Source: Bacillota bacterium (GTDB lineage Bacteria > Bacillota > Clostridia > Christensenellales > SZUA-584). From it: 64,000 nucleotides of DNA. Positions 1 through 64,000 of this stretch are shown piece after piece. The stretch lies in the NCBI GenBank assembly GCA_023461435.1, contig JAEYLC010000007.1, positions 1,127 through 65,126 of the forward strand. Direction: 5' to 3'. Under the pieces are notes generated by a model that was not told where the DNA came from, did no database searches, and saw nothing but the letters and a program-made list of their open reading frames with translations. The translations under genes were made by a program, and so were the position numbers. How positions within the stretch are numbered: the first letter of the stretch is position 1; every line of letters begins with the position of its first letter.

Positions 1-1365
1 GAGCTAGAGGCCGAGGTTGTCACGCCGCAGGAGATTCAATGCCGCGTGATCACGGGCGGGCTTTTGAAGGACAACAAGTCGATCAATGTGCCGAGCGTGC
101 ACATGCAGATGGACTACATCAGCGAGAAAGACCGGAGCGACATACTCTTTGGCATCGAAAACGATGTGGATTTCATCGCGGCCTCTTTTTGCCGGACGGC
201 GCAGGACGTGCTTGAGGTGCGGCAGATACTCGAGAAGAACGGCGGCAAGAGCATACAGATCATCGCGAAGATCGAAAACGAGAGCGGCGTTAATAACATC
301 GACGAGATCATCAAGGTCAGCGACGGCATCATGATCGCGCGCGGCGATATGGGCGTCGAGCTCGATATCGTCGAGCTGCCGCGCATCCAGAAGCTGCTGA
401 TCAAAAAAGCATATTCGGCAGGCCGCAAGGTCATCACCGCGACGCAGATGCTCGACTCGATGATCCACAACCCGAGGCCCACGCGCGCCGAGGCGACGGA
501 TGTGGCCAACGCGGTTTACGACGGCACCAGCGCGATCATGCTGTCCGGCGAAACGGCGGTGGGTAAACATCCGATCGAGAGCCTTGTCACGATGTCGCGC
601 ATTGCCGAAAAAACGGAGAACAACATCCACTACAAAACGCGTTTTAACACAAGGCTGCCCGAGATCTGCACGAGCGTGACAAGCGCGATATCTCTCGCGA
701 CCTGCTCGACGGCGCACAGCCTCGGCGCGAGCGCGATCATCGCGTTCACCAAATCGGGCCGCACCGCGAGAATGGTCTCGAGCTTCCGCCCGGCCATACC
801 GATCATCGCGTGCTCGCCCGTCGAAAAGGTCTGCAACCAGCTCGCGCTGTCGTGGGGCGTCTGCCCCGTGCTCGGCGAGGAGCAGGACAACACGGATATG
901 CTCTTTGAGCATGCGGTGGACCGTGCCAAATCGACCGGGCTCGTGAAGCACGGCGAGGTGGTGGTGATCACGGCGGGCGTGCCCATCGGTATCAGCGGCA
1001 CCACCAACACGTTAAAGGTCCATATCGTCGGCAATGTGCTCGTGAAAGGAACGGGCTACAACAACATGGCCGTCAGCGGCAAGCTGTGCGTGGCCGCCAA
1101 TGAGCAGGTGGCGCGCGCGCTTTTTGAACCGGGTGATATACTCGTGATCCCGCGGACGAGCAACGCGCTGATGGATCTGTTAAAGGAAGCGTCCGGCATC
1201 ATCACCGAGCAGAGCGGCATGGATTCGCATGCGGTCATCGTAGGGCTCACGCTCGGCATCCCCGTGCTCTGCGATGTCGATAACGCGACGAGCATACTCA
1301 AAAACGGCACCACCGTCACGCTCGATACGTCGCGCGGCATGGTGTACACCGGCATTCCGCAGTAA
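1..1365 (+). CDS. pyk: pyruvate kinase, 5'-truncated by the window edge, with a C-terminal PEP-utilising-enzyme mobile domain
   Basis: Frame 1 is open from nt 1, so the Met at 46 is internal. Motifs IARGDMGVE, ATQMLDSM and PTRAEATDV are typical of pyruvate kinase. The C-terminal ~90 aa (GIITEQSGMDSHAVIVG) resembles the PEP-utiliser swivel domain found on some Firmicute enzymes. Confidence 0.93.
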   Translation, partial: ELEAEVVTPQEIQCRVITGGLLKDNKSINVPSVHMQMDYISEKDRSDILFGIENDVDFIAASFCRTAQDVLEVRQILEKNGGKSIQIIAKIENESGVNNIDEIIKVSDGIMIARGDMGVELDIVELPRIQKLLIKKAYSAGRKVITATQMLDSMIHNPRPTRAEATDVANAVYDGTSAIMLSGETAVGKHPIESLVTMSRIAEKTENNIHYKTRFNTRLPEICTSVTSAISLATCSTAHSLGASAIIAFTKSGRTARMVSSFRPAIPIIACSPVEKVCNQLALSWGVCPVLGEEQDNTDMLFEHAVDRAKSTGLVKHGEVVVITAGVPIGISGTTNTLKVHIVGNVLVKGTGYNNMAVSGKLCVAANEQVARALFEPGDILVIPRTSNALMDLLKEASGIITEQSGMDSHAVIVGLTLGIPVLCDVDNATSILKNGTTVTLDTSRGMVYTGIPQ

Positions 1366-1413
1366 CCAATCTGCCAAACACAGGAGGAAAGGCGCCCACG
1401 CGCCCCAGCAGCA

Positions 1414-2586
1414 ATGAAATTATCTTCTTTGATGAACGACCTGTCTTCGGGAATATTTACGGAGCTTGCCAAAGAAAAACTAAAGCTTAAGGCCAGCGGC
1501 ATGGATGTGATTGACCTCAGCGTGGGCACGCCCAATATCCCGCCCACTCAGGCGATCAAGCAGACCATCGCGGACGAGGCGCTCAAGGACGACAGCTACA
1601 TATACGCGATCGACGACCTGCCGGAGTTGCGCCAAGCCGCTTCGAACTGGTATCAAAAGCGGTACGGCGTGGATATCGAGGCGGACTCCGAGGTGTGCGC
1701 GGTGCTCGGCACGCAGGAGGGGCTTGCGCATTGCTGCCTGCCCGTGATCGATCCGGGCGATACCGTGATATTGCAGGACCCGTGCTATCCCGCGTTTTTC
1801 GTGGGCGCCGCGCTTGCGCGCGCGGATGTGTTCCGCGTGCCGCAGAGGCCCGAAAACGGCTTCATCATCGATTTTGGTGACATCCCTGAAAATGTGGCCC
1901 GGCGCGCGAAGCTCATGATCGTCTCGTACCCGAACAACCCGACGACGGCGGTCGCGCCGCCCGCGTTTTACGACGAGCTCATCGCGTTTGCGAACAAATA
2001 TGACATATTTGTGATTCACGACAACGCCTACAGTGAGCTCAGTTTCGACGGGCTGCGCGTGGGGAGCTTTCTCGCCCATAAGGGCGCGAAGCAGATCGGC
2101 GCGGAATTCAACTCGCTCTCGAAGTCGTACGGGTACGCGGGCGCGCGGCTCGGGTTCTGTGTGGGCAACAGCGAGTACATCTCGGCGCTCAAGCAGCTCA
2201 AGTCCAACACGGATTACGGCATATTTTTGCCCGTGCAGCAGGCAGGCATCTGCGCGCTGCGCAGCGACGAGTGCGTGGTGCGCGAGACGTCGGCGGCATA
2301 TGAAAAACGCCGCGACATTTTGATCAGCGCGTTTGCGTCGCACGGCTGGCAGATCGACAAGCCGCGCGCGACGATGTTCGTATGGGCGAAGATTCCCGAA
2401 GCGTTCGGTTCCGACGATGTCGCGTTCGTCCAGCAGCTCATGAAGGAGACGGGCGTGCTCGTGGTGCCGGGCAGCGCGTTTGGCGGCTGCGGCAAGGGTT
2501 ATGTGCGCATCGCGCTCGTGCAGAATGAAGACCGCATACTGACCGCGGCCGAGAGGATAGGCGTGTTTTTAAGAAAATCTCAGTAA
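1414..2586 (+). CDS. class I/II (fold-type I) PLP-dependent aminotransferase
   Basis: 390-aa ORF with YPNNPT and SLSKSYGYAGARLG (PLP-lysine context). No alternative in-frame start lies upstream. Substrate specificity cannot be told from the sequence alone. Confidence 0.85.
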   Translation: MKLSSLMNDLSSGIFTELAKEKLKLKASGMDVIDLSVGTPNIPPTQAIKQTIADEALKDDSYIYAIDDLPELRQAASNWYQKRYGVDIEADSEVCAVLGTQEGLAHCCLPVIDPGDTVILQDPCYPAFFVGAALARADVFRVPQRPENGFIIDFGDIPENVARRAKLMIVSYPNNPTTAVAPPAFYDELIAFANKYDIFVIHDNAYSELSFDGLRVGSFLAHKGAKQIGAEFNSLSKSYGYAGARLGFCVGNSEYISALKQLKSNTDYGIFLPVQQAGICALRSDECVVRETSAAYEKRRDILISAFASHGWQIDKPRATMFVWAKIPEAFGSDDVAFVQQLMKETGVLVVPGSAFGGCGKGYVRIALVQNEDRILTAAERIGVFLRKSQ

Positions 2587-2605
2587 AGTTCTCGAGGTGT
2601 CAATA

Positions 2606-3052
2606 ATGGTTGAAATACGGCCTATTACCGATGAAGATCAAGCTCTTGTTCAAAGCTTCTTGACGGCTTGTCTGCCCGAATCGAATCGAGCTTTTGAGCC
2701 GGATGGCAGGCATTGTAAGCTCAAGGACATCCAGCGGTATTTTAAACAATTTTGGTGCCTGTCTATTGACGGCTGTCTCGCAGGGACTGTGGGTATCAGC
2801 GAACTCAGCAAAACGGCGTGCGAATTGAAAACACTTTTTGTGCTCAAGCAGTACCACGGCAACGGTTATGGTGAGCAGCTAGCCCGTCATGCGATTGCGT
2901 TTGCGCAAAGCGCAGGCTATACGGATATCTATCTGGACACCATGTCAGAAAGCAAGGCCGTTATTTTTCTGTATAAAAAGCTGGGCTTTACCAAAACGGA
3001 ACGTTATAACGATAACCCCGTGGCCGATGTATTCATGAAACGCCGTTTATAA
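2606..3052 (+). CDS. GNAT family N-acetyltransferase
   Basis: ~148 aa with the acetyl-CoA binding pattern (VLKQYHGNGYGEQLARHAI). ATG 2606 lies 6 nt after GAGGTG and is preferred over GTG 2597. G+C is lower than in the upstream genes. Confidence 0.75.
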   Translation: MVEIRPITDEDQALVQSFLTACLPESNRAFEPDGRHCKLKDIQRYFKQFWCLSIDGCLAGTVGISELSKTACELKTLFVLKQYHGNGYGEQLARHAIAFAQSAGYTDIYLDTMSESKAVIFLYKKLGFTKTERYNDNPVADVFMKRRL

Positions 3053-3204
3053 TTCAGTAAAATAAATGTGACCATTCATAAATATGTAATTCCGCCCAAT
3101 CATCTTCATATGTTGGGCAGAATTACTCCCGGTTCCATACTTGGGGAAACCCTTCGCACGTTTCCTTGCACCTCCATAAATCATGTTCCAGACAGGAACA
3201 AATT

Positions 3205-4512
3205 TTAAACGGTCTGCTTGTATACAATATTATTAATATATCTTCGTTTCATTAACATATACAAGGCAACCTGAATCAGGATATAGATGGAATCCGCGCA
3301 TATACAATACGCCATTATCGTAACCGGCTTCGCCCTTATATTGTCCAGAGCTATAAAAGGGATGATGATAATAACCCCTAATATCAATGGTAAAAAGAAT
3401 AATGTTTTCAGCTCTAACGCAATATATCGTTTCACTTCCCGTTTGCAAATACCCATCCTAAATAGGTTCCGATACCTAATTCGTTCCCCTTCGATTTCTG
3501 AAAACAGTTTGAAATAGATAATACAGCCCACCGCAGCAAAGAATAAGGCTGCAATAAATATGGAGACAAAAAGAAGCATCATACCCTCCTGCAGACGAGA
3601 GCCAACACCTGTTAAATAGGCCGAAAACGATGTTCCCACAAAATACATGATGAGCGTGTTAAGGATGGTCATGATATATAGGGCTGTTTTGCTTCTCGTT
3701 AGTTTATATATCAGTTCACTGTAACCGAGTATATTCTGGTGATATAGACGCTTTTTTTCTCGAATTGCATCAAGAAGAATTGGCCCCAATTGAGTGACAA
3801 TCCAATATAACCCCAAGAAACACAAAATCGCAAAAATAACGGAATCTTCCGGAACATATATAATCTCATTGAATTTGATCGTAAAGGCTAGTAAAATCAG
3901 AATGCAGCCCGCAACCACAAGAATAGGACGTTTTCGCTCCGTAGCCTCGGTGCGACGAGTGTACCGTAGTAAATCACTGAGCTCGAGTTTCCTGACTTCG
4001 CGGTTGCTCCATAGTGTCAAGAATAAAAAAGTCGAAAGAAACACACCTATTGCAAACGCAAACTCAGCCACATTTAGACTATACTGAACCAAATCTTGCC
4101 CAAGCATATCAATAATCACCATAAAAAACAATCTGGAAAACAGGATTCCCGGCACTAAACCTGCGACGAGTGAAGCTGCTATGATCAATGTGTTTTCAAT
4201 CCGAATCACCCTGCCCATCTCTTTTCCGGTCACGCCGAGTGTAATAAACAGACCCATATTCCGATTCCTCGATTTTACAAAGGTCATGAAAGCATAACCG
4301 AGAAACATGACAGCAAAAACAGTTACGGCTATGACTGCGGTTTTCAGTCGGTCTTTAGTAAGAAAACTTATTGAATTTTGAATTTCATTATTGAACATAA
4401 GTGTGGAATACAAAAAAAGGATCATCACGGTACAGCTATTGCATATGAAAAAGGAAAGATATCGCCTTGCATGCATTTTAAAATCTTTTATGGCAATTTG
4501 ATTAAACGTCAT
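3205..4512 (-). CDS. FtsX-family ABC permease with BceB-like 10-TM topology but no large extracellular domain
   Basis: ATG 4512 overlaps the ATPase stop (ATGACGTTTAA, 4502-4512). Ten hydrophobic segments read by eye. The loop between segments 7 and 8 is only ~10 aa (TGVGSRLQEG). The ORF-track start at 4656 would overlap the ATPase gene by 155 nt. Confidence 0.75.
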   Translation of the reverse strand: MTFNQIAIKDFKMHARRYLSFFICNSCTVMILFLYSTLMFNNEIQNSISFLTKDRLKTAVIAVTVFAVMFLGYAFMTFVKSRNRNMGLFITLGVTGKEMGRVIRIENTLIIAASLVAGLVPGILFSRLFFMVIIDMLGQDLVQYSLNVAEFAFAIGVFLSTFLFLTLWSNREVRKLELSDLLRYTRRTEATERKRPILVVAGCILILLAFTIKFNEIIYVPEDSVIFAILCFLGLYWIVTQLGPILLDAIREKKRLYHQNILGYSELIYKLTRSKTALYIMTILNTLIMYFVGTSFSAYLTGVGSRLQEGMMLLFVSIFIAALFFAAVGCIIYFKLFSEIEGERIRYRNLFRMGICKREVKRYIALELKTLFFLPLILGVIIIIPFIALDNIRAKPVTIMAYCICADSIYILIQVALYMLMKRRYINNIVYKQTV

Positions 4513-5266
4513 ATCGTTCACCCCCCAATAGCGCAAGGCAATCCAATATCTGATCAAAAAAGGCCTTACGCGCTTCTTTTCGCCTGATTTCCAAGGATAT
4601 CGAACCATCGCGAATAAATACGATTCTGCTGCAATAGCTTGCAGAAAAAGGATCATGGGTGACCATTAGCAGCGTATTTCTTTTGACTTTGTTTATCATC
4701 TCCATGTATTGCATAACGGATTTTGCAGCCTTCGAATCGAGATTTCCCGTTGGTTCATCTGCAAATATAATTGCGGGATCATTGACAAGTGCCCTTCCGA
4801 TAGCCGCACGCTGCTGTTGTCCGCCGGATACGTTATTAGGGTATTTATCAGCAATATCTGTAATCTCCAAAAGGGATAAAATATACTCTGCCCTGACTTC
4901 AATATCGGATATGCTTCGCTTATCCAGTATCATGGGAAGTGTGACATTCTCCTTCATCGTCAAACTGTCAAGCAGATTAAAATCCTGAAACACATACCCC
5001 ATGTTTCTGCGCCGAAATAGGGCAAGCTCATCTCTGCCCATATCGTGTATACTCATACCACCAATCTCCACAGTACCACTTGTCGCTTTGTCCAGTCCGC
5101 TCAAAATATTCAGAAGGGTGGTCTTGCCGCTTCCCGACGGACCCATAATACCTAAGAATTCACCCTTTTCGACAGACAGATCAATCCCTTCAAGAGCCTT
5201 TGTTGAGGTTGTATTCTTTGTTCCCCCATATATTTTCGTTATTCCAGACATTCTCAATCCGATCAT
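4502..5266 (-). CDS. ABC transporter ATP-binding protein (MacB/BceA-like)
   Basis: Walker A GPSGSGKTT, signature LSGGQQQRAAIGRAL, Walker B IIFADEPTGNLD. The start is either ATG 5266 (MIGLRMSGITKIYGG) or the upstream 5311. Confidence 0.9.
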   Translation of the reverse strand: MIGLRMSGITKIYGGTKNTTSTKALEGIDLSVEKGEFLGIMGPSGSGKTTLLNILSGLDKATSGTVEIGGMSIHDMGRDELALFRRRNMGYVFQDFNLLDSLTMKENVTLPMILDKRSISDIEVRAEYILSLLEITDIADKYPNNVSGGQQQRAAIGRALVNDPAIIFADEPTGNLDSKAAKSVMQYMEMINKVKRNTLLMVTHDPFSASYCSRIVFIRDGSISLEIRRKEARKAFFDQILDCLALLGGERYDV

Positions 5267-5349
5267 ATTGCGTCTTTCACCTTTCATTTGTATCTTGCTC
5301 ATTTTATACAACCTGCAAGATGTCTGCCATTCATTAATATGACGAAAGA

Positions 5350-6366
5350 TTACGTTTTTGTAAGATATGTAATGGTCACTTCCGTGCCGCAGTCGGGTTT
5401 TGACTCTATATTCAGACGATGCCCGAGTTTGTCAGCAATTAAGGCGCATAGGTATAGGCCTATTCCCGTCGCATTTTTAACCTTTCTGCCGTTTTCTCCA
5501 GTAAAAAAAGGTTCAAATACCCGTTTCAAATCATATGGAGGTATTCCAATACCGTAATCTTTAATGGTCAATGTGGCATAACCGCTACGTTCGGCAATAA
5601 TGAATTGAATGTCTTTTCCTTTTCCATCAGCGCGGGAATATTTAATAGCATTTGAAACAAGCTGATCAATCAATATGTCGTTCCACTTGCTGTCTGTTAC
5701 CACAAGCAGTTCTTCCATCTCACACTCAATTCTTGGGAAAACCCGATTATAAATAAATTGCCGCTTCCTCAAATTTACGATCTTTCGAATCTCGAATATG
5801 AGATCAATACTTTCAGGAGCATAATCCTTAGAGAAATCACCAAGACGGATGATACTCAGCACCTGCTCCATTCCGGCGATAATTTTATCGTTTTCAGCTT
5901 GTATATCCCGGATTGCTTCTTGTGTATCCGGTTTTGTCCAATCTTGTTCTTGAATTATCAAACCAATAATTGAAGCGGGAGCCTTCATTGAATGGACCCA
6001 CTGTGAAAGAAAATAGTTCCGTTCTTTGTTTTCTTTTTGTATCACAGTTATCTTATCTATGTAAAATTGATGGATATTGTTAATGATCTCGGCAACTGTT
6101 TTATGCTCGAGCAATCGAGGATGTAAATCATAAAAAGGATTGGTAATACTTTGATATATGCCCCTAAACAGACTGTAATACCGCATCCATTGAATCACAA
6201 GAACAAAGATTAAAATGAATAATGAGATAGCAGCAGGGTAAACAATTTCAATGATTTTTCCGGTTGACAGGTGAAAAAAAAGTGTTAATAGTACGCTGCA
6301 AAGGAAATAACCTGCGATGAATATTAGCCGGTCGATAACAAAATTAATTAATATTCTTTTCTTCAT
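5350..6366 (-). CDS. intramembrane-sensing histidine kinase (BceS-like)
   Basis: Two N-terminal TM helices separated by a ~9-aa loop. H-box SQWVHSMKAPAS, N-box VSNAIKYS, G-boxes DYGIGIP and GIGLYL. Overlaps the regulator gene by 23 nt. Confidence 0.85.
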   Translation of the reverse strand: MKKRILINFVIDRLIFIAGYFLCSVLLTLFFHLSTGKIIEIVYPAAISLFILIFVLVIQWMRYYSLFRGIYQSITNPFYDLHPRLLEHKTVAEIINNIHQFYIDKITVIQKENKERNYFLSQWVHSMKAPASIIGLIIQEQDWTKPDTQEAIRDIQAENDKIIAGMEQVLSIIRLGDFSKDYAPESIDLIFEIRKIVNLRKRQFIYNRVFPRIECEMEELLVVTDSKWNDILIDQLVSNAIKYSRADGKGKDIQFIIAERSGYATLTIKDYGIGIPPYDLKRVFEPFFTGENGRKVKNATGIGLYLCALIADKLGHRLNIESKPDCGTEVTITYLTKT

Positions 6367-7075
6367 CTACATTGTCCAATAAACTGGAATCAAACATATA
6401 ACCCACACCTCGCTTTGTCTTGATCAACGCCGGAATTCCTAAACTGCTGAATTTATCCTTTAGTCTCTTTATATTCACAGAAAGAGTATTGTCATCTACA
6501 AAGGAAATATCATCCCATAGTTCCTCCAGAAGATCTTCTCTGGATACAATACGATCTTTTTCCATAATGAGCTTCCGAATGAGTTTGCATTCATTCTTGC
6601 TCAATTCGATCCTTTCATTCTTATAAAATAACTTAAAACTGCCTTCATCCAGCCATATCCCCTTAACTTGAAGATCGTTGCGAGATGCATATTCATCACA
6701 TCTTCGAAATATGGATTTTATTTTTGACAGGAGTATTTCTAAGTTGATCGGCTTTGTAATATAATCATCCGCACCCAGTTCCATACCTAACGCCTGTTCA
6801 GCGATCCCATCTCTGCCTGAGATCATAATAATTGGGATTCTTGTTTTCTTTCTGAAAACCTTACAAAGATGAAACCCATCAAAATAGGGAAGATTTATAT
6901 CCAAAAGAACCATGTGGGGGGTACACTCATTAAACTGCTCTATCACGTCCTCAAAATGATCGATAGCCCTAACATCATAACGGTATCGTATTAGATACTC
7001 CTTTATGTGCTCACGCAAGTATTCGTCATCTTCTATGAGCATAATCCTATACCCTTTATGGTCTGCACTTTTCAC
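6344..7075 (-). CDS. OmpR/PhoB-family response regulator (BceR-like)
   Basis: Receiver motifs IMLIEDDE, LLDINLPYFDG and YITKP. C-terminal winged helix (TKRGVGYMF). GTG start at 7075; ATG 7042 would truncate the first beta-strand. Confidence 0.9.
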   Translation of the reverse strand: MKSADHKGYRIMLIEDDEYLREHIKEYLIRYRYDVRAIDHFEDVIEQFNECTPHMVLLDINLPYFDGFHLCKVFRKKTRIPIIMISGRDGIAEQALGMELGADDYITKPINLEILLSKIKSIFRRCDEYASRNDLQVKGIWLDEGSFKLFYKNERIELSKNECKLIRKLIMEKDRIVSREDLLEELWDDISFVDDNTLSVNIKRLKDKFSSLGIPALIKTKRGVGYMFDSSLLDNVDEEKNIN

Positions 7076-7155
7076 GTTTTATACCTTACTTTTAAAATAA
7101 TAAAAACTTCTCAAATGGCAGCAGGATTGCTATTACTGTTAACCTGACAGACCGT

Positions 7156-8088
7156 TTATTCCATCAGCTCCAGCCCGAGATACTGAAAATGCATGGTATC
7201 AAGGCCCTCTTTAAAGTCTCCGCCCCACGTCCAGCCGTACTTTTCAAAAACAGCAATGACGCTTTCGGGAATATAATACGGCGAGCTCGCATTTCTTTTG
7301 TCCTTAACCCTGTAAAATAAATTATTCGCTTTGTTGATATCGATGCATGTCCCAAAGCTGTGCTGAGACAGATAAGGGTTTTTCCTGACCCAAGGCACTA
7401 CCATGCGGCGGTATCCGTAACCGGCAACCGTTTTGATCGGGAACTGTATATCAAGCGCATAAATCTCGTTGAAAATCGCCTGAACCTGAGCGGCCAGCTT
7501 GTAATGAATTTTTAACGACAGGCTTGACGGCACTTTCACTTTTTTGGATATCTTCCATACGGGCACAGTGACAGTGACTATATGCTTTGCAGCCTCTTTG
7601 CTGCCGTTATACCCCCACGGCGGCGACGTCATTTTATAGTACTTTGTTGTCGTGCCGAATATGTAGTTGTATCTGTCGTCACTGTTATCGAATATTGCCC
7701 CTTCAGCCGTCCATTCCTTGGCGGCGGGCGTTGTCAATGCACACACGTTGCCTTTGTATATGCCGGCTCGGGTACGCACAAACGCACAGTAATAATATGT
7801 TGTCTCAGGCGCAAGCCCTGTCACCAACACGTTCATCTTATCCCGTGCGACGGCTTTTGAAGCGATTTTCGTATCCAAAGCTTCAGGGCTCAGGCCATAG
7901 TAAAAGCCCTTCTCCCTGACTTTACTGTAAGCTGAGCTGGCACCCAATAATACTGCGCGGTCAGAATCGAGCACAATCGGGCCGTCTGTGTCCACAACGG
8001 GATCCGCCGCGGCGAACGCTGTTGTTGATGTGCTCAAAAAAAGTGCCGCCGTTATCACGACTGCCAAAACGAATTTTATTTTTTTCAT
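7156..8088 (-). CDS. secreted M15-family (VanY-like) D-Ala-D-Ala carboxypeptidase-type peptidase
   Basis: Signal peptide (AALFLSTSTTAFAAADP). Zinc-ligand motifs SQHSFGTCIDIN (SxHxxGxxxD) and GLDTMHFQY. Same strand as, and 80 nt upstream of, the response regulator gene. Confidence 0.7.
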   Translation of the reverse strand: MKKIKFVLAVVITAALFLSTSTTAFAAADPVVDTDGPIVLDSDRAVLLGASSAYSKVREKGFYYGLSPEALDTKIASKAVARDKMNVLVTGLAPETTYYYCAFVRTRAGIYKGNVCALTTPAAKEWTAEGAIFDNSDDRYNYIFGTTTKYYKMTSPPWGYNGSKEAAKHIVTVTVPVWKISKKVKVPSSLSLKIHYKLAAQVQAIFNEIYALDIQFPIKTVAGYGYRRMVVPWVRKNPYLSQHSFGTCIDINKANNLFYRVKDKRNASSPYYIPESVIAVFEKYGWTWGGDFKEGLDTMHFQYLGLELME

Positions 8089-8353
8089 CTCGTCACCCGT
8101 CCATAAACATTATTTAACCCCGTATATAACGGGCCTAATTATGGAACTATCTGTGTTGGCGATCATATATAAGCATAAATTATATATTAAATATATATAT
8201 GTATTAATTGGATGTCAACAATCGACAGCATGCGAGACACGCAGATAACGGTATTTTTCAAAAGCTCCAACTGTTCGACAAAAACAGCTGAACCCGTACA
8301 CAAACCGCCCCGGGTGATGGTATAATACCATCAAAACATACTAGGAGCGGATT

Positions 8354-9622
8354 ATGAAGCAGAAGCGCACCCTCCAGCAAAAGCTGGCCCTCAAACGCAC
8401 CAAAAAACCGCCCGCAATCATTTATCTCATACTCATCAACATCTGGCGGCTCGCGCTCAACAAAAAGCTCGGCATCCATTTTACATTCAATACGCGCCCA
8501 AGCCGGGATAAAAACCCGTACATACTGATCAGCAACCATGCGTCGCGCGTGGACTATCTGTACACCGCGCCCGCCGTGCTGCCGCATCGGCTCAACTATG
8601 TGGTGGGTTACAACGAGTTCTTCCGCTCTCACCTCTACCCGATATTCGCGCTGATGCACGCGATCCCCAAGCGCAATTTCGTGCCGGACCCGCACACGGT
8701 CCGGGAGATCATCCGCGTCATCCGTCAGGGCGGACGCGTCTGCCTGTTTCCCGAAGGCATGAGCTCGATATCGGGCGGCGGCCAGCCTTGCGCCGTCGGC
8801 AGCGGCAAGCTGTTAAAGTACCTCGGCGTCACGGTGTACTGCACGAAAATCGCGGGTGGCTATATGACCAACACCAAGCACTGCCTCGACCAGCGGCCGG
8901 GCCGCGTCGAGGTTGTGGTGGACAGGCTGTTCACACCCGAGCAGCTCCGCGAAATGAGCGCGGACGAGATACAGGATGTGCTGAACCGCGAGCTCGCGCA
9001 CGACGATTACCAGTGGAACAGGGAAGCGAGAGCCAGCTTCAACGGGAGCGGCGAGATGGCCAAGAACCTGCACGATCTGCTGTACCTCTGCCCCAAATGC
9101 GGCAGCGTTTATACAATGAGCGCGCAAGGCGATACCATCCGCTGCGAAGCGTGCGGCAACGGCGCCCGCATTAATGAGTACTACGATCTCGTGCCTCTTG
9201 ATGACAGCTGTGTGATCCCCGAGACGGTTTCCCACTGGTATCAGCTGCAGCGCGAGAAAGCCAAGGCGGAAGTCGCAGAAAATGGCTTTTCGTTCAGTGA
9301 GCGTGTGAAACTCGGGGTGCTGCCGGTATATAAACGTTTGAAGAAAGGCGCCACCTCCTTAATCGCGGGTGAGGGCGTGCTGTCGCTGTCACGCGAGGGC
9401 CTTAGGTTCGAGGGCACCAAGCACGGCGAACCCTTTTCGTTCACATTGCCGACCGATATGGTCCCCACTTATGGCATGTGCACCGACATCTCCCGGTTCT
9501 ATACGTTCTACAAAAGCGAGTTTTACGAATTCTATCCCGAACGAAACGACACGATGCGCTGGTTCCATCTGACTGAGGAGCTGCATCGCGCCTGCGGCGG
9601 CCAATGGCAATATTCTCTCTGA
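8354..9622 (+). CDS. PlsC-family lysophospholipid acyltransferase with a C-terminal zinc-ribbon-containing extension
   Basis: HX4D motif (NHASRVD) and FPEGMSS. The C-terminal ~190 aa contain CPKCG..x..CEACG. AGGAG lies 6 nt upstream of the ATG. Confidence 0.75.
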   Translation: MKQKRTLQQKLALKRTKKPPAIIYLILINIWRLALNKKLGIHFTFNTRPSRDKNPYILISNHASRVDYLYTAPAVLPHRLNYVVGYNEFFRSHLYPIFALMHAIPKRNFVPDPHTVREIIRVIRQGGRVCLFPEGMSSISGGGQPCAVGSGKLLKYLGVTVYCTKIAGGYMTNTKHCLDQRPGRVEVVVDRLFTPEQLREMSADEIQDVLNRELAHDDYQWNREARASFNGSGEMAKNLHDLLYLCPKCGSVYTMSAQGDTIRCEACGNGARINEYYDLVPLDDSCVIPETVSHWYQLQREKAKAEVAENGFSFSERVKLGVLPVYKRLKKGATSLIAGEGVLSLSREGLRFEGTKHGEPFSFTLPTDMVPTYGMCTDISRFYTFYKSEFYEFYPERNDTMRWFHLTEELHRACGGQWQYSL

Positions 9623-9889
9623 CCGTCAGAGAATGTACTTTTGGTCGTAAATGCATTAATAGCCGATAAGGAAAAGCTGAGTATATTTAACAAAAAAGGA
9701 TGAGATGTTTCGTCCTTTTTGTTTTGCTCAGCATATTTTGGGTATTAATATATTGGATACAATATCATGTATCAGCCTTCTGCATGGCATCGTACATTTG
9801 GAAGCGTAAAAAGGAGGACCGATTTTACGAGCAGGACTGCCCGTTTTTTATGTTAACACTAAAATTTACACTAAGGAGACCGAAACCAC

Positions 9890-12046
9890 ATGAAAATTCG
9901 AAGCATTAAAAAGAGCAAAATCAAACCAACCGAAACAAACGGCCAAGCGGGAATCGAATCTGTTAAAACCAAAAAAAACGGGGCAAAAAGAACAGGGATA
10001 AAAAAGAACGGAAAGCAGCGGCAGTCCTTTTTTTCAAACATGAGAATCGCCACAAAAATTTTGGCAGGCTTTTTGGTTGTGGCCGCTTTGAGCACGGCTA
10101 TGGGGATCTACGCGGCATCCAATCTTAAGGATATCAGCGCGTCGTCTAAAAAGATTTACGCCAACATTCTGCTTCCGAGCAAAACCATGTACGATCTGAA
10201 TCAGTCCTGTGAAGAATCTTGCAGAACGCTCAGGCAGTCGCTGCTGCTTGATGATGAAGACGACCTGACGCTCATGGCCGGGTTGTCCGAGATTACAAAA
10301 AACCTTGAGGAAATATCGCTCGATTTTTCGACGATCGAATCCTTGATTCCTTCCGATAAGTCGGAGGCTTATCAAACAGCAAAGCAATCGTATGATGCGT
10401 TTGCTTCGCTGCTCCAAACTGCCGTTCAAAGCATTCAAAACGGCAACAAGCAGGATGTGATAAACGATCTGACAAACAGCGGGGATTTAAAGCAAGCGGA
10501 AAGCAGGCTGAGAGACGCTCTTGGCGACCTGATGTTCGCAATCACCGGCGATGCGTCCGGCATTGCCACAAAAAATGACAGAACAAGCGAAAGTGTATTT
10601 CTCATCACAGTCACCGCTATCGGCGCCGTGCTTGCGCTTTCCTTGCTGATCGGGATCATCATATCCCGGGGTATCAGCCGGCCTGTCAAAAAGCTGACAA
10701 GCAACATTATGCGTCTCGCCACCGGAGAAACCGATATTGACATCGAAACGGTCAAAACGAAGGATGAGGTGGGCCAGATGCGTGAGGCGGCCCGCACAAT
10801 TGTCGGCACGATCAAAGAGCTCGAAAAGGACACCGAAATGCTCGCTTCGGCAGCCGCGGAGGGGCATCTCACCGTTCGGGCCGATGCCGGCAAGCATCAA
10901 GGCGCCTATCAAAAAATCGTCGATGGCATGAACGCCACGCTCGACGCGATGAACGCACCGATCAGAGAGTCGGCAAAGGTGCTTGAGGATCTCGCCAAAG
11001 GCAATCTGGACGCCGCCGTCACAAGCGAATTCAACGGAGATTTCGCTTTGATCAAGCACGCGCTCAACGAAACGATCAAAACGCTCAAAGGATATATCAG
11101 CGATATCACATATGTCCTCGGAGAAATGGCCGAGGGTGTACTCACCGTGAAGATCGACTCAGAGTATCAGGGAGATTTCGCGGCGATTCAAACGGCAATC
11201 AACAAGAACATTGAATCCTTTAACAAAGTGCTCGCCGAAATCAACATCGCCGCCAGAGAAGTCTCTTCGGGCACGGAGCAGGTATCCGAAAGCAGCCAAT
11301 CGATATCGCTCGGGGCTTCGTCTCAGGCTTCGGCACTCGACGAGCTCTCGGCAACCGTTTCGCAGATTGCCGAACAAACAAAGAGCAACGCACAGCGCGC
11401 TCAAAAGGCCAGCCATCTTTCGCTTGAGGTGAAGGACAGCGCAATCAACGGAAACGAGAAGATGAAAGCGCTGCTCGACGCCATGAAGGACATTGATAAC
11501 GCCTCCGCGAGCATCTCCAAAATCATCAAGGTGATCGACGATATCGCATTCCAAACGAATATTCTCGCGTTGAATGCCGCTGTTGAGGCGGCACGGGCAG
11601 GAATTCACGGTAAAGGCTTTGCGGTTGTGGCGGAAGAGGTTCGCAATTTGGCGGCCAAGAGCGCGGAGGCCGCAAAGGAGACGGCTGTTCTCATCGACGG
11701 CTCTATCAAAAAGATCAAAGCAGGCACCGAAATTGCCGACGTCACAGCCGATGCGTTCGGTGAGATCGTCAAAAGCATAGAGACAACAGCGAGCCTGTCG
11801 AACGAAATATCGGTTTCCTCGAGCGAGCAGGCGGTCGGCATCAATCAGGTCAACAACGGCATACTGCAGCTTTCCGATGTGGTTCAAAGCAACTCGGCCA
11901 CGTCTGAGGAAATGGCGGCTTCTTCGGAGGAAATATCCGGGCAGGCGGCCCTGCTCAAGGACATGGTGGGCCGGTTTGCTCTTGAAGAAACAGGCAGCAC
12001 AAGGCCCTCATATGACACGGAAAGCACAAAGCTGCTCGAAGAATAA
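9890..12046 (+). CDS. methyl-accepting chemotaxis protein
   Basis: TM segment, HAMP-like repeats and the signalling hairpin [23 protein letters not shown] Lys-rich 50-aa N-terminal extension makes the start ambiguous (9890 with an AGGAG RBS, or ATG 10040). Confidence 0.9.
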
Positions 12047-12073
12047 CCATACAGCCGTCCAAATATCAAATGA

Positions 12074-12108
12074 AAACCTCTTTGCGAAACAAGCGAAGAG
12101 GTTTTTTA
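12074..12108 (+). terminator. intrinsic terminator after the MCP gene
   Basis: AACCTCTT/AAGAGGTT stem followed by TTTTT. Confidence 0.7.
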
Positions 12109-12214
12109 ACGCCCCTCAAACTTAACATATCGTGTGTCAAGTCTTCATAATATGTCATTAATACTATCGAAAAATACAAAAGCGTGTTATAATATGTAAA
12201 AATTGCGAGGTGAT

Positions 12215-12841
12215 ATGATGGCAGAATGGTGGAACGCGCTGAGCGCGCTGCAGCAGATGTTTCTTTTCGCGGCAGTTCCTTTTACCGTGGTCCTGATCAT
12301 ACAGGTGATACTCACGATCGTCGGGCTCGGCCACGATTCCGATATGGACACGGGAACCGATGCGGATTCAGATGTCGATATCCATGACGGTATGGACTCT
12401 GATTCGGATGCCGATATCCATGACGGGCACGTGAGCGCGGCGGGCTTCCGCTTCTTCACAATCCGCGGTCTCGTCGCGTTTTTCTGCATGTTCGGCTGGA
12501 CCGGATACGCGCTTAGCGGCACGGCGCTCGGCACGGCGCTTGTGATCGTGCTCTCCGTTGCGGCCGGTCTCATTGCGATGCTGCTCATCGGGCTGATGTT
12601 TTACGCGATGAAACGCATGCAGGCAAGCGGCAATCTACATTATGCGAACGCCATCGGTCAGGATGCCGAGGTGTATCTGCCGATTCCCCCCTCCCGCGGC
12701 GGCAGGGGCAAGGTCATGGTATCGTTTCAGGAGCGGCTCGTCGAAGCCGAAGCCATCACCGACGACGAAGAGAAAATCCCCACTGGCACAGCCGTCCGCG
12801 TTGTGGGCAATACGGGCAATACGCTCATCGTAAAAAAATAA
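12215..12841 (+). CDS. NfeD-family membrane protein
   Basis: Hydrophobic segments plus a C-terminal OB-like segment (GRGKVMVSFQERLVEAEAI...GTAVRVVG). Lies immediately upstream of a flotillin gene, the classic NfeD-SPFH pairing. Confidence 0.7.
   Translation: MMAEWWNALSALQQMFLFAAVPFTVVLIIQVILTIVGLGHDSDMDTGTDADSDVDIHDGMDSDSDADIHDGHVSAAGFRFFTIRGLVAFFCMFGWTGYALSGTALGTALVIVLSVAAGLIAMLLIGLMFYAMKRMQASGNLHYANAIGQDAEVYLPIPPSRGGRGKVMVSFQERLVEAEAITDDEEKIPTGTAVRVVGNTGNTLIVKK
12365..12426 (+). repeat. in-frame near-duplicate inside the NfeD gene, encoding DSD(V/A)DIHDG twice
   Basis: gattcagatgtcgatatccatgacgg (12365-12390) and gattcggatgccgatatccatgacgg (12401-12426), offset 36 nt. Confidence 0.8.
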
Positions 12842-12856
12842 AGGAGACATAAAGCT

Positions 12857-14278
12857 ATGGGAGTCATGATCATCGTCATTATCGCCGTCGTGATACTGTT
12901 TACAACATTCATCGCGATGCTGACGCGCTACAAGAGATGTCCGTCCGACAGGATTCTTGTGGTATACGGCAAGGTTGGCCGGAATGCCAACGGCGCGAAC
13001 GCGAGCGCCAAGTGCGTTCACGGCGGCGCGGCGTTCATATGGCCCGTTTTTCAGCACTATGAGTTCATGAGCTTGACGCCGATGGCCATCACGGTGGATT
13101 TGAAAAACGCGCTATCCAAGCAGAACATCCGTATCGACGTGCCCTCGCGCTTTACCGTCGGCATTTCGACGGAGCCCGGCATCATGCAGAATGCCGCCGA
13201 GCGTCTGCTGGGGCTCGGGCTCGATGAGATCGAAGAGCTTGCCAAGGACATCATTTTCGGCCAGCTGCGTCTCGTCGTCGCGACGATGGACATTGAAGAG
13301 ATCAACACGGACAGAGACCTCTTTTTGGAGGAAGTCTCGCGCAACGTGGAAACCGAGCTTAAAAAGATCGGTCTGAGACTCATCAACGTGAACGTCACGG
13401 ATATCAACGACGAATCGGGCTATATTCAGGCGCTCGGCAAGGAGGCCGCCGCCAAAGCGATCAACGACGCGAGAAAGAGCGTGGCTGAGAAAAACAGGGA
13501 CGGCTCCATCGGTGAGGCGCTGGCTCAGAAGGACGAGAGGATCAGCGTGGCACAGGCCAATTCTGAGGCCATCGAGGGCGAAAACACCGCGAAGATCACA
13601 GTGGCCAATTCAGACGCGCTGCGCAGAGAGCGGGAAGCCGAAGCTTTGAGGCGCGCCACCGCCGCCGAAAAGGTGCAGACCGCCAAAGCCCTGCAGGAAG
13701 CGTATGCGGCGGAAGAGGATGCAGAGCGCCAGAGAGCGACCCGCGAGCAGGCCTCCAAGGAAGCGGATATCATCGTTCAGGCCGAGATCGCGAAGAGAAA
13801 GGCCGAGATTGACGCCGAAGCTGAAGCCGAACGTTACAGAAGAATGGCCAAGGGCGAAGCGGACGCGATATTTGCCAAGATGCAGGCACAGGCCAAAGGT
13901 ATCAACGAGATACTCACCAAGCAGGCCGAAGGCTTCAAGCAGATCATCGGCGCGGCATCGGGCGACGCGAACGCGGCCGTGCGTATGATGATCGCCGATA
14001 AAATGGAGGAGATCGTCAAGGTGCAGGTGGAAGCCATCAAGAACCTCAAGATCGACAAAGTCACCGTGTGGGACAGCGGCAACGGCAAGGGCGAATCGTC
14101 CACGGCGAATTTTCTTTCCGGGCTCATGAAGAGCCTGCCGCCCATGAACGAGCTTTTCGATATGGCCGGCATGGAGCTGCCCGAATATCTCGGCAAAGAC
14201 AAGCAGCGCGAGCAGGATAAGCAGGGTGCGCAGGCCAAGCCAGACACCGCCGAACCGGAGCAAAAGCCCGCGGAATAA
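12857..14278 (+). CDS. flotillin-like SPFH/band-7 protein
   Basis: N-terminal TM, SPFH core, then a long Ala/Glu-rich coiled-coil region (AEALRRATAAEKVQTAKALQEAYAAEEDAERQRA...). AAGGAG lies 9 nt upstream of the ATG. Confidence 0.88.
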   Translation: MGVMIIVIIAVVILFTTFIAMLTRYKRCPSDRILVVYGKVGRNANGANASAKCVHGGAAFIWPVFQHYEFMSLTPMAITVDLKNALSKQNIRIDVPSRFTVGISTEPGIMQNAAERLLGLGLDEIEELAKDIIFGQLRLVVATMDIEEINTDRDLFLEEVSRNVETELKKIGLRLINVNVTDINDESGYIQALGKEAAAKAINDARKSVAEKNRDGSIGEALAQKDERISVAQANSEAIEGENTAKITVANSDALRREREAEALRRATAAEKVQTAKALQEAYAAEEDAERQRATREQASKEADIIVQAEIAKRKAEIDAEAEAERYRRMAKGEADAIFAKMQAQAKGINEILTKQAEGFKQIIGAASGDANAAVRMMIADKMEEIVKVQVEAIKNLKIDKVTVWDSGNGKGESSTANFLSGLMKSLPPMNELFDMAGMELPEYLGKDKQREQDKQGAQAKPDTAEPEQKPAE

Positions 14279-14318
14279 GCGCAAACGGTTAGAATATGTC
14301 ATCGTACTTATCAACTAT

Positions 14319-14357
14319 AAAATCCTCTTTACCAAGGCGAAGAGGATTTTGATTTTG
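14319..14357 (+). terminator. intrinsic terminator after the flotillin gene
   Basis: AAAATCCTCTT/AAGAGGATTTT stem followed by a T-rich run. Confidence 0.75.
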
Positions 14358-14404
14358 TGTTTTTTCTGTTATACTACAAATATTCTCCAAAATTCGAGGT
14401 GACC

Positions 14405-15454
14405 ATGAAAAGAATCATATCGAGAATATTCATCATACTTGGCTGCTTCCTCGTCGTCGCGGTGTTCGCGGCGGGCGCTCTTTTTTTCAATGAGCTTCGC
14501 AGTCTTTCCGCGCTTAAAAAGGCAGACGACTACCCGATGTACACGATGACATATTACGGCGATTACGGGTTCGACGAGTTCCTGAAGGTCGGGGCGAAAA
14601 ACGACGGCGACATCGAAGCCTTTGTCACCAAGCGCCTCTTAAAGGGTCTGCCGATCGATCTTGGCGTGACGGGCGACGGGTGCACGGCCTTTGTCACCCA
14701 CAACGAAAAGAGCGAGGTTATATTCGGCCGCAATTTTGATTTTGACTACACGCCGTCTCTGCAGGTTAAAACAGCGCCGCAGGACGGCTACGCCTCCATA
14801 TCCACCGTCAACTTAACGTTCGCGGGTTACTCGAAGGACAGCCTGCCCGAGGGCTTCAACGCGTTTTTGGCGCTGGCCGCGCCGTATCTGCCGTTCGACG
14901 GCGTCAATGAAAAAGGCGTCGCGATCGCACTGCTGGCCGTACCCGAGGTTCACTATCAAAACGATGACAGCAAGGTCACGCTTAACACCACCACGGCGAT
15001 CCGTCTCGTGCTCGATAAAGCGGCGAGCGTCGATGAAGCCGTAGAGCTTTTGAAGCAGTACAACATCTATTTTTCAGCCGATGTGGACTGTCATTACCTG
15101 ATCGGCGACACGACGGGCAAATCCGTGATCGTTGAATACTGGGATGGCGCGCTGCAGACGGTGGAGCCGGAAAAGGATTATCAGGTCGCCTCAAATTTTA
15201 TCGCGTACAACGGGCTCAACATCGGCGAAGGATACACCGAGTTTGAGCGGTACGACGCAGTGGTGAATGCCATCGAGCAATACGGCGGGACATTGACCGA
15301 GGATCAAGCGGTCAGCCTGCTCAAAGAGATCGGCTGCTACGACGGCGATGAGGATATGCTGCAATGGTCGGTGGTGTATAATCTTGATACGCTGGACGGA
15401 CGGATTTTCGCGCACCGCAATACCGATAACATCATGCCGTTTACTTTGAAATAA
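14405..15454 (+). CDS. membrane-anchored Ntn-hydrolase-like protein (choloylglycine hydrolase / peptidase C45 type)
   Basis: N-terminal TM anchor. GDGCTAFV (candidate Cys nucleophile) followed by GRNFDFDY. ATG 14405 is preferred over the listed 14357. Confidence 0.55.
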   Translation: MKRIISRIFIILGCFLVVAVFAAGALFFNELRSLSALKKADDYPMYTMTYYGDYGFDEFLKVGAKNDGDIEAFVTKRLLKGLPIDLGVTGDGCTAFVTHNEKSEVIFGRNFDFDYTPSLQVKTAPQDGYASISTVNLTFAGYSKDSLPEGFNAFLALAAPYLPFDGVNEKGVAIALLAVPEVHYQNDDSKVTLNTTTAIRLVLDKAASVDEAVELLKQYNIYFSADVDCHYLIGDTTGKSVIVEYWDGALQTVEPEKDYQVASNFIAYNGLNIGEGYTEFERYDAVVNAIEQYGGTLTEDQAVSLLKEIGCYDGDEDMLQWSVVYNLDTLDGRIFAHRNTDNIMPFTLK

Positions 15455-15755
15455 CGTTCAGCAATACTTTCAGTCAAAAAGGGTATTTATGTCATTTCGA
15501 TTGAGTGTCAGCGATTGACTACGCAGTGGACTGGAATCCCCTTCTACAAAGCGTTTTACATGGAATTCCTCGACAAGCTCGGAATGACCAAAGAGGTTTG
15601 TCCACAGCATAGGTGCGGCACCGCCGCGCTTTTTGTTTTGACGTAAATTTTCGAATCCTTTGTATTTTTGTCGGATGGGTCGGGAATGCTTGCTTTTTGC
15701 CCCTTTCAATGCCTATAGTCGTGTCATAAAAGACTAACGATGATGAGGTGGAAAC

Positions 15756-17045
15756 ATGAACTTTTGCACTCAATGCGGAAAAGAAGCGGACGACGACGCC
15801 CTGTTTTGCACCGGATGCGGTCACAGGCTTAACAGCACATCCGAGACGGATCAAGCCTTATCGGGACAAACTGCGGCGACTTTCGCGGATATGCCTTTGA
15901 GTGAACCGCCGGTCAGTGAGCCGCCAGCCAGTGAGCCGCCGACAGTCCCGCAGTTTGCCAATACGCAGCCGATGGCGTCCGCCTTTGAGTCGGCCCACAC
16001 CGCCGCGCCGCCTTTGCCTTATCGCGGGGTCTTTCCTGAGGCAGAGCCGATTGAGGAACCTGCTCACAAAATTAAAAACAGACGGAGCCCCCGTATGCAT
16101 ACCGGCGAAAAGAAGCTCCCGTATACGTTTTTAAACACAGGGATGGGGCTGATCCTCACGCTGCTGCTGCTGTGCACGGCGGTATTCTTGAGCGTTATCA
16201 CGCCGCTTTTCTTCGACTATAATAATTTGATGAACGCGATTAAGCAGTGCGCCCTTTTCGCACTGATCGCCATCGCGGCCACGCTGACCATACGCGCCGG
16301 CGGGCTCGATCTATCCATCGGCCCCTGCATCGCCATGAGTTCGATTGTTATTGCCCAGACAATGCTGATGGGCGGCTCCGCCGTCAGCGGCGCGCTGCTC
16401 GCCGCGTCCGCAGCGCTCGTGCTGGGGCTTATCAACGGCTTCGCTGTGGTGTTTTTTAAGACGCCCGCGCTCATCGTGACGCTCGCCTCAGGGCTCGTGG
16501 TGGGCGGCGTGAACACGGCGTTTACCCAAGGGCATATGATTTCCGCCCAGTTTTCCGGAAAAATCGAATATTTCGCATCAACAAGCATCATCGGCGTTCT
16601 CGCCCTGCTGGGCGCCGCCTTTGTGCTCGGTTTTCTTTATCACATGCTGACCCGGGCCGGAAAACCGTTTTCGGACAGAGAGCAAACCCACTCCAACGTT
16701 TCATATATGCTGGCGTATCTCGCCAGCGCCGAGATTGCGGCGGCAGTCGGTTTCATACTGCTTGTGCGCTTTCAAACGGCAACGTCTGCGACCGATCTGC
16801 AGTATACGGCTTTTATCATATTCGTGTTCGCCCTATTAACGGCCAGCCGGGTGCTCGATAACCGGTTTGCTCCCGTGCTGTTCGCGCTGGTGCCGGGCAT
16901 CATCTGGGGCTTACTCAGCAACGTCTTCAGCCTTTGGGGCGTTTTCTCGTATTACCAGCCGGTCGTTTACAGCGCGCTTGCGCTGATTTGCCTGATGGTC
17001 GCGCTGCTAAGCCGCTTTCAAAGCAAAAAAAATGCGATAGAATAG
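15756..17045 (+). CDS. zinc-ribbon / Pro-rich linker / RbsC-AraH-like (BPD_transp_2) permease-domain fusion protein
   Basis: N-terminal CTQCG..x..CTGCG. Three SEPP(V/A/T) repeats. The membrane domain aligns by eye with the in-window RbsC-like permease (RAGGLDLSIGP vs TGGIDLSVGS; PALIVTLASG vs APFVVTLAFM). Confidence 0.6.
   Translation: MNFCTQCGKEADDDALFCTGCGHRLNSTSETDQALSGQTAATFADMPLSEPPVSEPPASEPPTVPQFANTQPMASAFESAHTAAPPLPYRGVFPEAEPIEEPAHKIKNRRSPRMHTGEKKLPYTFLNTGMGLILTLLLLCTAVFLSVITPLFFDYNNLMNAIKQCALFALIAIAATLTIRAGGLDLSIGPCIAMSSIVIAQTMLMGGSAVSGALLAASAALVLGLINGFAVVFFKTPALIVTLASGLVVGGVNTAFTQGHMISAQFSGKIEYFASTSIIGVLALLGAAFVLGFLYHMLTRAGKPFSDREQTHSNVSYMLAYLASAEIAAAVGFILLVRFQTATSATDLQYTAFIIFVFALLTASRVLDNRFAPVLFALVPGIIWGLLSNVFSLWGVFSYYQPVVYSALALICLMVALLSRFQSKKNAIE
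15900..15944 (+). repeat. 3 x 15-nt in-frame tandem repeat (SEPPV/SEPPA/SEPPT)
   Basis: agtgaaccgccggtc / agtgagccgccagcc / agtgagccgccgaca. Confidence 0.9.
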
Positions 17046-17095
17046 CTCATTTGATAAAAAAGTGTTATAATAGGGACAAGAGGGGATGATGAAAT

Positions 17096-17572
17096 ATGAG
17101 TCTCACAGTCTCCAGCCTGTCGAAATCCTATTATAACATATACGCCCTGACAAACAGCGATGCCTATAAAGCCCACGCTGTGGACTCTTCGGCTGTGTCC
17201 AAATCAAAATTCAACGTTGCGGATGTCAGCAGCGCGTTCGATATGCTGAGCAGCGAGTCGAATTTCAGCACGATCGGCAGTATCTCGAGTTATTCAAAGG
17301 ATCTTTATAAGCTGAGCCAGATCAAGGATACGAGCAAAAACGATACGCTGATCAACAACGTGGTGAGCCTGTTTTCCAAAGATACGGATATGTTCAGCAT
17401 TCTCGATACGAGCGCCGCGAACGCGCAAAAGGTAAAAGAGGCGCTGAGCAGTTCCGAATCCACCGGAGGTTCTCAAAAAAATAACGCGATCTCGGCGTAT
17501 ACGAGCTTTGTCTCGGCTTACACGCGATTTCTTGAAAACAACGATCAGGGCCTGATCAGCGTGCTGTTATGA
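17096..17572 (+). CDS. hypothetical Ser-rich protein
   Basis: 158-aa ORF with GAGGGGATG upstream. No signal peptide or recognisable motif. Followed by a terminator. Confidence 0.4.
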   Translation: MSLTVSSLSKSYYNIYALTNSDAYKAHAVDSSAVSKSKFNVADVSSAFDMLSSESNFSTIGSISSYSKDLYKLSQIKDTSKNDTLINNVVSLFSKDTDMFSILDTSAANAQKVKEALSSSESTGGSQKNNAISAYTSFVSAYTRFLENNDQGLISVLL

Positions 17573-17584
17573 TCAATAAATCCC

Positions 17585-17610
17585 AAAGCGGCTTCAAGGC
17601 CGCTTTTTTA
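17585..17610. terminator. bidirectional intrinsic terminator
   Basis: AAAGCGGC/GCCGCTTT stem with a T-run on the plus strand, between convergent genes. Confidence 0.7.
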
Positions 17611-18195
17611 TTGTAGCATCAATTTGAGCATCTTCACAGCCTGACCGTTCACATGCGCCCTGAACTGCGCCTCGTCCCGAATCAGACTGCGGCCCGAGAA
17701 AAAAATAGACAGCTCGCCTATGATATAGCAGTGGACGTTATGCAGCAAATACCGCATTGCGTCCTCATCCCGGGGCGGGTCATTCATCTGCCGCGAGATA
17801 TCCGCGAGCGTCGTGAGCATCGTATGCACGGTGCTCGCCGTCAGATCATAGTGCGCCTGCGGCCTCGGGCTTTTCAGCGGCTCAAACCACGCGAGGAAAA
17901 ACCAGCCCTTATGTGCCAAGTAAAAATCGATAAAGGAGCGGAAAAAAGCGGCGAGCTTTTCCTCCGGGCTTGATGCGTGTGTCAGTCCGTCATCGATCCC
18001 GCTTTGCAGGCGCCTTATTATGGCCTCCTGAACCTCCCACAGCAGGGCGTCGAATGAATCGAAATAATTGTAGAGATTCGTATGCGCGCAGCCAAGCTCG
18101 CGCGCGATATCTCGAAAGTTGATCCTTGCTCCGTTTTTGTCTATGAGCGCCAGCGCGGTATCAATCACTTGCTGCTTACTTATGCCTTTTGCCAC
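17608..18195 (-). CDS. TetR/AcrR-family transcriptional regulator
   Basis: N-terminal HTH (INFRDIARELGCAHTNLYNYFDS) and a helical C-terminal domain. Confidence 0.85.
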   Translation of the reverse strand: MAKGISKQQVIDTALALIDKNGARINFRDIARELGCAHTNLYNYFDSFDALLWEVQEAIIRRLQSGIDDGLTHASSPEEKLAAFFRSFIDFYLAHKGWFFLAWFEPLKSPRPQAHYDLTASTVHTMLTTLADISRQMNDPPRDEDAMRYLLHNVHCYIIGELSIFFSGRSLIRDEAQFRAHVNGQAVKMLKLMLQ

Positions 18196-18207
18196 CGATG
18201 TCTCCTC

Positions 18208-18702
18208 TTAGAGCATTTTTTGCATATAGACCACGTCGAACGTCACGCCGTTTTTTCGTCCGACCGCTTTTAAAGTGCCGCAGACCGTGAACCCGTGCTT
18301 GCGGTGGAACGCAAGGCTGGCTTCGTTGAGCGAGCTGATACTGGCAATCAGCGTCTCAATGTTCTTTTCTCTCGCACCCTGAATAAAGTACCCGAGCATC
18401 ATCGTTCCGAGCCCCCTGGCCGCGTAATCCGGGCTCAGAAAGTAGGAGACCTCCGCCGTATGCGAGAAAGTGGACATCGGATTGTAGGCGCGCAGGCCCC
18501 CAAAGCCCACCACTTTTCCGTTATCGACAGCCACAGCGTTCGGGTACCCTTGGAACGACGCCATCAGCGTACCGTAAAACGCCTCGGGCAGACGCGTTTG
18601 CGGATAAGCCGCAAAGCTGTTCTCCACATAATAATTGAAAATCTCCATCACCGGCTGCGCATCCTCCGCCGCCATCGGCCTCAATTTGATTTCCGACTGC
18701 AT
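18208..18702 (-). CDS. GNAT family N-acetyltransferase (phosphinothricin-acetyltransferase-like)
   Basis: 164 aa. The pattern VSYFLSPDYAARGLGTMML...FHRKHGF is typical of the GNAT acetyl-CoA site. Confidence 0.8.
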   Translation of the reverse strand: MQSEIKLRPMAAEDAQPVMEIFNYYVENSFAAYPQTRLPEAFYGTLMASFQGYPNAVAVDNGKVVGFGGLRAYNPMSTFSHTAEVSYFLSPDYAARGLGTMMLGYFIQGAREKNIETLIASISSLNEASLAFHRKHGFTVCGTLKAVGRKNGVTFDVVYMQKML

Positions 18703-18821
18703 GATACCCCTCCTATTACCAACGGTAATGACTATTGGTAATATAATACTTCACAGGCGGTTTGTCAATATCTGAAAATAAAAAAGCGGCCGCGCATCGC
18801 AGCCGCCTCGAAGTCATCATT

Positions 18822-20189
18822 TCAGCCGATCACAGGAACGGTGGAAAGCCCCTGACACAGCATCTCGTCGGTATACTCAAAGTCTTCAAGCTTGCCCGAA
18901 AGGTATTCCTCGTACGCCGCAAGGTCGAAATTGCCGTGGCCCGAGAGGTTGAAGAATATCGTCTTCGCTTCGCCGGATTCCTTGCATTCGAGCGCTTTTT
19001 CAATCACATACGCGATCGCGTGGGACGACTCGGGTGCGGGCAGTATGATCTCGCTCTTTGCAAACTGCACCGCCGCTTTGAACACATCCGTCTGCTGCAC
19101 CGCCGCCGCCTTCACATAGCCGTCGTGGTAAAGCTGTGAAAGCAGTGCGGAGTCGCCGTGATAGCGCAGACCGCCCGCGTGGATGCCCGCAGGCACAAAA
19201 TCGTGGCCCAGCGTATACATCATCGTGATGGGCGCCATCTTGGCGGTATCGCCGTAATCGTACATGAACTTGCCCTTGGTCAGCTTCGGGCAGGCCGCGG
19301 GCTCCACCGCGACATATTCGGTCTTCGTGCCCTTGGTGAGCGTATCGTGCATAAACGGGAACGAACAGCCCGAGAAATTGGAGCCGCCGCCGTTGCAGCC
19401 GATCACGATATCGGGATATTCGTCGATCAATTCAAACTGCTTCTTAGCCTCAAGGCCGATAATGGACTGGTGCAGTATCACATGGTTGAGCACGCTGCCG
19501 AGCGCGTAGTGCGTATCCTCTCTCATCACCGCGTCTTCCACGGCTTCGGAAATCGCGATACCGAGGCTCCCGAGCGAATTCGGGTCTTTGGCGAGTATCG
19601 CGCGCCCCGCGTTGGTCAGGGTTGACGGGCTTGCGACCACATTCGCGCCGTACGTCTGCATCAGTGTCTTTCTGTACGGCTTTTGCTCGTATGACACACG
19701 CACCATATACACCGCGCACTCCAGGCCAAACATCGCGCACGCGATGGAAAGAGCGCTGCCCCACTGGCCCGCGCCCGTCTCGGTGGACAAACGCTTGATG
19801 CCCTCAATCTTGTTGTAAAAAGCCTGCGGCACAGCGCTGTTTAATTTGTGGCTGCCCGACGGGTTGTTGCCTTCATATTTGTAGTAGATTTTGGCGGGCG
19901 TATCAAGCGCCTTTTCGAGCCCGTAGGCGCGCACGAGCGGCGACGGACGGAACTTCGCATAGATATCCCTGACCTCTTTGGGTATGTCAATATACCGCTC
20001 GGTCGACATCTCCTGCTCGATCAGCGCCCTCGCAAACAGCGGTTCGAGATCGGAAGCGGCGGCAGGCTGCTGCGTCATCGGATGCAGATAAGGCTGCGGC
20101 TTATTCGGCATATCCGCCATGATGTTGTAGTATTGCTTTGGCAATTCGTCTTCGGAAAGATAGACTTTATTGGGTATGGATTTGCTCAT
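18822..20189 (-). CDS. TrpB2-type tryptophan synthase beta-like PLP enzyme
   Basis: 455 aa, GSHKLNSA PLP-lysine motif, N-terminal extension typical of the TrpB2 clade. No trpA is adjacent. Confidence 0.88.
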   Translation of the reverse strand: MSKSIPNKVYLSEDELPKQYYNIMADMPNKPQPYLHPMTQQPAAASDLEPLFARALIEQEMSTERYIDIPKEVRDIYAKFRPSPLVRAYGLEKALDTPAKIYYKYEGNNPSGSHKLNSAVPQAFYNKIEGIKRLSTETGAGQWGSALSIACAMFGLECAVYMVRVSYEQKPYRKTLMQTYGANVVASPSTLTNAGRAILAKDPNSLGSLGIAISEAVEDAVMREDTHYALGSVLNHVILHQSIIGLEAKKQFELIDEYPDIVIGCNGGGSNFSGCSFPFMHDTLTKGTKTEYVAVEPAACPKLTKGKFMYDYGDTAKMAPITMMYTLGHDFVPAGIHAGGLRYHGDSALLSQLYHDGYVKAAAVQQTDVFKAAVQFAKSEIILPAPESSHAIAYVIEKALECKESGEAKTIFFNLSGHGNFDLAAYEEYLSGKLEDFEYTDEMLCQGLSTVPVIG

Positions 20190-20283
20190 AACTCGTCTCC
20201 TCTGATCTTGTTATTTTTGAGTCGTCAAGAATAACATCACTCGTCTCTTCTTGTTTTATGCATTCTTTCTCGTCTCGCTATTC

Positions 20284-20313
20284 AGTATATGACATCTTAA
20301 CTATTTATGTCAA
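20284..20313 (-). promoter_or_regulatory. candidate sigma-A promoter for the TrpB2 gene
   Basis: Minus strand reads TTGACA, 18 nt, TATACT, about 95 nt upstream of the ATG. Confidence 0.5.
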
Positions 20314-20422
20314 TATTTGAAGACCTGTGGCTCCTGCCCTAAACAGCGCTAAACTTGCAAAATGCCATACATAGGGATAAAATGAAAGCATCGATTTCTT
20401 CAACAACAGACTGGAGTCAGGC

Positions 20423-21595
20423 ATGCAGAAAAAATCCGTCACCAAAACGCTCCTCATCATCATGATTCTGTTTTTCTGGTTTGCACAGTACGTCTATATC
20501 CCGTATCATACGCCGTATCTGCTCTCTCTGGGAGCCGCCTCGTCGTTTGTCGGCATCATCGTGGGTGCTTACGGGTTTGCACAGGTGCTGTTTCGCATCC
20601 CCATCGGCATTTTTGCCGACAGAAAAGCCGGACAGAAAAAGATCATATTTATTGGCCTCATCTGCGCGGCGCTCGCGTCGGCCATCCGTATCATTTTCCC
20701 GTATCCCGCCGCGTTTCTCATCGCGAATTTCATCACCGGCGTCACATCGGCCACGTGGGTGTCCGTCACCGTATTCTTCTCATCGCTGTATGAGCCGGGC
20801 GAGCTCAAAAAAGCGATGGGCATCTCCATCGCGGGCAACAATACGGGCATACTGCTCGGATTTATCGCAAGCGCCTATATCAGCGATCAGCTCGGCATCA
20901 CATTCTTGTTTGCCGCCAGCATCATATCCGCGGTCTGCGGACTAATCACGTGGTTTTTTATAAAGGAATCCAGCCCGGAGAGAACAGAGCCAGGAAAGAT
21001 CGATTTGATAGGCATATTAAAAAACCCGTCTCTGCTTTTCTTTTCGTTTCTCGGCCTTTTGCTGCAGGCCGTCGTCTTTTCGACAGCGATGTCGTTTACG
21101 ACATCATATGCCAAGCTGCTTTCCGCCAGTGATTTTGATCTCGCGCTTTGCATGATCATTTTTATCATGGTGTCCGTCATCGTGCCACTGATCATCGGAT
21201 ACGCGAAACGGTGGAGCAACAAGGCGATGTTCATCTTTTTGTTCGGCTGCTTCGTCGTCTACTGCGGTCTCCTTCCTTTCGCGACGAAGATGTGGCAGCT
21301 TCATGTCCTTCAGGGAGTGTGCGGCATCGCGAACGGCGGCATCATGTCTCTCGCGATGGCTTGTTCAATGGAAAGCGCGAAGGATGGCTGCCGCTCCACC
21401 ACGATGGCCGTGTTTCAGGCATGCTACGGCATCGGCATGACGCTCGGGCCCATTTTCACGGGCGTGCTCGTGGACCATTTCGGTTATACGGCCGGTTTTT
21501 TAAGCATGGCCGTGTTTTCATTGGGGGGCATCGCCGTCGTCCTTTTCAAAATGAAAGGCAACGCATTTATCAGCAGGCGCAAAACTCATGTTTAG
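20423..21595 (+). CDS. MFS transporter
   Basis: 390 aa, ~12 hydrophobic segments, loop 2-3 motif GIFADRKAGQKK. Confidence 0.8.
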   Translation: MQKKSVTKTLLIIMILFFWFAQYVYIPYHTPYLLSLGAASSFVGIIVGAYGFAQVLFRIPIGIFADRKAGQKKIIFIGLICAALASAIRIIFPYPAAFLIANFITGVTSATWVSVTVFFSSLYEPGELKKAMGISIAGNNTGILLGFIASAYISDQLGITFLFAASIISAVCGLITWFFIKESSPERTEPGKIDLIGILKNPSLLFFSFLGLLLQAVVFSTAMSFTTSYAKLLSASDFDLALCMIIFIMVSVIVPLIIGYAKRWSNKAMFIFLFGCFVVYCGLLPFATKMWQLHVLQGVCGIANGGIMSLAMACSMESAKDGCRSTTMAVFQACYGIGMTLGPIFTGVLVDHFGYTAGFLSMAVFSLGGIAVVLFKMKGNAFISRRKTHV

Positions 21596-21622
21596 CAGAA
21601 AACGTCTTGACCTCTGAGCCCC

Positions 21623-21660
21623 AAAAAGGCGGAGCCGTTTATATCGCACTCCGCCGGTCG
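21623..21660. terminator. bidirectional terminator between the MFS gene and metE
   Basis: GGCGGAG/CTCCGCC stem. On the minus strand it is followed by TTTTTGG. Confidence 0.6.
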
Positions 21661-21676
21661 TTTTCCTTGAATATTT

Positions 21677-23941
21677 TTACAAGTTCTCGCGCACCGCATG
21701 AACGGCTGCCACAAGGTTTTTAAGGCTGGCCGCCGTTTCTTCATTGCCGCGCGTTTTCAGGCCGCAGTCGGGGTTCACCCAAAGCTTTTCCTTGGGGATC
21801 AGCCTGAGCATCACTTCAATGGCCTGTTTGATTTCTTCGGCCGAGGGCACCCGCGGGGAGTGGATATCGTAAACGCCGGGCCCCACCGCCGTTTTAAAAT
21901 GCGCCCGGTTCAGCGTCTCCACGATGGACAGGTTGGAGCGCGCCGCTTCAAATGTGATCACGTCGGCATCCATGTCGTCGATATCCGCAATGATCTCGTC
22001 AAATTCGCTGTAGCACATGTGCGTATGGATCTGCGTGTCCGCCTGAACGGAGGCATGCACGAGTCTGAACGCGGCGATCGCCCAGTCAAGATAATCGCGG
22101 TGCCAGTCTTCCCGCCTCAGCGGAAGCTTTTCCTTCAGCGCCGCTTCGTCCACCTGTATGACGCGTATTCCCGCCGCCTCGAGCGCCAGCACCTCCTTGC
22201 GTATCGCGAGCGCGATCTGAAATGCCGTTTCATACGGCTGAACGTCCTCTCTCGGGAACGACCAGTTGAGTATCGTCACAGGGCCGGTCAGCATGCCTTT
22301 GACGGGCTTTTTCGTGAGGCTCTGCGCGTATGAAATATAATCGACGGTGATCGGCTTCGTCCATTTGATGTCGGCCCACACGATGGGCGGCTTCACGCAG
22401 CGCGTCCCGTACGACTGGACCCACGCGTTCTGTGTGAAAAGGAATCCCTCCAGATTCTCGCCGAAGTACTCGACCATATCGTTTCGTTCAAACTCGCCGT
22501 GCACAAGCACATCAAGCCCGATCTTTTCCTGCAGCGCGATGCACGCCGCGATTTTTTCTTTGATCTTAAGCCGGTATTCGTCTTCATCGATCGTGCCTTT
22601 TTTGAGCGCGGCGCGCAGCGCCTTGACCTCGGGTATCTGCGGAAAGGAACCTATGGTGGTGGCGGGCAATAAGGGCAAACTGAGCGTCCTCTTTTGGATC
22701 TTTTCACGCTCAGCAAATTGAGGCAGTCTGATAAAATTCTTGTCCTGCAATGAGGCGACAGCCTGCCTGACCTGATCGTCACGATATTGCCGCCTGGCGC
22801 TGATCAGCGCGATGTTGCCTTGATAAGCATCATCAGCTTCTTTGTTTCCGCTGAAAAGTCTCTTTATATCGGCAAGCTCGTCAAGCTTCTCGACGGCGAA
22901 AGCAAAGTGCCGCTTGACCTGCTCATCGAGCGCCGTTTCGTTCTCCAAAGTATACGGCACGTGCAGCAGCGAGCAGGACGTGGACAGCACGATGCTGTCT
23001 TTTGCAATATGTGAAGCCAGCGACCCCAGCAAAGAGAGCGTTTTGGCATAATCGTTGCGCCATATGTTTCGACCGTTAATGACCCCCGCAAAGAGCGTCT
23101 TATTTTCCGGAAACCCTTGCTCCCTGACCAGCGCGAGCGACTGCCTGCCCTCCACGAAATCAAGCCCGACGCCGTCGAAATCCATGCGGATCACGTCGCG
23201 GTAAACGTCGCGGATATCGCCGAAGTACGTTTGCAGCAGCACCTTGGCCCGCTTCTTTGCGGGCAGAATCACGTCATACAACGCCTTGAATAACGCAATG
23301 TCCTCCGCGCTTAAATCCGTCACCAAAGCAGGCTCGTCGAACTGAATCCACTGCGCGCCGAGTTGTTCGAGCTTAATAAGCATTTGCGCATACGCGTCGG
23401 CTATTTTTGCCGCAAGACGGCCCTTATCTCCCTCCGCGAGCTTTATAAACGTAAACGGGCCGATCATCACCGGCTTGGCGTTGATATCTAGGGCGCGGGC
23501 CTGTGTGTACATATCAAGTAACATGCTGTCTGAAGCAGATGGCGAAACCACGTCGTCCAGCACCGGCACCATATAATGATAATTCGTGTTGAACCATTTT
23601 CGCATGGCCAGCGCTTTCACGTCGCCTTCTTTGCCCTGATAGCCTCGCGCCATCGCAAAATACGTATCGAGCGGGCTTATGCCCAGCGCTTTATATTCGT
23701 CTGGCACGGCTCCGAGCATCATTGCGGTATCGAGCATGCCGTCATAAAATGAAAAGTCTCCGCACGGTATCAGATCAATGCCCTTCTCCTTGAGCATGAG
23801 CCATTGGCCCGCGCGCAGCGCCGCCGCCTTTTCTTTAAGCGAATTCTCCGACATTTTCCCCTGAAAGTAATCCTCGATGAGAAACTTGAGCTCTCTTCGG
23901 CTTCCGATGCGCGGAAACCCGACAACAGTGTTGAATGACAT
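21677..23941 (-). CDS. metE: cobalamin-independent methionine synthase
   Basis: Two Meth_synt halves. GFPRIGSRRELK at the N-terminus and the zinc-site motifs HTHMCYSEF and NPDCGLKTR. ATG 23941 follows AAGGAGG by 8 nt. The listed start 23959 is a TTG inside that RBS. Confidence 0.95.
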   Translation of the reverse strand: MSFNTVVGFPRIGSRRELKFLIEDYFQGKMSENSLKEKAAALRAGQWLMLKEKGIDLIPCGDFSFYDGMLDTAMMLGAVPDEYKALGISPLDTYFAMARGYQGKEGDVKALAMRKWFNTNYHYMVPVLDDVVSPSASDSMLLDMYTQARALDINAKPVMIGPFTFIKLAEGDKGRLAAKIADAYAQMLIKLEQLGAQWIQFDEPALVTDLSAEDIALFKALYDVILPAKKRAKVLLQTYFGDIRDVYRDVIRMDFDGVGLDFVEGRQSLALVREQGFPENKTLFAGVINGRNIWRNDYAKTLSLLGSLASHIAKDSIVLSTSCSLLHVPYTLENETALDEQVKRHFAFAVEKLDELADIKRLFSGNKEADDAYQGNIALISARRQYRDDQVRQAVASLQDKNFIRLPQFAEREKIQKRTLSLPLLPATTIGSFPQIPEVKALRAALKKGTIDEDEYRLKIKEKIAACIALQEKIGLDVLVHGEFERNDMVEYFGENLEGFLFTQNAWVQSYGTRCVKPPIVWADIKWTKPITVDYISYAQSLTKKPVKGMLTGPVTILNWSFPREDVQPYETAFQIALAIRKEVLALEAAGIRVIQVDEAALKEKLPLRREDWHRDYLDWAIAAFRLVHASVQADTQIHTHMCYSEFDEIIADIDDMDADVITFEAARSNLSIVETLNRAHFKTAVGPGVYDIHSPRVPSAEEIKQAIEVMLRLIPKEKLWVNPDCGLKTRGNEETAASLKNLVAAVHAVRENL

Positions 23942-24027
23942 GACATTTTCCTCCTTCAATTTCGGAGAAAACAGGGCACAAAAAAATCCCTATCTTCACT
24001 CCCCAAGATAATTGTGTATTTTGCATA

Positions 24028-24188
24028 AAGGCAGGTCTCCTGGCTTGCTCTCATCCTACTCTCTTTGTGCCTTCCCGATGGCTCAGTGGCATGGATAAAG
24101 ATTTCGTCGAGCTTACAGTAGTGGGTGCTGCTCCGGACTTGAACCGGATTCCCTATTCTCCCCGCGCGTACGCGGAGCACCTTTACAC
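24028..24188 (-). promoter_or_regulatory. cobalamin (B12) riboswitch in the metE leader
   Basis: Minus strand reads ...AATAGGGAATCCGGTTCAAGTCCGGAGCAGCACCCACTACTGTAAGC...GCCACTGAGCCATCGGGAAGGC...AGCCAGGAGACCTGCC. This matches the conserved B12-box and core of the cobalamin riboswitch in its classic position upstream of metE. Confidence 0.85.
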
Positions 24189-24211
24189 CTGATATGTTTT
24201 TATTGAAATTG

Positions 24212-24240
24212 AGTATACCAATGCATGCGGATTAAGTCAA
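24212..24240 (-). promoter_or_regulatory. candidate sigma-A promoter for the riboswitch-metE transcript
   Basis: Minus strand reads TTGACT (24240-24235), 17 nt, TATACT (24217-24212). Confidence 0.55.
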
Positions 24241-24359
24241 TATAGTTCAAGTATACTGTTACCCTCTTGTAATAGTACCTCCTTATGCGTTCTCGTATTG
24301 CGTTTGCTATACAAATTACTTAACAATTCAGCTAATTACTATTACTAAGGTAATTGTGA

Positions 24360-25403
24360 TCAATATATTTCAACATTATCATTTTCAGATATTTCTTGAT
24401 ATTTGCTGATCAATGCACTAATTTCATTCATAAGTGACTTCTTGTTGGTGTAATTCACTTCTGATAGACTGTTGAATTCTAAGCTCATAAGTTTCATCAT
24501 GAAGCCTAAATCCCATTTCATATTTTTTAGATATAAATTGAATTGATAATTTGCGAATTTTATATCTCGTTCAGACCAAAACGAATAGCCACCCAGTATT
24601 TCATTAATAACTTCTTGATTCTGTCGATCAAACGTGTTTAAAATTCTGTCGTATTCTTCTGGCGTTTCAGCTTTATTGATTAACTTGTCTTTTTCTGATA
24701 ACGAATAAAATTTAAACTTATTTAGCGTATCAATTGCCCCAATCATTGTATCTTGCACTGAAGAATCGTCTATGTCTTTAGAATCTCCGTATTTTTTTAT
24801 TTTCAAAAGATTAAATTGTATTGCAAGAATAAAAATATAAACAGACTTTGTTACTTTTTTATCTAGTATATCATTAAGACTCTTATCGGATAAATCAATG
24901 ATAATAAAACGTTTTTTGGGAGTACTTTCATTGATATGAAACCATTCATTTTTTGGATATGTCGAATCATTTCGAATACTATCTTCTATTGATTCATTCC
25001 CATTGATCCTTGCTAAAAGATGCGAACGAGTAATATTCAATTCTTTAATTTGATTATTAAATTCATCAACTAACTCTTCAGGAATTGGTATCAGCCTTTC
25101 TACTGTATCAAAATTTTCAAACCAAAGTTGATTTTCAATTTCTTCACGAGTATATTTAAACTTCAAAGTAGCAAATACTTCTTCTATTATTTCATCAAAT
25201 GACGAATTTCCTTTTGTGATATATTCTAAAACATCAAAAAGCATATCTCTATCCAGTGATTGTATTTCACCACTTTCGAGCTTAGATATATATGCAGGAC
25301 TTTTTTTTAAATAAGCAGCCAAGTCTTTAGATAAAATTGAATTTTGTATTCTTATAGTTTTTATCAATTCGGCTAACTGGCTTGTAACTTGAACTTTAGC
25401 CAT
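24360..25403 (-). CDS. XRE-family HTH protein with a ~280-aa C-terminal helical domain of unknown function
   Basis: N-terminal HTH (ILSKDLAAYLKKSPAYISKLESGE). GGAGG lies 8 nt upstream of the ATG. Very AT-rich coding sequence. Confidence 0.7.
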   Translation of the reverse strand: MAKVQVTSQLAELIKTIRIQNSILSKDLAAYLKKSPAYISKLESGEIQSLDRDMLFDVLEYITKGNSSFDEIIEEVFATLKFKYTREEIENQLWFENFDTVERLIPIPEELVDEFNNQIKELNITRSHLLARINGNESIEDSIRNDSTYPKNEWFHINESTPKKRFIIIDLSDKSLNDILDKKVTKSVYIFILAIQFNLLKIKKYGDSKDIDDSSVQDTMIGAIDTLNKFKFYSLSEKDKLINKAETPEEYDRILNTFDRQNQEVINEILGGYSFWSERDIKFANYQFNLYLKNMKWDLGFMMKLMSLEFNSLSEVNYTNKKSLMNEISALISKYQEISENDNVEIY

Positions 25404-25726
25404 AGATATGTCCTCCTCAACTGAATGTGCAATTATACCATTTTTTTAAGGTTAGGTCAAGTAATTTACCGTATTAATGTAAAGTTAATATATCACTCAA
25501 TTAATTTACTCAATTTATTTATTTTTTATTGACTTATGGAATAATTTAATATACACTGTATACGAAAGAGACAAATGAAAAAGCCATGCTACGAACATGA
25601 CTTCTTCAGGTAAAATTATTGTAAAAAACTACGCCAATATTGGTATTATACCAAATAATCTGTAGAATGCAATTCATTACCGCATAATAGTTTCTTTCAA
25701 AAATTTATTAATAAAGGAGAACTATT

Positions 25727-26638
25727 ATGAAACCGATGATGAAACACCACGTCACACAAGAATGGAAACTTGGATCAAAGGGACATGAACAGTATGACTT
25801 CATTGATGTAAATCTTAGCGATGACAATCTACTTTTTATCGATCCTTGCAGAATTGAAGAGAGCAACCATCCAATTGCTAAACAATGTGTTGCAACAATA
25901 ATTTCTTTCTTTGATATGTTTTTCATTGCATATCGTAACAGAAGCCAAGAGCTTAAACGAAGTATATTGTCGCATGCATCAGAAGAGAATAGCACGTACC
26001 TCGGATATGGATATCCTGGCAAAGGCAATACCGCTGATGGATTAATTAAAACTTTTGCACCATTAGACAAATTAATCGAATCAATACCTACAATAAATGT
26101 CGCACAAGACCTCCCAGTTCTTTTAGCTGGATTTGCAGAAGATGGTTTGTCCGACTTAATAACAAATATAATACATATTGAATTAAACGAATATACACTT
26201 AAGCAAATGTCCCGTTACGGAAAGCATCCAACTAGTATTACAGACTTTTATTCATGGAACGCTAATACTCAATCGTGGCAATTGTATACTGACCAACCTT
26301 GCTACATTTATAAAAACAAGCCAATAATGCTAGTACCAAAAGAATTTGTTAGAAAGAACTTTTTATTTAGCGCATCCCAATATATGCACAGGATTATAGT
26401 CGAAAGAATCCGCGAAGAAGGTGGCGGATATGATCCTGATGGTAAACCCATTCCAAAAACTTATTATCTCGAGCACTGCATTCCACACGATTCGGAGAAC
26501 TGGATATATGAAGAAGTATTGAAATATACTAAGGAGCATCCCGATGCATTGAGCGAATATCATGATAAATTACCTGATTTTTATTTTGAAAATCGCAAAA
26601 GAATTAATGACGATGTTTTAGACGAAGTAGTATATTAA
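25727..26638 (+). CDS. hypothetical 303-aa protein with no motif I can recognise
   Basis: AAGGAG lies 8 nt upstream of the ATG and two hairpins follow the stop. AT-rich and divergent from the HTH gene. Confidence 0.65.
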   Translation: MKPMMKHHVTQEWKLGSKGHEQYDFIDVNLSDDNLLFIDPCRIEESNHPIAKQCVATIISFFDMFFIAYRNRSQELKRSILSHASEENSTYLGYGYPGKGNTADGLIKTFAPLDKLIESIPTINVAQDLPVLLAGFAEDGLSDLITNIIHIELNEYTLKQMSRYGKHPTSITDFYSWNANTQSWQLYTDQPCYIYKNKPIMLVPKEFVRKNFLFSASQYMHRIIVERIREEGGGYDPDGKPIPKTYYLEHCIPHDSENWIYEEVLKYTKEHPDALSEYHDKLPDFYFENRKRINDDVLDEVVY

Positions 26639-26663
26639 GTAAAACCTATTTCTTAAATAGGGT

Positions 26664-26703
26664 GCAAACAAGGCTTATTTGTACTTATATTGCCTTGTTT
26701 TGC
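26664..26703 (+). terminator. intrinsic terminator after the 303-aa gene
   Basis: AACAAGGC/GCCTTGTT stem followed by TTTG. Overlaps the candidate -35 of the alaS promoter. Confidence 0.65.
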
Positions 26704-26762
26704 GCCCATTTTATTGCTATAATGTATAATCGTCATCAAGCGTTTAAAGGAGAAACACGACA

Positions 26763-28556
26763 TTGAAACAGCTGACCAGTAATGAGCTTCGGCAGATGTA
26801 TTTGGATTTTTTCGCGTCGAAGGGGCATAAAATCATCCCTTCCGCGTCACTCATACCCGAAAACGACCCCACCGTGCTGTTCACCACGGCAGGCATGCAC
26901 CCGCTCGTGCCATATCTGCTCGGCGCGAAGCACCCCGAGGGCAAGCGCTTAACCGACGTGCAAAAATGCGTGCGCACCGGCGATATCGACGAAGTGGGCG
27001 ACGCGTCTCACTGCACGTTCTTTGAAATGCTCGGCAACTGGTCTCTCGGGGATTATTTCAAAAAAGAAGCGATCAGCTACAGCTTTGAATTTTTAACCTC
27101 CGAGAAATGGCTCGGCATCGATAAGGACAGGCTCTACTTCACGTGCTTCGCGGGTGATGAGGACGCGCCAAAGGACACCGAATCCGCCGATATCTGGATG
27201 AGCCTCGGCGTGGAAGCCAGCCACATCTTCTTTCTTGACAAAAAGCACAACTGGTGGGGCCCCGCCGGCGTGACCGGCCCGTGCGGCCCGGATACCGAGA
27301 TGTTCATCGATACAGGGCTGCCCGCGTGCTCGCCCGATTGCAGCCCCGCTTGCTCGTGCGGCAAATACCTCGAGATCTGGAACGACGTGTTCATGCAGTA
27401 CAACAAAACGGCGGAAGGCACATTCGAGCCGCTCTCGCAGAAAAACGTGGACACAGGCATGGGGCTCGACCGCACAATCGCCACACTGCAGGGCAAAAAG
27501 AGCGTGTACGACACCGACGCGTTCACGGGCATACTCGCCAAAATCGCCGAGCTCTCGGGCAAGAATTATAATGACGATCCCGAGACCACGCGCGCTTTTC
27601 GCATCATCGCGGACCATGTGCGCTGCGCCACGTTCATCATGGGCGACCAGCGCGGCGTGACGCCTTCCAATGTGGATCAGGGCTATGTTCTGCGCCGTCT
27701 GATCCGCCGCGCCGTGCGCTACGCGCTGCGGCTCGGTATCGAGCGCATGTCGCTGCAACTTGTCGCAGAGGCTGTGATTAATCAGTATAAAGGCGTTTAT
27801 CCGGAGCTCGGCCAGAACCAGAGCCGCATCATCAGCGAGCTCAACCTCGAGGAGGAACGGTTCTCTCGCACAATCACGCAAGGGCTCAAGGAATTCGAAA
27901 AGCTCGAGGCGCGGCTTGACGGCAAGGTGATCTCGGGGCAGGACGCGTTCCATCTATACGACACATTCGGGTTCCCGCTTGAGTTCACGCTTGAGCTCGC
28001 GCATGAGCACGGTCTTGAGGTGGATCAGAAGGGCTTCGAAGCCGCGTTCCAGAAGCATCAGGAGATTTCGGGCGCGGGTGCAGAGCAACGCTTCAAGGGC
28101 GGCCTTGCCGATACGGGCGAAGCCACCGCGCGTCTGCACACCGCGACACACCTCATGCACGCGGCATTGATGAAGGTGCTCGGCGCCGAGGTGGATCAGC
28201 GCGGCAGCAACATCACGGCGGACCGTCTGCGTTTCGATTTCGCGTTCTCACGTAAGGTGGAACCGGATGAGCTTAAAGAGGTGGAGCGCCTTGTGAATGA
28301 AGCGATTGAGAAGAAGATGCCGGTGATCTGCGAGGAGATGAGCGTCGCCGACGCCAAGAGTCAGGGCGCAATCGGCATATTCGATGCCAAATACGGCAGC
28401 ATCGTGAAGGTGTATTCCGCGGGCGACTTCTCCAAGGAAATCTGCGGCGGCCCGCACGCCACCAACACAGGCGAACTTGGCCGGTTTGAGATACAGAAGG
28501 AGCAGTCGAGCTCGGCGGGTGTGCGCCGCATCAAGGCTGTGCTGATCAGCGAATAG
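26763..28556 (+). CDS. alaS: alanine--tRNA ligase, short form (catalytic plus editing domains, no C-Ala domain)
   Basis: TTG start 8 nt after AGGAG. Motifs DPTVLFTTAGM, FFEMLGNWSLGDYFK and WNDVFMQYN. Editing motifs HTATHLMH and CGGPH. The protein ends at 597 aa, right after the editing core. Confidence 0.85.
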   Translation: MKQLTSNELRQMYLDFFASKGHKIIPSASLIPENDPTVLFTTAGMHPLVPYLLGAKHPEGKRLTDVQKCVRTGDIDEVGDASHCTFFEMLGNWSLGDYFKKEAISYSFEFLTSEKWLGIDKDRLYFTCFAGDEDAPKDTESADIWMSLGVEASHIFFLDKKHNWWGPAGVTGPCGPDTEMFIDTGLPACSPDCSPACSCGKYLEIWNDVFMQYNKTAEGTFEPLSQKNVDTGMGLDRTIATLQGKKSVYDTDAFTGILAKIAELSGKNYNDDPETTRAFRIIADHVRCATFIMGDQRGVTPSNVDQGYVLRRLIRRAVRYALRLGIERMSLQLVAEAVINQYKGVYPELGQNQSRIISELNLEEERFSRTITQGLKEFEKLEARLDGKVISGQDAFHLYDTFGFPLEFTLELAHEHGLEVDQKGFEAAFQKHQEISGAGAEQRFKGGLADTGEATARLHTATHLMHAALMKVLGAEVDQRGSNITADRLRFDFAFSRKVEPDELKEVERLVNEAIEKKMPVICEEMSVADAKSQGAIGIFDAKYGSIVKVYSAGDFSKEICGGPHATNTGELGRFEIQKEQSSSAGVRRIKAVLISE

Positions 28557-28573
28557 AATATATTGGTTACTTG

Positions 28574-28598
28574 AAGCGGGCTTGATGCCCGCTTTTTT
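28574..28598 (+). terminator. intrinsic terminator after alaS
   Basis: AAGCGGGC/GCCCGCTT stem followed by TTTTT. Confidence 0.8.
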
Positions 28599-28719
28599 AC
28601 ATTTCTGTTGCAAATCCGATGATTTTCGTTACGAAAATTTGTATTATTTCCCTCGCTCGGAACTTCCTCCAAAAAGCGTTCGTCTTTGGTGTGTAAAAAC
28701 GAAACAGGAGGACCCCCTC

Positions 28720-30378
28720 ATGAAAACGATCAAAAAAACTGTTGTGATATTGCTGGCTGCAATCATCACATTCGGCGCCTTGGCAGGCTGCGCGGCGCCC
28801 GCCGCTCCCGCCGCATCCGAATCGGCCTCCGCCCCATCTTCTCCCGCCGCGTCGGCGGATGCCGGTCAGGCTTATCCGTCCGAAGCGCCCGCGGCCTGTG
28901 CGGAGGAATCCGCCGCTTACAACGGCTCCTATGACAGAGAACCCTTTCAAAACACCACAAGCTACGGCACCGAGGAATACGGCAGCTTTGCCGAAAGCCC
29001 GTTTTATTCCCCGCTCAAGGACCCCTTGAGCACCTTCTCGATTGACGTGGATACCGCGTCGTACAGCCAGATACGGCAGTACTTAAACGAGGGCGCGCTG
29101 CCGCCCGCCGACGCCGTGCGCGTTGAGGAATGCATCAACTACTTTTCTTACAACTATGAAGCGCCTTATGGCACTGAGCCCGTCAACGTTGGCGTCACCA
29201 TCAGCAGCTGTCCGTGGAACGGGAACCATTACCTCGCGCGCGTCTCGCTCAAGGCGGATGAGCTCGATATGAGCGAGGCGCCCGACAGCAATCTCGTATT
29301 TCTGCTCGATGTCTCTGGCTCCATGGACGACCCCAAAAAGCTGCCGCTCGTCAAATCCGCCATGAGCATGCTGGCCGACAATCTGAGTGAAAACGACCGC
29401 GTCTCCATCGTCGTCTACGCGGGTGCGTCGGGCGTCGGGCTCGATGGCTGCCGCGGCAACGACGGCTGGACGATCAACAACGCGCTTGGCTGCCTCTCCG
29501 CGGGCGGTTCCACAGCGGGCGGCGAAGGCATTGAACTCGCGTACGCGCTCGCCGCGAAGAACTATATCAACGGCGGCAACAACCGCGTGATACTCTGCAC
29601 CGACGGCGACTTCAACGTGGGCCCTTCGTCCGATGAGGAGCTCGAGACGCTGATCGAAAACAAACGCGACAGCGGCATCTATTTGAGCGTGCTCGGCTTC
29701 GGCACGGGCAACACGAAAGACAACCACATGGAGACGCTCGCCGACAAGGGCAACGGCAACTACGCGTATATCGATTCGCTGATGGAAGCGAAAAAGGTGC
29801 TCGTCAACGAAGCGAGCTCCACGCTGTTCACGGTCGCCAAGGACGTGAAGGTGCAGGTGGAGTTTAACCCGGACGCGGTCAGAGAATACCGGCTCGTCGG
29901 GTACGACAACCGGCTGCTGGAGGCGCAGGATTTCAACAACGACCAAAAGGACGCGGGCGAGATGGGTGCCGGGCACTGCGTCACCGCGTTCTATGAGCTT
30001 GTGCTCGTGGATTCGACAGAAACGTGGAACAGCGTTGACCCGCTTGTGTTTCAGGACAACGAGAAGCCCGAGACCAAGCAGCCCGCAAGAGACTGGCTGT
30101 ATGTCAAGTTCCGCTACAAGCAGCCGGAAAGCGATAAGAGCGAGCTCTTAACGACAATGGCGGGAATCGACAACTATACCGACGCGCCCGACAGCGATTT
30201 CGTGTTCGCGTCGGCGGTCGCGGAATTCGCGCTCGTGCTCAAAGGCTCGGAGTACCGGGGCGGCGCGAGCCTCACAAGCGCGGTTCAGCGCGCCAAGGCG
30301 GCGCGCGGCACGGATGAGGACGGCTACCGTGCTCAGTTCATACAGCTCGCCGAGCTCGCCAGTACGTTCTACAGATAA
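28720..30378 (+). CDS. von Willebrand factor A domain lipoprotein (YfbK-like)
   Basis: ATG 28720 follows AGGAGG. Lipobox LAGC. MIDAS motif LLDVSGSM. Long C-terminal domain. The listed start 28582 adds an implausible leader. Confidence 0.85.
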   Translation: MKTIKKTVVILLAAIITFGALAGCAAPAAPAASESASAPSSPAASADAGQAYPSEAPAACAEESAAYNGSYDREPFQNTTSYGTEEYGSFAESPFYSPLKDPLSTFSIDVDTASYSQIRQYLNEGALPPADAVRVEECINYFSYNYEAPYGTEPVNVGVTISSCPWNGNHYLARVSLKADELDMSEAPDSNLVFLLDVSGSMDDPKKLPLVKSAMSMLADNLSENDRVSIVVYAGASGVGLDGCRGNDGWTINNALGCLSAGGSTAGGEGIELAYALAAKNYINGGNNRVILCTDGDFNVGPSSDEELETLIENKRDSGIYLSVLGFGTGNTKDNHMETLADKGNGNYAYIDSLMEAKKVLVNEASSTLFTVAKDVKVQVEFNPDAVREYRLVGYDNRLLEAQDFNNDQKDAGEMGAGHCVTAFYELVLVDSTETWNSVDPLVFQDNEKPETKQPARDWLYVKFRYKQPESDKSELLTTMAGIDNYTDAPDSDFVFASAVAEFALVLKGSEYRGGASLTSAVQRAKAARGTDEDGYRAQFIQLAELASTFYR

Positions 30379-30412
30379 AAATGCTTATTCCATAGGCCCC
30401 GATCCCCATCAA

Positions 30413-30445
30413 AAGGCAGGGAGGCAATCGCTTCCCTGCCTTTTA
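30413..30445 (+). terminator. intrinsic terminator after the VWA gene
   Basis: AGGCAGGGA..TCCCTGCCT stem followed by TTTT. Confidence 0.75.
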
Positions 30446-30609
30446 TAAATCTTTTGTCGCTTCACTTCTCACTACGCAATGGAGTAGATAGGAAATAATT
30501 GCGTTCACTACAAATCGCATAAGAGTGTAGACTGCGCCTTTGCCCCGAATGAAATATACACTTTTCAGATTCTTCAACCGCTCGCGGTTTCAGAACAACA
30601 ACGGATGCA

Positions 30610-31383
30610 TCAGTACGGATTCATGAACTCCTGCGTCCAGTAGAGCGTGCCGCTCGCCGTCTTCGCGACGCCGATGCCGATGGTCGTGTAAGCCTCCGAA
30701 AGTATATTGGCCCTGTGCCCCGCCGAATTCATCCACGAATTCATCACCTCGGCGGCCGTCTTCTGCCCGTACGCGATGTTCTCGCCCGCCGCGCTGAACT
30801 TGAAACCGAATTTCTGCATCATGTCAAACGGTGACCCATATGTGGGCGACGTGTGTGAGAAATACTTCTTGTCGATCATGTCCTGGCTCTTGATGCGCGC
30901 CACACGCGACAACTCAGAATTGAGCTTTAGCAATGCCAATCCGCGCGACGCACGCTCCTTGTTGACCAGCTCAAACACCTGCTGCTCGTGGCTGCTAAGC
31001 GACTGCGTATCAGGGATCATAACGATCTGCCCCACATAGATCATGCCCGTGTTGGTGATCTGGGGATTCGCCTTTTTGAGCTCGTCCACGCTGATTTCGT
31101 ATTTCTTCGCAATGCCCCAGAACGTATCGCCACTCTTCACCGTGTAATTCACAAACTTGGTGGTGGGTATCGTGATCGCCTGGCCCACATAGATCAGCGA
31201 CGCATTTTTGATGGACGGATTGGCCGCGAGCAGATCGTTGACTGTGATATTATTCGCTTTGGCAATCTTGGAAAGCGTATCGCCCGATTTGACCGTGTAC
31301 GTGTAGGCTGCGAGCGTCAGCGTCGCCGTCAGCATGCACAGCACGAGTGTGAACAGCACAACTTTCCTCAGTATTTTCTTCAT
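30610..31383 (-). CDS. secreted protein with 2 LysM repeats and a CAP/SCP (YkwD-like) domain
   Basis: Signal peptide, two YTVKSGDT..I(A)K LysM repeats, and the C-terminal motifs GENIAYG and GHRANIL. ATG 31383 follows AAGGGAG. Confidence 0.85.
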   Translation of the reverse strand: MKKILRKVVLFTLVLCMLTATLTLAAYTYTVKSGDTLSKIAKANNITVNDLLAANPSIKNASLIYVGQAITIPTTKFVNYTVKSGDTFWGIAKKYEISVDELKKANPQITNTGMIYVGQIVMIPDTQSLSSHEQQVFELVNKERASRGLALLKLNSELSRVARIKSQDMIDKKYFSHTSPTYGSPFDMMQKFGFKFSAAGENIAYGQKTAAEVMNSWMNSAGHRANILSEAYTTIGIGVAKTASGTLYWTQEFMNPY

Positions 31384-31511
31384 TTTTCTTGCTCCCTTCA
31401 ATCGGTAAAACCGCTGCTTTTTACGCCTATTTTGCGCCCAAATGCGCGCAAATATTTACAGACCTGCTGTGACGTGCTAAGCTTTGGATAAATATTCGGG
31501 AGTTTAAGAAA

Positions 31512-32213
31512 ATGCCGGTTTATATGACGTTCAAAGAAATGATACGCGGCCAGATCGAAAGCGGCGAGCTCGCGCCGGGCGACAAGCTGCCGTCCGAAAG
31601 AGACCTTGCGGCCGCCCACGGCCTTGCGCGCATGACGGTGCGTCAGGCGCTCACTGAGCTTGTTACGGCGGGTCTGCTTTACCGTGAGCAGGGACGAGGC
31701 ACATTTGTATCCGCGCCGAGAATGCAGCAGCACAATATCTCGAGCTTTACGGAAACCGTGCGATTAAGAGGCTTGACGCCTGAAACAAAGGTCAGCGAGT
31801 TCTGCGTCTGCGAGGCGCCCGCAGCGGTGGCGGGTTTGCTCGACTGCAAGGGAGAGGTGTACCGCGCCGTACGCATCCGTCTGGCCGACGGCACGCCTGT
31901 GGCGGTGGAGGAAATATTTATACCGACGCACATCTGCCCGGGGCTGCGCCGCAACGACCTTTTGGGCTCGCTCTACAGCCTCATCACGGACACTTACGGC
32001 CATAAAATCGCGAGCGCGGACAGCTCGATGACGGCTGATCTGCCGGGACCGCGGCTTCAGGAGGACTTAGGCATCACGCGCCAGATGCCGGTACTCAAGG
32101 TGAACAGCCTATACTTTGCGGCCAGCGGCGTCACGCTGTATTACGAGCGTGCGGCATACCGCACGGATATGTACGAATACAACATCCGCATATCAAAGCA
32201 AGGCGGCGTATGA
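31512..32213 (+). CDS. GntR/HutC-family transcriptional regulator
   Basis: wHTH (LPSERDLAAAHGLARMTVRQAL) plus a UTRA-like C-terminal domain. Confidence 0.88.
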   Translation: MPVYMTFKEMIRGQIESGELAPGDKLPSERDLAAAHGLARMTVRQALTELVTAGLLYREQGRGTFVSAPRMQQHNISSFTETVRLRGLTPETKVSEFCVCEAPAAVAGLLDCKGEVYRAVRIRLADGTPVAVEEIFIPTHICPGLRRNDLLGSLYSLITDTYGHKIASADSSMTADLPGPRLQEDLGITRQMPVLKVNSLYFAASGVTLYYERAAYRTDMYEYNIRISKQGGV

Positions 32214-33191
32214 TTATGCTGCCGACAGCAGCAGCATAAATGCGGGAATGGTGATCAATGAAAGTGCCGTGGTGTAAAAAATGCATTTGGTCGCGAACTC
32301 GGTATCCGCGCCGTAAACCTCCGCGGATATCACTGTCTGCATCAGCGCAGGCAGTCCGATCTGCACAACAAATACTTCTCTCATAAAAATATGTTCAGCC
32401 GTCAGCGTGGGCGTAAACAGCAATACCCCCAATGTTGAGAGTACAAAGCATACCAGCGGCACCACCACAAACCGGCCCAGAAGCACAGGCGCCAGATCCT
32501 TTTCCCACTTCATTCCGGCAAACCCCATGTTGTAAATCATGCAGCCGATGAATATGAGCGAAAGCGGCGTGTTTAAATCACCGATGTATTTCGCAGTGGA
32601 CAATATAAAATCAGGCAGCTTGATGCCCGCCAGTATAATAATGAAGATGATGACGGTTGCCACTGTGGGCGGCTGCGCCAGCTTTTTTATTGACTGGCCG
32701 ATGCTCTTAAGCTGAGCATGCCCGTTGGCCGCGTCCGCGTCACGTTCGATCGCGTAATTTCCTATCAGCCAAAATGTCACAAGCCCCGCAAGAAAATAAA
32801 GCACCGCGTAAAGCATGCCCTCTTCGCCAAAGAGCGCCACCGCCACCGGAAAGCCGATAAAACTTGAGTTCGAAAACGCCATCGACACAATAAAAACGCC
32901 GCGTCTGTGCCGCGGAATGCGCAGCAGCCAGGCAGCGAGCATCGCAAGATAATAAACAGCCACCGTCACCGCGAATATGATCAACAACGGCAGCCAGGCG
33001 TTAATCAGCCGTTCCTTCGGAAAATCCTGATATATGTTGTAGGCAATCGTCGCCGGCAGTGATATGTTGATGATAATTTTTGGAAGAGCCTTCGCGGTTT
33101 CTCGGGACACCCATTTGCGCCAGGATACGAACAACCCCACGCCGATAATCACGAATATGATAAAGACAGCTTCCAAAGAATTTAATAACAT
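32214..33191 (-). CDS. AEC (auxin efflux carrier / malate permease-like) family transporter
   Basis: 325 aa, ~10 hydrophobic segments, with the overall pattern of AEC transporters. Confidence 0.8.
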   Translation of the reverse strand: MLLNSLEAVFIIFVIIGVGLFVSWRKWVSRETAKALPKIIINISLPATIAYNIYQDFPKERLINAWLPLLIIFAVTVAVYYLAMLAAWLLRIPRHRRGVFIVSMAFSNSSFIGFPVAVALFGEEGMLYAVLYFLAGLVTFWLIGNYAIERDADAANGHAQLKSIGQSIKKLAQPPTVATVIIFIIILAGIKLPDFILSTAKYIGDLNTPLSLIFIGCMIYNMGFAGMKWEKDLAPVLLGRFVVVPLVCFVLSTLGVLLFTPTLTAEHIFMREVFVVQIGLPALMQTVISAEVYGADTEFATKCIFYTTALSLITIPAFMLLLSAA

Positions 33192-33200
33192 CCCATGCCC

Positions 33201-34508
33201 TTAACCGCAAAATGCACTGTAAATGGCGCGGATCGCTTTTTCGAAGTCCTTCTCATCCACACCCACGATGATATTGATCTCGCTTGAGCCCTGATCGATC
33301 ATGCGGATATTGATACTGTGCTCGGCAAGCGCCGTAAACAAGCGGCCCGCCACGCCGATCTTGCTGATCATGCCGCGGCCCACCGTGGCGATCAGCGCGA
33401 GGCCGTGAAACACCTCGAGCGAATCCGGCTCGCAAAGGTTGTACACATCGTCGAGCAACTGCGGCTGTTTGCCCTCTATTTCGCTGTTGGCCAGCACCAC
33501 GCCCAGCGTGTCAATACCCGAAGGCATGTGCTCAAACCGCATGTTGTTCTTTTCCAGCGCCGTGAGCATACGGCGGCCAAAGCCAAGCTCGGCATTCATA
33601 TTGGCTTTTTCAACGGCGATAACCGAAAAGCCCTTTTTACCCGCGATTCCCGTGATGGTGTCCGTGTCGCCGTCGTCCACATTCGGCACGATCATCGTTC
33701 CCGGGTCCTCCGGATTGTTGGTGTTTTTGATGTTGATCGGAATATTGGCTTTGAACACCGGGAAAATCGCGTCCTCATGCAGCACGGTCGCGCCCATGTA
33801 GGAAAGCTCTCTGAGCTCGCGGTATGTGATTTTCGTAATCACCTTCGGATTTTCCACGATGCGCGGGTCGGCCATCAGCACGCCTGATACGTCCGTCCAG
33901 TTTTCATATACATCCGCCCGGGCAGACCTCGCCACGATCGCGCCCGTGATATCCGAGCCGCCGCGTGAAAACGTCTTGATCCGGCCGTCCGGCATGCTGC
34001 CGTAAAACCCCGGTATCACAGCCTGTTTGGTATGCCGCAGCCGTCCGCGCATCACCGTGCGGGTTTTTTCCGACTCATACACGCCGTCCGCATTGAAAAA
34101 GATGGCCTCGGCGGGATCGATAAAATCAAAGCCCAGATAGTCGGCCATTAAAATGCCGTTCAGGTATTCGCCGCGGCTGACCGTATAATCCACACCCGCG
34201 TTGTTTTTGATGTTCCGATAAATCGTATCGAGCTCAGCTTCGATGTCCGTCTTCAGCTCCAGATCGTCGCGAAGCGAAACGAACCGCTCCCGTAAATCTT
34301 CAAAAATCGCATCCCCGTCGCCGCCGTCAGAGACGGCCGCGTGATACGCATACAAAAGATCCGTCACCTTTGTGTCGCCCGAACTGCGCTTCCCCGGCGC
34401 CGACGGCACGATAAAAACACGCTGAGGGTCCGCTTCTATGATCTTTCTGACCTTCTTAAACTGGCCGGCGTCCGCAAGCGAACTGCCGCCAAATTTGCAT
34501 ACCTTCAT
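33201..34508 (-). CDS. aspartate kinase
   Basis: MKVCKFGGSSLA amino-acid-kinase N-terminus and C-terminal ACT-like repeats. ATG 34508 lies 3 nt after the upstream gene's stop. Confidence 0.9.
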   Translation of the reverse strand: MKVCKFGGSSLADAGQFKKVRKIIEADPQRVFIVPSAPGKRSSGDTKVTDLLYAYHAAVSDGGDGDAIFEDLRERFVSLRDDLELKTDIEAELDTIYRNIKNNAGVDYTVSRGEYLNGILMADYLGFDFIDPAEAIFFNADGVYESEKTRTVMRGRLRHTKQAVIPGFYGSMPDGRIKTFSRGGSDITGAIVARSARADVYENWTDVSGVLMADPRIVENPKVITKITYRELRELSYMGATVLHEDAIFPVFKANIPINIKNTNNPEDPGTMIVPNVDDGDTDTITGIAGKKGFSVIAVEKANMNAELGFGRRMLTALEKNNMRFEHMPSGIDTLGVVLANSEIEGKQPQLLDDVYNLCEPDSLEVFHGLALIATVGRGMISKIGVAGRLFTALAEHSINIRMIDQGSSEINIIVGVDEKDFEKAIRAIYSAFCG

Positions 34509-34511
34509 CAA

Positions 34512-36005
34512 TCAGTCCCGCTTTCGTCCAAATAATCCGCGGCGCGGCTTGCGAGAGGCACGCAGTTCCTGCTCATCTTCATCAAGCTCCTGCTCGTCTT
34601 CATCAAGCTCCAGTTCGTCGACCGGCTCATCCGCCATCTCTTCGGACTCCGCATCCGGCATTTCGGTCGTCACCGGCTGCTCATCCTCTTCCTCAGGCTC
34701 ATCCTCAGCCTCCACAAGCAGGCGGCATTCGAAGTAATAGCGTTTTTCTTCCGCCAATCCAAGGGAAAACGATTTTTTGGGCAGTACGCCGTATTGAATG
34801 ACGTTTTCGAATATCTCGTCCTTTTGCATGGGCTCCATGAAGAACCCGAGGCACGCATGCGTTTTTGTGTGCTCGTGAAACTCTTCGTCGCCATGTATAT
34901 AATCGACAATGACTCTGGGCATCTCTTCAGCGAGCTGATCCAGCGCCTCGGTCAGCGTCTGGCTCACGAGCGGAGCTTTTGGCTTTTTCACCTCAATATG
35001 CCCTTTTGACATTTTGGATTCAAACAGTATTGTATGCACACCGTCTTTTTTCACGGCGCGCGTCCCGCGCGTATACATCATATGCGCTTCCTGGCCCGAC
35101 CGGTTCAGTATGGACACGAGCGTGCGCAGTGTGCTCGACGCATCGGGCACGTTGAACAGCACACGGTGAATCGGATGGACACTGATGCCGGGGTCATAGA
35201 GATTGACCACCTCGCAAAGCGCATACCGGAGCGGGCTCTGGGCACGCTCCTCGGGGCTCATGGCCGTTTTGCGCTTGTCCCACACGGCTTTGGCCGCCGC
35301 GAGCGAATGGTTGCCGTCGCCCACGGCAAACAGCATGTTTTCCTTGCTCTTCGCCTTGAGCTGGGAGAGCGCGCTTTTGACGCCTTCAAGCACGGCCGCA
35401 TCATCGATAAACCAGCCCTGAACATGGCCGCCGTCCTGCATCAGCGCTGTGCTGTATATCTTGGAAAAATGATCTTTCACCTGATAAACAGGTGCGATCA
35501 CCGTATCCTTGATGTCGTTAAGCAGCAGCATCACGTGCGGGCACTCGAGTATCGCGTCCTCACGCAGGCTCACGCGCACCGGCAGCCTCTCGGTCACCGT
35601 CTTTTCCGTCGCGCGGATCAGCGGCTTTTTGGCTGCGTCGATATCGTACTGCTCCAGGTCAACCGCGAGCATGATGCCCACCCGCGTCCCGTGAGGCGTT
35701 TCGCGTTCCACCAGCATGATGCCTTCCGGCAGGCTGACGAGCACACCGTCCTCGATGTAATCGCGCATTGTCTGCTTCGCATGAGATATTCTGTCGGCGG
35801 CGTCGCCGCTCTTTAAGAACAGCTCGGGCACGATGATATGATATGTGGAAGGGGCACCTCCCACAATCCGCGCTGTCTTTATCCAATAATCCTCGTTAGA
35901 GGTAAATTGATCGCAGGCAATAACCGACCATTTTTGTTTGTTGACCTTCTTGTCTGGAATCAGTATCTGTGGGAATATAACACCCAATTGATCTGCGTAG
36001 TCCAT
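34512..36005 (-). CDS. DUF1015-family protein with an acidic C-terminal tail
   Basis: ATG 36005 follows AGGAGG. Core motifs IACDQFTS and GDGNHSLAAAK (DUF1015 assignment recalled, not searched). The last ~70 aa are Asp/Glu-rich and end in a basic patch. Confidence 0.78.
   Translation of the reverse strand: MDYADQLGVIFPQILIPDKKVNKQKWSVIACDQFTSNEDYWIKTARIVGGAPSTYHIIVPELFLKSGDAADRISHAKQTMRDYIEDGVLVSLPEGIMLVERETPHGTRVGIMLAVDLEQYDIDAAKKPLIRATEKTVTERLPVRVSLREDAILECPHVMLLLNDIKDTVIAPVYQVKDHFSKIYSTALMQDGGHVQGWFIDDAAVLEGVKSALSQLKAKSKENMLFAVGDGNHSLAAAKAVWDKRKTAMSPEERAQSPLRYALCEVVNLYDPGISVHPIHRVLFNVPDASSTLRTLVSILNRSGQEAHMMYTRGTRAVKKDGVHTILFESKMSKGHIEVKKPKAPLVSQTLTEALDQLAEEMPRVIVDYIHGDEEFHEHTKTHACLGFFMEPMQKDEIFENVIQYGVLPKKSFSLGLAEEKRYYFECRLLVEAEDEPEEEDEQPVTTEMPDAESEEMADEPVDELELDEDEQELDEDEQELRASRKPRRGLFGRKRD
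34568..34609 (-). repeat. 2 x 21-nt in-frame tandem repeat encoding ELDEDEQ twice
   Basis: Units 34568-34588 and 34589-34609 are identical at 20 of 21 positions. Confidence 0.9.
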
Positions 36006-36203
36006 CCGGTCCTCCTGTCGTTTAAATAGCATATAGGTCAATATAACACACTTGCAGATCGTATTCAAGAATATGTTGGCTCACTGAATCGGCACTTCAG
36101 GCAGTCCATTTCATGTTTGGCGCCTACCCCAAGCTTTCGTTGTCAAATAATGCCCTTAAGATGTATACTGAAACTGAAGCGTTAAGAAAGGGTGATTTGC
36201 TAT

Positions 36204-36656
36204 ATGATGAAGGTTGACAGAAAAGAAAAAGCGAGAGAGTATTTTCTGCACGGCTACAACTGCGCCCAGTCCGTCGCCGCGGCGTTTGCCGACCTCACGC
36301 GGCTGGATGAGGAGACCGTGCTCAAAATGGCTTCCTCCTTCGGCGGCGGCGTGGGGCATATGAAAGAGGTCTGCGGCGTGATTTCCGGTATGGCGCTCAT
36401 CGCCGGGCTGCTTTACGGCGATATCAACCCGGCGGACAAGGCGACAAGGGATGCCCACTATGAGCGCGTACGGAGCTTCGCGATGAAATTCAAGGACCGG
36501 TTTGGTTCGCTGATCTGCCGCGACCTGCTGGCGTTCAACGAACAAACCCCGGACATTGAGGAACCCTATGCGTCCCGCCCGTGCCTTAAATATGTGGAAA
36601 GCGCCGCAGAGATTTTCGACGGCTGGCTGGAGCAGCAAGGGTCAAACCCGGAATAG
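36204..36656 (+). CDS. C_GCAxxG_C_C family protein
   Basis: YNCAQSV, GGGVGHMKEVCGVISG, CRDLL and RPCLKYV match the cysteine pattern of this family. Confidence 0.75.
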   Translation: MMKVDRKEKAREYFLHGYNCAQSVAAAFADLTRLDEETVLKMASSFGGGVGHMKEVCGVISGMALIAGLLYGDINPADKATRDAHYERVRSFAMKFKDRFGSLICRDLLAFNEQTPDIEEPYASRPCLKYVESAAEIFDGWLEQQGSNPE

Positions 36657-37421
36657 ATCGGCCGCCTTCACGTTGGGATGATGATATCTTTTGCGTTTCA
36701 CGGTAATATCGCCATAATCGATCGCCTGAGCCGGGCACCATTGGAGGCACGCGACGCACTGCTCACACTTACGGCCCCAAATGGGTTTATTGCCGTCGGG
36801 TGAAAGCCTGATGTTGCCCACAGGGCAGACCTTTTCACAGATCCCGCAGCCCGAGCAGGCATCCGATACCACAAAGCGCTCCCCCGTGCTGTAAAAGCCC
36901 GCGACGGTTTCCAGATTGCCCTTTTCGGTACGCCTTGCGAAAGCGCTGCCTTGCGGAATGTCCGTCCGCCTCCGCTCTTTGACACACTCAGCGATTGCGG
37001 CTGTTTTTTTAGCCGCGCGTTTGATTATGAAGTTCTGTAGCCCCTTCGGAAACGTACCGTATTTAAAGATATAATTTCCCGGCATCCACACACCATAGGC
37101 GGCACTTAATTTGCCTCCGTTTTTGCCAATGCAAACCTGAAGCTGTTTGTTGGGTGCGCCCATGCCTCCGCCATATGTCGCCACGCCATAAACGTATTTA
37201 ACGCCCGCGAGGTTAATCGCTTCCGCAAAACGTCTGACGGCTGTCGGCAGGGAATAATAGTACACAGGGTATACAAAGCCCACGGTCTCACAATCCTCAT
37301 CGACGGGCGCCGAAGCCGTGCCGATCGCTTCAATTCGCGTATCGCCAAGTCTTTTTGAAATATCCCGCGCTGCTGATAAGCTGTTTCCCGTCCCCGAGAA
37401 ATAATAGATGATGTTTTTCAT
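36642..37421 (-). CDS. EFR1-family ferredoxin (flavodoxin-like domain plus 2 x [4Fe-4S] motif)
   Basis: YYFSGTGNS N-terminus. CSGCGICEKVCP and CEQCVACLQWCP. The 3' end overlaps the convergent gene by 15 nt. Confidence 0.85.
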   Translation of the reverse strand: MKNIIYYFSGTGNSLSAARDISKRLGDTRIEAIGTASAPVDEDCETVGFVYPVYYYSLPTAVRRFAEAINLAGVKYVYGVATYGGGMGAPNKQLQVCIGKNGGKLSAAYGVWMPGNYIFKYGTFPKGLQNFIIKRAAKKTAAIAECVKERRRTDIPQGSAFARRTEKGNLETVAGFYSTGERFVVSDACSGCGICEKVCPVGNIRLSPDGNKPIWGRKCEQCVACLQWCPAQAIDYGDITVKRKRYHHPNVKAADLFRV

Positions 37422-37443
37422 TATAAACTCCTTTTCGGCTGGC

Positions 37444-38028
37444 TCACACAGCCAAGCCGTTTAAAATCAATGATAATGTGAACTCGATCTCGGACAGAAC
37501 TTCCGAGAACGCCTCCTCAGTGGACAGATGACAGTCCACCTTGCTTCTGACCGCTTCGGCATACATCAGCATGCTGGATGCCACCTTGCGGCTCTCACAG
37601 CTTTTCAGCTCGCCCTTCTTTATGCAGCAGTCGAGTATGCCCGAGAGATGCGTGATTTCCATATCAACTATACCGGCATACATATTGCTGAATAAAGGCG
37701 CAATCTTCTGGACGCTGTCCTCGCTCAGCTGGCTTAAGTTCAGTGAATCCCGGATAAAGATCATGCGTTCCCGGAAATAAGCATATATCTTTTCCCTGCA
37801 GCCCTGAGCCTTTAAGACGCGTTCCATGACGCCGTTTAAAAACGCTTTGGCCTCGGTGTAAATAACCTCCGTATAGATGCTCTCTTTGTTTTTGTAATAG
37901 TAATAAAGCGACGCTTTGTTGAGCCCGACCAGCTTTCCGATATCGTCAAGCGTGGTCTTTTCATAACCGTACCGCGCAAAACACTTGCCCGCCGCGTTCA
38001 GAATTTCCGTCTTTTTATCTGTTTCCAT
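37444..38028 (-). CDS. TetR/AcrR-family transcriptional regulator
   Basis: N-terminal HTH (TTLDDIGKLVGLNKASLYYYYKNKE). Confidence 0.88.
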   Translation of the reverse strand: METDKKTEILNAAGKCFARYGYEKTTLDDIGKLVGLNKASLYYYYKNKESIYTEVIYTEAKAFLNGVMERVLKAQGCREKIYAYFRERMIFIRDSLNLSQLSEDSVQKIAPLFSNMYAGIVDMEITHLSGILDCCIKKGELKSCESRKVASSMLMYAEAVRSKVDCHLSTEEAFSEVLSEIEFTLSLILNGLAV

Positions 38029-38047
38029 AGTTCACCTCATATTTTCT

Positions 38048-38082
38048 AACTATCAAACAAAATAGCATATCGTTTGATAGTT
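38048..38082. promoter_or_regulatory. candidate TetR operator (11-bp inverted repeat)
   Basis: AACTATCAAAC, 13 nt, GTTTGATAGTT, located 20 nt upstream of the TetR start codon. Confidence 0.45.
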
Positions 38083-38282
38083 TGTCAAGAATCAAATATT
38101 AAATAATAATAATCGATAAAACGTTTTATCGTGGGATGCTTCACTTCACTCACGTTCCGTTCAGCATGACAGATTGGAACCTTTCATCAAGCTGAGCCTT
38201 CCCCGGCCGGGGGAAGGCGGCGCGGGGCGCCGGATGAGGGGAACTTCGTCTGAGGCAGTACCGGGGATAATGCAAAATATAT

Positions 38283-38327
38283 AAAAAAAGAACTGCAACA
38301 GCTTTTAGACCGTTGCAGTTCTTTTTA
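38283..38327. terminator. bidirectional intrinsic terminator
   Basis: 12-bp stem AAGAACTGCAAC/GTTGCAGTTCTT flanked by an A-run and a T-run. Serves the S9 peptidase gene on the minus strand. Confidence 0.8.
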
Positions 38328-38345
38328 CTTCATTTATAATAATCC

Positions 38346-40373
38346 TCAGTCTCTGTTCGGGTCAACCTTGCTTTCCGATCTGCCGCCGAGATGCTCGGCG
38401 AGGAACGTTTCGACCGCCGAATAGAACGTCGTCATATCCTCCTTCGAATTAAAGCCGTGCCCGGTATTCGGGAACAGCAGATACTGCACATCGGCGCCCG
38501 CCTTTTTCAGCGCCTCCACCATCTGGTCGGACTCCTGCTGCGGCACGCGCACGTCGTTGCCGCCCTGAGCGATCAGCATGGGGATCTTCACCTGATCCGC
38601 ATAATACAGCGGCGACCGCGACTTCATGAACTCCTGCTCCGTATCCGGGTCTCCGAGGGCGTGGATGAGGTCCTGATACTCGACCGACCACATGGCGGGG
38701 ATCGAATCCACAAAGGTCAAAAGGCTCGACGGGCCAAACGCATCCACGGAGCACTTGAACACATCGGACGAAAACGCCGCGCCGATCAGCGCCTCATAGC
38801 CGCCGTAGGATTCGCCGAATATGCCCACACGGTCCTTGTCCGTCCATCCCTGATCCACAGCGTAGCTCACCGCATCGAGAATATCCTGATGCATGAGTCC
38901 GCCCCATTCCTTGTCTCCCGCATTTCTGAAGCTCTTGCCGTAGCCCGTTGAGCCGCGGAAGTTGACTTGAAGCACCGCGTAGCCGCGGTTGACAAGCAGC
39001 TGCACTTCCTCGTTGTAGCCCCAGCTGTCGCGCGCCCAGGGCCCGCCGTGCACGAGCACCACAGTCGGCAGACTTGTTCTGTCCGAACCGAGCGGAAACG
39101 TCACATACCCCTCAATTTTGAGGCCGTCGCCGGCGGTATAGCTGAACGGTTCCATCGGTGCAAAATCGTAATCCTCAAGCTCGGGCCGCGCGTTATACAG
39201 CTCTTTGGTTTCATGCGAGGCCATATCATACAAATAATAATCTGTCTGCGTCGTATCCGATGTATAGGCAACGATCCAGTATTCGTCTTGCTCGCTTGAA
39301 TCGACGATATCAAAAACGCCGCTTTCCAGCTTGCTCAGCACATCATAATCGTCCTGAAAGCTCTCATCGAGCACCTGCCATTTCACATAATCCGCATCCA
39401 CCGATACGGCCGTCACCTGATCGAGGTCAAGATCCGTCCATGTCCCGTAAATATCGTAATCGGGATCGTTGTAAATCCTTGCGACATCGCCCGTACTGAC
39501 ATCGTACGTGGAAAGCGTCACGGTATTGCTTTCAGCAGAATCCATGTAGAGCACGCGGTTATCGTCCTGCATAAACCCAAGCACGAAGCTCGTATCGGCG
39601 TCCTCATAATCCCACTGTATGATCTGCTGCCAATCCTTTTCGTTAAACTCCGTTTTTGTCTGATCCGGGTTTTTGTTCAGCCACACGTGCTGGCCCGCGC
39701 TGTCGTCGGTGCGCGTCACAAGGCGCAGCTTGCCCTGATGGTCGAAATCATAGCCCGTGATATCGCCGGGGTTTTGGAGCACAAGGCTCTTGTCGCCCGT
39801 CTTATAGTTCATCACATAGAGATCGAAAAGCTCCGTCTCGTTATTGAATATGCAAAGGTAAATCTCATCGTCGTTGGCCGGATTGTCCGACACATAATAA
39901 CAGTTGTTGTCACCGCCCGTCAGCAGCGTCCCCGTTTCGCCCGTTTTGACGTTGGAGGTATAGAGACCGTAATTCTCATCGCCCATATTGTCCACAAAGA
40001 ACAGCACCGTCTCACCGTCCGGCGCCCAAACGGCGTACGGCACCCCGTACACGTCGGGCCAGTTCACGGCGGCCTGATCTCCGGTCTGCCAGTTCAATAC
40101 CATGTAGTTGTCCTCGAAATCGGTCGAATGCCGGTATAGCACCATGCTGCCGTCCGATGATATCTGCGGCGCCGAGTACTCATCATAACCCATCAGCAAA
40201 TCGAGAGGGATCAACTCGCTGTTCTCATTGACCGGCAGCGTGGGCAGCTCGCCGGCTTCGCTCGGCTCGCTTTGCTCAAAAGGCCAATCAAAATGCCAGT
40301 TAAACTGGCAGCCTGTCAGCATAACAGTACACAGCAATAGGGTGATCACGATCGTCCATTTTTTTCTGGCCAT
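38346..40373 (-). CDS. S9-family (prolyl oligopeptidase/dipeptidyl peptidase-like) serine peptidase lipoprotein
   Basis: Lipobox LTGC, beta-propeller-like N-terminal half, nucleophile motif GESYGGY, C-terminal Asp/His region. Confidence 0.88.
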   Translation of the reverse strand: MARKKWTIVITLLLCTVMLTGCQFNWHFDWPFEQSEPSEAGELPTLPVNENSELIPLDLLMGYDEYSAPQISSDGSMVLYRHSTDFEDNYMVLNWQTGDQAAVNWPDVYGVPYAVWAPDGETVLFFVDNMGDENYGLYTSNVKTGETGTLLTGGDNNCYYVSDNPANDDEIYLCIFNNETELFDLYVMNYKTGDKSLVLQNPGDITGYDFDHQGKLRLVTRTDDSAGQHVWLNKNPDQTKTEFNEKDWQQIIQWDYEDADTSFVLGFMQDDNRVLYMDSAESNTVTLSTYDVSTGDVARIYNDPDYDIYGTWTDLDLDQVTAVSVDADYVKWQVLDESFQDDYDVLSKLESGVFDIVDSSEQDEYWIVAYTSDTTQTDYYLYDMASHETKELYNARPELEDYDFAPMEPFSYTAGDGLKIEGYVTFPLGSDRTSLPTVVLVHGGPWARDSWGYNEEVQLLVNRGYAVLQVNFRGSTGYGKSFRNAGDKEWGGLMHQDILDAVSYAVDQGWTDKDRVGIFGESYGGYEALIGAAFSSDVFKCSVDAFGPSSLLTFVDSIPAMWSVEYQDLIHALGDPDTEQEFMKSRSPLYYADQVKIPMLIAQGGNDVRVPQQESDQMVEALKKAGADVQYLLFPNTGHGFNSKEDMTTFYSAVETFLAEHLGGRSESKVDPNRD

Positions 40374-40526
40374 AGCAGCCTCCTCATTAAGACATTACCC
40401 TTATTATAACAGAACCTTATTCATGTCAATAAGAAAAAAATTATGAATATCTTAATAACGCGGCGGTTGTTCGGGACGTTGCAGGCATGGTATGATAACA
40501 TCATTATAAATAAAGGTGCATATTCT

Positions 40527-41813
40527 ATGAAACGTCTGTTATTATCTGCTTTTTGTATTTTCATTATATTTGCCGCAAGCTGCCAGGCTCAGGCCGAACC
40601 GGTTGCTGTCCCCGCCATACCTTCTCCCACATCCACACCCGAGCCGACGCCGGTGCCGATCAAAACGACACCGCCCGAGCCGACGCCCACGCCGATACCC
40701 GAACCGGTACAGGCCACCGTCGTCGTTGCGGGCGATCTTCTCTGCCTGAGCGCTCAAATCGCGGATGCCGACCAAGGGGAGCATTACAGCTTCGATGAAT
40801 GCTTTGCACCGATAAAAGACAAAATCTCCGCCGCCGACCTTGCCATCGGCAACCTCGAAACGCTCGTCGCAGAAGGACATTCTTTGACTCAGCCCAACCC
40901 GAAGGATGAAGGCTTAAGCGACGGCACATCAGTTGAGACGTCCGCGGAACCCATTGACGCAGCCCCTGCTACGGCAGACCCCGCTGCGGCTCCGTCTCCG
41001 ACCAAACGGCCAAGCCCGCGTATCAACGCGCCTGAAGCCTTTCTTGCCGCGCTGCAAAGCAGCGGATTCGACGTGCTGACCACAGCCAACAACCATATGT
41101 ATGACTACGGTGAAGACGGCCTTATAAAAACGCTGAATAAGCTCGACGAATATGGGTTTGCCCATACGGGCGCGTATGCGAAGGAGGCGGACAGAGCGCC
41201 GCTTATACTCGATGTGAACGGTATTCGCATCGGTGTGCTTGCTTACACGGACATACTCAATCACAGGCCGGGGAAAAGCAGCGCGTATATGATCGACCGG
41301 TTCAGCAGAAACCTTATGACCGCCGATATCGCTGCAACCAAAGAAGCCGGTGTCGATTATATCATCGTCTGCGTCCACTGGGGCGTCGAACATACGCATA
41401 AGCCGAACCATACACAGCGAAAAATCGCCGAGAATATCGCCGAAGCCGGTGCCGATATTATTCTCGGGAGCCACCCGCATTGCACGCAGCCCTTTGAGGT
41501 GATAGAGACGGATCACGGCGATGTGCCTGTGCTTTATTCCCTCGGCAACTTCGTTTCGAGTATGGCCGATACGAAGCACAAGGACGGCGTGCTCGTAAAC
41601 CTTGTGCTGGAGAAGGACCCGGCTACCGGTGACACCTCCCGCGTATCGCTGACTTATACGCCGACGTTATGCACACCATCCTCCGCGGCGAATTATACCG
41701 TTTACCCGGCCGACGCTGCGTCCATATCCCAAAGCGACAAGGCGCAGGCGCTGAAAAAGTCCCGTGAGCGCACCGTCGGAGTGCTCACGGAGAATGCGGC
41801 TGCCGCCGAGTAA
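40527..41813 (+). CDS. CapA-family (PGA_cap metallophosphatase-like) protein
   Basis: Signal peptide, Pro/Thr-rich linker, motifs VVVAGDLL, TTANNHMYDYG, VCVHWGVEH and LGSHPH. ATG 40527 is preferred over 40443. Confidence 0.82.
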   Translation: MKRLLLSAFCIFIIFAASCQAQAEPVAVPAIPSPTSTPEPTPVPIKTTPPEPTPTPIPEPVQATVVVAGDLLCLSAQIADADQGEHYSFDECFAPIKDKISAADLAIGNLETLVAEGHSLTQPNPKDEGLSDGTSVETSAEPIDAAPATADPAAAPSPTKRPSPRINAPEAFLAALQSSGFDVLTTANNHMYDYGEDGLIKTLNKLDEYGFAHTGAYAKEADRAPLILDVNGIRIGVLAYTDILNHRPGKSSAYMIDRFSRNLMTADIAATKEAGVDYIIVCVHWGVEHTHKPNHTQRKIAENIAEAGADIILGSHPHCTQPFEVIETDHGDVPVLYSLGNFVSSMADTKHKDGVLVNLVLEKDPATGDTSRVSLTYTPTLCTPSSAANYTVYPADAASISQSDKAQALKKSRERTVGVLTENAAAAE

Positions 41814-41873
41814 GGCATTGACAGCCGTCCGTATGACGGATATGCTTGAAAGCGATGCTATATATAAGGAAGA

Positions 41874-42536
41874 ATGATGAGCCAAACAAAACAATTTGAA
41901 TGTCCGGAGTGTCAGACGCCCGGACAGCATGCGATGGAAAAACGCGTCTGCATCACGAAATGTCCGGAGCTAAAAGAGGATATATTAAGCGGCTCGTATT
42001 TTGAGTGGTCTTGCCCGGGATGCCACCGGCATTTTTTCGTGGACGACGTCTTTTTATACAGCGACGATACGCACAAATTCATGGTCTATCTCGTTCCGGG
42101 GTATGATGAAGACACGCTGCCTGTCCCCACGCTGATCAAAACGGATGCGGATTACGATACGGCGCACAGCGTCCTGCGCGTGGCCGCCTCTTTTGTGGAT
42201 TTTACCGAAAAAGTCAGGATCCTCGAAGCGGGGCTCGATGACCGCGTGATCGAAGCTGTCAAGGCGATTTACGCATCCGTGCACAAAGACACATGGGTCG
42301 AGGATGTGTATAACATTCTGTTCGAGGGCATCGGCGACGGCGGCGAGCTCAACTTCGATGTATTCCTCGAAAAGGACGATTTTTCATTCGGCGTGCCGCG
42401 TGACATCTATGAGAAAACGCTTTCCGACTTTTCGTTTCTGCGCGATCAAAAGGAAGGCGAAGCGTTTTTGCTGATCGACCAGAACTGGCTCAACAAGAGG
42501 CTGAGCGGCGCTTCCGTAAATACGGAAACGGAATAG
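41874..42536 (+). CDS. CpXC-domain protein
   Basis: Two CxxC pairs (CPECQ and CPGCH) at the N-terminus, as in the CpXC family. Confidence 0.65.
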   Translation: MMSQTKQFECPECQTPGQHAMEKRVCITKCPELKEDILSGSYFEWSCPGCHRHFFVDDVFLYSDDTHKFMVYLVPGYDEDTLPVPTLIKTDADYDTAHSVLRVAASFVDFTEKVRILEAGLDDRVIEAVKAIYASVHKDTWVEDVYNILFEGIGDGGELNFDVFLEKDDFSFGVPRDIYEKTLSDFSFLRDQKEGEAFLLIDQNWLNKRLSGASVNTETE

Positions 42537-42589
42537 CTATATTTTTAATTGACAGCTTAGTGTTTCGTTGTTAGAATAATATTCGTCGT

Positions 42590-42666
42590 CTGGGTGTGGC
42601 GCAGCTTGGTAGCGCGCTTGAATGGGGTTCAAGAGGCCGGAAGTTCGAATCTTCTCACCCAGACCA
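42590..42666 (+). tRNA. tRNA-Pro (anticodon GGG)
   Basis: 77 nt folded by hand. The 7-bp acceptor stem CTGGGTG/CACCCAG has C1-G72. D-arm GCGC-AGCTTGGTA-GCGC. Anticodon arm CTTGA-ATGGGGT-TCAAG (T33, GGG, G37). T-arm GGAAG-TTCGAAT-CTTCT. A73 and an encoded CCA. Confidence 0.93.
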
Positions 42667-42667
42667 T

Positions 42668-42705
42668 AAAACAAAAGGGTATGTGTATACATGCTCTTTT
42701 GTTTT
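42668..42705 (+). terminator. intrinsic terminator after tRNA-Pro
   Basis: 10-bp stem AAAACAAAAG/CTTTTGTTTT followed by T-rich sequence. Confidence 0.75.
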
Positions 42706-42939
42706 ATATTCGGATATGATTTTGATTTCGACCTCTTGAACCCGCAGAGTGAGAAAGCGCGGAGCGTGAAGAAAACGTGCCAGTGGCACGTTTTTAGCGG
42801 AGCGGCGGCGGCAAAACCACAAATAACCCTTCACGTTTGGCATAATGGCATTGGAGGTAAGCTTGCTGCGCCGCGGCGAAAAAGAAAGACGGCACAGCTT
42901 ACTGCCGTGCCGCCGATGTTTGTCCAATGGGTAGGGGGG

Positions 42940-44496
42940 CTATATGCCCACCTTGACTTCTTCGAACTCTCTCTGTATTTCTTCGGAGGGCTTTTTGGTC
43001 AGAAGCGAAACCACGACGATACAGATGCAGGAGAACACAAAGGCGGGGAACAGGCAGTAGATACCGAAAACGCCGCCGAGCGGATTGAGCAGCAGTTTCC
43101 AGACAAAAACCATGCCGCCGCCGCCGATCATACCCGCAATGGCGCCCGCGTGGTTGATGCGCTTCCAGAACAGGCAGAACAGCATCAGCGGGCCGAAAGT
43201 GGCACCGAAGCCTGCCCATGCGAAGGACACCAGTGTAAATATGACGCTGTGCTCGTCCAGCGCGATGACGATGGCGATGAGCGCGATAGCGATAAGCGTG
43301 ATACGCGAGACAAGCATTACCTTTTTCTCCGAAGCTTTTTTATGGAACAAGCCCTGATAAATGTTCTTGGCAAAGGCTGAAGCCGCGATCAGCATATAAG
43401 AGTCCGACGAGCTGATGGTGGCGGCGAGTATACCCGCCATGGTGAAGCCGGCCAAAAGCGCAGGGAGCAGATTGGTGGACATCAGTATAAACACGCTTTC
43501 CGCCTGGCTGGCGGTGGTCAGTGCAGCGGGGAAAAGCATGCGCCCAATCAGCCCGATAAAAACAGCGGCAAACAACGAGATCACGCACCATACCGTGGCG
43601 ATGCGGCGCGATTTTGTCAGCTCCTTTTCTTTGCGGATCGCCATAAAACGCAGGAGCACCTGCGGCATGCCAAAGTAACCAAGGCCCCATGACAACGTGG
43701 AAATGATGGTCAGCAAGCCGTAAGGCGCCGCATCGCCGAAAACAGGCGCGCCGCTTGAAACCTGCTGAACACCGTCCACCACAGTGGGCGTGGCGATGCC
43801 GAACATGTCGAAGAACCCGGGCATGTTCTGGGCGTTGCTGATCACGGCACTGACGCCGCCCGCGGCATTGGTGCCCAGCACGAGTATGAGCACAAGCGCG
43901 CAGATCATGATGATCGCCTGCATAAAATCGGATGCGCTCTCGGCAAGAAAGCCGCCGACGACGGTATAGATGAGGACGAAGAGTGCCCCCACGATCATCA
44001 TGGAGATGTAGGGAGCGCCGAAGAGCGTGGAAAACAGTTTGCCGCAGGTCACGAGGCAGCTGGCAGCGTACACACAGAAGAAGACCAATATGAAAATAGC
44101 GCATATGGTCATGATAATTTTTTTCTTTTCTTTGAAACGGTTTGAGAAAAAGTCCGGAATGGTAATGGCGTTGCCGCTCTTTACGCTGTAGCGGCGAAGC
44201 CTTTTGGCTACGATCAGCCAGTTGATATACGTGCCGATCGCGAGGCCGATCGCTGTCCACATCGCATCAGCCAGACCGCACCAGTAGGCCACACCGGGCA
44301 GGCCCATCAGCAGCCAGCCGCTCATATCCGATGCTTCCGCGCTCATGGCCGCGACCCATGGGCCGAGCGAGCGTCCGCCTAAGAAGAAGGCTTCGGAGTT
44401 TTTGTTGGCGCGCTTTGCGAAGAACAGACCGATCGCGATGACGGTGGCCATGTAGATACACATGGCGATAAGAATTTGTATTGTGTTGGAATCCAA
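42940..44496 (-). CDS. putP: sodium/proline symporter
   Basis: SSF-family N-terminus FLGGRSLGPWVAAMSAEASDMSGWLLMGLPG closely matches the PutP signature. ~13 hydrophobic segments. Confidence 0.88.
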   Translation of the reverse strand: MDSNTIQILIAMCIYMATVIAIGLFFAKRANKNSEAFFLGGRSLGPWVAAMSAEASDMSGWLLMGLPGVAYWCGLADAMWTAIGLAIGTYINWLIVAKRLRRYSVKSGNAITIPDFFSNRFKEKKKIIMTICAIFILVFFCVYAASCLVTCGKLFSTLFGAPYISMMIVGALFVLIYTVVGGFLAESASDFMQAIIMICALVLILVLGTNAAGGVSAVISNAQNMPGFFDMFGIATPTVVDGVQQVSSGAPVFGDAAPYGLLTIISTLSWGLGYFGMPQVLLRFMAIRKEKELTKSRRIATVWCVISLFAAVFIGLIGRMLFPAALTTASQAESVFILMSTNLLPALLAGFTMAGILAATISSSDSYMLIAASAFAKNIYQGLFHKKASEKKVMLVSRITLIAIALIAIVIALDEHSVIFTLVSFAWAGFGATFGPLMLFCLFWKRINHAGAIAGMIGGGGMVFVWKLLLNPLGGVFGIYCLFPAFVFSCICIVVVSLLTKKPSEEIQREFEEVKVGI

Positions 44497-44705
44497 AATG
44501 TATTTCCTCCTATCATGTATTATTCGGGCGTGACATGAAAAAAGTCATGCGGTGCATGAACATTAAATACTTCACAGAAAGTTTACAATATCGGTCATCA
44601 TATTGCAATAATCATATGCAGGAAATCATTCACAAATGAATAAAATGCGCCGTGGTCAGACGGGATTGTCATTTGCGGCTTGCGCGCCCGACAAGTCTTA
44701 CGATA

Positions 44706-45089
44706 TCACTTCTGTATGATTTGAATCAGGTTGCCGCATGCATCATCGAAAACAGCGATTGTAACTTCGCCCGCTTGAGTTGGCTCCACCGTAAACTTCA
44801 CGCCTTTTTCCGTTAACCTTTCATACTCTTTGCGAATGTCTGCAACGCCGAACATTGTTGCCGGTATGCCGTCGGCAAATATCCTCTTTTGATATTCTTT
44901 TGCGGCGGGATGCTCATTCGGTTCAAGCAGCAGCTCAATACCGTCCTGATCTTCGGGAGAGACCACGGTGATCCACCTGAACTCTCCGGCAGGGACATCC
45001 TCCTTTTTTTCAAACCCCAGCTTTTCCGTATAAAACTCGAGCGCCTTTTGCTGATCATTTACGAATATACTCGTCACAATAATTTTCAT
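44706..45089 (-). CDS. VOC (glyoxalase/bleomycin-resistance fold) family protein
   Basis: ~127 aa. ATG 45089 follows GGAG by 9 nt. The beta-alpha-beta pattern (ALEFYTEKLGF...VKFTVEP) is typical of VOC proteins. Confidence 0.78.
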   Translation of the reverse strand: MKIIVTSIFVNDQQKALEFYTEKLGFEKKEDVPAGEFRWITVVSPEDQDGIELLLEPNEHPAAKEYQKRIFADGIPATMFGVADIRKEYERLTEKGVKFTVEPTQAGEVTIAVFDDACGNLIQIIQK

Positions 45090-45177
45090 GCTGTTTTTCT
45101 CCATTGATGTTTATTAACTCTGCAGCAATCGGGCTGCAGGCGTGTCACTCATTATTCTGCTTCCATTTCAAAATGGA

Positions 45178-45456
45178 TTACTTTATCCATCTTTCCAGCA
45201 AATTCTTCAGCGGCTGGCTATGATACACGATCACCCTGTATTTTCCGTTCCGTTTCGTGGCTGCCAGCCCTGCCTCCTCCAACACGGAAAGATGCTTGGC
45301 GATCGCCTGCCGCGAAATGGAAAGCCCGTGCTTCATTATGAGGCGCACCGTCAGCTCATACAGCGTCATTTCGTTGCGCTCGGACAGCTCGTCTATCATC
45401 AGCCGTCGGGTTGCGTCGCTGAGCGCTTTGAATACAGCGTCTTCGTCTTTGTTCAT
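45178..45456 (-). CDS. ArsR/SmtB-family winged-helix regulator
   Basis: FKALSDATRRLMIDELSERNEMTLYELT...ISRQAIAKHLSVLEEAGL. Confidence 0.8.
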   Translation of the reverse strand: MNKDEDAVFKALSDATRRLMIDELSERNEMTLYELTVRLIMKHGLSISRQAIAKHLSVLEEAGLAATKRNGKYRVIVYHSQPLKNLLERWIK

Positions 45457-45467
45457 AAATCAATTAT

Positions 45468-45514
45468 AAGCAACCATAAGGTTGCTTGTCAAGCATAAGC
45501 AATCACAAGGTTGC
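45468..45514. promoter_or_regulatory. two tandem palindromic operator-like sites upstream of the ArsR-family gene
   Basis: AAGCAACC-ATAA-GGTTGCTT (45468-45487, perfect) and AAGCAATC-ACAA-GGTTGC (45497-45514), offset 29 nt. Confidence 0.5.
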
Positions 45515-45545
45515 ATGATAAGCAGAAGCTTTTCAGCTGACTGAT

Positions 45546-45574
45546 GCAAAAATGGAAGCGATGGTCGCTTCCAT
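45546..45574 (-). terminator. intrinsic terminator downstream of kdgK
   Basis: 10-bp stem ATGGAAGCGA/TCGCTTCCAT. On the minus strand it is followed by TTTTG. Confidence 0.65.
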
Positions 45575-45688
45575 TCGTGCCGATACTGCGATGAATAAGG
45601 AACATCACGCCCCGTCCACATGCATCGGCTAAAATATGTTGACAAACAGCGGTTATGCACTGGTGTTTCTTTCAGAGCAACGCAGACG

Positions 45689-46717
45689 TTATCTTTGCAC
45701 CCGTCCCGATCCGTCGCCCGACATCAGCTTTTCCACCTCACCGACGGATACCCGGTTGAAGTCACCGGAAATTGAGTGCTTCAGGCAGCTTGCCGCTGCG
45801 GCAAACTCCAGCGCCTGCTGCCTGCTGCCGTAAGTAGTCCAGCCGTAAATCAGCCCCGCCGCAAACGAATCGCCGCCGCCCACACGGTCCACAATATCAT
45901 TGATGGCATACTTGCGGCTCAAATAAAACGATTCGCGGTCGTTAAGGCACGCCGACCATCCGTTGATATCCGCGCTCACACTCTCTCGCAGCGTGATCGC
46001 AACGGCTGCGAGATTCGGGTAGTCATCGAGCACCTTGCCGCTGAGCAACCGATAAGCCTTGACATCGAGCTCACCCTTCTCCACCTTGATATCCGCGCTG
46101 ATGCCGAGGGCCTTCTGACAGTCCTCCTCATTCGCGATGACGATATCACAACAACGAACGATCTCCGGCATGACATCGGACGCCTTTTCTCCGTATTTCC
46201 ACAGATTCTTTCTGAAGTTAAGATCGCAGGACACCGTGAGGCCCATTTCCCGCGCTTTTTTAACGGCCTGAAGCGACAGGTCCCTGGCATTTGACGATAT
46301 CGCGGGCGTGATGCCTGTGATGTGAAACCACTCGGCATTTCCGAAAACGGCTTCCCAATCAAACGCATCGGCAGCCGCCAATGCCAAAGCGGAACCGTCC
46401 CTGTCGTATACCACGCGCGACGGGCGCTGCGCCGCGCCGCACTCGAGATAGTATATGCCCATTCTTCCGGCATTTCTGGAAATAAAGCCGGTCTGCACAT
46501 TCCAGCGCCGCAGCTCCGCCACACAGCTGTCGCCAACCGCGTTGTCCGGCAAAGCGGTTACAAAGGCCGCGTCCATACCGAAATTCGCAAGCGACACGGC
46601 CACGTTGGCCTCGCCGCCGCCAAATGTGGCTTCAAAGGCGGGAGATTGAAAAAACCTTTCATGCCCCGGGGCTTTGAGCCTCAGCATGATCTCTCCAAAA
46701 GTGATTATTTTTTTCAT
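45689..46717 (-). CDS. kdgK: 2-dehydro-3-deoxygluconokinase (PfkB family)
   Basis: [12 protein letters not shown]-terminal motif and [13 protein letters not shown]-terminal motif. Adjacent to a KDPG aldolase gene. Confidence 0.82.
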
Positions 46718-46731
46718 CGCGCTCTCTCTTT

Positions 46732-47691
46732 CTATTTTTGCAGCAGATGCAGGGCAAACCCGCCGATCTCATCTTTAAGGTAAACGAGCGTGGTTCTGCC
46801 TTTTTCACTCTTTTGGCTCGTCCAATCCGGTGAAAATCCTCTCTTCTGCAAGTAGTAAACGGCCCTGTCCACATGGTTTGTTTTAATGGCGATGTGCCCC
46901 ATCGCGCCGCGGCCTCTGCTTTTGTTGATCTCCACGATGCCGCCTGTGAAATACGATGTGCTGCCCTCTTTGAGCGCGAGACCGAAGCCGCCGCAAAATC
47001 TGTCTGCCGCCGCTTTGGCTTCGGCATCGCTGTCAAGGTTCATACCCACATGCCCAAGCTCAAAGCCAAGCAGCGTGCTCACCGCGTTTTTCGCAGTGAT
47101 GGTTATGGCATCAAAATTACCGGCCTTCACCTGCGCGGTATCGAACAGCCATCCGCCGCCGATGGCGTGAACGCACGACAGACCGGCGTACTCCGCGAGA
47201 TTGTTCTCACCAATGCCGCCCGTCGGGATAAAGCGTATTGAACGAAACGGCGCATAAAGAGCCTGGCATCCCTTTGCACCGCCGTAAATGTTCGCGGGGA
47301 AAAATTTGACGACATTTAAGCCGTATGACATCGCGAGACCGATTTCCGAAGGCGTCACGCACCCGGGTGTGATCGCAATGCTGTTTTTCAGGCACCATTC
47401 CACGAGCTTTGCATCAAACCCCGGCGCCACGATATATTGCGCGCCCGCGTCCACCGCCTTTTCCGCGCTGTCCACCGATAGCACAGTCCCGGCGCCCACC
47501 AGCATATCCGGATATGCCTTGCGTATTCTGCGGATGGCCGGCAGCCCCTGAGGCGTTCTCAGCGTGATTTCGGCTGTATCGATGCCGCCGTTCAGCAGCG
47601 CCTCTGCGGCGGGTATCGCTGAGTCTTCATCCTCTATGACCGCGACCGGTATTAAACCGATAAGCCCCAGCCGGTTAAGAATATCCTCCAT
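46732..47691 (-). CDS. eda: KDPG/KHG aldolase fused to a C-terminal VOC-like domain
   Basis: The first ~205 aa match Eda ([26 protein letters not shown]). The last ~110 aa have a VOC pattern (LGHVGMN...[14 protein letters not shown]...GGFALHLLQ). Confidence 0.8.
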
Positions 47692-47874
47692 ACGTTTCTC
47701 CTTTTTTATGTGATTTAACTGCAGGAAAATAACGCATGATTAAAACATACGGTCAAACTTAAAAGCTTTTTGATACCACAAGAACGTCATGCTCGCCGCA
47801 TCATATCACTTTCATACAACAATGTCGGTATTTGGGCACTCTAAGAAAGAAGATGAATGAGATGAGGTCGTTAT

Positions 47875-48291
47875 CTATTCGCTTTGGGCTTTCGCTTTAC
47901 CCGCTTCCGGATTATCTCTGGTCTGAAGCTTTTCGAAATAGTATGACATATTTTCCTTGCCCCATCGCCACATATCGTTGACGATCGGCAGTATTGTTTT
48001 TCCGAGATCCGTCAGATAATACTCCACCTTGGGCGGCACCACGGGGTAGATATGTCGGCATATAATACCGTCCTGCTCAAGCTCCCGCAGCTGCTTTGTT
48101 AATATACGGTTACTGATCTCCTTAAATAGTCTGAATAATTCGCCATACCGATGCGGACCTTCGTTACCCAAATGCCAGATGATAACAACCTTGTACTTGC
48201 CGCTGATGATCGACATTGTTAATTCTTTTTCGCAGTTAAACTCGTTATTCCTTAAACGACGTTCAATTTCTGCTCTTAATTGAATAGGCAA
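47875..48291 (-). CDS. HxlR-family transcriptional regulator
   Basis: GKYKVVIIWHL...RYGELFRL...ISNRILTKQLRELEQDGII...VEYYLTDLG. Confidence 0.85.
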   Translation of the reverse strand: MPIQLRAEIERRLRNNEFNCEKELTMSIISGKYKVVIIWHLGNEGPHRYGELFRLFKEISNRILTKQLRELEQDGIICRHIYPVVPPKVEYYLTDLGKTILPIVNDMWRWGKENMSYYFEKLQTRDNPEAGKAKAQSE

Positions 48292-48403
48292 AAGATCCTC
48301 TCCTTATCAAGTATTTTGGCACTCCCGACCATGATTATTATAGTAGATTCATGCCAATTATACAAGGAAAGATATCTGTGAATCACCTTTTCACTGAGCA
48401 GGC

Positions 48404-49840
48404 CTACTTCAAAACTGATTTTAATATATATGCCTTGGGCTGTGTCATTTCCTCAAGCGTATAGGAAACGCCCTCGCGGCCAAGGCCCGTCATTTTTCGC
48501 CCTCCGTGCGGCTGATCGATATTTCGGTAATTTCCCGAGCCGTTGATAATGACGCTCCCGCATTCCATTTTGGATGCGACACGAAAGGCCTTCTTCATGT
48601 CCTTCGTCATGATGCCCGCGTTAAGCCCAAACGGCGTGTTGTTCGCGATGCTGATTGCCTCCTCCTCCGTATCAAAGCCTATGATCGGAAACACCGGCCC
48701 GAATACCTCCATATCCTTGCATATGCTCATGTCGGTTGTAATGTCGAGCAATACCGCGGGCTCAAAATAGGTGGGCTGGCTCAGCGTGCCGCCAAACACA
48801 CATTTTGCTCCCTGCTTTATCGTTTGCTCAACCTGCTTTTGCACCTCAAGCGCCGCTTTCGGGCTGATCAATGCGCCCAGCTCCGTCTGCTCATCGAGCG
48901 GGCTTCCTCTTTTCACGCTTTTGAGCCTTTCTATGAGCTTCCCGACAAAAATATCCTTAATGCTGTTCTGCACCAAAAAGCGTTTGGGCGCACAGCATGT
49001 CTGGCCCGCATTCTGGATGCGTCCCGACGCGCATTCATTAACCGCCAGCTCCATATCGGCATCATCAAACACGATAAACGGATCGTTTCCGCCAAGCTCA
49101 AGAAAAAGATGCTTGAGCGTTCTCGATGCGTTCTGCGCGATCTGCTGCCCCACCTCGGTGCTGCCCGTAAAGCTCACCGCATCAATATCGGAACTTTCCA
49201 CCAGCATGCTGCCCACCAGCGACCCCCGGCCGGTGACGATCTGCAGCGCGCTTCCGGGCACGCCCGCTTCCAGCATAAGCTCTGTGATGCGGATAAGTGT
49301 CAGCGGGTTTTCCGACGCGGGCTTTAATATCACGCTGTTGCCCACGCTCAGCGCGGATGCCACCTTATGCATGCTGAGCTCCACCGGGTAGTTAAACGGA
49401 GCGATACACGCAATCACGCCCAGCGGCTCCCGGCGCGTAAAGATGATGTCCTTATCGCAGCTCGGCTGCGCGTCCGTCATCGTTTTGCCGTAAAAATGCT
49501 TGGCCTTTTCCACATAGCCGCGCAATATCTGAACCGCGCAATCCACCTCTCCCCTTGCCTCACGGATGATTTTGCCCATCTCAGTACTCAGCAGCACCGC
49601 AAGCTCCTCAGCATGCGCTTCCAGCACATCTGCGCATTTGAGCAATATACGGGCTCTTGCATGTGTGGGCATGGCGGACCAGAGTTTACTGCCCTGCTTA
49701 GCGATATTGATTGCCTCATTGACGTCTTCTTCCGTCGCGCTCGGAACCTCATCGATCAGCTCCTGTGTGGCAGAGTTATATATTGCGATCGTTTTGTGAT
49801 CGCTTGAATCCTTGGCTTTTCCTCCAATGAACATCTTCAT
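48404..49840 (-). CDS. NAD(P)-dependent aldehyde dehydrogenase
   Basis: FTGSTEVGQ, catalytic Glu in LELGGNDP, catalytic Cys in GQTCCAPKR. The start is ATG 49840 or 49834; the listed 49876 is a TTG. Confidence 0.88.
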   Translation of the reverse strand: MKMFIGGKAKDSSDHKTIAIYNSATQELIDEVPSATEEDVNEAINIAKQGSKLWSAMPTHARARILLKCADVLEAHAEELAVLLSTEMGKIIREARGEVDCAVQILRGYVEKAKHFYGKTMTDAQPSCDKDIIFTRREPLGVIACIAPFNYPVELSMHKVASALSVGNSVILKPASENPLTLIRITELMLEAGVPGSALQIVTGRGSLVGSMLVESSDIDAVSFTGSTEVGQQIAQNASRTLKHLFLELGGNDPFIVFDDADMELAVNECASGRIQNAGQTCCAPKRFLVQNSIKDIFVGKLIERLKSVKRGSPLDEQTELGALISPKAALEVQKQVEQTIKQGAKCVFGGTLSQPTYFEPAVLLDITTDMSICKDMEVFGPVFPIIGFDTEEEAISIANNTPFGLNAGIMTKDMKKAFRVASKMECGSVIINGSGNYRNIDQPHGGRKMTGLGREGVSYTLEEMTQPKAYILKSVLK

Positions 49841-49963
49841 ATCCTGCACGTCCTTATATTTTATAGTACTAAACAAAGCCTATGCGGTCTCGCCTTTCGA
49901 AGGGCTTGCAATAGGGTTCACGGCATAGTATAATTTTTTTCAGAAATATCAGCTAAGGTTGTA

Positions 49964-50000
49964 CTGGCTATAGGGAACGGCCTAACGTCCCTATAGCCAG
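49964..50000 (-). terminator. strong hairpin downstream of the binding-protein gene
   Basis: 13-bp stem CTGGCTATAGGGA/TCCCTATAGCCAG. No clear T-run follows, so it may be an attenuator or processing site rather than a full terminator. Confidence 0.5.
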
Positions 50001-50011
50001 CCAGTCACTAC

Positions 50012-51088
50012 TTAGAAATCACTGTTCGCGTCATAATACTTGTCAACATTGTCCGCACTGATGACGTCAGGCGCTGTGTTGATAAGCTTCTGAACAGGTT
50101 TTCCCTGAACATAATCGAGAATGGTGTTCAGCGTCAATTCGGCAACAGCCGCCGGATTATTAAGACCGGTTGCACCGTATTTGCCTTCCTTGATCAACTC
50201 AAGGGCTTCTTTTTGTCCGTCGGCAGCAGCCAGCACGAGAATCTGGTCGGCCTTGCCGGCATTTTCAATCGCCATGAGCGCGCCGAGCGCCATGCTGTCG
50301 TTTTCAGCCACGAGACAGTTCATATCGGGAGCCGCCTGAAGCATATCCTCAGCAGCCGCCAAACCGCCTTCCTGCGACCACGAGCCCCAGCCCTGTGTCA
50401 CGATCTTGAAGTTGGTCTTATTGGACTGGCGCAGCTGTTCTTCGACCACGCCTTTGACAACGCCGATTCTTCTGTCCACACCCAGCATGTTGCCCTGGTT
50501 ACCGCTCAGAACGCCCATTTTTATTTCTTCAGTGCCCATGTGCTGTGCGAGCCATACGCCGACCATTTCACCATTGTTGAGGTTGTTGGACTGAACCATC
50601 GATACATAGGACGCAGAAGGATCAATAGAATTATCCATGATGAAAACCGGCACGCCCGCAGTGGTGGCAGCCTCAGTTGTGGGGATAAGGCCCTTAGGAT
50701 CCGTCGGATTGATGACCAGGATATCGATATCCTTTGCCAGAAGGTCTTCAATGTCGGACACCTGCTTCGTCATGTCTCCGCCTGCATCGACGGAATAGAA
50801 GGTAATGCCTTTCTCATCACAGAGCCTCTGCATCGCGTTGGACTGTGCGACAAAGTAAGGCGCTCCCATTGTCTGCATCGACAAACCGATTGTCAGGTTA
50901 TTGACATCCAACGGTTCTGACAACACAACTTCAGCCGGGGAGCTTTCGCTTTCCTGCGGCGCCGAAACCTCTGTTACCGGGGATTCCTGTGTGTCGGATT
51001 CAGGTGCAGCCGTCTCTGCGCAGCCAGCCAGCATGACGCCCATGAGCAATAACACCAGCAACATGCCCAAAATCTTCTTGCTTTTCAT
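50012..51088 (-). CDS. sugar ABC transporter substrate-binding lipoprotein (RbsB-like)
   Basis: Lipobox LAGC, a Ser/Glu/Pro-rich linker, then a periplasmic-binding-protein type I fold pattern. Confidence 0.85.
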   Translation of the reverse strand: MKSKKILGMLLVLLLMGVMLAGCAETAAPESDTQESPVTEVSAPQESESSPAEVVLSEPLDVNNLTIGLSMQTMGAPYFVAQSNAMQRLCDEKGITFYSVDAGGDMTKQVSDIEDLLAKDIDILVINPTDPKGLIPTTEAATTAGVPVFIMDNSIDPSASYVSMVQSNNLNNGEMVGVWLAQHMGTEEIKMGVLSGNQGNMLGVDRRIGVVKGVVEEQLRQSNKTNFKIVTQGWGSWSQEGGLAAAEDMLQAAPDMNCLVAENDSMALGALMAIENAGKADQILVLAAADGQKEALELIKEGKYGATGLNNPAAVAELTLNTILDYVQGKPVQKLINTAPDVISADNVDKYYDANSDF

Positions 51089-51151
51089 TTTCTCCTCCTA
51101 TTAATTCTTATTACATGAAAACATAATCGCTATGTTTAAATGCCGCCATTG

Positions 51152-52123
51152 TTATTTGTCTTTGTTTTCCGCACCCTGCAGCAGCACGGCCACCAGTATG
51201 ATGACGCCTTTAATGACTTGCTGCGGATAAGCCGCCACATTCATCAGGTTCATTATATTTCCGATCATGCCGAGTATAAATACGCCAAGCAGCGTGTTGA
51301 GCATCGTCCCCTTGCCGCCGGTGAGCGCCGCGCCGCCGATGACCACGCTGGCGATCGCGTCGAGCTCCATGCCTTCCCCAACCACCGGAGACCCGACCGC
51401 CGCTCTCGATGCGCTGATCACACCGGCCAGTGCACAGACAACGCCCGAAATGACATAGACGATGAACTTATAAACCCGCACATTGACGCCCGAAAGCTTG
51501 ACGGCTGTTTCATTGCTGCCGATGGCCGTCACCAGCCGGCCGAACACCGTATATTTCAGCAGCAGCACAAACACCACAAACACGATCAGTATCACATAGG
51601 CGAGACAGGGCAAACCGAGGAACGTCTCTTTCCCGAAGAATATCAGTTCCTTGTTTGTGATCTGTATGGGCGTCCCCTTGGAGATGATAAACGCCACCCC
51701 TCGCGCGATCGTCATGAAGGCGAGCGTCACCACGAACGGCGCCACGTTTCGGACGGACACAAAATATCCGGAACCCGCTCCCACTGCGCCGCAAATCAGC
51801 ACCGTTAAAAGTACGGCCAGCGGCAGTCCCATCGTTTTCAGGAAATAGCCCGTCAACACGCATCCGAGAGCCACCAATGACCCGACCGACAGATCAATAC
51901 CGCCGGTGAGTATGACGAACAGCATTCCAAGGCTGATGATCGCAATGCCCGAATTCTGTCTGAGCAGATTCGATATGTTTTTGAATGTGAAGAATGAGCT
52001 GGACATTATGCTGGACACAATTATCAGCAATATGAATATGATCAGTGTGTTGTATTTGATCAGCAAATTCAGCGGACTCATGCCCTTGATGGTTAAACCT
52101 GACTGATTCGACTTGTTGTTCAT
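51152..52123 (-). CDS. sugar ABC transporter permease (RbsC/AraH-like)
   Basis: TGGIDLSVGS, the coupling loop IGSNETAVKLSGVNV, and DAIASVVIGGAALTGGKG. Confidence 0.88.
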   Translation of the reverse strand: MNNKSNQSGLTIKGMSPLNLLIKYNTLIIFILLIIVSSIMSSSFFTFKNISNLLRQNSGIAIISLGMLFVILTGGIDLSVGSLVALGCVLTGYFLKTMGLPLAVLLTVLICGAVGAGSGYFVSVRNVAPFVVTLAFMTIARGVAFIISKGTPIQITNKELIFFGKETFLGLPCLAYVILIVFVVFVLLLKYTVFGRLVTAIGSNETAVKLSGVNVRVYKFIVYVISGVVCALAGVISASRAAVGSPVVGEGMELDAIASVVIGGAALTGGKGTMLNTLLGVFILGMIGNIMNLMNVAAYPQQVIKGVIILVAVLLQGAENKDK

Positions 52124-52125
52124 GA

Positions 52126-53616
52126 TTATGCTCCCCTCATTATCATCTGCATGATACTTTGTTCACTTAAATCCGGACGGGTGATCTCACCCCTGATTTT
52201 TCCTCCATTGAATACATAAACCCGGTCGCACATTCCGATCAGCTCCATCATTTCGGACGATATCATGACAACGCCAAGACCTGCCTTCGCAAACTCATTG
52301 ACCAGATTGTATATCTCCACCTTTGCGCCCACATCAACGCCCCGCGTGGGCTCATCGAGTATGATCACCTTGCTGTTCGCATTGAACCATTTGGCAAGAA
52401 CCACCTTTTGCTGGTTACCGCCGCTCAAGTTCTGCACCGCCGTTTCGGCGCTGCTCGTTTTGATGGATAACGCAGCGATCAGATCATTGGAGATCGCCAG
52501 CTCCTTATCCTTCTTGATCCATCCGATTTTACCCACGATTTTTTTCAGATTGGCAAAGGTGATATTGATACGGATGGGCATCGAGAGTATCAGCCCGTCC
52601 GTCTTCCGGCTTTCGGGCACCAGCCCGATCCCTTTTTTCACAGCCTCTTTCGGAGAACTGATAACCGTCTCTTTCTGCTCCAGATATAATTTGCCGCTTT
52701 GCTTCGGATCGGCGCCGAACACCGCACGCGCGACCTCTGTTCGGCCGCTGCCCACCAGCCCTGAGAACCCAACGACTTCGCCCTTGCGGACAGAAAAACA
52801 GATCTTGTCGAACCGCCTGGAACAAAAATCCTCCACACGCAAAACCTCTTCGCCGATTTCATTGCCGCGTTTGGGGAACAGTGTGGTGAGCTCTCTCCCG
52901 ACCATCAGCTCCATCACCTGCTTCATCGACGTTTCGGAGACTTTGAGCGTACCCGTCACCTCACCGTCACGCAGCACGGTAATGTGATTGGCAATCTGGA
53001 AAACCTCCTCCAGGCGGTGAGAGATATAAATGATGCTGACTCCCTTATCTCTGAGTTTAAACAGTATGTTGAACAAATTCCCCACGTCCTGCGGCGTCAG
53101 AACTGCGGTCGGTTCGTCAAGTATGAGTATCCGCGAATTTTCCGACAGCGCCTTCGCAATCTCGACAACCTGCTGATAAGCGACGCTCAAATCCTTGACA
53201 AGGCTTTTCGGGCTGATGTCGATACCGATGCTATCGATGATGTCCTGCGCTTTCTTGTTCATTTTTTTGCGGTTAATAATACCTTTGGCATCGCTCATGC
53301 TGTTAAGGAAAATATTTTCCGCTACCGTCAGATCGGGCACGAGCGCGAATTCCTGATAAATAATGCTGACGCCCAGTTCCTTGCCCATACGCGGCGAATT
53401 GATTTCCACAGCCTTGCCGTCAATAAGAATTGTCCCGGAATCTTTTTTTACCGCACCGGAAAGTATTTTGACAAGCGTTGATTTGCCCGCGCCGTTTTCG
53501 CCAACCAGCGCATGAATCTGCCCTGGAGCCATGCTAAATGAAAAACCCTTAAGCGCGTGAACACCTCCGAAACGCTTGACAATGTTTCGCATTTCCACTC
53601 TGTAGTCACCCGGCAT
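52126..53616 (-). CDS. sugar ABC transporter ATP-binding protein with duplicated ATPase domains (RbsA-like)
   Basis: Walker A GENGAGKST and GLVGSGRTE, signature LSGGNQQK, 496 aa. Confidence 0.9.
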   Translation of the reverse strand: MPGDYRVEMRNIVKRFGGVHALKGFSFSMAPGQIHALVGENGAGKSTLVKILSGAVKKDSGTILIDGKAVEINSPRMGKELGVSIIYQEFALVPDLTVAENIFLNSMSDAKGIINRKKMNKKAQDIIDSIGIDISPKSLVKDLSVAYQQVVEIAKALSENSRILILDEPTAVLTPQDVGNLFNILFKLRDKGVSIIYISHRLEEVFQIANHITVLRDGEVTGTLKVSETSMKQVMELMVGRELTTLFPKRGNEIGEEVLRVEDFCSRRFDKICFSVRKGEVVGFSGLVGSGRTEVARAVFGADPKQSGKLYLEQKETVISSPKEAVKKGIGLVPESRKTDGLILSMPIRINITFANLKKIVGKIGWIKKDKELAISNDLIAALSIKTSSAETAVQNLSGGNQQKVVLAKWFNANSKVIILDEPTRGVDVGAKVEIYNLVNEFAKAGLGVVMISSEMMELIGMCDRVYVFNGGKIRGEITRPDLSEQSIMQMIMRGA

Positions 53617-54156
53617 TGGAAGACCTCCTCATAAATTTGAAGCACTTATAGAGCTTTGCTTGATATATGAAAATTTAAATTTGAAATATACTCCGATCTC
53701 GCGTGTATACAATAACTCACTGCAAATCACATGTAAAGTACGCACTATTTTGTTCGACTATAACATTATTGTTACCACTGTTTCCATCCGATCGACGATC
53801 GGGCATACTTTGACCCATGCAAATTATAATTCAACGGTATAATGCTGATCAGTCAACAGACTCATCATGACCCTGTGAAGGAAGCCTTCGATCAGCTTCG
53901 AAAATTTGAACCGTTACCGGAGTCCATAAAGAAAAGCGTCGCTTTTCTTTATTTCTGAATGCTTAAACAGCGGCTTTTTCATGTGAAACGGCACTGCAAC
54001 CGACATAATTTTTGCGCTATGACAATAGGCACCAAATTATTGTTACATTATGGTTTATTTTTTTTTGCTTTTCTGTTATAGTGTTATTAACTTTTTTAAC
54101 AAAGAATCGGATATCAGCATATATATACAGTAACAGACGGAAAGGCGGAACGAAAA

Positions 54157-55023
54157 ATGAGACAAACGAAACCTTTTATCCGTATTACCGCTATATTTGC
54201 GGCGTTTATGACAGTGGCGCTGCTGTGCCTTGCACCTGTCATAGCCAGAGCGGAAGACAATTCCCCGATCGGCGTGGCGGTCTGCATCGCGAAAAAAAGC
54301 GTGAATTTGCGCAGCGAACCCTCGGCCAAATCCAGCATTGTTGCCAAGCTTCCGGCACGCGCCTTTGTGAAGGTGTACGCGCAGTCGGACAAATGGTATC
54401 AGGTGGAATACAACGGCATGATGGCCTGGGGAGACAATTCCTCTCTGGTCTTTGCGGCAAACCCGGCTGACAGTATGACGGCCGAGGGTACAGACCGAAC
54501 CTATACCCTGTATTATCAGGGCGATTCAGAGTGGAAATTCTCGCGCTCTGTTGAAAAAAAAGCCTGCCTGATGTCCTCGTACGCGATCGTCATCAACAAC
54601 ATGGGCATTCCGGCTAACCCGCGATTCATCTACGAATCAAACCGCAGAAACACCTCGGTGAAATCTTCGGGGCTGACCACCAATTTCGGCGTCACACCCG
54701 TGTGCGCACTCGGCGCCGACTCACCATATCTTAGCCGCTTTGACGGAGAAAAAACCTATATCGCTGATCCGAAAAACAACGGCTTGGCTGCCATCAAACA
54801 GGCCATTGACCGGAATCCGGAAGGCGTGATTTGCTATTTCAAAAAGGGCAGCAAAGCCCACGGAATCGTCGCCTGCAAGTATGACGGGGATACCATTTAT
54901 TTCAGCGATGCGGGCCGTGACAGCGGCGCGCTGCTGACCTTTGGTGACACATGGGTATCCTACAAGCATAGATTGACGTATGCGAATCTGAATTTTGTAG
55001 CGGCATTGGATCCCGTCGCGTAA
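54157..55023 (+). CDS. secreted SH3b-domain protein with a C-terminal papain-like (C39-like) peptidase domain
   Basis: Signal peptide. SH3b pattern (VNLRSEPSAKSSIVAKLPARAFVKVYAQSDKWYQVEYNG). Candidate Cys (CLMSSYAIV) and His (HGIVACKYDG). Confidence 0.55.
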   Translation: MRQTKPFIRITAIFAAFMTVALLCLAPVIARAEDNSPIGVAVCIAKKSVNLRSEPSAKSSIVAKLPARAFVKVYAQSDKWYQVEYNGMMAWGDNSSLVFAANPADSMTAEGTDRTYTLYYQGDSEWKFSRSVEKKACLMSSYAIVINNMGIPANPRFIYESNRRNTSVKSSGLTTNFGVTPVCALGADSPYLSRFDGEKTYIADPKNNGLAAIKQAIDRNPEGVICYFKKGSKAHGIVACKYDGDTIYFSDAGRDSGALLTFGDTWVSYKHRLTYANLNFVAALDPVA

Positions 55024-55064
55024 ACGACAGAGCAAGAAAATTGCCATTGTAATACGGAAACAAG

Positions 55065-55090
55065 AGGAGCCGACAGGCTCCTTTTCGTTT
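55065..55090 (+). terminator. intrinsic terminator after the SH3-peptidase gene
   Basis: AGGAGCC-GACA-GGCTCCT stem followed by TTTCGTTT. Confidence 0.75.
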
Positions 55091-55094
55091 GCTG

Positions 55095-55883
55095 TTATCT
55101 CTGCCCTACTGGCTTTGTCATAGTGCCTTCTTTAATATGATATTGTATTTTTCGTTTTTCACAATAGTCAATAACTAGTCTGGCTTGCTCATTATAGAAT
55201 TCACGATTATTTTTATAAGCACTTATGTCTCTACTGTAGTTCGTTCGTCCAAATATAATCTTATCTGTGAACGAAACCACATCTAGTATCTTACTCAAGC
55301 TTTGCTCAATTAAGTTAGGCGTTGGAAATGGTTCTATACTTACCCAAGTTTTATATCCTTTATCATGTAATGTTTCCAAAGATGAAAGGCGTTCTTTGTA
55401 AGAAGCAGCTCCTGGTTCAATCTTTTCACGGTACACTTCATCTAAAGAAATCAACGTAATTCCATACTCGTTATCTTTCGAAAACGTTCCCAATTCTAAG
55501 GGCAATATACCTTTTGTAAGAATTGTGCACTTTATATTTGCCATATTTAACATTTCTATAGCCGCAAGACTCATATCCTTAATCTCGTTATAACCATACA
55601 TGAAAGGGTCGGTCGTAAAACAAAGATGTACTGACTGTATTTTAGATTTTAAACGTGGAATCTCTTTGTCCAAAATATCCAATGTATTGCTTACTAAATA
55701 TGGCTCAATCCATTCCTCATATGAAGCGACCTTTCCAAAACGCTTAGCCATCATGAATGCATAACAAGGATACTTACACCCATGTGAACACCCCAGTATG
55801 TGGTTTATTGTATAATCGCCATATTCGACATTTGTTTTGTATAACATTGTTTTTCTTTCAATGTATCCTTTAACGATTTTCAC
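55095..55883 (-). CDS. three-Cys-motif (Cx3Cx3C) radical-SAM-like protein, SplB/COG1533-related
   Basis: GCSHGCKYPCYA sits where SplB-like enzymes have GCxHxCxYCYA. The GTG start lies 9 nt after AAGGAG and overlaps the upstream stop (GTGA). Very AT-rich. Confidence 0.7.
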   Translation of the reverse strand: MKIVKGYIERKTMLYKTNVEYGDYTINHILGCSHGCKYPCYAFMMAKRFGKVASYEEWIEPYLVSNTLDILDKEIPRLKSKIQSVHLCFTTDPFMYGYNEIKDMSLAAIEMLNMANIKCTILTKGILPLELGTFSKDNEYGITLISLDEVYREKIEPGAASYKERLSSLETLHDKGYKTWVSIEPFPTPNLIEQSLSKILDVVSFTDKIIFGRTNYSRDISAYKNNREFYNEQARLVIDYCEKRKIQYHIKEGTMTKPVGQR

Positions 55884-57109
55884 AACAATTTACTCCTTAT
55901 TGTCACGCGTTGTTTCTTACTTTCTGTAAATGTTCGACTAGGATGATTTCCCTCAGTCAGTTTTGGTTCACGTGTAACTTGTATCTCTCCGCTATCCTCC
56001 ATGTCCTTCCATATACTTTTAATAACACCCGACTTGCATAATACTCCGTGTTCTGTATAAAAAGAAGCGAGCAGTTTATCAACTGTTAACCCATTAGAAA
56101 AATTCATCAAAAAGGCCGTCATCTTCTCACGAATTTCAGGTTTACTTATTATTTCGTTCTCAATATTTTGATCAAACAAGCTTAACTGTCCACATTGTTG
56201 AATATCTATGAATAATTCATCAGAACGTGATGCCATGTTATCAGCCATTAAGACACAACCATGTTCGTGATTACTGACGTGTATCATCCGATATTTTGGG
56301 CGTTGTCCCGATTTCATTCGAATAGGCATATCAAGTACATATTTATAATTCTGTCTTAGCCGCCGCTTGTACTCTGTTGAAAACCGCTTTTCCGCCTCAT
56401 ATCCATTAATCGCTCCAATCTGATAATCCTTAACAATTGCATGCCAGTAATCACCACCCGCAATTCTATTAAGCAATGCCTCAGATTGACAAGATGCATC
56501 AACTTGAGTTGGTTCATATTCAACTATTTCGTCTAAATTTAGCAATGCCTCGTCATGTTGATATTCAACCCGTTTAACCCTGCACGCATCCCTAAAGAAG
56601 CCGAACGAGTTCATATTTATTAATATTTCGATGCTATAAAATCCATATGACGCAAACCTATCAAATAACATGGAATCAAGCGCTTTTATTCCGTATGGAT
56701 CAATATATAGAAAAATATTGGTACCTTTTTTATCTTTTATAAGATGTTCAATTTCATCCTCATACCGACCAGATATTACTTTTGGGTAACCATTGATATT
56801 AGAATAACCTGCTATATTTGTTTTTAGATCTTCAGCATAATTGAGGTCAATAAAACACGTATCTATTTTCGCGTTTTGAAAAGTTGTCAATCCCAAACAT
56901 TTGTCCCGTATTTGAAGGGCAATCTGGGGAGACCCGGGACTACCATCATCGAATTTTCCTTTACCCGCAAAGCAATCTATGTAATATATTGGTCGGCGGG
57001 TCATTAAAACCTTTTGAAAATATTGAGGAAGATAGCCGCTAAGAAGTCGATCTTTTATTACTGACCAGTTATTTTTATTTTTAAAAAAAGTACTGTTGTC
57101 CTTTGCCAT
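55880..57109 (-). CDS. tcmP: three-Cys-motif partner protein (TcmP-like), methyltransferase-fold N-terminal domain
   Basis: YYIDCFAGKGKF (motif I-like) and FLYIDPYG (DPPY-like). The N-terminal pattern K..L..YL..Y matches my recollection of TIGR04474. Coupled to the Cx3Cx3C gene. Confidence 0.6.
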   Translation of the reverse strand: MAKDNSTFFKNKNNWSVIKDRLLSGYLPQYFQKVLMTRRPIYYIDCFAGKGKFDDGSPGSPQIALQIRDKCLGLTTFQNAKIDTCFIDLNYAEDLKTNIAGYSNINGYPKVISGRYEDEIEHLIKDKKGTNIFLYIDPYGIKALDSMLFDRFASYGFYSIEILINMNSFGFFRDACRVKRVEYQHDEALLNLDEIVEYEPTQVDASCQSEALLNRIAGGDYWHAIVKDYQIGAINGYEAEKRFSTEYKRRLRQNYKYVLDMPIRMKSGQRPKYRMIHVSNHEHGCVLMADNMASRSDELFIDIQQCGQLSLFDQNIENEIISKPEIREKMTAFLMNFSNGLTVDKLLASFYTEHGVLCKSGVIKSIWKDMEDSGEIQVTREPKLTEGNHPSRTFTESKKQRVTIRSKLL

Positions 57110-57299
57110 ACCTAATCCCTTCCACCTAATATTGCATTACTTCTATTTGATTGCATATATATTATCTATTATATCAAGTTTGGCAGTAATAACAATTTTA
57201 TTCTTTTTCATTAGAAACTCTGATTAGGTCAAAGCCTTTATTGTTAAATTTATATGTAAGTTAATTCTATTGGCTTCTAACTGACTAAGTTTTGTATAT

Positions 57300-59489
57300 C
57301 TAGCTTTCCCTTCTCAGCTTCGCTCTGAAGCTGATGCTCCTTTGTGTCCCGAGCTCGTCAAACTGTATAATGTACGCCGACTTCACCTGATCGATATCCA
57401 CGATTTCGCCCGCGCCCATCACGCTGTGCACCACGCGGTCGCCAATGCGGAAGGCTTCTCTTTCCGCTGCCGATTCGAGGCTTCTTTCGCTGCTGCCAAT
57501 GTGCCAGCTTGATTCGGACACGAGGCTCTCGCTCAATTCTTCGGTGTAATCAATAAGGCCCTTGTCCACATTGAATATGAAGCGCGACGGATATCGGAAC
57601 GAGCCGTCAAGGTTACGCCCTTCGGCGTCCGTGAGAAAGAGCGAAACTTGAGCCCGCGTGAACGCGACAAAAGCGAGCCTCCGCTCCTCCTCCATGCCTT
57701 GGGGCGTGGCGGTCTTTTTAGACGGGAACAGACCTTCCGAGAGCCCGCATATAAACACGTGCGGAAACTCAAGGCCCTTGGCCGTGTGCACGGTCATCAG
57801 CTTCACCGCGTTTTTGACGGACGCCGCGTCCGTATTGGTCAGCATCGCCACATGCTTCAAGTAATGCTCGAGCGTCACTTCCTCGCCGCATGAGGTCTCA
57901 TATTCATACACCGACTGCTTGAGCTCCGCGAGGTTGTCGAGCCGTTCCTGACTGCCCTCGGTGCGCAGCAGCTCCTCATAGCCGCTCTGGTCGAGCACGG
58001 CGCTCAGCAGCTCGGAAACGGGGCTGTCCTGATAGAGCGACGAAAATTTCTCGATCAACGCCAAAAACCTCTTGGCCTTCGTGTTTTTGAATATCTCGTC
58101 GTCCACCGTCCGCTCGAGCGCGCTGTACAGCGAGCACTGATGCTGTGCCGCGTAGTCCTGCAGAAAACGCATACGCCGCTCGCCGATGTTGCGCTTCGGC
58201 GCGTTCGCAATGCGGATGAACGACAGATCATCCCTGAACGCGATGAGCCTTAAATACGACAGCGCATCCTTGATCTCCATGCGGGAAAAGAACTGCACGC
58301 CGCTGTAAATGGTGTACGGAATCTCCCGCTTTAAAAAAACCTCTTCGAGAGAGCGCGATACAAAGTGTGCGCGGTACAGTATCGTGATGTCACTGAGCTT
58401 TACACCGCCATACAAAAGCTCTTCAGTCTTGTCGGCGATCCACGCGGCTTCGGCTTCCGCCGTTTTCGCGTGGTGATAGACCACGGGCGCGCCGTCCGGC
58501 AAACACGCAATCAGGTTCTTTTTCACGCGCGTCTTGTTTTTATCGATCAGCGAGTTGGCCGCGGCGAGTATCTGCGGCGTGGAACGGTAGTTTTGCATCA
58601 TCATGATGGTGCGCACGTCCGGGAACGCCATGTCAAAGTCGAGTATATATTTGACGCTCGCGCCGCGCCACGTGTAGATCGTCTGGTCCGGATCTCCCAC
58701 GATGAAGAGGTTCTTATGATAATCGCAGAGCACCTTCATCAGCGTATACTGCAGCTCGTCGATATCCTGAAACTCGTCGATCATGATGTATTCGAGCCGC
58801 TGCTGCCATTTGAGGCGGATATCCTCGTTGATATTGAAAATGTGCAGCGTGTATTTGATGAGGTCGTTGTAATCAAGCCCGAAGCATTTTTTCTGCTGGT
58901 ACAGATAGCCCCAGAATATGATATCGTCCGTTTCCGCCGCGTTGAGATATTTTTGATGCAGATCATCGAGCGGCATCGCGATCATATGCGCGTAGTAGTT
59001 CGGCTCTTTATCGAGCTTGCGTATCTCGATCATGTCGCGCGCGTCTGAAAACGTCATATGGCGCAACGTGAGACCGCGCTCCTCGTAAATGATCTTAAGC
59101 ATCGAATCGATATCGGCGTTGTCGAGCACGAGAAAGCTCTTGGGATACTGCACGGCGAAGCTCTCCTCCTGCAGCACCGAGACGCAGAAGCTGTGAAACG
59201 TGCTGATATAGCCTGTGTCGTTGTCGCTCGTGAGACGGCGGATGCGCTGACGCATCTCGTTCGCCGATTTGTTCGTGAACGTAACGCAAAGTATGTGGGA
59301 CGGCATGATGCCGATCTCATTTACAAGATAAGCGAACCGGTGAGACAGCGCGCGTGTTTTGCCGGAGCCTGCGCCCGCGATCACGCGGATGAAGCCTTCG
59401 GTCGCCGTCACGGCCTCCCGCTGCTGTTCGTTCAATCCCCCGAGAATGCTGTCCACCTTTGTCACCGCCTTATCTATCGTTTTTCTCAT
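57300..59489 (-). CDS. UvrD/PcrA-type ATP-dependent DNA helicase
   Basis: GAGSGKTR, IDEFQDID, VGDPDQTIY and TVHTAKGLEF. C-terminal Tudor-like GDRVVHSVMGAGEIV. ATG 59489 is preferred over 59531. Confidence 0.9.
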   Translation of the reverse strand: MRKTIDKAVTKVDSILGGLNEQQREAVTATEGFIRVIAGAGSGKTRALSHRFAYLVNEIGIMPSHILCVTFTNKSANEMRQRIRRLTSDNDTGYISTFHSFCVSVLQEESFAVQYPKSFLVLDNADIDSMLKIIYEERGLTLRHMTFSDARDMIEIRKLDKEPNYYAHMIAMPLDDLHQKYLNAAETDDIIFWGYLYQQKKCFGLDYNDLIKYTLHIFNINEDIRLKWQQRLEYIMIDEFQDIDELQYTLMKVLCDYHKNLFIVGDPDQTIYTWRGASVKYILDFDMAFPDVRTIMMMQNYRSTPQILAAANSLIDKNKTRVKKNLIACLPDGAPVVYHHAKTAEAEAAWIADKTEELLYGGVKLSDITILYRAHFVSRSLEEVFLKREIPYTIYSGVQFFSRMEIKDALSYLRLIAFRDDLSFIRIANAPKRNIGERRMRFLQDYAAQHQCSLYSALERTVDDEIFKNTKAKRFLALIEKFSSLYQDSPVSELLSAVLDQSGYEELLRTEGSQERLDNLAELKQSVYEYETSCGEEVTLEHYLKHVAMLTNTDAASVKNAVKLMTVHTAKGLEFPHVFICGLSEGLFPSKKTATPQGMEEERRLAFVAFTRAQVSLFLTDAEGRNLDGSFRYPSRFIFNVDKGLIDYTEELSESLVSESSWHIGSSERSLESAAEREAFRIGDRVVHSVMGAGEIVDIDQVKSAYIIQFDELGTQRSISFRAKLRRES

Positions 59490-59609
59490 TTTACCATAAC
59501 GTGTCCTTACACGATACCGCCCCATGGCCACACAGACATTGCCATTGTCAATGTATCAAAAAACGCGTACAAAAAAAGGGACAGCTCTTTTTAGCTATCC
59601 CTATTCGTT

Positions 59610-61253
59610 TCAGTCGTTCCGCCCGGCCTTGCTGAAATGCTTCTGTCCGCCAGAAAGATTGTAGACGTTCTTAAACCCGCTGTTGATCAGTATGTTCTGG
59701 GCCGCGTTACCGGTCACGCCCTTGTTGCAGTAGGTCACGGTCACCGTGTCTTTGTCCAATGCGTCGACACTGTCTCTGAGCTCCGCGTGCGGAATATTCC
59801 TCGCGGTCTCGATATGGTTCTTTTGGTACTGCATCGCCGCTCTCGCGTCGATCAGCGTCACCTTTTCGCCCGACCGCATCATTTCTTTCAAGCCCTGCGC
59901 CGTAATCAGCGGCCTGCCCCTGTGTATCGCGTTGTCGAGTATCATGCCGGTATACATCACAGGGTCTTTTGTCGTCGAAAACGGCGGCGCGTAAGCGAGA
60001 TCCAGATGAAAAAGGTCTTCCACGTTCGCTTTAAACGAGATCGCCGTCACAAACACATCGATCCTCTTATCCACACCGTCATAGCCCACGATCTGAACGC
60101 CGAGCAGCCTTCCCGTGGTCTTATCGGCGATGCCTTTGATCACCATCTCCTTGCCGTGCATGTATTCGGGCCGACTCGGCTTGATGTTGTGGCATACCGC
60201 CGTCTCAAACCCGAGTTCATGCGCTTCACGCTCCGAGAGTCCGGTCTGCGCCACCGTCAGCTCGAATATTCTGAAAATGCCGGTACCCAAAATCCCTCTG
60301 AACTCAAGATCCCCTCCCGTCACGCTATCTCCCGCGATCCGGCCGGTTTTGTTGGCTGTGGAGCCCAGCGGCCGGTAAACGGGCCGCCCCGTCACCACGT
60401 CAAAGTGCTCGATGCAGTCGCCGCAGGCATAGATATCCGGCAGGCTTGTCCGCATTTTCGTATCCACGCGGATGGCGCCCGCGGTTCCAAGCTCAATACC
60501 CGCGCGTGCCGCGAGCTGGGAATTCGGCCGGATACCCGCGGACATCAGCACCAATTCCGCGCTGATCTCCCGCCCGTCCGATAGCTGCACGCCGTCCTTT
60601 GTGATCTCAGTGACGGTGACTCCGGTCAGGACATCCACCCCATGCTCCTCGATATGCGCTTTGACATAAACGGCCATATCACTGTCGAGCCCGGGCGTCA
60701 CATGCGGCAGCTTTTCGAGCAGCGTGATGCTGATTCCGAGCTTTTTTAAGTTTTCACACATTTCGAGCCCGATAAAACCCGTACCGATGATGGCGGCGGT
60801 TTGGGGATGATGGTCATCGATGAACGCCTTGATCCGGTTCATATCGCCGATGCTGCGCAGCGTGAACACATGAGGCAGCTGCGCGCCTTCAATCGGCGGA
60901 ACCACGGCGGAGGCGCCGGTTGCAATGACCAGCTTGTCGTAACGGTCAGAAAATGTCTCGCCCGTTTCAAGATTCTTCACATCGATCGTTTTCTCGTCCG
61001 GATGGATGGCAAGCACCTCATGCCTGACAAGCACGTCCACATTGTATTTCGCCTTAAAAAACGCGGGATCGCGCGGCGTCAGCTCGTCCGCGCTTTCCAC
61101 CTCGCCGCCAATGTAATACGGCATGCCGCAGCCGGAATATGAAATCTCGCTGTCTTTTTCATAGACGACGATCTCGGATTCCTCGCTGTTCCGGCGCGCC
61201 TTTGCCGCGGCGGACGTGCCCGCCGCCACTGCGCCGATAATCAAGAGCCTCAT
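59610..61253 (-). CDS. CoA-disulfide reductase-type FAD oxidoreductase fused to a C-terminal rhodanese domain
   Basis: IIGAVAAGTSAA dinucleotide fold, redox Cys in SYSGCGMPYY, C-terminal rhodanese loop YCNKGVTGN. ATG 61253 follows AAGGAG. Confidence 0.85.
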   Translation of the reverse strand: MRLLIIGAVAAGTSAAAKARRNSEESEIVVYEKDSEISYSGCGMPYYIGGEVESADELTPRDPAFFKAKYNVDVLVRHEVLAIHPDEKTIDVKNLETGETFSDRYDKLVIATGASAVVPPIEGAQLPHVFTLRSIGDMNRIKAFIDDHHPQTAAIIGTGFIGLEMCENLKKLGISITLLEKLPHVTPGLDSDMAVYVKAHIEEHGVDVLTGVTVTEITKDGVQLSDGREISAELVLMSAGIRPNSQLAARAGIELGTAGAIRVDTKMRTSLPDIYACGDCIEHFDVVTGRPVYRPLGSTANKTGRIAGDSVTGGDLEFRGILGTGIFRIFELTVAQTGLSEREAHELGFETAVCHNIKPSRPEYMHGKEMVIKGIADKTTGRLLGVQIVGYDGVDKRIDVFVTAISFKANVEDLFHLDLAYAPPFSTTKDPVMYTGMILDNAIHRGRPLITAQGLKEMMRSGEKVTLIDARAAMQYQKNHIETARNIPHAELRDSVDALDKDTVTVTYCNKGVTGNAAQNILINSGFKNVYNLSGGQKHFSKAGRND

Positions 61254-61296
61254 AATAAACTCCTTTCGCATCAAGCATCCTGATCTGTTCCGGAAT

Positions 61297-61536
61297 CTAT
61301 AATTCGCCCAAAATGATCTGCTTGATTTCCTTCAGCTTCGGGACCCTGCCCATCACCTTCACCTTGCCGTTCACCATCAACGCCGGCGTACTCATGATGC
61401 CCGCCTGCATGATCTCAGCCATATCCGTAACATAGAGGATATCCGCTTCAATACTCATCTCTTTCACGGCATCCCTCACAGTCTCATGCAGCTTCTTGCA
61501 GGACGCGCAGCCGCCGCCCAGCACTTTGATTTCCAT
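61297..61536 (-). CDS. small thioredoxin-fold protein (redox-active disulfide protein 2 type)
   Basis: 79 aa, with GGGCASCKKL (CxxC) near the N-terminus. Confidence 0.8.
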   Translation of the reverse strand: MEIKVLGGGCASCKKLHETVRDAVKEMSIEADILYVTDMAEIMQAGIMSTPALMVNGKVKVMGRVPKLKEIKQIILGEL

Positions 61537-61562
61537 GTCTTTATCTCCTTTCGCGAATCTGC

Positions 61563-62579
61563 TTATACCAGTAAAAACCCGACCGCATTGAATACATAGC
61601 CGATGATCAGTATGCCCGCCACCACGATACCCGCAAATACCAGCAGCAGCTTCGTCTTCACAACTTTTTTCAGCAGTATCATGGAAGGCAGCGAGAGCGC
61701 GGTGACGGCCATCATGAACGACAGCACCGTGCCGATCCCCACGCCTTTCAATACAAGCGCCTCGGCAATGGGCAACGTGCCGAAAATATCCGCGTACATC
61801 GGCACGCCGACAACTGTGGCAATCGCGACCGAAAACGGATTTCCGCTGCCCAGCAAGGCAAGTATGATGTCCTGCGGTATCCAGTTATGGATGACCGCGC
61901 CGATCCCAACGCCGATCAGTATATACAGCCACACCTTTTTGATGATGAATGTCACCTGATCACGGCCGAATCTGAGCCGATCGCGCCTTGTCATTTCGGG
62001 TGCGTCAATCTGAGCCGCCTGATTTTGATAAACAAACGGCTCCACATATTTCTCGAGCTTCATACGGCTGATCAGCGTGCCGCCGGTGACGGCAAGAATG
62101 ATGCCCACCACCACATACGCGATCGCGATCTTCCAGTTGAATATGCTCGCCAGCAGCAGCAGGGACGCAAGGTCCACCAGCGGTGACGATATCAAAAACG
62201 AAAACGTGACGCCGACCGGCAGCCCCGCGCTCGTGAAGCCGATGAACAGCGGAATTGACGAGCACGAACAAAACGGTGTGACGGTGCCTAATAGCGCGCC
62301 CAGCGTGTTGGCGCCGATGCCGCGAAAGCGCCCGAGTATTTTGCGCGTGCGCTCGGGCGGAAAATGGCTTTGGATATACGAGATCACGAAGATCAGCACC
62401 GACAGCAATATGAATATCTTTATTGTATCATAAAGAAAGAAGTGGAGGCTTCCGCCCGCTCGCTCAGTGACGTCGAGTCCGAACACATCTTGAACGAGCC
62501 ATTTTATGATATCGCTGAGCCATTGCATTTTTAGCAGCTGGTTATTGAGCCATTCAAACACCGTTATATCCCCCATCAA
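61563..62579 (-). CDS. DUF318/UPF0718-type permease (ArsP-like)
   Basis: ~8-10 hydrophobic segments with the TPFCSCSSIPLF cysteine motif typical of this family. Confidence 0.78.
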   Translation of the reverse strand: MMGDITVFEWLNNQLLKMQWLSDIIKWLVQDVFGLDVTERAGGSLHFFLYDTIKIFILLSVLIFVISYIQSHFPPERTRKILGRFRGIGANTLGALLGTVTPFCSCSSIPLFIGFTSAGLPVGVTFSFLISSPLVDLASLLLLASIFNWKIAIAYVVVGIILAVTGGTLISRMKLEKYVEPFVYQNQAAQIDAPEMTRRDRLRFGRDQVTFIIKKVWLYILIGVGIGAVIHNWIPQDIILALLGSGNPFSVAIATVVGVPMYADIFGTLPIAEALVLKGVGIGTVLSFMMAVTALSLPSMILLKKVVKTKLLLVFAGIVVAGILIIGYVFNAVGFLLV

Positions 62580-62594
62580 ACGAAAAATAAGATT

Positions 62595-63659
62595 TTATTG
62601 CGCAGCTGGGAACCAATGGCGGGTCCTGTTCGCGATTCTGACCAGGGTCAGCATCACAGGCACCTCTACAAGCACACCCACAATCGTGGCCAGCGCCGCC
62701 GGAGACTGCAGCCCAAATACTGAGATCGCCACCGCCACAGCCAGCTCGAAGAAATTGCTCGCTCCGATCATGGCAGCGGGCGACGCGACGTTATGCGGCA
62801 GCTTCCATGCCTTTGACCATAAGTAGGCAATGATGAATATCAAAAAAGTCTGAATCGTCAGCGGTATCGCGATCAGTATGATGTCCACAGGCTGCTCGAC
62901 GATCGTCCGGCCCTGAAAAGAGAAGATGATCACAAGCGTGAGCAGCAAACCGATAACCGTGATATTGTTGAATTTAGGTATGAATACCTCCTCGAGGTAC
63001 TCCTTGCCCTTGTTTTTGGTCAAGAGGCTTCTTGTCAGCCAGCCCGCTGCCAAAGGGATCACCACAAACAGCCCGACCGACAAGAACAGCGTTGCCCACG
63101 GAACGCCGACACCCTGAACGCTGATTCCTCCGAACATGAACAGCAGGCCAACAACCGGGGCAAACACAGGAAGTATAATCAGGTCGTTTGTGGCCACCTG
63201 CACCAGCGTATGGGCCGGATTCCCTTTGGTCAAATGGCTCCAAACAAACACCATCGCCGTGCAGGGCGCCGCCCCGAGCAGTATAGCCCCGGCCAGATAA
63301 GCCTTTGCCGTTTCTTCGGGAATCACCGCTTTATAGATGACAAAGAAAAACAAATAGGCAAGACCAAACATTGTGAACGGCTTAATCGCCCAGTTCGTGA
63401 TCCATGTCACCACCAGGCCTTTGGGATTGCGCCCCACGTTTTTGATGCTCGCAAAGTCCACCTTGAGCATCATCGGATAGATCATGAGCCAAATCAATAT
63501 CGCGACGGGAATGGAGACATTGTAGTATTCAAACTGCCCTAAAAAGCTTGGAACGCCGGGCAGCCACAGCCCAATCACGATGCCAAGACCCATGCAGAGT
63601 ATCACCCAGAGGCTTAAATATTTTTCAAAAAAACCGATACCTTTGTTCTCGCTCATCAT
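62595..63659 (-). CDS. acr3: ACR3-family arsenite efflux transporter
   Basis: FFEKYLSLWVILCMGLGIVIG N-terminus and GAAPCTAMVFVWS motif. Lies directly downstream of arsR. Confidence 0.9.
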   Translation of the reverse strand: MMSENKGIGFFEKYLSLWVILCMGLGIVIGLWLPGVPSFLGQFEYYNVSIPVAILIWLMIYPMMLKVDFASIKNVGRNPKGLVVTWITNWAIKPFTMFGLAYLFFFVIYKAVIPEETAKAYLAGAILLGAAPCTAMVFVWSHLTKGNPAHTLVQVATNDLIILPVFAPVVGLLFMFGGISVQGVGVPWATLFLSVGLFVVIPLAAGWLTRSLLTKNKGKEYLEEVFIPKFNNITVIGLLLTLVIIFSFQGRTIVEQPVDIILIAIPLTIQTFLIFIIAYLWSKAWKLPHNVASPAAMIGASNFFELAVAVAISVFGLQSPAALATIVGVLVEVPVMLTLVRIANRTRHWFPAAQ

Positions 63660-63673
63660 ATTTGCTCCTTTTT

Positions 63674-63991
63674 TTATTCGTTATTGCCGCAGCGCTTGCA
63701 AACGCAGTCTTCCTTATCATTCAGCAGACGTGTTAAGAAGCACAGCAGTGCATCTTCCCGCTCTTTGTTTAAGCTGTAATGCATCCACGCGCCGTCGCGC
63801 CGTGCGTTTACGATACCGCATTCGGTCAGTATTTTCATATGATACGAAAGCGTTGGCTGCGTGATGCTGAACGACTCAAGTATTTTGCAGGCGCACATCT
63901 CCCCGCAGGACAGCATATCCGCAATTTTAAGCCGCGTTTCGTCCGACAGGGCTTTGAGCACCGGCACATATTCCGCATAATCATACGACAT
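63674..63991 (-). CDS. arsR: ArsR-family arsenic-responsive repressor
   Basis: LKALSDETRLKIADMLSCGEMCACKILE (metalloid-binding Cys cluster) followed by the wHTH ITQPTLSYHMKIL. Confidence 0.85.
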   Translation of the reverse strand: MSYDYAEYVPVLKALSDETRLKIADMLSCGEMCACKILESFSITQPTLSYHMKILTECGIVNARRDGAWMHYSLNKEREDALLCFLTRLLNDKEDCVCKRCGNNE

Positions 63992-64000
63992 ATATGGTTT

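Follow-up and report, generated by a model that had tools for sequence, protein, structure and literature searches.

An AT-rich island between metE and an alaS-like gene carries a predicted regulator, a DUF8370 gene and a candidate antisense RNA, probably as an anti-phage module

Results and Discussion

The AT-rich island and its genes

The window, that is, the whole 64,000-nt stretch of Bacillota DNA analysed here, contains an island (24360-26740) with a G+C fraction of 0.31, flanked by sequence of 0.526 on the left and 0.576 on the right. In 300-nt segments, G+C stays at 0.27-0.37 throughout positions 24200-26750 and is 0.52-0.62 on either side. The original prediction, made from the letters alone, had described a sharp drop in G+C between the metE and alaS promoters, and this was confirmed (31% against 53-58% in the flanks). 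The ORF listing also upheld the two divergent genes and the 323-nt spacer between them; we refer to the genes as ORF A and ORF B (Table 1). A metE promoter-like site lies upstream of a cobalamin riboswitch, and the left edge of the island is therefore where it had been placed, at the metE promoter. As had been reported, the island contains no mobility gene and no direct repeats bracket it. No peptidase gene was found in the island, and the ORF listing of the window showed no ATPase gene within or adjoining it. The "alaS" (AlaRS-like) gene 3' of the island encodes a product of only 597 aa. The module is solitary, with housekeeping genes on both sides and no defence island there.

Table 1. Features of the island and its left edge.
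Feature	Position	Strand	Description	Basis
Cobalamin riboswitch	24013-24199	-	E 6e-30	
metE promoter-like site	24240..24212	-	TTGACT-17-TATACT	promoter consensus scan
ORF A	24360..25403	-	347 aa; predicted autoregulated transcription factor of the divergent cargo gene	ORF and homologue neighbourhoods
ORF A promoter	25432..25460	-	-35 TTGACC (25460..25455), 17-nt spacer, extended -10 TGGTATAAT (25440..25432)	
Operator-like O2	25456..25469	-	GTAAATTACTTGAC; half-degenerate GTAAA-N4-TTTAC palindrome over the ORF A -35 box	
Operator-like O1	25496..25509	-	GTAAATTAATTGAG; two mismatches to GTAAA-N4-TTTAC	
Predicted ORF B (cargo) promoter	25529..25557	+	TTGACT-17-TACACT; 5' UTR ~160 nt	
Predicted antisense small-RNA gene	25566..25672	-	within the ORF B 5' UTR	promoter and terminator
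12-codon uORF	25572-25610		not conserved in L001 or L003	reading of spacers
ORF B RBS	25713..25719	+	AAAGGAG, 7 nt 5' of the ATG	read from sequence
ORF B	25727..26638	+	303 aa; short-form DUF8370 (PF28123); predicted defence cargo/effector	
Two hairpins 3' of ORF B	26641..26715	+		read from sequence

The regulator family of ORF A

ORF A consists of an N-terminal XRE-type HTH (residues ~8-62) followed by an alpha/beta domain of ~280 aa, and a conserved E-x-Y forms its C-terminal end. The XRE HTH assigned in the original prediction is recovered by HTH_3 (PF01381), which matches residues 14-61 with 25.7 bits, above the cut-off of 23 (E 1.2e-5). The ~280-aa domain matched no Pfam family and no solved structure. 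The AF2 model (pLDDT 82) contains beta strands. Its Foldseek matches were confined to the HTH, where ~75-90 residues were matched to ClgR and C.Esp1396I with a probability of 1.00. Among the PADLOC models, ORF A matched only the generic HTH_VI and capH, the latter weakly (E 0.0015) and in the HTH region, and none of the PDC-M36 models. The nearest weak sequence matches to the HTH are the XRE-HTH antitoxins HipB, HigA and MqsA.

The ORF A family comprises at least 99 clusters, which are uniform in length and carry precomputed tags of HTH families only, and some residues are invariant among the homologues. This is apparently a previously undescribed family of ~350 aa in which an XRE HTH is joined to a unique C-terminal domain. 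The genes divergent from its members, here called cargo, fall into 14 clusters, 11 of which have defence-related model or domain matches. They include CBASS cyclases (1e-128, 4e-82) and SAVED-HNH (3e-108), TIR, KwaB with KwaA, PDC-S31, PDC-S45 and DUF8370, as well as an MBL-fold protein (PDC-M48B/LmuA/DRT-type) and Nuc_deoxyrib_tr-like and NTP_transf_2/SMODS-like proteins. We also observed cargo genes so far without defence annotation, namely the 280-aa, DUF6119 and L075-type genes.

ORF B and the DUF8370 family

ORF B had been presented as an orphan, a description that has to be abandoned, since it carries the DUF8370 tag and has matches to PADLOC PDC-M36A and to two PHROGs. The PF28123.1 (DUF8370) tag is a precomputed one, present on ORF B and on 120 of 120 listed homologues, and a Pfam copy older than the PF28123 model gave no family for ORF B. 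The PDC-M36A match (E 6e-11) aligns residues 18-229 with positions 16-231 of a 457-position model, covering the N-terminal ~230 residues and not the full length. No other PADLOC model matched ORF B, and our literature search found no mention of PDC-M36.

A profile search for the DUF8370 family returned 1,637 representative clusters. The invariant residues of the family are mostly polar and rich in acids; those of ORF B are H20, D39, E86, N88, T90, D128, E138, D139, S142, D143, N147, H150, K205 and R209. Full-length relatives of 460-500 aa match both PDC-M36A models and have acidic/polar residues in common with ORF B. These long forms bear a C-terminal extension of ~170 aa with a D...ECK motif and weak Mrr_cat matches, which on sequence grounds is a probable PD-(D/E)xK nuclease domain; where they have this extension, ORF B ends in a separate helical tail of ~70 aa. 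The AF2 model of ORF B (pLDDT 91.9) had no match in fold searches of PDB and BFVD.

An AAA_21/AAA_15 ATPase gene lies directly upstream of DUF8370 in ~25 of ~30 independent genome loci, and these ATPases match AbiLi (2e-60) and also AriA and HEC-01A. At other loci the neighbours are PD-T7-3, a type IV restriction enzyme of the HNH kind, or Fic/helicase/MazG-like/HD genes. ORF A is absent beside most DUF8370 genes. It may also be that DUF8370 acts as a sensor or adaptor and is not the killing part; at the window locus there is no other effector.

The two hairpins that had been noted at the end of ORF B were also recovered, the second being legible in the sequence (~26663-26704) as an 11-12-bp stem, GCAAACAAGGC...GCCTTGTTTTGC, followed by a T-rich tail. 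Our consensus scan missed this hairpin because its loop is longer than 8 nt. It is likely the terminator of ORF B and precedes the AlaRS-like gene's promoter.

Promoters and operator-like sites in the spacer

The ORF A promoter matches the consensus at 11 of 12 positions and has the TG in addition, and its counterpart in homologous loci is TTGACy-17-TATAAT. Overlap of O2 with its -35 box fits autorepression by ORF A, and in most ORF A-family loci the operator is fused with the -35 box (GTAAAnnnnTTGAC). O1, which lies inside a 13-nt tandem repeat (25495-25520), precedes the cargo -35 box by 20 nt. Since it lies upstream of this box and not over it, ORF A could be an activator and not a repressor of the cargo.

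Of 44 non-redundant loci, 15 have a perfect GTAAA-N4-TTTAC palindrome at the position equivalent to O1, which is -85 to -108 relative to the ATG of ORF A. When up to two mismatches were allowed, the palindrome was found between the promoters in 39 of the 44, against 12.3 +/- 2.7 in shuffles. Its position is fixed whatever the cargo type, and the second site is fused to the ORF A -35 box. The spacing between O1 and O2 is 40 nt in the window versus the usual 29 nt. The cargo -35 box is kept as TTGAC(A/T/G) in the DUF8370-carrying lineages L001, L003, L098, L099 and L100, and reads GTCAA in other cargo types.

A predicted antisense RNA in the cargo leader

The original prediction had regarded the spacer as a control region and overlooked a third component in it, a predicted cis-antisense small RNA. 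Its promoter, on the minus strand, has -35 TTGCAT (25672..25667), a 16-nt spacer and an extended -10 TGGTATAAT (25653..25645). The RNA would be ~73 nt long, from a start near 25638 to a U-run ending at ~25566, and its terminator hairpin (25608..25576) has 14-15 bp with G.U pairs and a 3-nt loop. In the region of the ORF B 5' UTR the scan placed a terminator on the minus strand and none on the plus strand, the T-run being 3' of the hairpin only in the antisense direction. In RNAfold the minus strand gave -18.2 kcal/mol (z -3.6), against -7.3 (z -0.65) for the plus strand. The predicted RNA stops ~75 nt upstream of the ORF B RBS, which stays uncovered.

The same promoter-plus-hairpin unit, with differing stems, is present in L001, L003 and L098. 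Across the four lineages (four sequences, three independent stems) 56 of 56 stem cells pair; compensatory changes are seen in six of the 14 pairs, and G.U accounts for 10 cells. On the antisense strand, all four have a near-consensus extended -10 promoter 36-45 nt upstream of the hairpin. Among 38 non-redundant DUF8370 loci, including loci without ORF A, we counted 17 antisense promoter-plus-terminator units and 0 sense ones. Similar antisense units occur in ~20 of the 44 ORF A-family loci, and the cassette of regulator, operator and antisense RNA also occurs with bona fide CBASS operons. A covariance model recovered 12 loci of one RNA sequence type, all antisense to the cargo; model R1 did not match the window RNA, and a search of Rfam, abiF motif included, gave no match to it. 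The four RNA sequence types have a common architecture, and any homology between them is putative. The unit is absent from L099, L100 and the ORF A loci with 170-230-nt spacers, and it is therefore dispensable for the module.

The hairpin could instead be a structure of the sense-strand 5' UTR with a role in mRNA stability, in attenuation or as a protein-binding site, or it could insulate the ORF A promoter from stray leftward transcription, the rest of the module being as proposed below. This alternative is unlikely, although the antisense RNA is a sequence prediction with a deduced transcript, the two strands of L003 fold about equally (-20.8 vs -23.9 kcal/mol), and a sense ncRNA upstream of an Abi gene has a precedent in Clostridia, RCd22/abiF (PMC12373285). 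On the sense strand, however, the ten G.U cells become A.C mismatches, with one position invariant across the four lineages, and the T-run, the conserved promoter and the count of units all favour the antisense strand. The ATPase-type loci argue against an insulator in particular, as they have no ORF A promoter needing insulation. An antisense RNA remains our preferred reading of this element.

Recurrence and mobility of the module

ORF A and DUF8370 occur as a pair in seven lineages (the window, L001, L003, L011, L098, L099 and L100), with flanks unrelated between lineages and with identities of both proteins that fall in parallel. The module has a G+C of 30-40% in every host, including hosts of 51-56%, and a Tn7-like element and a serine recombinase are among its contexts. 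Neither gene is tied to the other: members of the regulator family have many cargo types, and DUF8370 is located behind an ATPase more often than beside ORF A. Relatives of DUF8370 are carried by 83 plasmids, mostly mobilizable, and are annotated there solely as hypothetical proteins. We also noticed DUF8370 on staphylococcal and Bacillus plasmids.

The original prediction had singled out the metE-alaS interval for comparison with relatives. In the only close relative at hand (~81% nucleotide identity), both genes occupy the corresponding site in front of the same downstream gene, and the island is equally AT-rich; the segment that differs is metE with its riboswitch. The cassette is older than the split from this nearest relative. 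The earlier view of a horizontally mobile cassette, in which an HTH regulator governs an abortive-infection or toxin-type effector, is supported in its core by the recurrence of the pair in seven lineages and unrelated contexts, by the anti-phage genes found beside each gene elsewhere and by the operator-like palindrome between the divergent promoters. The recent insertion that it implied is not supported, given that the relative has the same pair, site and AT-richness. Co-occurrence of the two genes elsewhere was found as anticipated, and so were the defence-gene neighbourhoods: both genes elsewhere adjoin recognised anti-phage genes, the window locus itself lying outside a defence island.

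Comparison with known systems

The known controllers CapW/BrxR (wHTH-WYL-WCX), CapH with CapP (XRE HTH and metallopeptidase), CapK with CapS (kinase and STAS-wHTH) and RptR, a 79-aa four-helix protein, are dedicated autoregulated factors that adjoin, and are often divergent from, unrelated immune operons (CBASS, TIR and others), with palindromic sites within the shared promoter region (PMC9122601, PMC9122588, 10.1101/2022.04.27.489752, PMC13373217, PMC12255303). The ORF A family shows the same pattern of neighbours and palindromes. It differs from the Cap controllers in that ORF A is a single protein, lacks WYL, STAS and peptidase domains and is not accompanied by a kinase or protease gene as partner, and from RptR in size and structure (79 aa and four helices against ~350 aa). 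Our literature search found no description of an antisense RNA for these controllers or RptR, and about half of the ORF A modules add one. Two identities for ORF A were rejected: CapH with CapP, as ORF A has no HExxH or peptidase domain and its weak capH match covers the HTH only, and CapW/BrxR, as no WYL/wHTH was found in ORF A (Pfam, NCBIfam, PADLOC) or in the tags of the 99 clusters.

The best structural matches to the ORF A HTH are the restriction-modification controllers C.Esp1396I, C.BclI and C.EcoT38IS (TM ~0.6-0.74, target-normalised). C proteins have two adjacent palindromic operators, one of them at the -35 box, which results in autoregulation. They are single-domain proteins of ~80 aa co-transcribed with the restriction gene, whereas ORF A is longer by the ~280-aa domain and is transcribed divergently from its cargo, with no R-M genes in the vicinity.

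ORF B corresponds to the N-terminal part of PDC-M36A, with conserved acidic/polar residues in common, but it is without the D...ECK C-terminal extension, and ORF A is outside the PDC-M36 models. Like the second genes of AbiL, PARIS and Septu, DUF8370 is mostly in the partner-gene position, right after an AbiLi/AriA-like ATPase. It is unrelated, however, to RloB/AbiLii, the AriB Toprim domain and the PtuB HNH (PADLOC), and the window has the HTH regulator upstream in place of an ATPase, so that the AbiL ATPase is missing.

In type I toxin-antitoxin systems (hok/sok, tisB/istR-1, symE/symR) a short RNA is antisense to the 5' leader of the toxin mRNA, and convergent transcription is also known from prgQ/prgX of pCF10. 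The predicted RNA resembles those of type I systems in being short, constitutively promoted, antisense to the cargo 5' leader and ended by a strong intrinsic terminator. Classic type I toxins are small hydrophobic membrane peptides, typically of <60 aa; ORF B, in contrast, is a soluble protein of 303 aa, the predicted RNA is clear of the RBS and there is an extra protein regulator. In Clostridioides difficile, the Abi-type gene abiF is restrained by a dedicated small ncRNA from its 5' region, RCd22, which is on the sense strand and neutralises AbiF by direct binding in a type III-like manner (PMC12373285). A small RNA in the 5' region of the cargo is the common feature, and the antisense orientation of the predicted RNA is the difference.

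Proposed function and alternative explanations

These data suggest that the AT-rich island is probably a compact, horizontally mobile anti-phage module made of a regulator, a DUF8370 cargo and a predicted antisense RNA. The anti-phage role is suggested by guilt by association, that is, by neighbouring genes. Our basis is in silico: the families to which the genes belong, their neighbours, the conservation of the operator and, for the RNA, its promoter, terminator, strand and covariation. DNA binding and repression by ORF A, transcription of the RNA, toxicity of the cargo, the trigger and the anti-phage activity are what we infer.

The best reading is that the defence cargo is held by two locks, one transcriptional and one antisense. 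ORF A would bind the GTAAA-N4-TTTAC sites between the back-to-back promoters, repress its own promoter through the site over the -35 box and control the divergent cargo promoter. The ~73-nt antisense RNA would pair with the cargo 5' UTR and hold down basal expression, as the lock of a type I toxin-antitoxin system does. ORF B, once made, would harm the cell or the phage and may act on nucleic acids. Infection would free the locks through a cue sensed by the ORF A C-terminal domain, through loss of the antisense RNA, or through both; a short-lived RNA would be lost upon shut-off of host transcription.

A type II toxin-antitoxin system, in which the ORF A C-terminal domain would bind and neutralise a DUF8370 toxin in an addiction or stress module, is improbable. 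The antitoxins HipB, HigA and MqsA among the matches to the HTH, the pairing in seven lineages and a cargo that seems in need of tight control speak for such a system. The genes, however, are divergent with separate promoters and form no operon, most DUF8370 genes have no ORF A, and one regulator family with its operator serves 14 unrelated cargo clusters, whole CBASS operons included, which one would hardly expect of an antidote acting by specific protein-protein contact.

We give equally little credence to a role outside defence, with ORF A as an ordinary local regulator and DUF8370 as an accessory enzyme of mobile elements (plasmid/ICE maintenance, DNA metabolism). Proximity to defence genes would then mean only that both reside in variable regions subject to horizontal transfer, and the hypothetical proteins on mostly mobilizable plasmids, the status of PDC-M36 as a candidate system and the position of the window module outside defence islands are compatible with this. 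Against it, the association concerns immediate neighbours, is repeated across unrelated defence families and holds for each gene independently, and the control cassette is the one found with bona fide CBASS operons.

The original prediction had also offered an RNPP/Rgg-like regulator that binds a secreted peptide and turns on ORF B; despite a similar size and layout (an N-terminal XRE HTH, then ~280 aa of largely helical domain) and the presence of ComR and PlcR in the Foldseek list (E ~0.02), this is extremely improbable and we reject it, as full-length alignments to ComR/PlcR gave TM 0.13-0.22 and rmsd 19-22 A, that is, no fold similarity outside the HTH, the model has beta strands and no TPR-like superhelix, none of the 99 homologue clusters is tagged with TPR or another Pfam family besides the HTH, no conserved small peptide ORF was noticed on reading the spacers (the uORF at 25572-25610 included, as judged in L001 and L003), and the cargo consists of immune genes, none of them for competence, virulence or bacteriocins.

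Implications

The preferred reading, an anti-phage module under a transcriptional and an antisense lock, can be extended to a portable "dual-lock" cassette placed ahead of CBASS, TIR, Kiwa-like and DUF8370 effectors in Firmicutes and some Bacteroidota. In this extended form, which is tentative and as a whole rather doubtful, the antisense RNA would be the sensor of transcription shut-off, the ORF A C-terminal domain would sense a second cue, and DUF8370 would be a metal-dependent nucleic-acid effector of a new fold.

Few families of transcriptional controllers of immune systems are known (CapW/BrxR, CapH with CapP, CapK with CapS, and RptR), mostly from Proteobacteria, and our data point to the ORF A family as a further one, largely from Firmicutes and gut metagenomes. 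Its useful traits are a single polypeptide, a clearly defined operator and, in about half of the modules, a predicted antisense-RNA lock, which combine into a model, open to direct testing, in which toxic effectors would be silenced and then released. The cassette is also a guilt-by-association handle for new defence genes, with the 280-aa, DUF6119 and L075-type cargo as candidates. DUF8370 itself, with its 1,637 representative clusters, its presence on plasmids and a confident model without fold match, is worth biochemical study and, as the model suggests, may represent a new effector or sensor fold.

Composition and boundaries of the island

Analysis of the base composition confirmed the sharp G+C drop of the original prediction. 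Each 300-nt segment from 24200 to 26750 has a G+C content of 0.27–0.37, against 0.52–0.62 on either side, and the island as a whole (24360-26740) has 0.31, compared with 0.526 and 0.576 in the flanks. Exactly two substantial ORFs are found in it, ORF A (a predicted XRE-type regulator) and ORF B (its predicted cargo), which lie at the positions first reported and are divergent, with start codons 323 nt apart. As also proposed, a metE promoter marks the left edge, ahead of a cobalamin riboswitch which forms the metE leader, indicating that metE is B12-repressed. Searches of the island and its edges found neither a mobility gene nor att-like direct repeats bracketing it, in line with the earlier inspection. 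The right neighbour is an AlaRS-like gene; bacterial AlaRS usually has about 870 aa and is thus longer than this 597-aa form, which is also present in the genome GCA_023436525.1.

This Bacillota MAG (loci L001, L002 and L010) was the sole close relative retrieved. Its alignment with the window covers 24362 to 30378 at about 81% nucleotide identity and includes the AT-rich pair, which is likewise G+C-poor there (0.29 and 0.36). The two genomes differ in the segment of about 21600-24360 with metE and the riboswitch, which is missing from the relative (compared with L001 5354-6623). In the relative, ORF A directly adjoins an MFS transporter gene, and an additional beta-lactamase-family gene is located further left, between a PALP gene and the MFS gene. 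Since pair and composition occur in both genomes, the cassette is older than the split of the two lineages and has retained its foreign composition. We also observed a 14-nt near-repeat, TCAATATAGTTCAA at 24237-24250 at the metE promoter and TCAATATATTTCAA at 24360-24373, exactly at the synteny breakpoint.

Features of the island and its flanks in the window
Feature	Position	Strand	Basis or remark
metE	21677-23959	-	left neighbour of the island
Cobalamin riboswitch RF00174, metE leader	24013-24199	-	116.9 bits, E 6e-30
metE promoter TTGACT-17-TATACT	24240..24212	-	promoter consensus scan; upstream of riboswitch
ORF A	24360-25403	-	347 aa
Extended -10 TGGTATAAT, ORF A promoter	25440-25432	-	identical in antisense-RNA promoter
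Operator-like palindrome O2	25469..25456	-	overlaps ORF A -35 TTGACC at 25460..25455
Operator-like palindrome O1	25509..25496	-	two mismatches; within 13-nt tandem repeat
Predicted cargo promoter TTGACT-17-TACACT	25529-25557	+	promoter scan
uORF MKKPCYEHDFFR	25572-25610	+	12 codons; spans leader hairpin
Terminator-like hairpin	25608..25576	-	consensus scan
Predicted antisense RNA	~25638 to ~25566	-	roughly 73 nt
Antisense-RNA promoter elements	25672..25667, 25653..25645	-	sequence position; second includes extended -10 TGGTATAAT
ORF B	25727-26638	+	303 aa
AlaRS-like gene, right neighbour	26763-28556	+	597 aa; tRNA-synt_2c + tRNA_SAD

ORF B belongs to the DUF8370 family

ORF B had been described as an orphan. 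It is a member of PF28123 (DUF8370), a tag carried in the protein database by the window's own protein and by all listed homologs; the PADLOC candidate-system model PDC-M36A matches its residues 18-229 (E 6e-11) and PHROG 27295 its residues 22-231 (E 1e-18). Pfam and NCBIfam scans of ORF B in the releases used gave no family, sequence and profile searches against the PDB gave nothing (best E 0.86), and a literature search on PDC-M36, DUF8370 and PF28123 retrieved no papers. The AlphaFold2 model is confident (pLDDT 91.9, pTM 0.90), yet Foldseek gave no match for its fold in the PDB (best E 1.0, TM ≤0.14) or BFVD (best E 0.37), with TM ≤0.19 over both.

An exhaustive profile search retrieved 1,637 representative DUF8370 clusters at E≤0.001 and 238 at E≤1e-30, and the proteins fall into a short class of about 300 aa, to which ORF B belongs, and a long class of 460-500 aa that matches the full PDC-M36A models. 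The C-terminal extra ~170 residues of the long forms contain the invariant pattern G-x-K-x-x-D ... E-C-K-N-Y ... D-Q-x-x-G-R-F (P0323-P0371), which probably reads as a PD-(D/E)xK nuclease core. This extension, which ORF B lacks, has sub-threshold similarity to Pfam Mrr_cat (E 0.002-0.02), one match to RRG7, which we take to be another PD-(D/E)xK family, and no match in the PDB. Invariant or near-invariant positions in 46 short-form sequences are H20, D27, D33, D39, E86, N88, T90, D128, E138, D139, S142, D143, T146, N147, H150, K205 and R209; being mostly polar and acid-rich, they resemble an active site or a site of ligand binding.

The surroundings of DUF8370 were studied in 34 reference-genome loci and in Veillonella loci. 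The 34 loci are from Firmicutes except L013 (a short Bacteroides-labelled contig) and L043 (a Tenericutes-labelled MAG). Directly upstream of DUF8370, on the same strand, about 25 independent loci carry an ORF of 420-465 aa encoding an AAA_21/AAA_15 ATPase that matches the PADLOC models AbiLi (E 2e-60), HEC-01A, AriA and PD-T4-4_A, sometimes with a ~210-aa ORF in between. The commonest position of DUF8370 is that of partner of an AbiL/PARIS-like ATPase. Other neighbours are, in Veillonella, an upstream PD-T7-3 (E 2e-40) together with an IS200-type transposase, an HNH type IV restriction enzyme (L038), and Fic, ResIII helicase, MazG-like and HD genes (L101). These neighbours indicate that DUF8370 is a defence-island gene. 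Relatives are present on 83 plasmids (Staphylococcus, Bacillus, Rhodococcus), every one annotated as hypothetical protein, and tblastn of ORF B against a phage genome collection gave no match. On contig JAGAQI010000047.1 the ATPase-DUF8370 locus occurs twice (L023 and L024; 84-97 kb and 167-180 kb) in opposite orientations, the gene layout being the same over 12.9 kb, which suggests that a large region was duplicated in inverted form or that a mobile element is present twice.

ORF A defines a family of predicted regulators often adjoining defence genes

The domain search corroborated a bona fide XRE-type HTH in ORF A, and the remaining ~280 residues matched nothing in family searches. No non-HTH Pfam tag was found in 99 homolog clusters, the NCBIfam scan returned nothing useful, and sequence and profile searches against the PDB matched the HTH alone. 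The model of ORF A (alpha/beta, pLDDT 82) gave the same picture: Foldseek recovered the HTH, with ClgR and the R-M controller proteins C.Esp1396I, C.BclI and C.EcoT38IS, but found no fold match for the rest of the protein, nor for ORF B. The suggestion of an RNPP/Rgg-like regulator is rejected because the likeness is confined to the HTH, and full-length alignments to ComR and PlcR reach TM 0.13-0.22 with rmsd of ~20 Å. The family shares with CapW/BrxR, CapH+CapP, CapK+CapS and RptR their reported genomic signature, namely adjoining defence genes, but its architecture matches none of them, which rules out RptR and CapS as identities.

All family members have 342-369 aa and a conserved C-terminal E-x-Y. 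This terminal motif, residues 345-347 in the window and kept in nearly all members, might serve for docking or as a degradation tag. Against plasmids, tblastn of ORF A found no match.

We surveyed the cargo, that is, the gene divergent to ORF A, in 59 loci with a located homolog. In most of them the divergent gene starts 170-500 nt away (in a few, up to ~920 nt), and these genes form 14 unrelated clusters, 11 of which match a defence model or a domain typical of defence. In L044 (4241-5774), KwaA (+) and KwaB (-) are annotated as convergent, with a serine recombinase, an LlaJI-type restriction gene and the ORF A homolog as neighbours; to our knowledge this orientation is unusual for a Kiwa pair.

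Cargo clusters divergent to ORF A homologs
Cargo	Locus	Match or context
DUF8370	window, L001	PDC-M36A N-terminal domain
MBL-fold, 316 aa	L045	PADLOC PDC-M48B, LmuA, DRT-associated MBL; inside Tn7-like element
HNH-SAVED	L059	CBASS effector, E 3e-108
CD-NTase/SMODS cyclase	L076	PADLOC Cyclase, E 1e-128
CD-NTase/SMODS cyclase, separate cluster	L073	PADLOC Cyclase, E 4e-82
NTP_transf_2 / SMODS-like	L070	NTP_transf_2 over Pfam cut-off; SMODS weak, E 7e-4, under cut-off
TIR	L077	Pfam TIR_2 + TIR
KwaB, KwaA adjoining	L044	Pfam tags on called genes
Nuc_deoxyrib_tr-like	L047	adjoins type I R-M system
Trypsin-like	L069	PADLOC PDC-S45
231-aa protein	L090	PADLOC PDC-S31
DUF6119	L064	without defence annotation
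280-aa protein	L080	without annotation
375-aa protein	L075	without annotation

DUF8370 is flanked by an ORF A homolog in seven lineages: the window, L001, L003-5, L011 (Clostridium cadaveris), L098, L099 and L100. The spacer between the two genes is 313-437 nt throughout, and the paired copies are the closest DUF8370 relatives of the window copy, with identity falling from 78 to 50%; that of ORF A drops alongside, from 87% to 29%. Flanks could be read in two long contigs, L003 and L011, and are unrelated to those of the window; in L003-5 the pair has FAD oxidoreductase genes on one side and an amylase gene on the other. Beyond this clade ORF A and DUF8370 each have other partners. The pairing is real, yet one instance of module shuffling.

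A conserved putative operator in the spacer

Comparison of the spacers with ORF A pointing right in all revealed a constant layout. The cargo -35 box (TTGAC, reversed) comes first, followed 8-20 nt later by a palindrome AGTAAA-N4-TTTACT; about 29 nt beyond, a second copy is fused to the ORF A -35 box (GTAAAnnnnTTGAC) and precedes a TATAAT -10. The core GTAAA-N4-TTTAC, with up to two mismatches, was found in 39 of the 44 non-redundant upstream regions (shuffles, 12.3 +/- 2.7; maximum 20), and the perfect 14-mer, present in 15 of 44 loci, is always at -84 to -108 from the ORF A ATG whatever the cargo type. These results support a role of ORF A as a sequence-specific regulator of its own gene that would also act on the cargo promoter. 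The geometry is compatible with either repression or activation of the cargo and does not say which.

A predicted antisense RNA in the cargo leader

The terminator-like hairpin of the window spacer is also present in L001, L003 and L098. Its loop is conserved (UUCGUAG; UUGCAAG in L098) and its arms vary among lineages (GAAGAAGUCAUG, GGAGCAAUG, GGAACGAUG). In the minus-strand alignment of the four sequences all 56 cells pair, compared with 41-59% when the partners are slid, and in 6 of the 14 pairs both partners have changed. G.U pairs occupy ten cells, one pair being U.G in all four sequences, and would become A.C mismatches if read on the plus strand. Folding of the window hairpin gave -18.2 kcal/mol (z -3.6) for the minus strand and -7.3 (z -0.65) for the plus strand; the values were -28.2 and -16.1 in L098 and about equal in L003. 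Only on the minus strand is the hairpin followed by a T-run. The structure thus appears to belong to the minus strand.

On this strand, 36-45 nt upstream of the hairpin, all four lineages have a promoter consisting of (T/A)TGCA(T/A), a 16-nt spacer and TGn-TATAAT/TAAAAT/TATACT. The conserved cargo promoter predicts an ORF B 5' UTR that encloses the whole of the predicted RNA, whose end lies ~75 nt before the RBS. We consider this antisense RNA probably real. Rfam detected nothing in the window spacer besides the metE cobalamin riboswitch. Start codon and frame of the uORF are not conserved between lineages; because it is interrupted in L001 and in another frame in L003, it is probably not functional.

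Similar units were searched conservatively as TTGnnn, 16-18 nt and TAnnnT, with a hairpin of ≥7 bp and a T-run 25-70 nt on, the terminator rule being relaxed for stems running into the T-run (L001, L003). About 20 of the 44 non-redundant ORF A loci have one on the ORF A-sense strand, where its distance is fixed: the promoter is mostly at -246 to -271 (a few to -390), and the hairpin mostly ends at -155 to -175. The cargoes of these loci are of several types, comprising the 280-aa cluster, an MBL-like cluster, SMODS operons and DUF8370. No ORF A spacer has a terminator on the cargo-sense strand, and loci with 170-230-nt spacers are without the unit. Upstream of DUF8370, the 38 non-redundant loci yielded 17 antisense and no sense units, and most of the 17 have the ATPase, not ORF A, upstream. 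In L036 the RNA terminator lies 7 nt past the ATPase stop codon with the T-run only antisense-ward, so that sense transcription would read from the ATPase across the RNA gene into DUF8370.

At least four sequence types were distinguished (window-type, L019-type, L080-type and the 'ACACCGAG' type). A covariance model of the last, R1, recovers 12 loci (L036 5775-5857 (-), L011, L028, L030, L031, L035, L037, L039-L042 and L050) with E 1e-13 to 1e-19, all antisense to the cargo. This conserved RNA of ~81 nt (...GCUUCUGUCACCCUACAGGACACCGAG-loop-CUCGGUGUUUUU) is located between the AbiLi-like ATPase gene and DUF8370, and is also present in L050, which has an ORF A homolog but no DUF8370. Possible peptides within it were dismissed, as start codon and frame are not conserved between lineages. 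The L080-type (~4750-4850) has an extra conserved 5' hairpin (GUAUUAAC...GUUAAUAC) and a covarying terminator stem, and Rfam found no family in the L080 spacer. It is common to L080, L083, L084, L085, L092 and L076, in ORF A modules with three unrelated cargoes, a 280-aa unknown protein, an MBL-like protein and a CBASS cyclase operon. The R1 search missed the RNAs of the window-type, L019-type and L080-type, and thus gave no evidence of common descent of the types.

A model of the module

Around the in silico results, which comprise the families of the two proteins, their gene neighbourhoods, the operator and the promoter-terminator cassette whose covariation is strand-specific, the following model may be drawn. 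ORF A would bind O1 and O2, repress its own gene and gate the cargo promoter, and the antisense RNA would pair with the cargo leader and lower basal expression, possibly through RNase III-type cleavage, transcriptional interference or a blocked ribosome standby site. The cargo would be harmful once expressed, and infection would free it. We moderately favour this reading as a regulated defence cargo, and place far less confidence in any particular trigger than in the reading or in the RNA. In the window genome the two genes of the module stand by themselves, outside any defence island. Considering the two proposed locks, the ATPases that accompany DUF8370 elsewhere and the nuclease-like domain fused to its long forms, a toxic, nucleic-acid-directed role is the most economical guess for DUF8370; ORF B, without the nuclease-like domain, could instead be a sensor or adaptor. 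A literature search found no published description of the ORF A controller family. An immune gene with a dedicated controller is a known kind of arrangement, and what appears to be new is this controller family, its operator and the recurrent antisense-RNA lock.

Follow-up and report, generated by a model that had tools for sequence, protein, structure and literature searches.

What does an AT-rich pair of genes do when it sits between two core genes of a GC-richer chromosome, and how did it get there? The window that we analysed, a 64,000-nucleotide stretch of a Bacillota genome, raises this question at 55086–57305, where ~2.2 kb of DNA encodes a 409-amino-acid TcmP protein and a 262-amino-acid radical-SAM partner. 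The pair belongs to a large and very strongly conserved family that is named in databases without experimental explanation; in the literature, we found no functional study of TcmP, three-Cys-motif, DUF5131, Gp37Gp68 or COG1533 relatives, only incidental mentions. We consider the pair a candidate for a new chemistry of nucleic-acid modification or for a new mechanism of defence on the strength of four features: its position upstream of restriction-modification (R-M) methyltransferases, a SAM synthetase neighbour in a phage, natural fusions of the two proteins, and a one-residue variant of the cluster motif.

A two-gene operon acquired at a variable hotspot

The two genes lie on the minus strand, tcmP at 55880–57109 and the radical-SAM gene, which begins with GTG, at 55095–55883, and are translationally coupled through a 4-nucleotide overlap (GTGA, 55880–55883). 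Ribosome-binding sites precede them at 57116–57126 (GGTGGAAGGGA) and at 55893–55898 (AAGGAG). GC content is 0.33–0.40 over 55000–57400 (~35% for the segment itself) compared with 0.52–0.60 on either flank. A sequence-only reading of this DNA had described just this arrangement, with two overlapping minus-strand genes, a Shine-Dalgarno-like site before each, and an AT-rich segment between GC-richer neighbours, and each element of that description held.

Upstream of tcmP, an AT-rich leader (57110–57305, minus strand) forms part of the insert and is specific to this genome, with the homology of relatives stopping at 57306 and the likeness to other cassettes at 57119. It contains the best promoter-like site of the cassette (57168–57195, minus strand), which combines TTGTTA, a 16-nucleotide spacer and a TG-extended TATAAT (10 of 12 matches) ~60 nucleotides 5′ of the TcmP start; because promoter-like sites in the region were no more numerous in total than in shuffled sequences, what speaks for this one is its position and quality. 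The leader matched nothing in Rfam and folded into no stable structure (z-score −0.11). A search of the cassette for a small ORF or RiPP precursor found nothing credible, the leader offering only a 22-amino-acid ORF that starts 5′ of the predicted promoter. At the other end, a bidirectional intrinsic terminator hairpin (55062–55085) is common to the cassette and the SH3 gene convergent with it; this hairpin is part of the core genome, not of the insert, and is kept in a relative with an empty site (L125). As an operon the cassette is complete in itself, combining a promoter-like site of its own and two translationally coupled genes with the terminator of its neighbour.

As the sequence-only reading had proposed, we compared the helicase-to-SH3 interval in related genomes, using relatives whose helicases were 88% identical (L084 and L086) or fell into the same 90%-identity cluster (L125 and L126). 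The interval occurred in four states: empty, occupied by AraC and PNPOx genes, occupied by GntR and EamA genes, or occupied by the present TcmP/radical-SAM cassette. Because one and the same interval takes these four states, the cassette is acquired cargo, and 55086–57305 is a horizontally acquired segment in a variable hotspot between the core UvrD/PcrA helicase gene and a core SH3-domain gene. The arrangement is no chance pattern: DNA homology to syntenic relatives ended at 57306 next to the helicase gene and, next to the SH3 gene, at 54994 (L084 and L086) or 55085 (L125 and L126), breaking at the boundaries named earlier. The closest relatives of this genome lack the pair. Elsewhere its GC content stays at 30–47% in hosts with up to 64% GC, and DNA similarity from cassette to cassette is limited to the two ORFs. 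What had been taken for a discrete acquired cassette is therefore seen directly as one, in the empty site and the alternative cargo of its relatives. We also found, in agreement with the earlier description, neither an integrase nor a transposase at the cassette, and searches for flanking repeats or att-like sites returned only short chance matches. The suggestion that the adjacent UvrD/PcrA helicase might be a recruited host factor did not survive the comparison: it is a core gene that keeps its synteny where the cassette is missing, and we reject it as a partner.

TcmP has a methyltransferase fold and a predicted winged helix

The 409-amino-acid protein matched the NCBIfam profile TIGR04474 (three-Cys-motif partner protein) end to end, with residues 15–293 on profile positions 2–260 of 263 and a score of 111.6 bits against a curated cut-off of 53, and its gene overlaps that of a three-Cys radical-SAM-like protein by 4 nucleotides, the neighbour that the family leads one to expect. 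In its AF2 model (pLDDT 85, pTM 0.85), a class I SAM-methyltransferase fold bears a helical insert (approximately residues 168–254) and a C-terminal winged helix made of three helices and a two-strand wing. The winged helix, delimited by the secondary structure of the model and a class alignment, spans residues 323–406 (55892–56143, minus strand); a 279-amino-acid class of TcmP is without it. Foldseek placed TcmP nearest to the exocyclic-amine RNA methyltransferases Trm1 (3axs, E 1.5e-4) and RlmJ (TM up to 0.56 on the target), and also matched MnmM, all of these being fold-level matches (E ~1e-4, TM at most ~0.55), with ~10% identity for Trm1 and RlmJ. To the architecture of those two enzymes TcmP adds the winged helix and a radical-SAM partner. 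A viral structure library returned only generic methyltransferases, including TRM13-like proteins; no Pfam methyltransferase model matched TcmP, and a PDB sequence search with the profiles of both families found no match even at E 1–10.

Between TcmP classes of less than 20% mutual identity, five residues (K19, D45, G51, D137 and P138) never vary, and in the class alignment every class has an acidic residue where β2 ends. D45 and G51 begin and end motif I (DCFAGKG, residues 45–51; 56957–56977, minus strand), and D137 and P138 belong to a motif IV-like DPYG (residues 137–140; 56690–56701, minus strand). The invariant DP[Y/F]G resembles the catalytic DP(P)[F/Y] of Trm1 and RlmJ. With a Rossmann-like fold, the motif I glycine, the β2 acidic residue and a motif IV loop, TcmP as modelled appears to be a class I SAM methyltransferase, and the class alignment shows a full, catalytic-looking site and not a degenerate sensor fold.

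The partner is a radical-SAM protein with an inserted proline in its cluster motif

The 262-amino-acid protein scored 42.8 bits against the radical-SAM model PF04055 (gathering threshold 29.5). Its AF2 model (pLDDT 74, with the Cys loop at low confidence) contains a partial (β/α)6 TIM-barrel core, for which Foldseek returned SuiB, LipA, HydE, viperin, SPL and PFL-AE at probability 1.00, SuiB being the best match (E 8e-6). Score and core fold together bear out the radical-SAM nature proposed from the sequence alone, as the TcmP model and its Foldseek matches do the methyltransferase fold and winged helix, and the motifs that had been singled out (GCSHGCKYPCYA, YYIDCFAGKGKF and FLYIDPYG) are all present in the two proteins.

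The cluster motif (residues 31–42; 55758–55793, minus strand) carries Cys32, Cys36 and Cys40 in a Cx3Cx3C spacing instead of the canonical Cx3Cx2C. Non-canonical Cys spacings are known elsewhere in the radical-SAM superfamily. We aligned 31 Cx3Cx3C sequences (30 representatives and the window protein) with 15 Cx3Cx2C representatives and found the former to be the canonical GCxHGCxYCYA with a single Pro (Pro39 in the window protein) inserted at a homologous position, so the three Cys do lie where SplB/COG1533-type enzymes have theirs. All three, together with His34, were 100% conserved in both groups, and the Cx3Cx3C motif was present in 120 of 120 near homologues. In the same alignment Cys88, Cys119 and Cys241 were not universally conserved, which leaves an auxiliary cluster or an RlmN-like two-Cys mechanism unsupported.

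Within the superfamily, the partner scored 46, 45.5 and 39.7 bits against curated COG1533-type families with cut-offs of 430, 360 and 410, and 24.3 bits against DUF5131/phage Gp37/Gp68 (PF07505; cut-off 28.9). Its BLASTP likeness to DUF5131 was confined to ~40 N-terminal residues, and the DUF5131 proteins that accompany TcmP elsewhere carry a different motif, GCDRVSSGCDNCYA, with a Cx6Cx2C spacing. The identification of the cassette as the TIGRFAM three-Cys-motif/TcmP pair thus stands for TcmP, whereas the partner is not a classical DUF5131/Gp37Gp68 three-Cys protein. Judged by its sequence, it is a member of a SplB-like radical-SAM family that is sister to DUF5131.

Two sets of relatives frame this assignment. 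Pairs of TcmP with DUF5131 (for example on pSCO1 of Streptomyces collinus) contain the same TcmP family, which scores 112 bits here and 122–131 in Streptomyces, and are likewise two-gene modules of sporadic and mobile distribution. Their DUF5131 proteins have in common with the partner an N-terminal cluster region, '(V/I)E(W/Y)...N...GC...CYA...AKR', but differ from it in Cys spacing, and gene order in the Streptomyces examples is variable, unlike the fixed, overlapping order of TcmP then radical-SAM gene found here. SplB/COG1533-like enzymes (spore photoproduct lyase, Rv2578c, PA0069 and 'radical SAM mobile pair protein B') belong to the same superfamily branch as the partner and have the same core fold and a GCxHxCxYCYA-type motif with its invariant His; the partner differs in its extra motif Pro, its shorter length, its obligate pairing with TcmP and its scores far under the curated cut-offs.

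Homologous pairs keep a fixed order and lie near restriction-modification genes

The tcmP gene was directly upstream of, and co-oriented with, the radical-SAM gene at 77 of 80 genome loci and 33 of 34 viral loci, typically overlapping it by 4 or 13 nucleotides, and in two cases (P0364 and P0377) the two proteins are naturally fused. Homologues of the radical-SAM protein number more than 7,700 and are ~70% identical across Bacillota, Bacteroidota, Spirochaetota, Desulfobacterota, Synergistota, Verrucomicrobiota and other phyla; a pattern scan covering 185,579 species genomes yielded 364 relatives. Close relatives were nearly absent from sequenced phages and plasmids, where we found two unverified faecal contigs, one of them with the usual island layout. 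Radical-SAM proteins that are ~70% identical are paired with TcmP classes of less than 20% mutual identity, which is unusual for a tightly co-evolved complex.

The gene immediately downstream of the pair encodes a DNA methyltransferase in 29 of 104 cases (~28%), and other genes in that position encode ResIII, HsdS, GmrSD and MvaI/BcnI. R-M genes lay within 3 kb downstream at 25 of 60 loci. Homologous pairs adjoin R-M systems of Types I–IV, and their fixed place just upstream of DNA methyltransferase genes spans every R-M type; a SMODS gene and a GmrSD enzyme are other neighbours, and in S. meliloti a tcmP gene adjoins the Hna defence helicase. In one phage (L120), the pair lies between MetK/ParB-methyltransferase/HNH genes and the terminase gene. 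These variable, R-M-rich surroundings agree with the sporadic distribution that the sequence-only reading had ascribed to the family. ImmA/IrrE-HTH and Cro-like regulators, which resemble CapP/CapH, were found upstream at 7–8 genome loci and 18 of 34 viral loci, and no transporter or protease was linked to the pair in any locus examined. Neither a restriction endonuclease nor a cognate DNA methyltransferase, the components of an R-M system, was found in or beside the cassette in the window. As no R-M or other defence gene adjoins it there, the argument from context reaches this copy by homology only.

Among defence systems, the only resemblance is a weak one, at the level of sequence, to the PADLOC candidates PDC-M30 and PDC-M41: both window proteins match components A and B of both candidates, in N-terminal parts only (A at E 1e-11, B at E 4e-6). 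These candidates are guilt-by-embedding predictions (Payne et al., bioRxiv 10.1101/2024.01.29.577857); the genes behind them are found within BREX, DISARM and Type I R-M systems and, like homologues of the pair, lie at or inside R-M loci. We found no phage assay of either in the literature, and DefensePredictor does not mention radical SAM.

A candidate nucleic-acid modification module

The best reading of the pair, on which we would place an even bet, is a two-subunit nucleic-acid modification module for host-versus-mobile-element conflict. A modification or anti-phage role, as the sequence-only reading had suggested, is likewise plausible, with genomic context now behind it. In this organism the two products would form one enzyme complex whose target is nucleic acid, DNA being the most probable. 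TcmP, with its SAM-binding class I methyltransferase fold, would be the substrate-handling subunit; its DxFxGxG, β2-end acidic residue and DP[Y/F] motifs are like those of exocyclic-amine base methyltransferases, and its predicted winged helix would bind the nucleic acid. The small protein would be a [4Fe-4S]/SAM enzyme that generates a 5′-deoxyadenosyl radical for a second chemical step on a base presented, and possibly already N-methylated, by TcmP. Our working analogy is wybutosine synthesis, in which Trm5 and then TYW1 act on one tRNA base, the radical enzyme building further on the N-methyl group. There too a class I methyltransferase is combined with a radical-SAM enzyme, although homology is at the superfamily level only and TYW1 has a second cluster, whereas the partner has no universally conserved Cys beyond the three. 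The modification may be a protective or self mark or part of a defence, and such a conflict-related role would account for the pair travelling with R-M genes and in phages. That TcmP and its Cx3Cx3C partner install a radical-derived DNA base modification of a new kind, which mobile elements and phages would carry as a self or protective mark additional to ordinary R-M methylation, is a more specific proposal that we make tentatively and consider somewhat unlikely.

Adjacency to R-M genes is equally expected of any independent defence system that does no more than share a defence island with them. The pair could be a stand-alone defence against phages or plasmids that puts no mark on self DNA, in which TcmP senses infection or foreign nucleic acid and the radical-SAM subunit is the effector, either damaging nucleic acid of the invader or the cell or, in the manner of viperin, making a toxic nucleotide analogue; we regard this, in either effector mode, as possible but doubtful. 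Several of the observations above fit it: the matches to PDC-M30 and PDC-M41 and the embedding from which those were predicted, the proximity to R-M Types I–IV, GmrSD, SMODS and Hna, the CapP/CapH-like regulators, and viperin among the structural matches of the partner. However, the PDC matches are weak (E 1e-6 to 1e-11) and to systems that are themselves candidates, viperin matches no better than other radical-SAM cores, and the catalytic-looking site of TcmP is full, not that of a degenerate sensor fold. Moreover, in a bona fide phage the pair lies beside a SAM synthetase and a DNA methyltransferase and upstream of the terminase, a position typical of self-protective modification genes. The substrate might instead be RNA, because the nearest structural relatives of TcmP are RNA methyltransferases. 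In that case a tRNA or rRNA base would be hypermodified, for example against anticodon nucleases or ribosome-targeting toxins, or to reprogram translation in conflict. Trm1, RlmJ, MnmM and the TRM13-like viral proteins all point this way, as do the tRNA pathway of Trm5 and TYW1 and a distant relative (P0409) that weakly matches TYW1. We nonetheless think an RNA substrate unlikely: those structural matches are of fold only, winged helices are commoner as binders of double-stranded DNA, the genes to which the pair is tightly linked, with fixed polarity, encode DNA methyltransferases and restriction enzymes, and the partner falls in the SplB/COG1533-like branch, of which the one characterised member, spore photoproduct lyase, has DNA as its substrate.

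Two further explanations, both already disfavoured, take their cue from the annotation or fold of the partner. The JGI label 'DNA repair photolyase / SplB' on homologues, a weak likeness to the SplB-like Rv2578c and PA0069, and spore photoproduct lyase among the structural matches would suggest a housekeeping DNA-repair enzyme with an accessory protein, but the scores are about ten-fold under the curated cut-offs (46 versus 360–430 bits), the scan of 185,579 species genomes found 364 relatives, and a foreign-GC pair that is missing from the closest relatives, obligately tied to a methyltransferase-fold protein and located in R-M islands and phages makes a housekeeping role very improbable. A RiPP peptide maturase cassette is more improbable still: SuiB, a RiPP radical-SAM enzyme, is the top structural match, but through the common radical-SAM core only, and 262 amino acids are too few for a SPASM or RRE domain, quite apart from the missing precursor-like ORF, transporter and protease.

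Returning to the modification reading, a radical-derived DNA mark, if real, would be epigenetic or anti-restriction chemistry of a new class, spread over many phyla. Independently of that role, the inserted Pro poses a clean question of radical-SAM enzymology, namely whether a Cx3Cx3C motif can hold a SAM-cleaving cluster, and the 2.2-kb, two-gene unit is small enough for direct cloning.

An acquired operon in a recombination hotspot

The 409-aa tcmP gene (three-Cys-motif partner; 55880–57109) and the 262-aa radical-SAM (rSAM) gene, which has a GTG start (55095–55883), lie on the minus strand with their ORFs overlapping as GTGA, and each is preceded on that strand by a putative ribosome-binding site (GGTGGAAGGGA at 57116–57126 ahead of tcmP and AAGGAG at 55893–55898 ahead of the rSAM gene). 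The segment has a GC content of 0.33–0.40, compared with 0.52–0.60 in the DNA on either side. Both the gene overlap and the AT-richness had been recognized in the sequence-only reading, which had also proposed that the segment is a discrete acquired cassette, and comparison with close relatives upheld that proposal. In these relatives the order ArsP, thioredoxin, (pyridine-nucleotide oxidoreductase and/or HIRAN), helicase, variable interval and SH3 gene is kept, the SH3 gene beyond the interval reading in the opposite direction; the helicases of two syntenic loci (L084 and L086) are 88% identical to that of the window, and those of two others (L125 and L126) share a 90%-identity cluster with it. 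The interval holds the TcmP and rSAM cassette in the window (55086–57305), an AraC regulator and a PNPOx-like gene in L084 and L086 (L084:10152–11998) and a GntR-aminotransferase with EamA in L126 (L126:8149–11242), and is empty in L125 (L125:8152–8612; about 520 nt of non-coding DNA). DNA homology between the window and its relatives ends at 57306 on the helicase side, just beyond the helicase stop codon, and on the SH3 side at 54994 (L084/L086) or 55085 (L125/L126); from the break points 57306 and 55085 we therefore place the insert at 55086–57305. Because the longer extent of homology takes in the bidirectional hairpin terminator (55062–55085, both strands), this hairpin is core sequence borrowed by the cassette. 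The same layout was found in all contigs encoding proteins identical to the window pair. The cassette is a genuine feature with clean boundaries: a self-contained operon of two genes that was acquired and lies in a hotspot.

Counting the empty state, the interval has at least four alternative contents in this set of close relatives and is a site of frequent recombination; no repeats or recombinase were found to account for the exchange, and the cassette is accompanied by neither an integrase or transposase nor a significant flanking repeat. The adjacent helicase, which had been suggested as a recruited effector, is an ordinary PcrA/UvrD-type gene that relatives carry with or without the cassette, and it is a bystander. 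The best promoter-like site (57195–57168, minus strand; TTGTTA, 16-nt spacer, TG-extended TATAAT) lies in the 190-nt leader and was singled out by its position and quality alone, the total number of such sites being no higher than in shuffles. The leader had no match in Rfam and no stable RNA fold, and its one ORF, of 22 aa, begins upstream of the promoter-like site.

A radical-SAM enzyme with an unusual Cys spacing

The 262-aa protein passed PF04055 (42.8 bits, threshold 29.5), fell just under the threshold for DUF5131 (24.3 bits, threshold 28.9) and matched the SplB-like Rv2578c, PA0069 and 'mobile pair B' models weakly (40–46 bits, cut-offs 360–430). Its structural model (pLDDT 74, with low confidence in the Cys loop) shows the partial TIM barrel that SuiB, LipA, HydE, viperin, SPL and PFL-AE share as their core, and together with the PF04055 match confirms its radical-SAM nature. 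The expected conservation of the three Cys also held: GCxHGCxYPCYA was present in all 120 closest homologues (70–77% identical), and among the best 150 of the 2,942 relatives recovered when 1.84 billion cluster representatives were searched exhaustively with a profile, 80 had Cx3Cx3C and 21 had the canonical Cx3Cx2C (e.g., GCSHGCNYCYA). When the window protein was aligned with 45 full-length representatives (31 Cx3Cx3C and 15 Cx3Cx2C sequences in all), the single difference in the motif region was a Pro inserted ahead of the third Cys. All three Cys and His34 were 100% conserved in Cx3Cx3C and Cx3Cx2C sequences alike, and W58, D92, L122-T123-K124, G141, E156, R165 and P185 nearly so. The window enzyme has a one-residue variant of the cluster motif. 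Because Cys88, Cys119 and Cys241 were not universally conserved among these 46 sequences, the alignment gave no indication of either an auxiliary cluster or a two-Cys mechanism like that of RlmN.

The DUF5131/Gp37Gp68 partner of TcmP on Streptomyces plasmids has Cx6Cx2C (GCDRVSSGCDNCYA), unlike the Cx3Cx3C of the window enzyme, and the likeness between the two is confined to about 40 N-terminal residues. TcmP partners thus have at least two confirmed spacings in one shared N-terminal context, the window enzyme representing the Cx3Cx3C form. In the RadicalSAM.org classification, DUF5131 and spore photoproduct lyase occupy neighbouring superfamily sub-clusters.

TcmP and its obligate pairing with the enzyme

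The 409-aa protein matched no Pfam family but scored 111.6 bits against TIGR04474 (cut-off 53), which secures its membership in TcmP. Its AF2 model (pLDDT 85, pTM 0.85) predicts a class I methyltransferase core of Rossmann type, a helical insertion spanning about residues 168–254 and, at the C terminus, a domain of three helices and two strands that is a predicted winged helix. Foldseek matches in the PDB were SAM-dependent methyltransferases only, with Trm1 (tRNA m2,2G) giving the best E-value (1.5e-4) and RlmJ (rRNA m6A) the best superposition (TM up to 0.56 on target), so model and matches agree with the methyltransferase-like fold and winged-helix-like C terminus read earlier. Neither protein had a sequence-level relative in the PDB.

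Scanning one genome per species (185,579 species) yielded 364 rSAM relatives, of which the best 80 were all 66–76% identical to the window enzyme and came from Bacillota, Bacteroidota, Spirochaetota, Desulfobacterota, Synergistota, Verrucomicrobiota, Actinomycetota and Alphaproteobacteria. At 77 of these 80 loci a co-oriented gene ended at the rSAM start, mostly with an overlap of 4 or 13 nt. The upstream partners formed classes of about 405, 373 and 279 aa that share <20% identity, yet all passed TIGR04474 at 83–197 bits. The highest scores belonged to the short class and exceeded those of DUF5131-paired TcmPs (122–131 bits); TIGR04474 therefore clearly covers partners of window-type rSAM enzymes. 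K19, D45, G51, D137 and P138 were invariant in every class, Y26 and G59 nearly so, and beta-2 ended in an acidic residue throughout, a pattern characteristic of a functional SAM-binding site whose DP[Y/F] loop is amino-methyltransferase-like. Natural fusions joining TcmP, winged helix and rSAM were found in two cluster representatives, P0364 (634 aa) and P0377 (592 aa), which both pass TIGR04474 and contain the Cx3Cx3C domain. The two genes, obligately paired and occasionally fused, are one functional unit.

At some loci two TcmP genes (about 379 and about 289 aa) precede one rSAM gene, an arrangement that fits TcmP as an exchangeable substrate-handling subunit and rSAM as the constant catalytic one. 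Such tandems occur in L070:4893–6942 and in viral contigs L106–L114 and L122, usually with a Type III-like restriction–modification (R-M) system after the rSAM gene. Other rSAM architectures include P0365 (1002 aa), whose N-terminal region of about 740 aa has no family match, and P0409 (509 aa), a canonical-motif relative fused to a sigma-70 region-4-like HTH tail.

Restriction–modification genes and phages around the pair

The pair keeps a GC content of 30–47% even where that of the host is 59–64%, and DNA similarity between cassettes ends at the ORF ends. Among the recurrent neighbours are Type III Mod and Res, HsdM, C5 and N4/N6 methyltransferases, Eco57I-like enzymes, MvaI/BcnI nuclease and HhH-GPD glycosylase. 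Such genes lay within 6 kb at 36 or more of the 80 loci, downstream within 3 kb at 25 of the 60 with enough downstream sequence, and within 300 nt at 17 loci. Among 104 genome and viral loci, the Pfam family of the first downstream gene was N6_N4_Mtase in 20, N6_Mtase in 6, C5 DNA_methylase, ResIII, Methylase_S and Eco57I in 3 each, GmrSD, MvaI_BcnI, HhH-GPD and T5orf172 in 2 each, and SMODS in 1. The association with DNA methyltransferase and restriction genes is strong and polar. A GmrSD-type (Type IV, modification-dependent) restriction enzyme sits directly downstream of the pair in L090 (8846–10867) and L092, an adjacency that is noteworthy if the pair makes a DNA modification.

The pair was found on 34 viral or prophage contigs in IMG/VR, with an ImmA/IrrE-HTH protein of about 640 aa encoded divergently upstream in 18, a small Cro/C1 repressor also upstream in 5 and Type III R-M genes downstream in 9. 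The ~640-aa protein combines an M78 (ImmA/IrrE) peptidase-like region with an HTH at its C terminus and matches CapP weakly. It also lies divergently ahead of the pair in genome loci (L056:4635–6614, L013:5410–7302, L017:6667–8607, L072:6493–8364), in some cases with a small HTH_26 repressor between it and the pair; these upstream genes look like an inducible switch. The pair is carried by phages: L120 (IMGVR_UViG_3300042279_000557; L120:1679–11967) is a genuine phage with the order ParB-fused DNA methyltransferase, SAM synthetase (MetK), HNH nuclease, 373-aa ORF, TcmP, rSAM, 107-aa ORF, TerL and portal, neither ORF having a Pfam match. Close relatives were almost absent from cultured phage and plasmid collections. 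L088 (MT836112.1, 'UNVERIFIED Bacteriophage sp.') has TcmP, rSAM, a 739-aa ORF and a 971-aa ORF in a layout typical of R-M-linked bacterial loci; no obvious phage genes were seen, and it may be a misclassified island.

What the pair might do

In the searchable literature the TcmP name was found in gene tables only, one listed member being the S. meliloti gene that adjoins the Hna defence helicase. We give about even credence to a model in which TcmP and rSAM act as a complex to modify nucleic acid chemically: a base would be bound and presented, perhaps also N-methylated, by TcmP, rSAM would carry out a radical step on that base, and the product would serve in host-versus-mobile-element conflict. 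A defence role for the pair is a less probable reading, suggested by its R-M and GmrSD surroundings, by the regulators that resemble CapP/CapH and by PADLOC's candidates PDC-M30 and PDC-M41. These two candidates, which match both window proteins weakly, are among 145 predicted by "guilt-by-embedding" inside BREX, DISARM and Type I R-M systems (Payne et al., bioRxiv 10.1101/2024.01.29.577857); our literature search found no phage assay for either. We favour modification over purely abortive defence because phage L120 carries the pair beside MetK and a DNA methyltransferase, because the TcmP methyltransferase site appears intact, and because no effector accompanies the window cassette, which stands alone. 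That the substrate is RNA seems rather improbable, although the modelled RNA-methyltransferase-like fold of TcmP would be consistent with it, and we disfavour both housekeeping SplB-type repair and RiPP maturation.

The window instance is ordinary for its already known family, and the function of that family is a well-defined problem that could be addressed with a 2.2-kb clone. COG1533-type genes have been listed among nearly identical genes common to different gut genera.

Other AT-rich blocks

A second strongly AT-rich islet lies between GC-rich core genes at 24360–26638, encoding a 347-aa HTH_3 protein (minus strand, GC 0.28) and, divergently, a 303-aa protein (GC 0.36) without a Pfam match; it may be another acquired two-gene module. 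At 3205–7075 a low-GC block (0.37–0.39) codes for a histidine kinase and an OmpR-type response regulator together with an FtsX-like permease; this block resembles an acquired module for peptide sensing or resistance.
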